The notes under the pieces: model-generated
Seen by the model: the letters and a program-made list of their open reading frames with translations, nothing else
Database searches by the model: none
What the model was told of the DNA's origin: nothing
Position numbers and translations under genes: made by a program
Assembly (NCBI RefSeq): GCF_018336915.1
Contig: NZ_CP064923.1
Coordinates: 4,656,822 to 4,680,821 of the forward strand
Length of the DNA stretch: 24,000 nt
Direction of reading: 5' to 3'
Source of the DNA: Acaryochloris marina S15
GTDB lineage: Bacteria > Cyanobacteriota > Cyanobacteriia > Thermosynechococcales > Thermosynechococcaceae
Shown: positions 1 to 24,000 of the stretch, piece by piece
How the letters are laid out: every line of letters begins with the position of its first letter
How positions within the stretch are numbered: the stretch's first letter is position 1

Positions 1-465
1 GAGGTACCTGATTGGAAGAATGAAGAGGTACGGACCCTCTTGGGACGTTTCCTCTTCAGTGGCGAAACTGCCTTCAAACGAGTGGAAGCTCTGAGTGGAG
101 GGGAGAAAGCTCGGTTGGCCCTAGCCAAAATGTTGCTCAGCCCCGTCAACTTACTCATTCTAGATGAGCCGACTAACCACCTCGATATTCCAGCAAAAGA
201 GATGCTAGAAGCAGCACTACAGGATTACGACGGCACGGTCGTGATTGTGTCCCATGACCGATATTTCATCTCACAAGTCGCGACTAAAATTGTGGAGATC
301 AATGAGGGAGAATTGACTCTCTATCGGGGCGATTATCAGTACTACCAAGAGAAAATAGCTGCCACAGCCGAGCAAGCAAAACAAGATAAGATTGCCGCCG
401 AGAAAGCAGCCAAAGCTGAGGCGAAGCGGACCAAGAAGCGAAAGAAAGCAAAAGCCAAGGTTTAG
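1..465 (+). CDS. ABC-F family ATP-binding cassette protein, C-terminal fragment (5' end lies outside the window)
   Basis: Frame 1 is open from nt 1 (EVPDWKNEEVRTLLGRFLF...). It shows the ABC signature LSGGEK, Walker B LLILDEPTNHLD, the H-loop VSHDR, and a Lys/Ala-rich charged tail typical of ABC-F proteins. Stop TAG at 463-465. Confidence 0.85.
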   Translation, partial: EVPDWKNEEVRTLLGRFLFSGETAFKRVEALSGGEKARLALAKMLLSPVNLLILDEPTNHLDIPAKEMLEAALQDYDGTVVIVSHDRYFISQVATKIVEINEGELTLYRGDYQYYQEKIAATAEQAKQDKIAAEKAAKAEAKRTKKRKKAKAKV

Positions 466-564
466 TAGTAGCCTGCAGTAGAATCTCAACCGTTTTAGCC
501 CCCTAAAACACACCATAATGCTGCTGAAATGCATCAGGTGGCCTATTTTTCTCCGTGCTAGAGT

Positions 565-2361
565 ATGGTCTGGTGGCGATCTTTCAGCATTATGGTATTC
601 AAAAATTTTACTTATCCGACTGTGGCACTCATTGGGGTTGCAGCAGTTGCAATTGCACCTCAACCTGCCCAATCCCTCAGTCCTGATCAAATCAGTGGCA
701 TTGCGAAACAAGTCACGGTTCTAATCGATGGTCAAAATCCAGGATCAGGAGTGATTATCAATCGGGATGGCGATACCTATACCGTTCTCACTGCGTTTCA
801 TGTCGTCGGCACCCCCGATGAATATGATGTTGTCACCCCCACCGATCAACGCTACAAATTAGACTATCAAACCGTTAAACGCCTGCCAGGCATTGATCTA
901 GCTGTCCTCAAGTTTAAAAGCGATAAAACCTACAAAGTCGCCGACCTGGGAAACTCTACCCAAATACAAGAAGGGAAGCCCATTTTTGTAGCGGGATTTC
1001 CACAACCGACTCAAGCCATTAACTTATCGATTTACCGATTTACCGAAGGGCGGCTCACCGCCAACTCGTCTAAACCTTTAGCCGATGGCTATGCCCTGGT
1101 TTATAACAATTCCACACGGCCTGGCATGAGCGGCGGCCCCGTCTTAGATGATCAAGGAGCCCTGGTCGGAATTCATGGTCGCTCTGATGCTCAGCAACAG
1201 GGCAATGTCTACTTCAAAAATGATACGAACCTGGGCATTCCCATTGATACCTTCTCAACGATGGTCCCTCAGATAGGGGTTAAGTTAGATTCTAACCTTG
1301 CAACCTCTCCACCTAGCCCATCCAATCCCTCTATTCCTCCACGCCCGCCAGTGCCCCAAGGACCAAGGGCAGGTGACTTTTACCTCCAGGCCACTGATAA
1401 GCTGCAGCGGGGAGATTCCCAAGGGGCGCTGCAGGATCTGAACCAGGCGATTAGTCTAAATCCTAGCTATGCCAGTGCTTATGGCGATCGGGCCACCATC
1501 AAGTTTCAGCAAGGCGATCGCCCAGGAGCGCTCGCAGACTTAGACCAAGCAATCCAGATTGATCCTCAGTTAGCAGATGCCTATGGGATTCGCGGACTAT
1601 ATCGGGTGGTCACTGGCAATATTCGCGGGGCTCAATCCGACGTTGAGAAAGCAGTTCGTCTAAAACCTGAAATCGGCTATGCCTCTCGGGGAGTCGTACG
1701 CTGGTATCGCAGTGATTTATCAGGGGCTCAATCCGATTTCGATCAAGCATTAAACCTCAAAGCCTCTTTCAAGGATGCCTATGCTGTTCACTATTTTCGT
1801 GGGTTTGTCCGGTGGCAGTTGGGCAATTATGATGGCGCTCTGAAAGATCTGAATCGTTCCATTCAGCTCAATCCTAAATATTTAGAAGCTGTAGGCGTTC
1901 GGGGAATTTTGCGTTTCCAAATGGGAGACAATCAAGGGGCCTTACGGGACTTTGATGAAGGCATCCGCATCAATACTGGCAGTAGTGATATCTACACCAT
2001 CCGCGGCATGATTCGCCTCACCCAAGGCGATAACCCAGAGGCCATTTCTGATTTTGATCAAGTTATTCGCATCAAGCCTGGCAATGTTGCTCTTGCGGAT
2101 ATGTATGGTAGCCGAGGAATTGCCTACTTCCAGGCGGGGAATGACGAACAAGCTCTTGCCAGTCTTCAACAGGCGGTTCAACTGGCAAAAGATCCGAGCA
2201 GCCGAGATTCCTATCAGAAGTTAAGTAACGCGATTAACCAAGTGCAATCGCAACCTGCATTACGCCCTAAGATGAAGGCCTTTATCCAAACCTTTATGCA
2301 GAGCTATCTAAAACGATATATCGGCCAGTATGTGCAGTCCTATCGTCCTCTCCAAAGCTAG
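565..2361 (+). CDS. Secreted trypsin-like (S1/chymotrypsin fold) serine protease fused to a C-terminal TPR repeat array
   Basis: N-terminal signal-like segment ...TVALIGVAAVAIAPQPAQS. Catalytic-triad contexts TAFHVV (His), IDLAVLKF (Asp) and GMSGGPV (Ser). A Pro-rich linker (SPPSPSNPSIPPRPPVPQGP) is followed by about 8 34-aa TPR units (GDxxGALxDxxQAIxLNPxxAxAY). An alternative start is ATG 592. Confidence 0.8.
   Translation: MVWWRSFSIMVFKNFTYPTVALIGVAAVAIAPQPAQSLSPDQISGIAKQVTVLIDGQNPGSGVIINRDGDTYTVLTAFHVVGTPDEYDVVTPTDQRYKLDYQTVKRLPGIDLAVLKFKSDKTYKVADLGNSTQIQEGKPIFVAGFPQPTQAINLSIYRFTEGRLTANSSKPLADGYALVYNNSTRPGMSGGPVLDDQGALVGIHGRSDAQQQGNVYFKNDTNLGIPIDTFSTMVPQIGVKLDSNLATSPPSPSNPSIPPRPPVPQGPRAGDFYLQATDKLQRGDSQGALQDLNQAISLNPSYASAYGDRATIKFQQGDRPGALADLDQAIQIDPQLADAYGIRGLYRVVTGNIRGAQSDVEKAVRLKPEIGYASRGVVRWYRSDLSGAQSDFDQALNLKASFKDAYAVHYFRGFVRWQLGNYDGALKDLNRSIQLNPKYLEAVGVRGILRFQMGDNQGALRDFDEGIRINTGSSDIYTIRGMIRLTQGDNPEAISDFDQVIRIKPGNVALADMYGSRGIAYFQAGNDEQALASLQQAVQLAKDPSSRDSYQKLSNAINQVQSQPALRPKMKAFIQTFMQSYLKRYIGQYVQSYRPLQS
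1369..2193 (+). repeat. Degenerate ~102-bp (34-codon) tandem periodicity encoding the TPR array
   Basis: The coding pattern G-D/N-x-x-G-A-L/Q-x-D-L/F-D/N-Q/R-A/S-I-x-L/I-N/D/K-P recurs about every 34 codons. The repeat is at protein level; the DNA copies have diverged. Confidence 0.6.
1514..1521. repeat. HIP1 palindrome GCGATCGC
   Basis: Exact octamer read in the sequence. Confidence 0.95.
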
Positions 2362-2406
2362 GGGCTGATCGAGTAATGAGGCGAGATCAGCAGGGGCTAG
2401 CCCAGC

Positions 2407-3012
2407 ATGTTGGCTGAGGTTAGCCCTCTCAAGGCCCAAGACTTAGCAGAGGCAGTAGCTTTAGATCTGCAGATTTTTGGTGGCTGGTGGAGTTTGCAAG
2501 GGTACCAGCAAGAATTGGACCGGCTGAGCAGTACTTTATTGGGACTACGATTGCGAATGGAGGCTTCGAATCCTGCAATCCGTGATGATCAGACAGCGTC
2601 ATCTCATCCCTTGATTGGCATCAGTTGTCTATGGAGAGTCGAAGACGAAGCCCATATTACGATGCTGGGTATTCATCCTCAACATCAAGGGCAAGGGCTG
2701 GGCCAAGCCCTATTAACATCACTCTTAACATTAGCCAGACTTGAGCAAGCCAATCGAGCCACGTTAGAAGTCAATGTTGCCAACTCGGCAGCCGTGAAAC
2801 TATACAAAAAATTGGGGTTCAAAACCGCTGGGCAACGGCCCCACTATTACGACAACGGTGAGGATGCCCTCATCCTCTGGCAAGGAGATTTACAGACCTC
2901 TCAATTTCAGCAATCTCTTGAGGTATGGCAACGCGACACTGAGCATCAACTCGCCCTGTGGGGATGCAGTGGTCTAAAGATGATCTGGGGTGATGCTAAG
3001 GCAGACTCTTAA
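2407..3012 (+). CDS. rimI: GNAT family N-acetyltransferase, RimI-like (ribosomal-protein-alanine acetyltransferase)
   Basis: Acetyl-CoA binding motif HPQHQGQGLGQALL and a GNAT C-terminal core (ATLEVNVANSAAVKLYKKLGF...RPHYY). It lies 45 bp downstream of the preceding gene on the same strand. Confidence 0.7.
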   Translation: MLAEVSPLKAQDLAEAVALDLQIFGGWWSLQGYQQELDRLSSTLLGLRLRMEASNPAIRDDQTASSHPLIGISCLWRVEDEAHITMLGIHPQHQGQGLGQALLTSLLTLARLEQANRATLEVNVANSAAVKLYKKLGFKTAGQRPHYYDNGEDALILWQGDLQTSQFQQSLEVWQRDTEHQLALWGCSGLKMIWGDAKADS

Positions 3013-3240
3013 AGTAATTTCGTAATATCCACACCCTAGTTTGATCATTTATGACCCAATTGTTGGAAAGATAAATCTACAATGGATCAAAGGAAAAAGC
3101 TGTTTTGGTCAAAAATAGGATTTTTCGTTTACGAAAGTTCCTCATCGATTCAGTGAGAATCCTTATGTAATCACCAATTCAGCCGATCTATCGTGCTAAA
3201 ATTGGGTTTACCAGCAAGCAGCAGGTTGTGGGAAAACGCC

Positions 3241-5712
3241 ATGTTTGAACGCTTTACAGAAAAAGCCATTAAAGTCATCATGCTGGCTCAAGAGGAAGCC
3301 CGCCGCTTGGGGCACAATTTTGTCGGCACAGAGCAAATTCTTTTGGGCCTCATTGGAGAAGGAACAGGCGTGGCTGCCAAAGTTTTGAAATCCATGGGTG
3401 TCAATCTTAAAGATGCTCGCGTTGAAGTAGAAAAAATTATCGGTCGCGGTTCTGGGTTTGTTGCGGTAGAGATTCCCTTTACCCCCAGAGCAAAGCGCGT
3501 TCTCGAGTTGTCCTTGGAAGAGGCCCGTCAATTGGGTCATAACTACATTGGCACTGAGCACCTGCTTTTAGGACTCATCCGTGAGGGTGAAGGGGTCGCC
3601 GCCCGTGTCCTGGAAAATCTTGGAGTTGACCTGGCTAAGGTTCGCACCCAAGTCATCCGCATGTTGGGTGAAACAGCAGAAGTCTCTGCTGGCGGTGGAC
3701 AAGGACGAACCAAAACGCCAACCCTAGACGAATTTGGGGCCAATCTAACTAACCTAGCGACTGAAGGCAAGCTCGATCCGGTCGTCGGTCGTCAAAAAGA
3801 AATTGAGCGCGTCATTCAGATTCTCGGCCGTCGGACCAAAAACAACCCGGTCCTGATTGGTGAACCAGGTGTGGGTAAAACTGCGATCGCAGAAGGTCTC
3901 GCCCAGCGCATCGCCAATGGAGATATTCCCGACATCCTGGAAGAGAAGCGCGTGGTTACCTTGGATATTGGTCTGCTGGTTGCCGGCACCAAATATCGAG
4001 GTGAGTTTGAAGAGCGCCTCAAGAAAATCATGGATGAGATTCGCCAAGCCTCCAACGTTATTTTGGTGATTGACGAAGTTCATACCCTCATCGGTGCGGG
4101 AGCTGCTGAAGGGGCCATTGATGCCGCTAACATCCTCAAGCCTGCGTTGGCTCGGGGTGAACTACAGTGCATTGGTGCCACCACCTTAGATGAATATCGT
4201 AAGCATATTGAGCGGGATGCAGCCCTGGAACGTCGTTTCCAGCCTGTCATGGTGGGTGAGCCTTCTGTTGAAGAAACCATCGAAATTCTGTATGGCCTGC
4301 GCGAACGCTATGAGCAGCACCATAAGCTCAGCATTTTAGATGAGTCTTTGGAAGCAGCTGCTAAGCTCTCTGATCGCTATATCTCTGATCGCTATCTCCC
4401 GGACAAGGCCATCGACTTGATTGATGAAGCTGGATCCAGAGTGCGGTTGATTAACTCGCAACTGCCGCCTGCCGCCAAGGAATTAGACAAGGAACTTCGC
4501 AAGGTCCTCAAAGATAAGGACGATGCAGTTCGGTCTCAAGACTTCGATAAAGCGGGTGAACTGCGGGATCGCGAGATGGAGATTAAGTCCGAAATCAAAG
4601 CCATTGCTCAGAACAAAAAAAATTCTAGTGATGAAAAGACAGACGATTCTCCCAAAGTAACGGAAGAAGATATCGCCCATATCGTGGCCTCCTGGACTGG
4701 GGTTCCCGTCAGTAAGCTGACGGAATCTGAGTCTGAGAAGCTGATGCATATGGAAGATACCTTGCACCAGCGCTTGATTGGTCAGGATGAAGCCGTACGC
4801 GCTATCTCTCGGGCGATTCGGCGGGCTCGTGTGGGTTTGAAGAATCCCAATCGTCCCATTGCTAGCTTCATTTTCTCTGGTCCGACCGGGGTGGGCAAGA
4901 CAGAGCTAACTAAGGCTCTAGCAACCTACTTCTTTGGGGCGGAAGAAGCCATGATTCGCTTGGATATGTCTGAGTACATGGAGCGTCATACGGTTTCCAA
5001 GTTGATTGGTTCACCTCCTGGCTATGTTGGCTATAACGAAGGTGGACAGCTCACTGAGGCTGTTCGACGACGTCCTTACACCGTGGTCCTCTTCGACGAA
5101 ATTGAAAAGGCCCACCCTGATGTCTTCAATATGCTGCTGCAGATTTTGGAAGATGGTCGCTTGACCGATGCCAAAGGACGGACGGTGGACTTCAAGAACA
5201 CCTTGCTGATCATGACTTCGAACATCGGGTCGAAGGTGATTGAGAAGGGTGGCGGTGGACTTGGCTTTGAATTCGCCGAGGATGAAGCGGATTCCCAATA
5301 CAATCGGATTCGCTCCTTGGTTAACGAAGAGCTGAAGGGCTACTTCCGACCTGAGTTCTTGAACCGACTAGACGAAATCATTGTCTTCCGTCAGCTCAAC
5401 AAGGCTGAAGTTAAAGAAATTTCTGAGCTCTTACTGAAGGAAGTCTTCGTCCGCTTAGAAGAAAAGAACATCACCTTGGAAATCACGGAGCGCTTTAAGG
5501 AGCGTTTGGTGGAAGAGGGCTACAACCCCAGTTATGGGGCACGTCCTTTACGTCGGGCCATTATGCGCTTGCTGGAAGACACCTTGGCCGAAGAGATTCT
5601 CTCGGGTCGGGTGAAGGAAGGCGATACTGCCATCGTTGATGTCGACGAAAATCAGCAAGTCAAGATTGCCCCGGCTGAAAAACGGGAACTGCTGCCTCAA
5701 GCCGCAGAATAA
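3241..5712 (+). CDS. clpC: ATP-dependent Clp protease ATP-binding subunit ClpC (class I AAA+ chaperone)
   Basis: Canonical N-terminus [12 protein letters not shown] with a duplicated Clp_N repeat. Two Walker A motifs ([16 protein letters not shown]) and Walker B motifs ([16 protein letters not shown]). UVR-like linker [15 protein letters not shown]. The ORF-track start at GTG 3193 adds 16 non-conserved residues, so ATG 3241 is preferred. Confidence 0.97.
3883..3890. repeat. HIP1 palindrome GCGATCGC
   Basis: Exact octamer read in the sequence. Confidence 0.95.
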
Positions 5713-5735
5713 TCAACGACCTGCTCATTGCTGAA

Positions 5736-5769
5736 AAAGGGAAATCCGAAAGGGTTTCCCTTTCTTGTT
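5736..5769 (+). terminator. Rho-independent terminator downstream of clpC
   Basis: Stem AAAGGGAAATCC (5736-5747), loop GAAA, stem GGGTTTCCCTTT (5752-5763) with one G-U pair, then a T-rich tail TTTCTTGTT. Confidence 0.75.
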
Positions 5770-5797
5770 ACTACCTCTATAACGCCCAGGACGATCT

Positions 5798-6730
5798 ATG
5801 ACTGCAGAGACCCCTGTCCACAACCACGATCACCACGACCATGATTCCTGTACTCACAGTCACGGCGTTATCGATCCCAGTTTGGCGAGTTCTGAACGGG
5901 GCTTGTGGGCCGTCAAATGGTCTACGGCGGGACTGCTCATCACGGTTTTACTCCAAGTGGGTGCGGTTTATCTTTCTGGCAGTGTGGCCCTCTTGGCTGA
6001 CTTACTCCACAACGTCGGCGATATTATTAGTGCTTTACCCTTGGGCATTGCCTTTTGGATGGGACGATTGGCCCCTAGCCGTCGATTCCAGTATGGCTAT
6101 GGTCGAGTTGAAGATTTAGCTGGCGTCATGATCATTCTGATTATTGCGGCTAGCGCCGTAGCTACGGGATATGAATCGATTCAGCGATTTATCCATCCTC
6201 AACCTTTGGAGCACTTGGGAGCCGTTGCGATCGCAGCCGGTATCGGTTTCATCGGCAATGAATCCATTGCTCTATTTCGCATCCGAGTCGGCAAGGAAAT
6301 TGGTAGTGCAGCATTAGTCGCAGATGGATATCATGCCCGCACTGATGGGCTTGTCAGCTTAGCAGTGGTCATCAGTGCCATAGGGTTATGGCTGGGCTAC
6401 CCTTGGGCTGATCCAGTGGTGGGGTTAGGGATTACTTTCGCTTTACTGCATATTGTTTGGGATTCTGGCCAGACCGTTTTGACGCGGTTACTAGATGGCA
6501 TTGAGCCTGGAACGACAGAGCAATTACAGCTGGCCCTTGCCGAATATGACTATACAAATTTAAAGGCCCGATGGATGGGACATCAGCTTTATGCTCAGGT
6601 TTGTCTGGCAGTAGAGCCTGAGATGAGTGTTGGAGACGGGGATGCGATCGCAAACCAGCTTCGTACTCACCTCCAACAAGAAATTCCTTATCTATCAGAC
6701 ATTTGTATAGAGATGCAGAAAAAATCCTAA
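5798..6730 (+). CDS. Cation diffusion facilitator (CDF) family divalent-metal efflux transporter
   Basis: His-rich N-terminus HNHDHHDHDSCTHSHG, six hydrophobic segments, CDF signature contexts LLADLLHNVGD and ADGYHARTD, and a C-terminal cytoplasmic domain. Confidence 0.85.
   Translation: MTAETPVHNHDHHDHDSCTHSHGVIDPSLASSERGLWAVKWSTAGLLITVLLQVGAVYLSGSVALLADLLHNVGDIISALPLGIAFWMGRLAPSRRFQYGYGRVEDLAGVMIILIIAASAVATGYESIQRFIHPQPLEHLGAVAIAAGIGFIGNESIALFRIRVGKEIGSAALVADGYHARTDGLVSLAVVISAIGLWLGYPWADPVVGLGITFALLHIVWDSGQTVLTRLLDGIEPGTTEQLQLALAEYDYTNLKARWMGHQLYAQVCLAVEPEMSVGDGDAIANQLRTHLQQEIPYLSDICIEMQKKS
6227..6234. repeat. HIP1 palindrome GCGATCGC
   Basis: Exact octamer read in the sequence. Confidence 0.95.
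6644..6651. repeat. HIP1 palindrome GCGATCGC
   Basis: Exact octamer read in the sequence. Confidence 0.95.
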
Positions 6731-6921
6731 CTCTTGAGATGCAGACTCTACTACAACACAAAATCTAACCAAACTATCTTGAATTGCCACATCCATTGAC
6801 TCTAGAAGCCATCAACCGTCTGATACTTCATTTTCCGTAACCTTCAGGCACAAGAATTCAGTCTATCTAGTCAGATGTTGTACAGTGATCTGCAAAATCT
6901 GAATTCCTAGGAGTTGAGCAT

Positions 6922-7356
6922 ATGAATCTTGACCTGGCAATGACGATGGTATGGCTGTGTTTAGGGTTGAGTTTGGGGTGGTTAGGGTTACTTCTAGCCC
7001 TCAGCACAGCCAATACTCTGCAAAAGATTCAGCCCAAACAATCCAAAAAGAAACAGTCCTCGCCCTTTAAGTTAAAACCTTTCTGGCAAGGGTGGTCAGA
7101 TCAGATTCAGCTTCCAGTCTCGGACCCAACAGCCAGCAAATTGTTGGGGAAGCTCATTCCAGGCGAACAGACTATCCCTGCAGCATCCAGCCCTCTTTCA
7201 CTTAATCATCCCCCTTTGGCCTGTGAGTTGGAAATCAGATCCCTCTCAGTCAGTCCTAGCTGTTGTTTACTCCATACCAAGCAAGGCTCTCCACTGCATG
7301 GCGGGGCGATTTCGACTCGGTTAACTCGGTTACGACGGATGGGAGTCTTGTTATAA
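6922..7356 (+). CDS. Hypothetical small membrane protein (doubtful, especially the C-terminal half)
   Basis: AGGAG lies 7 nt upstream of ATG 6922 and the N-terminus has a TM segment (VWLCLGLSLGWLGLLLAL). The C-terminal half is Ser/Leu/Arg/Cys-rich, looks non-protein-like, and has no recognisable domain. Confidence 0.35.
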   Translation: MNLDLAMTMVWLCLGLSLGWLGLLLALSTANTLQKIQPKQSKKKQSSPFKLKPFWQGWSDQIQLPVSDPTASKLLGKLIPGEQTIPAASSPLSLNHPPLACELEIRSLSVSPSCCLLHTKQGSPLHGGAISTRLTRLRRMGVLL

Positions 7357-7440
7357 AAGTCATCAATTGGGAGGATTTGACATAATTTGTAATAATTTGT
7401 TAGGGTGATGAACGGTAAGCCCCATAAAGAGTAAGTAATT

Positions 7441-7776
7441 ATGCTCAAGAAATTAATTGTTCCCTTGACCTTTGCAGCATCAGTGTTTTTTCAGTCTGCT
7501 GCCTTGGCTCAAACGGCAACTTACTACAGTGATTACTACCAGGGCCGCCAAACTGCATCTGGCGAAATCTTCGATACATGGGGCAATACTGCAGCTCACC
7601 CTAGCCTACCCTTCGGCACTTGGGTCCAGGTGACTAATCTCAATAATGGGGCTTCAGTCAGTGTTCGCATCAACGATCGATGCAACTGCGGGATTGACCT
7701 CAGCAAAGCTGCTGCTGGACAGATTGGTCTTCTGCAATCAGGTGTTGCACCCGTATCCATCCAAATTCTCCGGTAA
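7441..7776 (+). CDS. Secreted RlpA-like double-psi beta-barrel (DPBB) domain protein
   Basis: Signal peptide ending SAALA/QT. DPBB/RlpA motifs are YYxxxxxGRQTASGExF, AAHPSLPFGTWVQVTNLNNGASVSVRINDR and DLSKAAAGQIG. Confidence 0.85.
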   Translation: MLKKLIVPLTFAASVFFQSAALAQTATYYSDYYQGRQTASGEIFDTWGNTAAHPSLPFGTWVQVTNLNNGASVSVRINDRCNCGIDLSKAAAGQIGLLQSGVAPVSIQILR

Positions 7777-7848
7777 GTGACTGTCTCCAACTGTTGGATT
7801 GCAATAGATTGATCAGAATTTGCTCTGAGTTGAAATCTTGATATTTCC

Positions 7849-7884
7849 AGAAGCCTCCTAATTGAGTTAGGGGGCTTCTTTGAT
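7849..7884 (+). terminator. Hairpin terminator after the RlpA-like gene
   Basis: 13-bp stem AGAAGCCTCCTAA (7849-7861) / TTAGGGGGCTTCT (7867-7879) with one G-U pair and a 5-nt loop. The T tail is short (TCTTT), so function is not certain. Confidence 0.5.
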
Positions 7885-7943
7885 CTCTGCCCTCAAGTAC
7901 TCAGTGCGGGTTCAGGGAAACTTAAAACATAAGAATATCTCGA

Positions 7944-8549
7944 TCAACTATTCTGCTGAAGCTTTTGAAAAATGCGCAGAAGTAGGGGAACCCCGATCAG
8001 CGCAGACGCGATCAACGCCAATAAAATTTTTGCCAGACTCGCCGTTAAAATCCCTTGATAGAGATACCAGAGGATGCCCATCAACACGATGGCTCTGAGG
8101 ATCAGACTTTGGGTTGAATAAGCGATACTGCCTTGTTGTGTAGTCAGCGGCAGGACAGATTGAGTTTCCCAAGCCAGATTTTTATTCAAACCGAATTGGT
8201 AAGAGTCTCCTGCCAACGTAGAAATCTTGAGTACATATCCCCCTGTTAGGCTCAGCAATACTGCTTCACTCACTGTGTCGAGGAGAATCTCCCAATCTCC
8301 ACAAAATAGATAGGATTCTGTCAGAATCAGCATTCCGCGCCGGGACGTTACCCATTCAAGTTCATACTGCACCGGAGAATCGGCCTTCATCTTTCTGGCT
8401 TTCGTCACACCAGAAGCGAGTATCTGAACATTAGGGTACTGCTTTCGAAACTTCTGCAAGCGAAATGGAACGAGGTAAAACACATAACACGTCGCACGGC
8501 TAAATCCAATCAATACTTGTTCCAGCCAGTCAGTAATATGGGAAAGCAT
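7944..8549 (-). CDS. Hypothetical membrane protein (soluble N-terminal domain plus two C-terminal TM helices)
   Basis: 201-aa ORF starting at ATG with C-terminal hydrophobic segments (LILRAIVLMGILWYLY, ILLALIASALIGVPLLL). I recognise no family motif. Confidence 0.55.
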   Translation of the reverse strand: MLSHITDWLEQVLIGFSRATCYVFYLVPFRLQKFRKQYPNVQILASGVTKARKMKADSPVQYELEWVTSRRGMLILTESYLFCGDWEILLDTVSEAVLLSLTGGYVLKISTLAGDSYQFGLNKNLAWETQSVLPLTTQQGSIAYSTQSLILRAIVLMGILWYLYQGILTASLAKILLALIASALIGVPLLLRIFQKLQQNS

Positions 8550-8695
8550 GGGAAAGTTGATTGCTGAAGTTTTATCAATCTAGATTTAGGAATAATACTG
8601 CCATCTTGATACAATTCCCTATCCTTAAGTATTTCACCACCTCTGAGTGAACTAGATATCGCCCAGTATTGATTGCTCTATTGTCCGATCTATTT

Positions 8696-9532
8696 ATGAC
8701 CGCCACTCAACTCCATCCCTCCAAACAACTGAAGAAACTACAAGCTCGCCTCAGAGGGCTAGTGGGCAAGGCCGTTCGTGACTACAACATGATCGAAGCG
8801 GGCGATCGGATTATGGTGTGTTTGTCTGGTGGCAAGGACTCCTACACCCTGCTGGATATCTTGCTGCACCTACAGCGGGCTGCCCCCATTGATTTTGAGA
8901 TCCTGGCCGTCAACCTCGATCAAAAGCAACCCAATTTTCCAGAACAGATTTTACCGACTTATCTAGACCAACTCCAAGTCCCCTACCGCATCGTCGAAGA
9001 AGATACCTACAGTACGGTCAAACGAGTCATCCCAGAGGGCAAGACCATGTGTGGTCTTTGTTCTCGATTACGGAGAGGGATTCTATATCGAGTCGCTCAA
9101 GAAGAACAAGCCACCAAAATTGCCCTCGGCCACCATCGAGAAGACATTATCGAAACCCTTTTTCTCAATCTGTTCCATGCCGGCAAGCTAGAAGCCATGC
9201 CCCCCAAACTGTTGAGCGACAATCGCCAACATATGGTGATTCGTCCCCTCGCTTACTGCCCAGAAGCGGATATCCAGCGGTATGCCGATTTGCGTCAATT
9301 CCCGATTATTCCCTGCACCCTCTGTGGATCGCAGGAAACGCTACAGCGGGTCCAAGTCAAGCAAATGCTGCAAACTTGGGAACAAGAAACACCGGGGCGA
9401 TTAGAAACGATCTTTCGCAGTCTACAAAATGTCGAATTATCGCAACTGGCCGATCCACAGCTTTTTGATTTTGCTCACTTGGCTATTGCCGCAACTCCTG
9501 CTGTAGATTCACCGGATAAGTCATGCCCCTAG
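8696..9532 (+). CDS. ttcA: tRNA 2-thiocytidine(32) synthetase TtcA (PP-loop ATPase)
   Basis: PP-loop motif CLSGGKDS, the TtcA Cys motifs [10 protein letters not shown] and CTLCGS, and [14 protein letters not shown]. The ORF-track start TTG 8669 is possible, but ATG 8696 is preferred. Confidence 0.88.
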
Positions 9533-11037
9533 CGAATATCAAGGGTCCCATCAATTCCTTCTAGGCTCAACATATCCAGACGTTCATCTGCTTCGCCGCG
9601 CTTTTCATAAGCACCCACCTGTAAGACGGATCGGCCCTTATATCTAGATCGAAACGCATCGGGAACTAGGGTTTTGATTCTCTTGTAATCCGCTGAACTT
9701 GCAGTCTTAACGATCACCCGATAGCGAAGTCTGGAGCGCTCATCCAAGGGGGGAGGAGGTGGATTTCCAGTGCCTGAAATTGCAGCTAACTGCTGGGCAC
9801 GCCCTGCATCTCGACTGGCCGTATAAATATCCGAAGCAGGGCTATAGCGTCCCAAGGGCACATTTTCTTGAGGTACAGGGAGAACACCGCCAGAGTTAAG
9901 CGTCGATCCTGGAACCGACAAGTTAGGCAACCCTTTAGGAATGGGAGCGCTAGGAATAGGGGCAATGGCTGTGCGGCGAGGGGAAGGGACTGGAATGGGA
10001 ATAGGACTAGAAAAGAATCCCTTGGATAACGGTGATTTGGCAGCCAACTTCACTAGTTTTCGCCGTTTGCTGGCTGAAGGTTTGGAGGAGGGTCTGTATC
10101 GAGTCGATTGTGGAGCTGTTAAAGGTGGAGGAGGTGGGCTTTCACCGGCTAACTCGGGTAATTCTGGATCGGTTTCCGGGCGAGGGAGGGCGATGGCACC
10201 TGGGGTTTTGCGGGCATGGGATGGGGGAATAGAAGGAGCAGACCCCAATGGCTGTCCCCTATTAGGCACTGGGATTTCAATGGGAGATGTAATGAGATTC
10301 GTTAATTCATCCCGCTCCTGGGACCGATCTAATTTACCTTTGGCTTTTGGAGGAGCTGCGGGTGGAGTCGGTGGCTGTGGTGACTCCAAAGGGGGGAGAC
10401 TATCCACTCCATCTTCAGGTGGGGCGGGCGGGGCAGACTCTAAGGGGGGAACAGCATCAGAGGGGGCTTCAGCGATAGTATCTGCACTGGGAACTTGGTC
10501 ATGGGTGAAATAAATATGGCCGAGGGTTTTGCCGTTGTAACTCCGCTTTGAGAACCGCCAACCGGGTTCTAGCTGAATTTTCAAGAAGCCATCCGTAAGA
10601 CTTTGGGTTTCACCAATTTTCAGCTTGGGAGCACCCGGATTGCGGGAGGGATAACCCATCAGCACTAAGTTTCCATTTTGCTTCACCACGGAGAGACGAT
10701 AGTCCATGGCATAGTCTTGCCCCCCTTGGCGAATGGAATACCCATTACTATCCGTACTCCGTCCACAAATACCGGTGAAGTCAAACTGTAGGAGCAGAGG
10801 GTCAATCACCCCAGGCTGATCCACCTTTTCTTCCCAGCAGGCCTGGGTCGATGAAATTTGCTCCAGAATAATCAGGTTATACTGCTTCCCTTCTGCAAAC
10901 GGAACTGCGATCGCAATAAATTTACTTTGGTCTACTTCTTCTTGACCAAAGGTATAAGCCTGGGCTGAATGGGGAATCAACAGGCTCAGAAATAGGCTGG
11001 AGATCGCAACCGTAACCCGACTCAAATGATATTTCAT
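9529..11037 (-). CDS. Secreted modular protein: N-terminal conserved cyanobacterial domain (DUF3747-like), long Pro-rich linker, C-terminal SPOR-like domain
   Basis: Signal peptide ending HSAQA/YT. An N-terminal globular region of about 180 aa contains conserved Cys residues. About 240 aa are Pro/Ser/Ala-rich low complexity. The C-terminus [24 protein letters not shown]...[17 protein letters not shown] resembles the SPOR beta-alpha-beta-beta repeat. The DUF3747 assignment is from memory only. Confidence 0.75.
10907..10914. repeat. HIP1 palindrome GCGATCGC
   Basis: Exact octamer read in the sequence. Confidence 0.95.
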
Positions 11038-11556
11038 GACTCCTATCCGCTTCCCAAAAAGTGAGTGACTTGCTACTAAAACTGGCTAATTTCTTTAGGA
11101 ATGTCCATGACAAACCTGTGAGCTGAACGTAGATTTCTTCGGCTGCAAAATCACATTCACCCCAGAATCAAAATAGCCGGTGGTGCCAAATTTTATCCTA
11201 TTTTTTACTCAAAACTAAAAGTGAAATATAAGTTAACAAATACAATTATTCTTAGGATCTAAGAGTTAAAACTTCCTGAGTATAAATAGCTATTTAAGTT
11301 CTAAAGTAGAGAACCAAAATTTAGACAAAGACGCATCGGTTACTTTGCCCAAAATGTATTATTTAACACCATCAAGTTTGATATTTCCTGCCTGAGACTC
11401 TAGGCATCAGACCAGTGGAAATACGAGATTAGATTCTAATTTTATTTTCAAAAAATAATATATCTGTACACAAATTTCTCACAGATTGCCTCAAACCGAT
11501 GACGGATTATCTAGACGCCCGTTCAATCCCGTCTCAAAAATGTCCATCCTAACCCT
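11038..11556. promoter_or_regulatory. AT-rich divergent intergenic region (presumed promoters for both flanking genes)
   Basis: The flanking genes diverge across a 519-bp gap. The 60-nt block 11221-11280 has 16 G+C (27%), and by eye the flanking genes are clearly less AT-rich. No ORF of 60 aa or more. Promoter positions were not determined. Confidence 0.4.
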
Positions 11557-12033
11557 ATGAATAGAAAACGCATGGCTCAACCCATCGCCTGGGGCTATCT
11601 CTTCGGTCTACTGATGGCCTACATGGCTGTGGGGTGGGTTCTAGCAGCCTATGCAGCCCCCCTGCTGATGTGGGTTTGGACCGTGGTGCTGATGGCTTAT
11701 GTCGCCTGGGCAGATAAGGGTGCGATCTCAGGTGCAATGCTATGGGTTGTTTCCGTCGTGTGGATTGCTGCATATACCACAGCAACCCCCCTGCTTATGA
11801 ACTGGAAAGGGCCAACTTGGGCAATCTCATTAGTAGGGGTGTGGATATTCGCAATTTGGGTTGTTCTATTACTGGCGTTTGCTCAGCCAGTGATTCAGGC
11901 TTTGGGCTGGTCTCGAAAAAAGACTTTTTATCGTCTGCTGATGCTGACAGGCGCAGGATTGATCATCGGTCGTTTGCTGTACCTAGGATCAATGCCGACT
12001 CCCCCATCGATGGCCCTACTCTACATTACTTAG
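11557..12033 (+). CDS. Hypothetical Trp-rich integral membrane protein (4 predicted TM helices)
   Basis: 158-aa ORF starting at ATG with four long hydrophobic segments. No recognised family. Confidence 0.6.
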   Translation: MNRKRMAQPIAWGYLFGLLMAYMAVGWVLAAYAAPLLMWVWTVVLMAYVAWADKGAISGAMLWVVSVVWIAAYTTATPLLMNWKGPTWAISLVGVWIFAIWVVLLLAFAQPVIQALGWSRKKTFYRLLMLTGAGLIIGRLLYLGSMPTPPSMALLYIT

Positions 12034-12050
12034 TACAGGAGATACCTCGG

Positions 12051-12614
12051 TTGCCTCAGTCATCATTTTCAAAAGATAGAAATCACTCCAACCCGAAAGA
12101 TCAGAATTTCGTATCCTCTACCCCTACGGATTCTCTGTCACAGGCGATCTCTGGGCCTGACTGTATCAAACAAATCGATCCCACTCTTCTCTCCAATTTG
12201 AATACAGCACAAGTACTGGAAATCAAGCAATTTATCAGTCAAACCATTGCCCATGAAGTGACGCAAAAAACAGCTAATTTAAGCATCAATCATAATCAGT
12301 TAGAAAGCCAGGATTTTACCCGCAAAAAGCGCAAATCAAAACTCATTGATATTCGCTTTGTCGTTGACTTATTATTCTCGCGTTTCTACGTTGTATTAAT
12401 GGTGGGTAAAGACGTCCGCAAAGGTCAACGTCCTTACCCCAAATCCCGAGCAACTAAAGCAGGTAATATGATCGCTGCCTTTATGCTAATTGTGGCCATG
12501 AATCTACTGATTTCTGCCGTTTTGCTATTAGGTCTCTATTTACTCAAGTCTGCTCTAAATATTGACCTCATGCCTGGACATTTTTCAGATCAATTAGAAA
12601 TCTTAAAAAAATAA
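12051..12614 (+). CDS. Hypothetical protein with a C-terminal TM anchor; probable TTG start
   Basis: The ORF-track entry 11742-12614 overlaps the previous gene out of frame, and that N-terminal part looks non-coding. AGGAGA (12037-12042) lies 8 nt upstream of an in-frame TTG at 12051, just after the upstream stop. Protein-like C-terminal segments are IDIRFVVDLLFSRFYVVLMVGKD and the TM segment MIAAFMLIVAMNLLISAVLLLGLYLL. The exact start is uncertain. Confidence 0.5.
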   Translation: MPQSSFSKDRNHSNPKDQNFVSSTPTDSLSQAISGPDCIKQIDPTLLSNLNTAQVLEIKQFISQTIAHEVTQKTANLSINHNQLESQDFTRKKRKSKLIDIRFVVDLLFSRFYVVLMVGKDVRKGQRPYPKSRATKAGNMIAAFMLIVAMNLLISAVLLLGLYLLKSALNIDLMPGHFSDQLEILKK

Positions 12615-12693
12615 AGATATAAACTCTCTTCCACTTCATTGTGGCGCTTGTTTTAGCTCAGCTCCTTGATAGGATAGAAAAGATTTATTCTTA

Positions 12694-13743
12694 ATGTTTT
12701 TTCTAACGATGAATACAACCTCGACCCTTTATCGCATCTTGGATGCCAATCTCGATCGCGCACGAGAAGGGTTGCGGGTAATTGAAGAATGGTGTCGATT
12801 TGGTCTAGAAAATTCCCAACTGAGCGCTCAGTGCAAACAGCTCCGTCAGGACTTGGCTAGCTGGCATCACCCCCCCTTGCGGATGGCCCGAGATACCCCC
12901 AATGATCCAGGCACACAGCTTACCCACCCCCAAGAGGCAGCCCGCACTGACTTACCAACGGTTGTGCAAGCCAACCTTTGCCGGGTGCAAGAAGCCCTGC
13001 GAGTGCTGGAAGAATATAGCAAGCTTTACGATACCAACATGGCCGCAGCCTGTAAGCAGATGCGCTATCAGGTGTATACCCTAGACACTCAACTGCAACC
13101 TCGCCATCGATTGCAACAGTTACTCGATGCCCCCCTTTATTTAGTCACTTCCCCCAACAAACAGCTAGTCCCTGTCGTCGAAGCGGCATTGCAGGGAGGA
13201 TTAAAGCTGGTTCAATACCGAGAGAAACAAGCAGATGACGAGCAACGTTTGGCCATTGCCCAGACCTTATGCCAGCTATGCCATCAATATAATGCTCTGT
13301 TTATTGTTAATGATCGGATTGATATTGCTGTGGCCGTGGATGCCGATGGAGTCCACTTGGGGCAGCAGGACATGACCATGGCGGTAGCTCGTCAAATGCT
13401 CGGGCCAGATAAGTTAGTGGGGCGCTCCACGACTAACCCTCAAGAAATGGATCGGGCCATCCAAGAGCAAGCAGACTATATTGGCGTCGGGCCTATTTAT
13501 GCAACCCCCACTAAAGCAGACAAAGCGGCCGTCGGCCATGAGTACATCCACTATGCCAATCAACATGCGCCCATGCCCTATTACGCTATCGGCGGCATTG
13601 ATGAGACCAACCTAGAAGAAGTCTTGACCGCAGGTGCCCAACGAGTGGCCGTGGTGAGGGCGATTATGAATGCCCCTTCTCCGACCCAGGCTGTCCAACA
13701 GATGTTAAAACAGTTTTCGAAAACACCCACTCCCACCCCGTAG
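12694..13743 (+). CDS. thiE: Thiamine-phosphate synthase ThiE with the ~130-aa N-terminal extension (ThiD2-like domain) seen in cyanobacterial ThiE
   Basis: The C-terminal TIM-barrel shows ThiE motifs LVQYREK, FIVNDRIDIAVAVDADGVHLGQQD, GRSTTN, DYIGVGPIYATPTK and YYAIGGI. The N-terminal domain begins LYRILDANLDRAREGLRVIEEWCRF. An alternative start is ATG 12709. Confidence 0.9.
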   Translation: MFFLTMNTTSTLYRILDANLDRAREGLRVIEEWCRFGLENSQLSAQCKQLRQDLASWHHPPLRMARDTPNDPGTQLTHPQEAARTDLPTVVQANLCRVQEALRVLEEYSKLYDTNMAAACKQMRYQVYTLDTQLQPRHRLQQLLDAPLYLVTSPNKQLVPVVEAALQGGLKLVQYREKQADDEQRLAIAQTLCQLCHQYNALFIVNDRIDIAVAVDADGVHLGQQDMTMAVARQMLGPDKLVGRSTTNPQEMDRAIQEQADYIGVGPIYATPTKADKAAVGHEYIHYANQHAPMPYYAIGGIDETNLEEVLTAGAQRVAVVRAIMNAPSPTQAVQQMLKQFSKTPTPTP

Positions 13744-13885
13744 ACACAGCCTGAATATAGCCAACTTTGACCAAACCTATTCTTCAGCTCCCCCATCAAG
13801 ATTCAGGGTTGAGTTTTGATCTTGAACTTAATATATAGATAGAGACTTCACCCTATCGGATCGCTTTTGTGAATGATTCCTCTAA

Positions 13886-14095
13886 ATGAAAATGATTAAT
13901 ATCCAAGTCAATGGAGAACGACAAACCTGTTCACCCAGCATGGTATTGCCAGAATTTCTGGTACAGTTAAACCTCAATCCTCGCCTCGTGGCGGTAGAAT
14001 ACAATGGCGAAATTCTGCATCGACAGTTTTGGGAAACAACCCGCTTGCAGATGGGAGATCGTCTAGAAATCGTGACGATTGTGGGGGGCGGCTAA
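13886..14095 (+). CDS. thiS: Sulfur-carrier protein ThiS
   Basis: 69 aa with a ubiquitin-like ThiS pattern (VNGE...VAVEYNGEIL...L..GDRLEIVT.VGGG) and the terminal Gly-Gly. Confidence 0.88.
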   Translation: MKMINIQVNGERQTCSPSMVLPEFLVQLNLNPRLVAVEYNGEILHRQFWETTRLQMGDRLEIVTIVGGG

Positions 14096-14281
14096 ACCAC
14101 CCGAATCTCAACACGATTTCGAGCAACGACTCTAAGTTCGAAAGTTGTCTTGGGGCATTTCTAAACCAGCTTAGGCCTGGGTTGCGAATTTGTATCAGAA
14201 ATATTGGTCATTTGTCAATGCTTTACCCCAGCAATGTTGTTAAAATAAGTAACAGAGTTTAACAAAGGCAATCATCAGGTT

Positions 14282-15445
14282 ATGGGCCGTGTCGGTGTTC
14301 TATTACTGAATCTAGGGGGACCAGAGCAGCTAAAGGATGTACGTCCTTTTTTGTATAACCTGTTTGCTGATCCAGAAATTTTACGGCTGCCATTTGCTTG
14401 GATGCAAAAGCCTTTTGCCGGGTTTATTTCCACCCTGCGGGCCCGGACGTCTCGGGACAACTATCGGCAAATCGGTGGTGGTTCCCCATTACGACGAATC
14501 ACAGAAGCCCAAGCCCACGCGCTCCAAGATGACTTGCAGGCTAAGGGATGTGATGCTCAGGTTTATATCGGCATGCGTTACTGGCATCCTTTTACCGAAG
14601 AGGCTGTTGCCCGTATCAAACGAGATGGGATTGAAGAGCTGGTCATTCTGCCGCTCTATCCTCAGTTTTCGATCAGTACTAGCGGTTCGAGTATCCGGTT
14701 ATTGGAGAAGATCTGGTCTGAAGACCCAGAATTACAGAAGATTAAGTACACTGTCATCTCTTCGTGGCATGATCGCCCTGGCTATGTGCAGGTCATGGCT
14801 GACTTTTTGCGCCAAGAGCTGGATCAGTTTGCCAATCCTGAGCAAACCACTGTATTTTTTAGTGCCCATGGTGTCCCCCTCAGCTATGTAACTGAATCGG
14901 GTGATCCCTACCAGCAAGAGATTGAGGCCAGTACTCAGCTGATTATGGAGGCGTTAGAACGCCCCAACCCCCATATTTTGGCTTATCAAAGTCGAGTGGG
15001 GCCGATGGAGTGGTTACGCCCCTACACCACAAATGTGATTGCGCATTTGGGTCAGCAGGGGGTTAAAGATTTAGTGGTGGTGCCTATTAGCTTTATCTCA
15101 GAGCATATCGAAACGCTCCAAGAGATCGATATGGAATACCGGCATTTAGCGCTCGAATCAGGCATTGAAAATTTTCGCCGGATGCCAGCCGTCAATATAC
15201 ATCCAGACTTTATCGATACCCTCAGTGAGATGGTGCTGGAATATCTAGACAAGCCCTCTTTAAGATTCTCTCAAGTCTTCCGACCTCAGAAAAAAATTAA
15301 GCTGTATCCCCAAGAGCGTTGGGAATGGGGGATGACGACCACGGCTGAACGCTGGAATGGTCGCTTCGCGATGGTCGGCTTTATTGCCCTACTGGTTGAA
15401 CTGATCAGTGGCTATGGTCCCCTGCATTTAGCGGGGCTACTCTAG
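14282..15445 (+). CDS. hemH: Ferrochelatase with a C-terminal chlorophyll a/b-binding (CAB/LHC motif) transmembrane helix
   Basis: N-terminus [10 protein letters not shown], then [16 protein letters not shown] and [11 protein letters not shown]. The C-terminal CAB helix is [22 protein letters not shown], as in cyanobacterial and plastid type II ferrochelatases. Confidence 0.95.
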
Positions 15446-17274
15446 CTTTGCTTTTTAGACAGTTCGGCTTTCCATAATTTGTGCCAGTGATTGCGCACAG
15501 CACGATTGGCATCGTACATGGTCGAGTATCGTGATTGGATATTAAATTGGCACATCTGGGCAAAAATCTGAATTGTTGCCTGATGGAGTTCGACCATTTC
15601 TGGATCGGTCTCTGAGGCTGATGGTTGCAAAGCTTGTAAAAAGGTTTTGCCAATCACATATTGGTCTGTTTCAGGTTTAAAGGTCCCGTAGCTGATTTCT
15701 GGGGCTAAGACATCCCCTTGATCCTGAAGCAATTTTTGATATTGCGGAAATTGAACACTCAGCTTACTGAGAATACGGGGGACAACACCATAGTCAATCA
15801 GGACTAATTTTTTACCTTTTTCATTGGGCTGCAAGAAGCAATCAGGATGAGGATGACTATGCACCAAATCGGCCTGATGCAGGATTTCAATAATCGTTAA
15901 GACCTCATCCGCAAATTTGCAGGTCATGCGGGGATTTAAGGGAGCATGAGATACCAATACTTTGCTTAGCATTGTCCCTTCGATATGTTCATGAACGATA
16001 TGAAGGACTTCACTATCTTGTAAGAAGCTGAGTACCGGGAGACATTGCAGATGGGGAGCCAGCTGTTTCAAAGTCGCCATTTCGGCTAAAAACAGCTCTT
16101 GCACAGCCTGTAAAACTTCTGGGCTATTGGTGTCTAACCGAAAGGTATGAACAATTCGTAGGGGGGTATCCAGCTCTTGTAGATCTTGGGCGATGGCAGT
16201 TTGTCCGAAGGCATGCTTACTGATGACTTCAACCAACCGAAAGTGCTCATCCCAAAATGAGGGCTGAGGTGCTGCTGCGACGGTAGATTCCAACAACTGC
16301 TGTCGGGCAACTGCCGAAGCATCACGGGTTTTGAGATGACTTTGAATACGAGCCAAAGCAATAGGTAAATCAATCGGCTTCGTGATGTAATCGTTAGCTC
16401 CTAATTCTAGGGCTTCGACCACATTTTCACTGGCATCCTTGGCGGTCGCCATAATCACCGGTAGCTCTTCTTGGGAATAGGTCTGCCGAATGCGCTTCAG
16501 GGTTTCGATCCCGCCAATACCTGGCATCATAATATCCAGCAATACCAGGGTAATCTCGGTGGTGGCAATGAGTTCCAATGCGGCTTCACCACTATCTGCT
16601 AGGGCAACTTCATAGCCCTTCCGCTGTAAACGCCGACTCAACATATCCCGGTTAGCCTCGACATCATCTACGACTAAGAGTTTATGAGTCGTGGGCTCAG
16701 AAACAGGCTTTGGGGGAGGAGAGGAAGGTAGGGATGACGGAGTACTCGCAACGAGGGGAGTCCCCTCACGTCCTTCTTGATGCACCTCGGATGGAGATGT
16801 TCTAGCCGCAGCGGTGACTAACTGTTCTGAGGGTGGAGCAGCGGGGGTCACTACAGCTGCGGGTGTCGCCTGTGCCACAGATTCGACTGGGCGTGGGGAT
16901 TGTTCTGGAGTCCCTTGCAATAAGGTTTCAATTTTCTGCAGCAACCGTTTGAGATCAACGGGCTTAGTATCGTAATCATCACACCCTGCCGATAAGGCTT
17001 CTTCTCGATCACCTACCATGGCATGGGCTGTGAGGGCAATAATCGGAATAGCGGCTGTTTGTTCCCCGGCTTTGAGAGTCCTAGTCGCTTCCCAGCCATT
17101 CATCACTGGCAAACTCATATCCATCAGAATGAGATCGGGCTGCTCTGTGAGAGCCTTCGTGACGCCTTCGCCCCCATCAACTGCAATCACAACATCATAG
17201 CCCCGACGCTTTAATCGGCGTCCGAGCATATCGCGATTAAGTTCATTATCTTCAACTAATAGAATTTTCGGCAT
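15442..17274 (-). CDS. Dual receiver (REC-REC) response regulator with a C-terminal degenerate Ser/Thr protein-kinase-like (pseudokinase) domain
   Basis: REC1 covers aa 3-118 (DN...D52...T82...K104) and REC2 aa 198-312 (DD...D247...T277...K299), separated by an ~80-aa Pro/Ala/Ser linker. The domain at aa ~345-600 aligns by eye to bacterial STK subdomains but carries HSHPHPDC in place of HRDxKPxN and RIVH in place of VxxK. DYG and APE are retained. Confidence 0.85.
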
Positions 17275-17320
17275 GAATGATGACCTCTCTAATCCCTGAG
17301 GTGTGTACGTATTGGCTCGA

Positions 17321-17773
17321 TTAACTGGCCTTAGGCTTAACTAAAATGGCATCACCCTCTACTTTGACGTCATAGCTTTCTAGAGGATCAGAGGCAGGCC
17401 CTTTAACGACCGCTCCATCCGGTTTATAAGTGGAACCATGACAAGCACAAAAAATATCTTGTGAGTCTTGCTTCCAATCTACGGGGCAACCCTGATGGGT
17501 ACAAGTCGGATTGAGAGCATGGAGGGTGTCTGAGCTTTTTGAATCTCGGACAACTAGTACTTTTTGGTTCCCTTTCAAGGTCTGCAGAATGCGACCATTT
17601 TGATCTAAGTCTTGGGTCTGACCCACCTTGATAAACCCATCAGGGGTCGTTTCAGTTTTAGGAGCTGGGGTTGGGGAGGTTGAAGACTGTTGCGTACAGG
17701 CGCCAATCACAACGGAGACGACTCCTGAAATCCAACTTAAGGTCAACCATGACAGAACTTTTCGGCGGTTCAT
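17321..17773 (-). CDS. Small Rieske [2Fe-2S] protein with a twin-arginine-like signal and lipobox (PetC3-like lipoprotein)
   Basis: Rieske boxes CTHQGCPV and CACHGSTY. The N-terminus MNRRKVLSWLTLSWISGVVSVVIGAC has an RRxVL Tat-like motif and an IGAC lipobox. It lies 46 bp upstream of the REC-REC-pseudokinase gene on the same strand. Confidence 0.85.
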   Translation of the reverse strand: MNRRKVLSWLTLSWISGVVSVVIGACTQQSSTSPTPAPKTETTPDGFIKVGQTQDLDQNGRILQTLKGNQKVLVVRDSKSSDTLHALNPTCTHQGCPVDWKQDSQDIFCACHGSTYKPDGAVVKGPASDPLESYDVKVEGDAILVKPKAS

Positions 17774-18185
17774 ACTGAAATCTTAAGGAACGAGATCCAC
17801 AATAGTTTACTAGCTGATGGAAGATTCCCCAGAAAAACATGAGGGAATAAGTGCATGCAGACTAGAACTAGCTTGCCCAGAATAAGGTTATAAACTGAAC
17901 TACAAAAACATTTGTTTGACGACAAAAAAAGGCTAAGAATAGACCTTAAGCACTGATATACATAGGATGGATGGGGGTATTGAGCTTATTTCAAGGAATT
18001 AGCTTTTCTCTCATGAATTCCTGTTATTACGATATTTTTGTTTACAAATATATTGTTGAGAGAGACCCAGATTTGGGCAAACTAAGGATTGAAGGCAGAG
18101 TGCAACCATTGTTCTCGATAGTCTTCTTTAATACTCATGTAAAAAATGCATCGATGGTCAGACAAATGCTATCTCCAGGAGGGTC
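17774..18185. promoter_or_regulatory. Divergent intergenic control region between the Rieske and peroxidase units
   Basis: 412-bp AT-rich spacer between divergently oriented genes. It contains a 7-bp inverted repeat AGGAATT (17994-18000) / AATTCCT (18016-18022) and the AT palindrome AATATATT. Promoters were not mapped. Confidence 0.4.
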
Positions 18186-19211
18186 TTGGGCGTGAACAGA
18201 CTGTTAAAAAAACGCCATCTAGTCTTGATTGTTTTGTTCGCGGTGGCATCGCTACTGTCATTACAATTGGCACGGATGACTGAGCAACCTGTGATTGCCA
18301 AACTGGGGCCACCCGTTACGGCTGCTGGTGATGAGCCAATTGAACCGATCCCGATGCAGGTTTCCTTAAATATGGAAAAAGTGGTTTTGGGTAAGCAGCT
18401 GTTCCATGATCCGAAACTTTCTAAGACGAACAATATTTCTTGTGCCAGCTGCCATGACTTATCGATGGGTGGCACCGATCGCCTACCGGTCTCCATCGGT
18501 ATTAACGGTGAAAAGGGGACGATTAATTCCCCCACGGTCTTCAATAACAGCTTTCACTTTAAGCAATTTTGGGATGGCCGAGCCTCAAGCTTGGAAGAGC
18601 AAATCGAGGGGCCTGTCCATGCGGGCAATGAGATGGGATCGAGTTGGCCTGAGATTATTGGCAAGCTGAAGCAGTCGCCTGAATATGTGAATGCTTTTAA
18701 CGAGCTCTATGACAGCGATATTTCTGCTGACCATATCAAGGATGCGATCGCAACTTTCGAACGCTCCCTCTACACCCCCAACTCTAAATTTGACCAATTC
18801 CTTCGGGGCAATGCTGACGCCTTAAGCAAAGACGAGAAAGAAGGCTATCGACGCTTTAAAGGCTATGGCTGTGTCGCCTGTCACCAGGGCGTGCTGCTCG
18901 GCGGCAATATGTATCAGAAATTTGGGGTTTTTGGTGACTACATCAAAGATCGCGGGGACGAAACCAAAGCGGATCTGGGACGCTACAACGTCACCGGCAA
19001 AGAAGACGACCGCTACATGTTTAAGGTACCAAGCTTAAGAAATATCGCCTTAACGGCTCCCTATTTTCATGATGGGTCCTCTAAAACCCTAGATGAAGCC
19101 GTCAAAATCATGGTCAAATATCAACTCGGTCGCGAGGCAGATCAAGAAGACGTTGACCTAATTATCAAGTTCTTAAATACCTTAAACGGTGAAATTAAAG
19201 AGGTCGCCTAA
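18186..19211 (+). CDS. Secreted di-haem cytochrome c peroxidase / MauG family protein
   Basis: Two haem c motifs, CASCH (aa 86-90) and CVACH (aa 229-233). Family motifs are FWDGRA, VPSLRNIALTAPYFHDGS and MVKYQLG, with an N-terminal signal/anchor LVLIVLFAVASLLSLQLA. GTG 18192 sits 9 nt after AGGAGG and may be the true start rather than TTG 18186. Confidence 0.9.
   Translation: MGVNRLLKKRHLVLIVLFAVASLLSLQLARMTEQPVIAKLGPPVTAAGDEPIEPIPMQVSLNMEKVVLGKQLFHDPKLSKTNNISCASCHDLSMGGTDRLPVSIGINGEKGTINSPTVFNNSFHFKQFWDGRASSLEEQIEGPVHAGNEMGSSWPEIIGKLKQSPEYVNAFNELYDSDISADHIKDAIATFERSLYTPNSKFDQFLRGNADALSKDEKEGYRRFKGYGCVACHQGVLLGGNMYQKFGVFGDYIKDRGDETKADLGRYNVTGKEDDRYMFKVPSLRNIALTAPYFHDGSSKTLDEAVKIMVKYQLGREADQEDVDLIIKFLNTLNGEIKEVA
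18744..18751. repeat. HIP1 palindrome GCGATCGC
   Basis: Exact octamer read in the sequence. Confidence 0.95.
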
Positions 19212-21991
19212 TGCAGAAACAAAAACTTCTAGGCCTCCTCGGGGTCTCCGGTGCCCTGGTCTTGTTTGGCGGCCTGATTGCCAAAAGCTTATCCGTTGAC
19301 AACCAACAGCATCAGCAATATCGCACCTTAATGGCTCAACAGTTGGACAAAGATGCCACTGTTAACCAAAGTGTCCTTAAAGCCAGATATGCGTTATTGA
19401 CCTCCTACGATCCCCTCGTCCGGGCTATGTCCGAACAGCTCGATTTACAGGAGGATCTCAAGCAAGTTCCTGGGTTTATTGGCAATCAACAGACCCTTTT
19501 ATCTCAGCTCAGCGAGAACAACCAAGTCTTTACTCAGAAAGAAGAGTTAGTTGAATCTTTCAAATCCAAGAACGCTATCCTCAAAAACTCCTTAACCTAC
19601 TTACCAGAGCTAGTAAAAGAGGTTCGCACGGGCTCTGCAAAAGGAATATCCGGGGATGAGGCGATTCAGCTGGAAAGCCTATTAGATAATGTCTTACTGT
19701 ACAGCTTGTCGTCAGATGAAGATCTAGTTTCCCAGATCGAAACCCAAATCGCTCAATTAAAGGGTAAAAAATCCAAGGGCATTCAATTGGCCCTTGCCCA
19801 TACCCAGATGATTCTGGAGTACAAGCCCCAGGTCGATGCCTTAACCCGCGATATTCTGAAGCTGCCCACGGCCAAAGCCATCAGCACTTTAGAAACGGCT
19901 TATATCAATCAATATGATGGGGCAACTCAAACAGCCGACCTATTTCGACTACTCAGCTTCGGCTGCTTGTTAGTTCTCGTCAGTGGCGGTGCCTATTTGG
20001 TAGTGCGGCAACAGCGTCGTTCTAGTGAGCGGGTATCCGGTATTCTCAGCAGTTTGACCGATGCCTTTGTGGCTCTGAATCCCCAGTGGCAAATCACGTA
20101 TATCAACGATAAAGCCGCTGAGATTCTGCAAGAAGATCCCGTACAGTTGCTCAACCAAGATTTCTGGCAAAGTTTTCCTGACCTCCTGGGTGCCGATCAT
20201 TTAACTGAGTATCGACAAGCCCTGAAAGAGAAAACCAAGACCTCCTTCGAGGTGTTTTATCCCCCCAGCAAAATGTGGTTGGAGATTCGCGTCTATCCCA
20301 GCGTGGACGGACTATCCTTGTTCTTCCAAGATGTGACGATGCGCAAGGAGGCTGAAGACAGCCTGAAGCAAATGAACCAAGAGCTAGAGACCCGGGTCAA
20401 GGCTCGTACATCTCAGTTAGCATCCAGTATGGAAGCCGCCGAAGAAGCGCGGGAGAAAGCGGAAGAAGCCAATAAGAGTAAGAGTGAATTCTTGGCCAAT
20501 ATGAGCCATGAACTCCGAACTCCCCTCAACGCCATTATTGGTTACAGCGAAATGCTGGAAGAGGATGCCGAGGATATGGGACAAGATGACTTTGTCCCCG
20601 ATTTACAGAAAATTTCTGGGTCGGCAAAGCATCTTCTAGAACTGATCAACTCTGTTCTAGACCTCTCGAAGGTCGAAGCGGGACGCATGGAACTCTATTT
20701 AGAGTCCTTTGAAATCGCCCCCATGGTCAGAACCATTGCTGCCACCTTACAGCCTATTGCCGAGAAGCAAAGCAACATGGTTTCCCTGCATTGTCCTGAG
20801 AATATTGGGACGCTGTATGCTGACCAAACCAAAGTTCGTCAGAGTTTGTACAACTTACTCAGTAATGCCTGTAAGTTCACACAATCCGGCGAAGTGAGCC
20901 TCACCGTATCGGAAGATGCTGGGGAAGAGATTGTCTTTAGCATTAGAGATACTGGCATTGGCATGACCCCAGAACAGCTGGAAAAAGTGTTCAAAGCCTT
21001 TACCCAAGCAGATGCGTCCACTACCCGCAAATATGGGGGAACCGGACTGGGCCTCACTATCACCAAGCAGTTCATTGAGATGATGGGCGGGCATATTTCG
21101 GTAACCAGCCAATATGGCTACGGCACCGAGTTTACGATCCATATTCCTCGCCAAGTGGAATCAGAAACTGCAGCATCCATTCCAACTCCATCTGCGCCCA
21201 TCGAACTGAGTAAGATTTCTTTACCCAAAACGGCGAAAGGACAGCCGGGTGGGACAGTACTCGTGATTGATGATGACGAGTATGCCCGTGACATCATGCA
21301 GCGGTTTTTAACAGATGCTGGTTATGATGCGGTGGTATCGCCTTCGGGGATAGAGGGGCTACAGCTGGCTGAAGATCTCATGCCTGACATGATTATTTTG
21401 GATGTCTTGATGCCAGAACTCGATGGCTGGTCAGTCCTTCAGAATCTCAAGGGCAGTGCCAAATTAGCAGATATCCCCGTTATTATGATGACGATGGTGG
21501 ATGCCGAAAAAGTCGGTTTCTCCCTGGGTGCGACTGACTTCCTGACCAAACCCTTACAGCGAGATCGGCTACTGGAACTGTTGGATAAATATGTCACAAC
21601 AGCAGATCGCAACTGGATGTTAGTGATTGAGGATGACCTGCCTTCCCAGGAAATGCTAGGTCGCATACTCGAACGGGAAGATTGGCCCTACAAAACAGCG
21701 GGCAATGGCAAACAAGCCCTCGAAGTCCTCGGTGATCATGGCGTCCCAGATTTAATTTTCTTAGATCTGATGATGCCAGAGATGGATGGCTTTGAGTTCC
21801 TGAAGGTACTGCGGCAAAATCCAGACTGGCAGAATGTCCCTGTGATTGTGGTTTCGGCGAAAGATCTCACAGCCAGTGAGCGTCTAGAGCTGGGAGATGC
21901 GGTCCAAAGTATTCACCAAAAAGGACAGCTCGATCGCGAGGAATTGCTAGAAGAGGTTCAAGACTTTATCGAAATTGCCGCTGGTAATTAG
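19211..21991 (+). CDS. Hybrid sensor histidine kinase: TM, ~215-aa all-helical extracytoplasmic sensor (DAHL-like), TM, PAS, HisKA, HATPase_c, REC, REC
   Basis: TM1 is aa 6-25 and TM2 aa 245-265. PAS is aa ~275-380. H-box [11 protein letters not shown] (H433), N-box LLSNACKF, G1 IRDTGIGM, G2 GGTGLGL. REC D731 and REC D852. The ATG overlaps the upstream TAA (TAATG at 19209-19213). The DAHL assignment rests only on remembered motif similarity ([21 protein letters not shown]). Confidence 0.92.
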
Positions 21992-22037
21992 ATAGAGACC
22001 TTGAGACTATTCCGGTAAATTCCACTCCGCCTAATCC

Positions 22038-22080
22038 CAGAAGCCAGAGCCCAAGAAATCGCTCTGGCTTCTGCTGTTAT
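22038..22080 (+). terminator. Hairpin downstream of the hybrid kinase gene (possible terminator)
   Basis: Perfect 13-bp stem CAGAAGCCAGAGC (22038-22050) / GCTCTGGCTTCTG (22061-22073) with a 10-nt loop. The T tail is weak (CTGTTAT). Confidence 0.45.
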
Positions 22081-22256
22081 AGACTGCGGCCCATCAGTTC
22101 AAAGCTGGGAGGTAAGCCTATTATCCTTCGCAGCTATGTTTGCTACCGCCCTCATTTTTCAAAGAATGAGTCTGGCATAGATCCAAGCATGGGCAGGTTA
22201 CGTATATCTAATCAGTAGGCGTTAGCGCCACTCAGTATCGTCATGGGAAATCAGTC

Positions 22257-22754
22257 ATGAAATTCAACTGCCGGCCCGTCGGAATAGAGTTTCTGGACAA
22301 TGCGCCCGTTCAATTTGTGAATCAGGTGGAACTCGCCGCATCACCAGCCCAGGTATTTGCGATCTTTGAGAAAGCAGAGGCATGGCCCCTCTGGTACAAA
22401 GAAATTGTCAAGGTGGAATGGCATGGTCCTCAACCCTATGGTGTCGGCACCACTCGCACGGTCAAGCTGACCACAGTAACCGTAGAAGAACATTTCTTTG
22501 TCTGGGAGCAGAACGAGCGCTTGGCGTTTTGCTTCACAGCCATGAGCCTTCCCCTCGTCCATGCCTTAGTTGAAGAATATCGACTCACTCCCCTGGGGGA
22601 ACATCGGAGTCAATTCACTTATAAAGTTGGCTTAGAACTCTCATTTTGGCTGCGTTTGGGCGGGCCATTGATTCTCAAGGTCTACGAGAAGATGTTTCGG
22701 CAAGCGACAACAAATTTAGCGGAGTATATCCTGAATCAACCCGTTATCCCCTAA
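22257..22754 (+). CDS. SRPBCC superfamily protein (polyketide cyclase/dehydrase-like, START fold)
   Basis: 165 aa of typical size and pattern (F....E.WP.WY..I..VEW........G..R.V........V.E.F..WE....). The assignment comes from overall pattern and is moderate. Confidence 0.6.
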   Translation: MKFNCRPVGIEFLDNAPVQFVNQVELAASPAQVFAIFEKAEAWPLWYKEIVKVEWHGPQPYGVGTTRTVKLTTVTVEEHFFVWEQNERLAFCFTAMSLPLVHALVEEYRLTPLGEHRSQFTYKVGLELSFWLRLGGPLILKVYEKMFRQATTNLAEYILNQPVIP

Positions 22755-22846
22755 CATCGGATTGTCTCGCAACCTTGTGGCCAATGCCTTGAACATTTGA
22801 GGGAGTATAAACACTCTAGACTCAGATCAAAGCCAAAAAATTGAGA

Positions 22847-23488
22847 TTACCAATACTGCCAAGCTGAATTAGTCAGAATATAAACCCCTAGAGCAAGATT
22901 CGTCGTGCTATGGGCAATTATGCAGGCATAAAGACTCTTAGTGGCCTTGAGCAAAAGGGTATACAGAACTGCACAAATAATGGCGACAAGCCACTCGCTA
23001 TGGAGCAGGCCAAACAAGATAGATGAAATGGCAAACGCCCCCCAGGTAAAGGTACCCACGGGTATTTTCTGAAATTCAGGTACGCTCAAGTATCGCAGGA
23101 GAAAAGACCGCCAAAAGATCTCCTCCATAATCGGCACCATCACCACCAAACCATAGAAGCGGAAAGCCAAAAAGACCGGCAAGATCCAGCCTTGCAAGCT
23201 GACGAAGGGATTGTAGCCGACTCGCTCGCCTAAATGGGGATAGGGTATCCACTGATCGAAGAGAATCCATTCAGCAAAAACGATGAGACCGACTGCGATC
23301 GCAGTTATCGTTACCTTGGCACTCGGTCGTATATCCTGCCAGGGGCGAGCCAAAAGTCCCAGCAGCATAGACACCACAATCACCTTTACCCCATAGAGCC
23401 AGGGATAGGCACCAGGCCATACCCCTTCCACAGTGGTAATCAACATAAAAGTAGCCATCGGGGCTACATAGGCAACCCAAGGCGGCAT
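22847..23488 (-). CDS. CPBP family intramembrane glutamic endopeptidase (CAAX protease-like)
   Basis: Polytopic membrane protein with CPBP motif 1 EEIFWRSFLL, motif 2 FGLLH, and motif 3 HSTTN. It lies 24 bp downstream of btpA on the same strand. Confidence 0.85.
   Translation of the reverse strand: MPPWVAYVAPMATFMLITTVEGVWPGAYPWLYGVKVIVVSMLLGLLARPWQDIRPSAKVTITAIAVGLIVFAEWILFDQWIPYPHLGERVGYNPFVSLQGWILPVFLAFRFYGLVVMVPIMEEIFWRSFLLRYLSVPEFQKIPVGTFTWGAFAISSILFGLLHSEWLVAIICAVLYTLLLKATKSLYACIIAHSTTNLALGVYILTNSAWQYW
23295..23302. repeat. HIP1 palindrome GCGATCGC
   Basis: Exact octamer read in the sequence. Confidence 0.95.
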
Positions 23489-23512
23489 ATCAATACGTAG
23501 CTCGCGTAAAAT

Positions 23513-24000
23513 TTATGACTCGAGCATAACCGATGATTTCACATTCGCTGTGTCTTGATTAGTTAAGCTGCGGCGCATGGCTTCCACAAATCGACTGACA
23601 CGAATGGGATCAATAGGCTGATCGATCTGACCACGACGCTTAAGGGAGCTAGACACAATGGCTCCATGGGCAGATTGAATCAAGCTAGGAATGTTTTCCC
23701 AATTAGCACCACTGCCAATAAAGACAGGAACGTCTTTGGCGGCATCAATCGCCAATTCTAAATCACCCAAATTGGGCGGACTACCCGTTTCCCAACCAGA
23801 GATAATAATGCCATCCGCCAACCCCCGCTCGATGGTTTCATGCACCGTTGTGGTCAGATTGGGAGAGCCCAAAGGACGGGCATGTTTGACGAGGACATCG
23901 GCAAAAATCTTGACGTCGCTCCCCAGTTCGCGGCGATACCGGAGTAGACGGTGGGCTTCCCCTTCAATCAACCCTTGATCCGTTTCCATCACCCCTGTCA
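23513..24000 (-). CDS. btpA: BtpA/SgcQ family protein (photosystem I biogenesis protein BtpA), C-terminal part; N-terminus beyond the window end
   Basis: BtpA-like segments are TDQGLIEGEAHRLLRYRRELGSDVKIFADVLVKHARPLG, GLADGIIISGWETG and FIGSGANWENI. The reading frame stays open to nt 24000, so the GTG/ATG at 23992/23989 is internal. Confidence 0.85.
   Translation of the reverse strand, partial: TGVMETDQGLIEGEAHRLLRYRRELGSDVKIFADVLVKHARPLGSPNLTTTVHETIERGLADGIIISGWETGSPPNLGDLELAIDAAKDVPVFIGSGANWENIPSLIQSAHGAIVSSSLKRRGQIDQPIDPIRVSRFVEAMRRSLTNQDTANVKSSVMLES

Follow-up and report, generated by a model that had tools for sequence, protein, structure and literature searches.

A translationally coupled di-haem peroxidase and DAHL sensor pair in a conserved four-gene locus of Acaryochloris marina

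TorT-TorS and LuxP-LuxQ, in which a kinase signals through a bound periplasmic partner, are among the described systems closest to a locus that we have analyzed in a 24,000-nt stretch of the Acaryochloris marina S15 genome (the window). As in those systems, the gene of the partner adjoins the kinase gene, and as in TorS the kinase is a hybrid with a periplasmic sensor predicted to be an all-helical double bundle. The putative bound partner is here, however, a di-haem redox enzyme rather than a solute-binding protein, the sensor domain (DAHL) is a separate Pfam family, and the partner is coupled to many outputs and not just to kinases. A second likeness is to H-NOX/HnoK and NosP/NahK, where the gene of a stand-alone haem protein shares an operon with that of a kinase (or a cyclase or GGDEF protein), one module serves varied outputs, and the haem ligation state is thought to control the partner. 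H-NOX and NosP are cytoplasmic b-type haem gas sensors, whereas the haem protein of the window is an exported c-type di-haem peroxidase, placed on the periplasmic side with a transmembrane sensor domain. We found no publication on this peroxidase-DAHL locus or system.

The four genes that a sequence-only reading of the window had described were reproduced by ORF calling with the same coordinates and strands, and its domain assignments were matched by Pfam search. On the minus strand, a Rieske [2Fe-2S] lipoprotein of 150 aa, Tat-exported and PetC3-like (17321..17773), is followed after 46 bp by a 610-aa REC-REC-kinase-like response regulator, RRK (15442..17274). On the plus strand, an exported di-haem cytochrome c peroxidase (CCP) of 341 aa (18186..19211) is followed by a transmembrane hybrid histidine kinase of 926 aa (19211..21991), and the two genes overlap at stop and start (gcc TAATG cag). 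The divergent spacer of 412 bp (17774..18185) is AT-rich as had been noted, with 37% GC vs 48% in the window. All four receivers are intact, the CheY-type D/D/D57/T(S)/K residues being kept in 4/4, and Pfam detected no HPt or DNA-binding domain in the four proteins or in the other scanned ORFs of the window. We propose that the locus encodes one envelope redox or peroxide signalling pathway, whose sensory core would pair the CCP with the DAHL domain that the hybrid kinase exposes in the periplasm, and we give this reading a probability of roughly one half.

The CCP contains a CCP_MauG domain (199.5 bits) with two CXXCH haem motifs, CASCH at residue 86 and CVACH at residue 229. Its start is ambiguous (TTG at 18186 or GTG at 18192), and gene calling on the public contig, which is identical, yields a protein of 339 aa. 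The closest solved structures (E-values from 1e-82 to 1e-91) are 9QDT (8e-91), 1IQC of N. europaea (3e-85) and 3O5C, Shewanella CcpA, to which the window CCP is 45-55% identical. 9QDT, a “probable cytochrome c peroxidase”, is presumably E. coli YhjA, judging from its name and length. Shared with the three are both CXXCH motifs (C86/C89/H90 and C229/C232/H233), the inter-haem Trp (W129), the Met ligand (M309) and the Ca-site Asn. The window CCP differs from the 460-aa type in having no third haem domain, and from known CCPs in that CCPs of its type are always followed by a DAHL gene and carry clade-specific Q234 and M242, adjoining the electron-transfer haem motif. In classical CCP enzymes a distal histidine closes the peroxidatic haem. 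In the window CCP, Ile replaces this residue (the His of SIGHKW), and the distal His is missing in every DAHL-linked CCP examined (63/63 genome loci and 5/5 plasmid copies); since the same loss occurs in 9QDT, the tri-haem 460-aa type and a Leptospiraceae type, it is not unique to the clade. From these structures and residues, the CCP is of the genuine peroxidase type, with every residue kept that serves catalysis, haem ligation or the Ca site in active bacterial enzymes.

Because modifying members of the CCP_MauG superfamily are encoded beside their protein substrates, the di-haem protein might instead use H2O2 to modify DAHL or the Rieske protein, in the manner of MauG with methylamine dehydrogenase or MbnH with MbnP. 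DAHL does have invariant Tyr, Lys and His residues, and partial NCBIfam matches to MbnH and MauG were obtained, but their scores (173.8 and 160.9 bits) are far under the cutoffs (362.85 and 443.85, respectively). The E-values against the MauG structure (about 1e-21) and MbnH-like 6E1C (2e-33) likewise fall far short of those against peroxidases. The electron-transfer haem keeps its Met ligand in the window CCP, and MauG has Tyr at this position. Such a maturation role is thus very unlikely.

The kinase had been described as a cytoplasmic protein, and this does not hold: two TM helices, TM1 (about residues 7-25; about 19229-19285, plus strand) and TM2 (about residues 244-266; about 19940-20008), flank a periplasmic DAHL sensor domain (residues 29-246; 19295..19948), which matches PF19443 at 192.9 bits vs a cutoff of 38. 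The domain order by Pfam is DAHL-PAS_4-HisKA-HATPase_c-REC-REC, with PAS at about 20045-20350, HisKA at 20477-20683 (its His within SHELRTP, residues 432-438), HATPase at 20822-21154, and the two receivers at 21257-21583 and about 21626-21970, all on the plus strand. Seven residues of DAHL (Y66, D67, F117, K118, N121, N126, and H197) are invariant in columns across 61-67 homologues. An AF2 model of DAHL is all-helical (pLDDT 88) and gives weak fold matches (E about 4e-3, TM about 0.3) to the sensor domains of PilJ, McpS-HBM and TorS, the last also as the TorS-TorT complex 3O1H. The model hints that the closest folds are double-bundle sensors, one of which, TorS, reads a bound periplasmic protein.

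Since McpS-HBM and PilJ, the most DAHL-like of the double helical-bundle sensors, bind small ligands, DAHL might bind a small molecule that the CCP makes, destroys or gates, so that the coupling would be chemical and not by contact; the invariant polar residues Y66, D67, K118, N121, N126 and H197 could form the pocket. The CCP could, for example, oxidize a periplasmic compound or hold H2O2 under a threshold at the sensor. We consider this clearly unlikely, because nothing identifies a ligand, the translational coupling and co-evolution of the two genes exceed what is expected of a purely chemical link, and TorS, among the same fold matches, shows that such a fold can read a bound protein.

The proposal that an exported haem protein acts as a co-sensor is strongly favored by the distribution of the two genes. 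We compared DAHL loci from Cyanobacteria, Acidobacteriota, Beta/Gammaproteobacteria, Leptospira, Bdellovibrionota, Myxococcota, Armatimonadota, and others, about ten phyla in all, and in 69/76 the gene immediately before the DAHL gene, in the same orientation, encodes a CCP (homologues 45-95% identical). The CCP gene is always first in these pairs, in 51 of the 67 pairs measured its stop overlaps the DAHL start (43 by 4 nt and 8 by 1 nt), and distances among the CCPs correlate with those among the DAHL sequences (Mantel r = 0.82, 0/2000 permutations). In a CCP-anchored sample (plasmid tblastn), DAHL is directly downstream in 5/11 loci. Seven DAHL loci have no upstream CCP gene; two are at contig edges, and five have adequate upstream sequence, of which three represent one Acaryochloris paralogue (L007, L008, L010). 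Given these loci, DAHL may work without a partner encoded in cis. Among 61 DAHL proteins, the outputs are HisKA/HATPase (37), Y1_Tnp (9), Guanylate_cyc (6), GGDEF (4), MCPsignal (4), EAL (3), and SpoIIE (1), so that the output classes comprise histidine kinases, nucleotide cyclases, GGDEF/EAL proteins, chemoreceptors, a PP2C phosphatase and an IS200-like domain.

The residues kept by the CCP are all that a plain detoxifying enzyme needs, and regulators are often co-transcribed with their targets. The locus could therefore be a detoxification operon, in which the CCP scavenges periplasmic H2O2 while DAHL, sensing H2O2 or another ligand, controls expression of the peroxidase with no contact between them; the Acaryochloris DAHL paralogue at L010 may work without an adjacent CCP. 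The CCP gene is, however, equally fixed before chemoreceptor, adenylate/guanylate cyclase, GGDEF/EAL and PP2C outputs, which are not direct transcription regulators, and the chemoreceptor, cyclase and phosphatase outputs leave no room for reading the pair as ccp with its regulator. The CCP-first order and frequent overlaps are also typical of fixed-ratio subunits and not of regulator-target pairs. We therefore regard the detoxification operon as unlikely.

Turning to the Rieske protein, its domain scores 58 bits in Pfam, its export signals are a Tat motif (MNRRKVL) and a lipobox (VIGAC), and its cluster motifs are CTHQGC and CACH; the RR motif, lipobox Cys and CxHxxC/CxCHGS are kept in 15 orthologues. 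The best solved structure is PetC3 (5CXM, E 4e-18), and PetC3 (Veit et al., 2016, through PMC10172866 and PMC12341915) is described in these accounts as a periplasmic lipoprotein of cyanobacteria with a Rieske domain and no known function. Like PetC3, the window protein is short, single-domain and marked by a Tat signal and lipobox cysteine, and it has CHGSTY (Ser and Tyr, the high-potential Rieske pattern) vs CHGAEF in 5CXM; substitutions of the latter type are linked in the account of PMC10172866 to the low potential of PetC3 (+135 mV).

The Rieske gene is the third most frequent neighbor of CCP-DAHL, found at 15 cyanobacterial loci in three different arrangements, and adjoins cassettes of either kinase or Y1_Tnp output. 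The sequence-only reading had assigned a redox protein and a cytoplasmic signalling protein to each divergent unit, but the Rieske gene tracks the CCP-DAHL pair and not RRK, as cassettes with Rieske and without the REC-REC protein exist (L031, L032, L034, L035, L040). The unit of Rieske and REC-REC genes is thus a lineage-specific gene order and not a functional pairing. Since Rieske is absent from most non-cyanobacterial CCP-DAHL loci and from many cyanobacterial ones, it is an accessory and not a requirement.

In accordance with the expected synteny, the four genes recur together in Acaryochloris (L002-L006, L090), and they are co-linear on one strand as CCP, kinase, Rieske and RRK in at least five other cyanobacterial contigs (L011, L012, L017, L019, L089). 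Among the DAHL loci compared, Rieske and RRK are additions to the CCP-DAHL pair in cyanobacteria only. The comparison indicates that Acaryochloris inverted Rieske and RRK relative to the co-linear order elsewhere, and that the four genes are conserved as a set that functions together. That the Rieske/RRK and CCP/kinase units are merely unrelated neighbors could be argued from their divergent transcription and from the lack of Rieske and RRK genes at most CCP-DAHL loci; the co-linear contigs, the three arrangements in which Rieske flanks the cassettes, and a conserved motif upstream of both units make this extremely unlikely.

This 11-nt motif, TGGGCAARCTA, hints at the co-regulation of both units that had been suggested. 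The window contains just two exact copies, which are candidate shared operators: copy 1 (17869..17879, minus strand) is 95 nt upstream of the Rieske ATG, and copy 2 (18074..18084, plus strand) is 101-107 nt upstream of the CCP start. The spacer aligns with those of three Acaryochloris genomes at 82% mean column identity with invariant blocks. Both copies are conserved in L002-L004, and copy 2 in L002-L006, L090 and L091; in A. marina the motif also occurs about 390 nt before the DAHL paralogue that has no CCP (L010).

RRK resembles PleD-type regulators in having a tandem receiver stem before the effector domain, and its best NCBIfam similarity, below the cutoff, is to the PleD-type REC-REC stem; unlike in PleD, the effector is a kinase-like domain and not GGDEF. 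Pfam detects two Response_reg domains (187 bits) and a weak Pkinase match (34.7 bits). REC1 (about 16915-17274, minus strand), which is followed by a Pro/Ser/Thr/Ala-rich linker, and REC2 (about 16330-16689) both keep D/D/D/T/K. The kinase-like C-terminal domain (residues 339-610; 15445..16260, minus strand) has the protein kinase fold, as in bacterial Hanks-type pseudokinases, and its catalytic Lys, Asp and Asn are replaced: in comparison with the Ser/Thr kinases 4EQM and 5LOH, His stands for the VAIK Lys (IVHTF), HSH for HRD, Cys for the Asn of the catalytic loop and DYG for DFG, and the Gly-rich loop is missing. In the orthologues of L011-L013 the kept residues are K, H[ST]D..N and D[FC]G. 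The earlier term pseudokinase, judged from these residues, is thus right for the Acaryochloris lineage and not for the system generally, whose distant members keep the catalytic residues. A search of 5.8 billion proteins gave only three close homologues of RRK, and no characterized relative was found; at L020, a stand-alone receiver resembling REC1 takes its place.

In the proposed pathway, translational coupling would supply CCP and DAHL protein in fixed proportion, and the CCP would react with periplasmic H2O2 or report its own electron supply. The helical bundle of DAHL would read the redox or ligation state of the CCP by direct contact, and the kinase would be switched. The Rieske protein, tethered at the periplasmic face of the membrane, would be the dedicated redox partner of the CCP, most likely its electron donor, and would tie the signal to electron flow in the membrane or periplasm. 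The kinase would then phosphorylate RRK, with its own two receivers serving as a sink or modulator, or with an unlinked HPt protein intervening, and phosphorylation would reorganize the PleD-like REC-REC stem and alter partner engagement by the kinase-like domain. This domain would be a scaffold without catalysis in Acaryochloris, and it may phosphorylate targets in other lineages. Counting against the pathway are the lack of an HPt domain beside a hybrid kinase, the weak fold matches of DAHL, the DAHL loci with no CCP, the loss of the distal His in other CCP types, the CCP residues that would equally serve plain detoxification, and the H2O2 induction data from a related organism, which were found for a different ccp paralogue only. 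As far as gene sequences indicate, the translationally coupled exported CCP and DAHL membrane sensor are an uncharacterized pair present in many bacterial phyla.

The four genes at 15442-21991 of the window belong together, and the locus is one member of a class in which a di-haem cytochrome c peroxidase (CCP) is paired with a DAHL sensor domain (Pfam PF19443), extended here by genes for a Rieske protein and a REC-REC-pseudokinase. ORF calling returned exactly the coordinates assigned by the sequence-only reading. In the Pfam check, two Response_reg domains and a weak Pkinase match were found in the 610-aa REC-REC-kinase-like protein (RRK, 15442-17274, minus strand), a Rieske domain in the 150-aa lipoprotein (17321-17773, minus strand), CCP_MauG in the 341-aa CCP (18186-19211, plus strand), and PAS_4, HisKA, HATPase_c and two Response_reg domains, preceded by DAHL, in the 926-aa hybrid histidine kinase (19211-21991, plus strand). 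The twin-arginine motif, lipobox Cys and both cluster motifs expected of an exported Rieske protein are present, as are two CXXCH motifs in CCP, and all four receivers are intact, with the canonical acidic pocket, Asp57, Thr/Ser and Lys all kept. The kinase start overlaps the CCP stop as TAATG. A 14.5-kb public contig (Logan SRR12447961) is identical to the window sequence, and according to the gene call on it CCP possibly starts with GTG at 18192, giving 339 aa. The nearest relative of the window is Acaryochloris marina MBIC11017 (92% identity in the DAHL region and 95% in CCP). The other scanned window ORFs are ordinary housekeeping genes, among them those for a ClpC-like ATPase, a CDF transporter, ferrochelatase and thiamine genes. 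The ferrochelatase gene (14282-15445, plus strand), a gene of haem synthesis, converges on the RRK gene, with the stop codons overlapping at 15442-15445; because this neighbour is conserved solely within Acaryochloris (loci L002-L006 and L090), the adjacency is probably coincidental.

One genome per GTDB species was scanned with an alignment of the DAHL domain, giving 76 loci from Cyanobacteria, Acidobacteriota, Beta- and Gammaproteobacteria, Leptospira, Bdellovibrionota, Myxococcota, Armatimonadota, Eremiobacterota, Entotheonella and others. When the window proteins were used as tblastn queries, 69 of these loci proved to have a CCP homologue (45-95% identity) directly before the DAHL gene, in the same orientation; among the seven remaining loci, two lie at contig edges and three represent a single paralogue of Acaryochloris. 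Of 67 pairs measured, 51 have a CCP stop codon that overlaps the start of the DAHL gene (by 4 nt in 43 pairs and by 1 nt in 8), and the pairwise distance matrices of CCP and DAHL correlate with a Mantel r of 0.82 (0 of 2000 permutations), to which shared species phylogeny contributes. All-against-all clustering of flanking ORFs revealed no other universal neighbour. When CCP was used as the anchor (tblastn against 72,556 plasmids), a DAHL gene was found directly downstream in 5 of 11 inspected loci, with the RefSeq labels "DAHL domain-containing protein", "ATP-binding protein" or "VirA-like sensor kinase". Among 1.84 billion representative proteins, a profile search collected 1,469 DAHL clusters (50% identity) at E <= 1e-10, and the domain is N-terminal in all 150 family members listed. 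We define the cassette as a CCP without the distal His, directly upstream of DAHL in the same orientation, the stop of the one overlapping or nearly touching the start of the other; the window pair, with its TAATG overlap, is such a cassette.

Our joint reading of this class, to which we give as a whole a probability of roughly one in three (about 0.35), is that CCP and DAHL constitute a widespread, undescribed two-protein periplasmic haem sensor, in which a di-haem peroxidase whose peroxidatic haem is permanently open would dock on the helical sensor domain; H2O2 level or electron supply would control kinases, nucleotide cyclases, c-di-GMP enzymes, chemoreceptors, PP2C phosphatases and IS200-like DNA-binding domains; and a PetC3-type Rieske lipoprotein would be the electron donor in cyanobacteria. 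For the window locus, the reading with the most support is that CCP serves in the periplasm as a haem co-sensor (of peroxide, electron supply or both) that the DAHL domain reads, with the Rieske lipoprotein as its redox partner and the hybrid kinase passing the signal to the REC-REC protein; the CCP-DAHL contact, the signal, the electron path and the phosphotransfer are what we infer from the genomic facts. In concept the locus is grouped with the haem co-sensors H-NOX and NosP and with the partner-dependent sensors TorT-TorS and LuxP-LuxQ, although the fold likeness of DAHL to TorS is weak. A few DAHL genes without a CCP in cis count against the co-sensor reading.

The outputs fused to DAHL vary widely among 61 proteins. 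HisKA/HATPase_c is found in 37 (22 with receivers), IS200-like Y1_Tnp in nine, adenylate/guanylate cyclase in six, GGDEF and MCP signalling domains in four each, EAL in three, and SpoIIE/PP2C in one. In Leptospira interrogans, for example, a DAHL-cyclase gene has a 4-nt overlap with the gene for a 360-aa CCP. Variable outputs with a constant CCP partner point to a modular two-protein input device. A detoxification operon with its own regulator, in which CCP would be merely a gene controlled by the sensor, is rated lower than the co-sensor reading; such a role is hard to reconcile with these outputs, since chemoreceptors, cyclases and phosphatases are not direct transcription regulators. On the other side, CCP looks catalytically competent from its conserved residues, which counts against the co-sensor reading. 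The sole peroxide transcriptome found, which also counts against it, concerns another ccp paralogue: LIMLP_02795 of Leptospira is strongly H2O2-induced and PerR-controlled, and the downstream LIMLP_02800 is not induced (PMC7567364). The qRT-PCR primers for LIMLP_02795 match neither Leptospira CCP-DAHL-cyclase locus (L045 and L051), and the gene was therefore rejected as functional evidence for the cassette.

Several cassettes deserve mention in their own right. In seven cyanobacterial loci (L030-L035 and L040; e.g., L034:10001-11497 and L032:8517-10025), proteins of about 500 aa consist of DAHL, a transmembrane helix and a cytoplasmic Y1_Tnp domain (HUH, IS200-like; E 1e-18), and a CCP gene precedes each. 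A membrane sensor with a transposase-type DNA-binding domain as output is unusual; these loci also hold genes for a cNMP-binding, mechanosensitive-channel-like protein and for a large adenylate cyclase. In Nostoc minutum NIES-26 (L018:9962-11599), DAHL is fused to a SpoIIE/PP2C phosphatase, and the preceding CCP overlaps by 4 nt. Leptospira has two cassettes with adenylate/guanylate cyclase output (L045 and L051 in an L. interrogans serovar Manilae MAG; also L047 and L048). Up to three DAHL hybrid kinases are present in Acaryochloris genomes. One paralogue of 1,076 aa (L007, L008 and L010; the 5.36 Mb region of A. marina MBIC11017 and relatives) has no adjacent CCP and keeps every invariant DAHL residue, while another has its own CCP, 67-68% identical; L009 and L016 are also listed with these paralogues. 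Leptothoe genomes carry two DAHL paralogues on one contig.

Plasmids carry the cassette as well. On pGLO7428.01 of Gloeocapsa sp. PCC 7428 (L078, 111459-116467), the genes for a REC-HisKA_3-HATPase kinase and a response-regulator transcription factor run divergently from a CCP-DAHL hybrid kinase cassette, an arrangement suggestive, in this organism, of a relay through several kinases that ends in a conventional DNA-binding output. Rhizobial plasmids very often carry CCP homologues (67 records from Rhizobium, and others from Mesorhizobium and Agrobacterium). In the one inspected, an Agrobacterium vitis plasmid (L086), CCP is followed by a DAHL kinase labelled only "ATP-binding protein" and then by a response regulator; the cassette may be widespread but unrecognised in plant-associated bacteria.

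The window CCP scores 199.5 bits against CCP_MauG (PF03150; gathering threshold 25.6) and has c-type haem motifs at residues 86 (CASCH) and 229 (CVACH). Its PDB matches are led by 9QDT (8e-91), the Nitrosomonas europaea enzyme 1IQC (3e-85) and Shewanella CcpA (3e-82), and MauG chains match at E of about 1e-21 only and the MbnH-like 6E1C at 2e-33. Judged by these matches, it is far closer to true peroxidases than to MauG or 6E1C, and it falls below the curated NCBIfam cutoffs for MauG (TIGR03791, 160.9 vs 443.85) and MbnH (TIGR04039, 173.8 vs 362.85). MauG-like maturation of a neighbouring gene product by CCP, for which shared membership of the CCP_MauG family may be set against these scores, is likewise rated lower than the co-sensor reading. 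The haem-binding Cys and His are conserved in the aligned CCPs, and M309, W129 and N114, assigned by homology as the Met ligand of the electron-transfer haem, the inter-haem Trp and the Ca-site Asn, respectively, are kept in at least 97% of 76 aligned sequences, including 1IQC and 9QDT.

The distal His, which in resting classical enzymes ligates the peroxidatic haem and lies in SIGH.W in 1IQC, 3O5C, 1NML and 4AAL, is replaced by Ile in the window CCP (SIGING), and it is absent from all 63 DAHL-linked CCPs of genome loci and all five plasmid copies. The peroxidatic haem of the window CCP is probably open without reductive activation, by analogy with other peroxidases that lack this His. The loss was also considered as a unique signature of DAHL-linked CCPs and rejected, since it is shared by 9QDT (presumably the E. 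coli tri-haem YhjA, judging from name and length), by three 460-aa tri-haem CCPs (L080-L082) and by a Leptospiraceae-type CCP (L088 and a second copy in L048). Because CCPs outside the DAHL-linked clade also lack this His, its loss is necessary and not sufficient for membership. Beside the second haem motif, Q234 is found in 100% and M242 in 87% of DAHL-linked CCPs vs 0% of nine outgroup sequences; with so small an outgroup, the two residues are no more than a hint that another partner docks at the electron-transfer haem.

The kinase had been taken as cytoplasmic. Instead, it is a transmembrane protein whose periplasmic DAHL sensor domain (residues 29-246, 192.9 bits vs a gathering threshold of 38) had gone unrecognised, lying between hydrophobic helices at residues of about 7-25 and 244-266. 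As in a hybrid kinase, SHELRTP at residue 432, HisKA (73.5 bits), HATPase_c (107 bits) and two Response_reg domains follow. Neither an HPt domain, which would complete a His-Asp-His-Asp relay, nor a DNA-binding domain was found in the four proteins or the other scanned window ORFs, in agreement with the sequence-only reading; Hpt occurs in one of 61 DAHL proteins, and its absence counts against the co-sensor reading. The AlphaFold2 model of residues 1-270 (pLDDT 88) is all-helical, and long helices lie between the two that span the membrane. Foldseek matches of this model to the PDB are weak (E of about 4e-3 and above, TM about 0.3), which is a further point against that reading. The leading specific matches are double-bundle sensor domains, PilJ (7ZJR), McpS-HBM (2YFA/2YFB) and TorS (3I9Y and 3O1H), and 3O1H is a TorS-TorT complex. 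Seven residues (Y66, D67, F117, K118, N121, N126 and H197) are invariant in 61-67 homologues and are candidates for a partner or ligand site. A ligand site would accord with CCP as a ligand-processing partner of DAHL and a partner site with docking of CCP; the former is rated lower than the co-sensor reading.

The Rieske protein is the third most frequent neighbour of CCP-DAHL in the flanking-ORF clustering, with 15 loci, all cyanobacterial. Its gene lies downstream of the kinase in L011, L012, L017, L019, L021, L024, L034 and L089, upstream of CCP in L032, L035 and L040, and divergently in Acaryochloris. Since it is found beside cassettes of either output type, Y1_Tnp or kinase, it tracks CCP-DAHL and not the REC-REC protein. 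All CCP-linked copies keep the Tat motif, lipobox Cys and cluster motifs, which in the short, single-domain window protein read MNRRKVL, VIGAC, CTHQGC and CACHGS. It falls below the NCBIfam cutoffs for cytochrome b6f PetC (76.3 vs 250 for NF045928 and 79.2 vs 154 for NF010001), and its closest PDB relative is PetC3 (5CXM, E 4e-18), a periplasmic lipoprotein with a potential of +135 mV and an unresolved function (PMC10172866, PMC12341915). The window protein has CHGSTY (residues 109-116) in place of the CHGAEF of 5CXM and the CHGS.F of other CCP-linked orthologues, and it thus lacks the low-potential signature of 5CXM (Ser to Ala and Tyr to Phe near the cluster). Because a Ser/Tyr pair by the cluster is the hydrogen-bond pattern of high-potential Rieske proteins (PMC10172866), the potential of the Acaryochloris protein may be markedly higher than that of PetC3.

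The order CCP, kinase, Rieske, RRK is co-linear in five other cyanobacterial loci (L011, L012, L017, L019 and L089). In L013 RRK directly follows the kinase, and in L020 a 124-aa receiver resembling REC1 of RRK takes its place. In Acaryochloris (the window, L002-L006, L090 and L091) the Rieske-RRK pair is inverted, which accounts for the divergent layout; the two redox/signalling units first proposed are a local rearrangement, and the four genes are one conserved set. Chance juxtaposition of the two units, which the divergent layout might have suggested, is excluded by this synteny. A search with the kinase-like domain of RRK gave only three homologues, all close Acaryochloris proteins, and the RRK-anchored synteny therefore rests on loci found through DAHL and Rieske.

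The Pkinase match of RRK is just over the Pfam cutoff (34.7 vs 31.7 bits). Alignment with solved Ser/Thr kinases and orthologues upholds the pseudokinase call for the A. marina-type RRK: there is no Gly-rich loop (GxGxxG), the VAIK Lys is His (IVHTF), HRD is HSH, the catalytic Asn is Cys, and DFG is DYG, with only the DFG Asp kept. The window RRK does not qualify as an active Hanks-type Ser/Thr kinase by these residues. Since the distant orthologues in L011-L013 retain the Lys, H[ST]D..N and D[FC]G, and that in L005 is intermediate, the domain is degenerating in the Acaryochloris lineage, and RRK may ancestrally have acted by phosphorylating Ser/Thr. Its tandem receivers are similar to the PleD stem, which suggests that phosphorylation rearranges or dimerises the C-terminal domain. 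Public annotations of RRK orthologues (P0121-P0123; L003 and L004, which are Acaryochloris sp. IP29b bins) give 408-462 aa and start after REC1. In L003 and L004 the ORFs are continuous for about 610 aa with REC1 intact, so the start sites of the shorter annotations were likely miscalled, which masks the pair of receivers.

The spacer between the Rieske and CCP genes is, as had been noted, AT-rich (412 bp, 37% GC vs 48% in the window), and blocks of it are conserved in an alignment of four Acaryochloris genomes. Exactly two copies of the 11-mer TGGGCAARCTA are present in the 24-kb window, one per strand: one lies 95 nt ahead of the Rieske ATG and the other 101-107 nt ahead of the CCP start; by our own estimate, about 0.02 exact matches are expected by chance per whole window. 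L002-L004 keep both copies, while L005, L006, L090 and L091 keep the one on the CCP side; a further copy lies about 390 nt upstream of the CCP-less A. marina DAHL paralogue (L010). The motif is a candidate operator common to both divergent units. Counts from promoter and terminator scans were at or below shuffle expectation and carry no information.

RefSeq already names these genes "cytochrome c peroxidase" and "DAHL domain-containing protein", and no description of DAHL function or of the pairing of CCP with a sensor was found in open-access papers and bioRxiv. What would be new among such systems is a sensor-domain family with a dedicated partner of this type, a c-type di-haem peroxidase in the periplasm. 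To our knowledge, the bacterial sensing of peroxide or redox state outside the cytoplasm is poorly understood, and the peroxide sensors known to us (OxyR, PerR and OhrR) are cytoplasmic. A conserved cassette that links a haem peroxidase of the periplasm to its own transmembrane sensor domain would offer a new answer on extracytoplasmic sensing, and would give a role to the DAHL domain, so far merely a database name, in a family found in many phyla with at least six types of output. CCP-DAHL, as a modular input, could be used as a part in periplasmic H2O2 or redox biosensors. The RRK family offers a view of pseudokinase evolution, with the kinase domain of a response regulator losing catalysis in one lineage. 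For PetC3-type Rieske lipoproteins, whose function has been open since their discovery, the locus provides a lead that, if true, would be their first physiological role.

Follow-up and report, generated by a model that had tools for sequence, protein, structure and literature searches.

Gene and domain organization of the locus

The window, the whole stretch of 24,000 nucleotides from Acaryochloris marina S15 that was analysed, contains a gene for a predicted response regulator of 610 amino acids, consisting of two receiver (REC) domains, a disordered linker between them, and a C-terminal kinase-like domain. Directly upstream of it, the gene of a small Rieske [2Fe-2S] protein, whose sequence includes both an RRKVL motif and a lipobox (IGAC), ends 46 bp from the regulator gene, an arrangement in which the two genes are probably co-transcribed. 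On the opposite strand, the stop codon of a gene for a di-haem cytochrome c peroxidase overlaps the start codon of a gene for a hybrid histidine kinase, the presumed partner of the regulator. The hybrid kinase is composed, in order, of a transmembrane segment (TM), a periplasmic DAHL sensor domain, a second TM, and PAS, HisKA, HATPase, REC and REC domains. Pfam found no HPt domain in the hybrid kinase or in the rest of this four-gene module; nine occur elsewhere in the genome. The coordinates of all features are given in Table 1.

Table 1. Genes, domains and active-site features of the regulator locus, in positions of the window.
Feature	Position	Strand	Basis and remarks
REC-REC-pseudokinase response regulator gene (predicted)	15442..17274	-	610 aa; ORF translation; Pfam: two Response_reg + Pkinase
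Receiver domain 1 (REC1), aa 1-122	16909..17274	-	Pfam; model pLDDT >90
Pro/Ser/Thr/Ala-rich disordered linker, aa 123-195	16690..16908	-	pLDDT <50 (aa 124-192)
Receiver domain 2 (REC2), aa 196-318	16321..16689	-	Pfam, orthologue alignment
Hanks-type pseudokinase domain (predicted), aa 339-600	15475..16260	-	Pfam, PDB phmmer, AF2, Foldseek, dN/dS
Gly-loop remnant S352-K-H-A-F-G357	16204..16221	-	Motif comparison with P0116
His376 at beta3 (VAIK) lysine position	16147..16149	-	Orthologue and P0116 alignments
His428 at gatekeeper position	15991..15993	-	Alignments; invariant in orthologues
Former catalytic loop H472-S-H474-P-H476-P-D-C479 (= HRDxKxxN)	15838..15861	-	Translation, alignments
D494-Y-G at DFG position	15787..15795	-	Alignments; metal-binding Asp kept
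Small Rieske [2Fe-2S] protein gene	17321..17773	-	Pfam Rieske 8.9e-16
Di-haem cytochrome c peroxidase (CCP/MauG family) gene	18186..19211	+	Pfam CCP_MauG 5.5e-59
Hybrid histidine kinase gene, presumed regulator partner	19211..21991	+	Pfam

The N-terminal half of the regulator follows the classical receiver pattern, with two Response_reg domains (PF00072, E 9e-56). REC1 keeps the acidic residues E8-D9, the acceptor D52, and T82, Y101 and K104, as seen by Pfam, translation and alignment. REC2 keeps D203-D204, the acceptor D247, T277, Y296 and K299, all of which are invariant in the orthologue alignment. Each receiver therefore carries the acidic pair, the acceptor aspartate, the Thr/Ser and Tyr/Phe switch residues and the lysine by which response regulators are recognized, and the two upstream receivers proposed in the initial annotation are present with their phospho-acceptor residues intact. 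REC1 is similar to the receivers of hybrid kinases. The length of the interdomain linker differs across orthologues.

The output domain has a protein-kinase fold

The initial annotation had placed a Hanks-type kinase fold at 15475-16242 on the minus strand, an interval that corresponds to aa 345-600 of the regulator, and this assignment is borne out by profile, sequence and structure comparisons. The Pfam Pkinase profile (PF00069) aligns at positions 43-195 with aa 393-553 and scores 34.7 bits, just above its curated cut-off of 31.7 bits. In a phmmer search of PDB sequences, Staphylococcus aureus Stk1/PknB (4eqm, 9ymt) was matched at E 1e-7, with the former catalytic loop of the regulator paired to ivHrDiKPqNil of Stk1/PknB. 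A profile built from the orthologues recovered 17,293 kinases at E <= 0.001. The AlphaFold (AF2) model computed from a 75-sequence family alignment reaches a pLDDT of ~90 across the domain; a model from only seven orthologues was poor (pLDDT 54.6). For the kinase-like domain, Foldseek returned Stk1, PknB, PknA and PknS at target-normalised TM scores of 0.6-0.68, of which Stk1/PknB account for 0.65-0.68. In the model, the output domain is a well-conserved, bilobal protein-kinase fold that superimposes on solved kinases.

Loss and retention of kinase residues

Residue equivalences were taken from an alignment to P0116, a catalytically intact relative from the early-branching cyanobacterium Gloeomargarita lithophora that is annotated as 'serine/threonine protein kinase' and uncharacterised. 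P0116 shares the architecture of the regulator and has very similar receivers, and the kinase domains of the two are members of one cyanobacterial subfamily. It keeps GxGxxG, VVK, HRDVKPDN and DFG, whereas the regulator is devoid of the phosphotransfer residues. The Gly loop GQGGFG of P0116 reads SKHAFG, so that two of the three glycines are lost and the third alone is kept. The beta3 lysine of VVK is replaced by His376, and the gatekeeper glutamine by His428. HRDVKPDN has become HSHPHPDC, with His474 in place of the HRD aspartate, His476 in place of the loop lysine and Cys479 in place of the asparagine. The alphaC residue Glu398, the APE glutamate, Asp537 and Arg582 are retained, and DFG reads DYG with its aspartate, D494, preserved. 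In sum, four of the five canonical nucleotide and metal ligands are replaced. Two hallmarks of competent kinases are missing, namely the VAIK lysine together with the GxGxxG loop, and the catalytic loop HRDxKxxN; the DFG aspartate, likewise a hallmark, is present. By these residues the kinase-like domain is classified as a pseudokinase. The loss of the VAIK lysine and of the HRD aspartate, lysine and asparagine, claimed earlier from the sequence, is upheld by the alignment to P0116 and, for the catalytic loop, also by that to Stk1/PknB, and translation of 15835-15864 (minus strand) yields the catalytic loop at the place originally given.

Among 14 Acaryochloris-type orthologues (55-96% identity), H376, H472, H476, C479, D494-Y-G and A-P-E are invariant, while the loop positions between the histidines and the cysteine vary (S/T/G at 473, D/G/C at 478). 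The exception is position 474: a single orthologue, P0243 (the gene at locus L014), has Asp there, in the loop HTDAHPGC. The expectation that the substitutions would be conserved thus holds among the orthologues, apart from this residue, but the motif HSHPHPDC itself is limited to Acaryochloris. Lineages outside the genus have degenerated differently at the active site: the degenerate clade described below includes HQNIHPSS, HGEIHAHH, HQHLQPLC, HTDIQPYN, HAGLRDDS and others. Across this clade, His and Cys fill 16 of 60 cells at four former catalytic positions (background 4.2%) and occur there in at least six separate lineages, a count that overstates independence, since the sequences are related. 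The DFG aspartate is conserved in at least 90% of the 75-sequence family alignment, and residues important for the structure of the fold persist in all parts of the degenerate clade.

The degenerate members form a single clade

The initial annotation regarded a REC-REC-pseudokinase as an unusual architecture. Our searches do not support this view, as at least 70 protein clusters combining REC with a kinase-like domain were retrieved. REC-(REC)-kinase proteins number dozens in cyanobacteria, and the catalytically intact ones include a Gloeomargarita group. Rare REC-kinase fusions are reportedly already listed in the response regulator classification of Galperin from 2006. In a tree of the kinase domains, all 33 degenerate sequences fall into one clade (SH-aLRT 99), whose sister is the intact group from Gloeomargarita (support 96). 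The same split appears in a receiver-only tree with a support of 70, where the single clade is weakly supported. In both trees the regulator falls inside the degenerate clade. This pattern supports a single origin of the degeneracy, and the clade of degenerate cyanobacterial REC-REC-pseudokinases is apparently undescribed. Neither the top paralogue within the genome (534 aa) nor the top match within the taxonomic family (521 aa) is a relative of this gene, both being ordinary intact membrane kinases.

The kinase-like domain is full length in every lineage examined, and in some (G167, G097) it falls below Pfam detection. Its dN/dS is ~0.08 over 262 codons, four times below that of the linker of the same gene (0.3-0.4), compared to 0.02-0.06 in the receivers. 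The domain is under strong purifying selection, with no decay. On the Acaryochloris stem branch, 1.1 substitutions per site accumulated in the kinase-like domain vs 0.21 in the receivers. The His/Cys cluster arose on this long branch, whose extra length is confined to the kinase-like domain, and was followed by purifying selection.

The regulator belongs to a conserved gene module

The gene neighbourhood, which the initial annotation left unmentioned, holds the strongest functional clue. A DAHL hybrid kinase adjoins the pseudokinase regulator in the loci of 11 of 13 lineages, and a twelfth is uncertain. The di-haem cytochrome c peroxidase and an adjacent Rieske gene are each found at the loci of eight of the 13 lineages and absent from others. 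Five further Acaryochloris loci retain all four genes. The order peroxidase, DAHL kinase, Rieske, regulator is collinear even in distant members with 34-44% identity, with variant arrangements elsewhere. Viewed from the kinase, seven other cyanobacterial genomes have an orthologue of it, and in six of them the regulator lies next to that orthologue. The intact relative P0116 adjoins a different kinase, whose sensor is Tll0287-like, and its neighbourhood contains neither a peroxidase nor a Rieske gene. Adjacency to hemH is confined to Acaryochloris and was rejected as a functional link for the family.

Proposed function of the regulator

We consider it probable that the regulator is the dead-kinase response regulator of a conserved cyanobacterial DAHL-kinase module and acts by binding a partner. 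The core of this module would be the membrane hybrid histidine kinase with its periplasmic DAHL sensor domain, preceded in Acaryochloris and most other lineages by the translationally coupled gene of the di-haem peroxidase, with the gene of the Rieske lipoprotein beside it. The output domain would derive from an active REC-REC-Ser/Thr kinase like those that persist in Gloeomargarita. The Gly loop and the catalytic-loop lysine would have been lost a single time, in the ancestor of the module-linked clade, and the Acaryochloris lineage would then have lost every phosphotransfer residue. Given the loss of these active-site residues, the domain most likely phosphorylates nothing.

We infer that the neighbouring DAHL hybrid kinase is the phosphodonor of the regulator, that peroxide or the redox state of the periplasm serves as the signal, and that the output is a protein-protein interaction. 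The receivers may be phosphorylated by the neighbouring kinase or via an unlinked HPt protein. A module that contains four receivers but lacks an HPt domain does not point to one clear phosphoryl route, and phosphotransfer specificity is not readable from gene adjacency alone. Phosphorylation of the receivers would shift the pseudokinase domain into another oligomeric or conformational state, and the domain may then bind a partner, for example one of the about 36 Hanks kinases in the genome.

A comparable mechanism of activation is suggested by Caulobacter PleD (REC-REC-GGDEF), the best Foldseek match to the N-terminal half of the regulator (E 1e-17), which likewise places tandem receivers ahead of an output that does not bind DNA. 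Phosphorylation activates PleD by driving its dimerisation. Its output is a diguanylate cyclase rather than a pseudokinase, and its second receiver is reportedly devoid of the acceptor aspartate, which both receivers of the regulator keep. For the arrangement of peroxidase and sensor, a parallel is found in Campylobacter jejuni, where the gene of the cytochrome c peroxidase DocA lies directly upstream of that of the membrane sensor DocB/Tlp10, as here. The absence of a contribution of DocA to peroxide resistance (PMC3156733) fits a sensory role. The output in C. jejuni is a chemoreceptor, in contrast to the histidine kinase with a pseudokinase regulator found here.

The cataloguing of bacterial pseudokinases has begun only recently. 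Two surveys from 2025 describe the Ser/Thr pseudokinase families ActPs1-3, DLHK, GLW, CP1 and DYD, Hanks-type folds with degraded VAIK, HRD or DFG as in the regulator, and neither mentions fusions to phospho-receiver domains or response regulators (PMC12599244; bioRxiv 10.1101/2025.01.12.632604). CP1 is partly cyanobacterial, and its defining trait is a physical link to an ATPase domain, COG3899 (PMC12599244). Pfam finds only the REC-REC-kinase architecture in the regulator, with no COG3899 ATPase domain, and we therefore reject its membership of CP1. Literature searches on receiver-fused pseudokinases, the DAHL domain and Acaryochloris signalling returned nothing relevant. Scaffold or allosteric pseudokinases, namely bacterial MviN and EssB/YukC and eukaryotic HER3, STRAD and the JAK JH2 domain (PMC12599244), combine a kinase fold without catalysis with partner binding or conformational switching, as proposed here. 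They are analogues of the regulator, not homologues beyond the shared fold. To our knowledge, none of them is controlled by covalently fused phospho-receiver domains.

Possible alternative roles of the former active site

An extension of partner binding, which would not exclude it, is that the former Mg-ATP site of Acaryochloris now binds a metal (Zn, Fe, Cu), haem or a redox-active ligand through His376, His428, His474, His476 and Cys479, with Asp494 and Glu398 in supporting roles. The pseudokinase domain would then be a second, cytoplasmic sensor that integrates the phosphorelay input and a metal or redox signal. We put this forward tentatively, as an unlikely possibility. The residues of the site correspond to K72, D166, K168, N171, D184 and the gatekeeper of PKA, which are established to surround the ATP phosphates and Mg in active kinases. 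This placement, the invariance of the loop histidines and cysteine amid varying neighbours, the His/Cys enrichment across the clade, the widely retained DFG aspartate, the origin of the cluster on a long kinase-domain branch with purifying selection thereafter, and the haem and iron-sulfur proteins encoded next door are all in its favour. Against it, the cluster is genus-specific; since other lineages carry this module with quite different residues, the module does not need the cluster. The aspartate at 474 in P0243 and the relatedness of the sequences behind the enrichment count weaken it further. We know of no pseudokinase with a comparable metal site. The specific proposal that the pocket was rebuilt as a His4-Cys-Asp site for metal or haem binding or thiol redox chemistry, by which the regulator combines periplasmic and cytoplasmic signals, is unlikely. 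If true, a periplasmic peroxide or redox signal would arrive by phosphorelay from a kinase that is coupled to the haem peroxidase and the Rieske protein, and a cytoplasmic metal or redox signal would be read directly by a dead kinase fold.

It is improbable that the domain is still an enzyme of a non-canonical type, either an atypical kinase that relies on other residues or a catalyst of another nucleotide-dependent reaction. Precedents for such reactions are SelO (AMPylation) and SidJ (glutamylation). The strong selection on the whole domain and its loop residues, the retained DFG aspartate, alphaC and APE glutamates and structural Asp and Arg, and the HRD aspartate of one orthologue would suit an enzyme, and presumed pseudokinases have later been found active (PMC12599244). 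However, four of the five nucleotide and metal ligands and two Gly-loop glycines are gone, the Gly loop offers no obvious lysine in compensation, and the residues at these positions differ between lineages with the same module, contrary to a conserved catalytic mechanism.

Finally, a functionless remnant carried by the receivers, with the His/Cys pattern as neutral drift, would account for the high variability of active-site residues among lineages and for the G167 and G097 domains that escape Pfam, but we reject it as highly improbable because the dN/dS is low, and the conserved structural residues, full-length domains and confident model also stand against it.

Implications

The regulator belongs to a clade whose members probably lost catalysis in a single ancient event that coincided with their entry into a specific sensory module, built on a DAHL-sensor hybrid kinase and usually including a haem peroxidase and a Rieske protein. 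Together with its intact sister group, the degenerate clade offers a natural system for studying how a kinase fold can turn into a purely allosteric two-component output. The module also opens a way to explain why periplasmic cytochrome c peroxidases are paired with membrane sensors. In Acaryochloris, the His/Cys-lined pocket may represent a new ligand site in the kinase fold, one that is directly testable.

Fold and motifs of the kinase-like domain

The regulator consists of two receiver domains (Pfam, E 9e-56) and a C-terminal kinase-like domain. The functional residues of both receivers are complete, comprising E8-D9, D52, T82, Y101 and K104 in REC1 and D203-D204, D247, T277, Y296 and K299 in REC2. 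The kinase fold proposed for the C-terminal domain in the initial annotation is real, as Pfam, PDB-sequence, AlphaFold and Foldseek matches all point to it. The Pkinase profile matches aa 393-553 with 34.7 bits against a curated cut-off of 31.7. The best PDB-sequence matches are the kinase domain of S. aureus Stk1/PknB (E 1e-7), in which ivHrDiKPqNil pairs with the regulator's catalytic loop, [12 protein letters not shown]. A full-length AlphaFold model, computed from a 75-sequence family alignment, has a mean pLDDT of 84.4, rising to ~90 over the kinase-like domain. In Foldseek, its N-terminal half superposes on PleD (REC-REC-GGDEF, E 1e-17) and its C-terminal domain on Stk1, PknB, PknA and PknS (TM 0.6-0.68).

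Features of the regulator locus and its surroundings in the window
Feature	Position	Strand	Remark
Thiamine-phosphate synthase (TMP-TENI)	12694-13743		single 349-aa protein, N-terminal ThiD2-family domain
hemH/regulator ORF overlap	15442-15445		4 nt; hemH (+) converges with regulator (-)
Regulator ORF	15442-17274	-	610 aa
Kinase-like domain	15475-16242	-	aa 345-600 (translation)
Catalytic-loop segment	15835-15864	-	[10 protein letters not shown] (translation)
Rieske lipoprotein gene	17321-17773	-	46 bp upstream of regulator, same strand
Di-haem cytochrome c peroxidase	18186-19211	+	divergent from Rieske gene
Hybrid histidine kinase	19211-21991	+	overlaps peroxidase stop codon; divergent from Rieske gene

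Motif equivalences were read against the closest intact relative, P0116, a REC-REC-Ser/Thr kinase of Gloeomargarita lithophora. The anticipated loss of catalytic residues holds at the VAIK Lys and in the HRD loop; DFG reads DYG, with its Asp kept. Residues that hold the fold are retained (alphaC Glu398, APE Glu526, Asp537, Arg582). Judged by these motifs, the pattern is the classical one for a pseudokinase.

Kinase motifs in P0116 and in the regulator
Motif	P0116	Regulator
Gly loop	GQGGFG	SKHAFG
beta3 Lys	Lys	His376
Gatekeeper	Gln	His428
Catalytic loop	HRDVKPDN	H472-S-H474-P-H476-P-D-C479
DFG	DFG	D494-Y-G

Conservation within Acaryochloris

Regulator orthologues with 55-96% identity in the kinase-like domain are confined to the genus Acaryochloris, where six of eight other genomes carry one; the remaining two are 87% complete. 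Two database entries, P0009 (441 aa) and P0010 (462 aa), are without REC1; the corresponding loci L021 and L023 (genomes G003 and G001) encode full-length proteins of 607-614 aa with the N-terminus [12 protein letters not shown], so the short forms are truncated gene calls. The hemH gene adjoins the regulator in all Acaryochloris loci and not in other module-bearing lineages.

Strong purifying selection acts on the pseudokinase domain. Nei-Gojobori dN/dS in close pairs of orthologues is ~0.08 for this domain, 0.02 for REC1, 0.04-0.06 for REC2 and 0.3-0.4 for the linker; the value of ~0.08 effectively excludes neutral decay. H376, H428, H472, H476, C479, DYG and APE are invariant among the orthologues, and intervening loop positions vary (473 is S, T or G; 478 is D, G or C). 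The expected conservation of HSHPHPDC therefore stands for H472, H476 and C479 within the genus and fails for H474, which is Asp in one orthologue (HTDAHPGC, Asp kept), and in other lineages, where the loop differs.

Evolution of the REC-kinase family

An orthologue profile was run against 1.8 billion representative proteins, and a further search was seeded with P0116. The cyanobacterial REC-(REC)-kinase family is sizeable, with both domain types in 72 retrieved proteins. Many members, including those of Gloeomargarita and Thermostichales, are catalytically intact (HRDIKPxN, VVK, DFG). The others have degenerated differently in each lineage, for example to HQNIHPSS with DSG, HGEIHAHH with DLG, HS(N/D)I(Q/H)PSN, HTDIQPYN, HQHLQPLC with DLG, HAGLRDDS and HTDVQPCH.

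In the maximum-likelihood tree of kinase domains (quick mode, with SH-aLRT as the sole support measure), one clade holds all 33 degenerate sequences (99), and its sister is the intact Gloeomargarita group (96). A tree of receiver domains alone (likewise quick mode with SH-aLRT), which shares no columns with the trait, also separates the two groups, but less strongly (70). Every degenerate member has lost both the Gly loop and the Lys of the catalytic loop, so catalysis was probably lost once. With kinase domains, the Acaryochloris stem has a length of 1.1 substitutions per site, against 0.21 with receivers: the kinase-like domain underwent a burst of change there, in which the His/Cys cluster arose, and then returned to purifying selection.

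The sensory module and its distribution

The hybrid kinase has the order TM, DAHL, TM, PAS, HisKA, HATPase, REC, REC. An HPt domain is absent from the module; nine are encoded elsewhere in the genome. A second DAHL-sensor hybrid kinase lies outside the window (G000:C1:3645438-3648590, open frame of 1077 aa), its sensor half 57% identical to the first. No peroxidase, Rieske protein or pseudokinase regulator adjoins it, and the genome's other peroxidase and Rieske paralogues are located elsewhere.

All four module genes are kept in five other Acaryochloris loci, and the module also occurs with members only 34-44% identical, in metagenomes and other cyanobacterial families. The usual order is collinear (peroxidase, kinase, Rieske, regulator), as at the loci of proteins P0252 and P0214 and in genomes G044, G148 and G135. 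At the P0067 locus the kinase is split into two genes in a convergent arrangement; on this contig (L028 8001-14726) a DAHL-PAS sensor (380 aa) and a HisKA-HATPase-REC protein (545 aa) are separate, and a Ni_hydr_CYTB-family cytochrome b precedes the peroxidase gene. The P0231 locus is without the Rieske gene, and the contig that carries P0241 is truncated on its upstream side.

Genomes G167, G097 and G199 have kinase and regulator only, with the kinase duplicated in two. In the related G167 (L033 8426-16835) and G097 (L034 4990-13362), tandem DAHL kinases precede a REC-REC regulator whose kinase-like domain (HAGLRDDA, DSG) has diverged beyond Pfam detection; no peroxidase or Rieske gene was found within these fetched regions.

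In a sample of 200 cyanobacterial genomes, a clear kinase orthologue occurs in seven and is adjoined by the pseudokinase regulator in six; in the seventh, another output is encoded downstream. In G098 (L036 2928-12211), the genes after peroxidase and DAHL kinase encode a single-domain receiver and a HisKA-REC-PAS protein, with no pseudokinase regulator; the peroxidase-DAHL kinase pair can thus feed another output. The neighbour of intact P0116 is another type of kinase, one with a Tll0287-like sensor, and neither a peroxidase nor a Rieske gene lies close by.

Proposed role of the regulator

The best-supported reading places the regulator at the end of the DAHL-kinase module, as its terminal response regulator with a non-catalytic kinase-fold output. 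On this reading the output would act through phosphorylation-controlled association or conformational change, for which PleD-type dimerisation and pseudokinase scaffolds are functional analogues. The translationally coupled peroxidase and the Rieske protein point to periplasmic peroxide or redox state as the probable signal. In Campylobacter jejuni, the cytochrome c peroxidase gene docA lies directly upstream of the chemoreceptor gene docB and makes no contribution to peroxide resistance (review, PMC3156733).

That the former active site serves as a metal or redox site appears unlikely, though several observations favour it. The cluster is invariant whereas adjacent loop positions vary, and the DFG Asp is kept alongside it. 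In active kinases, exactly the residues replaced here lie around the ATP phosphates and the Mg ions. Across the degenerate clade, His or Cys fills 16 of 60 cells at four former catalytic positions, in at least six lineages, against 4.2% overall, a count among related sequences and so not a clean statistic. The cluster itself, however, is genus-specific, and the module therefore works without it. A non-canonical enzymatic activity of the pseudokinase domain is highly improbable.

Both pseudokinases and response regulators are familiar, and databases already contain REC-kinase fusions under the annotation 'response regulator'. Receiver-fused forms go unmentioned in two recent surveys covering bacterial Ser/Thr kinases and pseudokinases, and our literature search turned up no publication on either the module or the DAHL domain. 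The degenerate REC-REC-pseudokinase clade delimited here is apparently undescribed; its evolutionary history is clear, its sensory context is conserved and, in one genus, it has an unusual and testable pocket.
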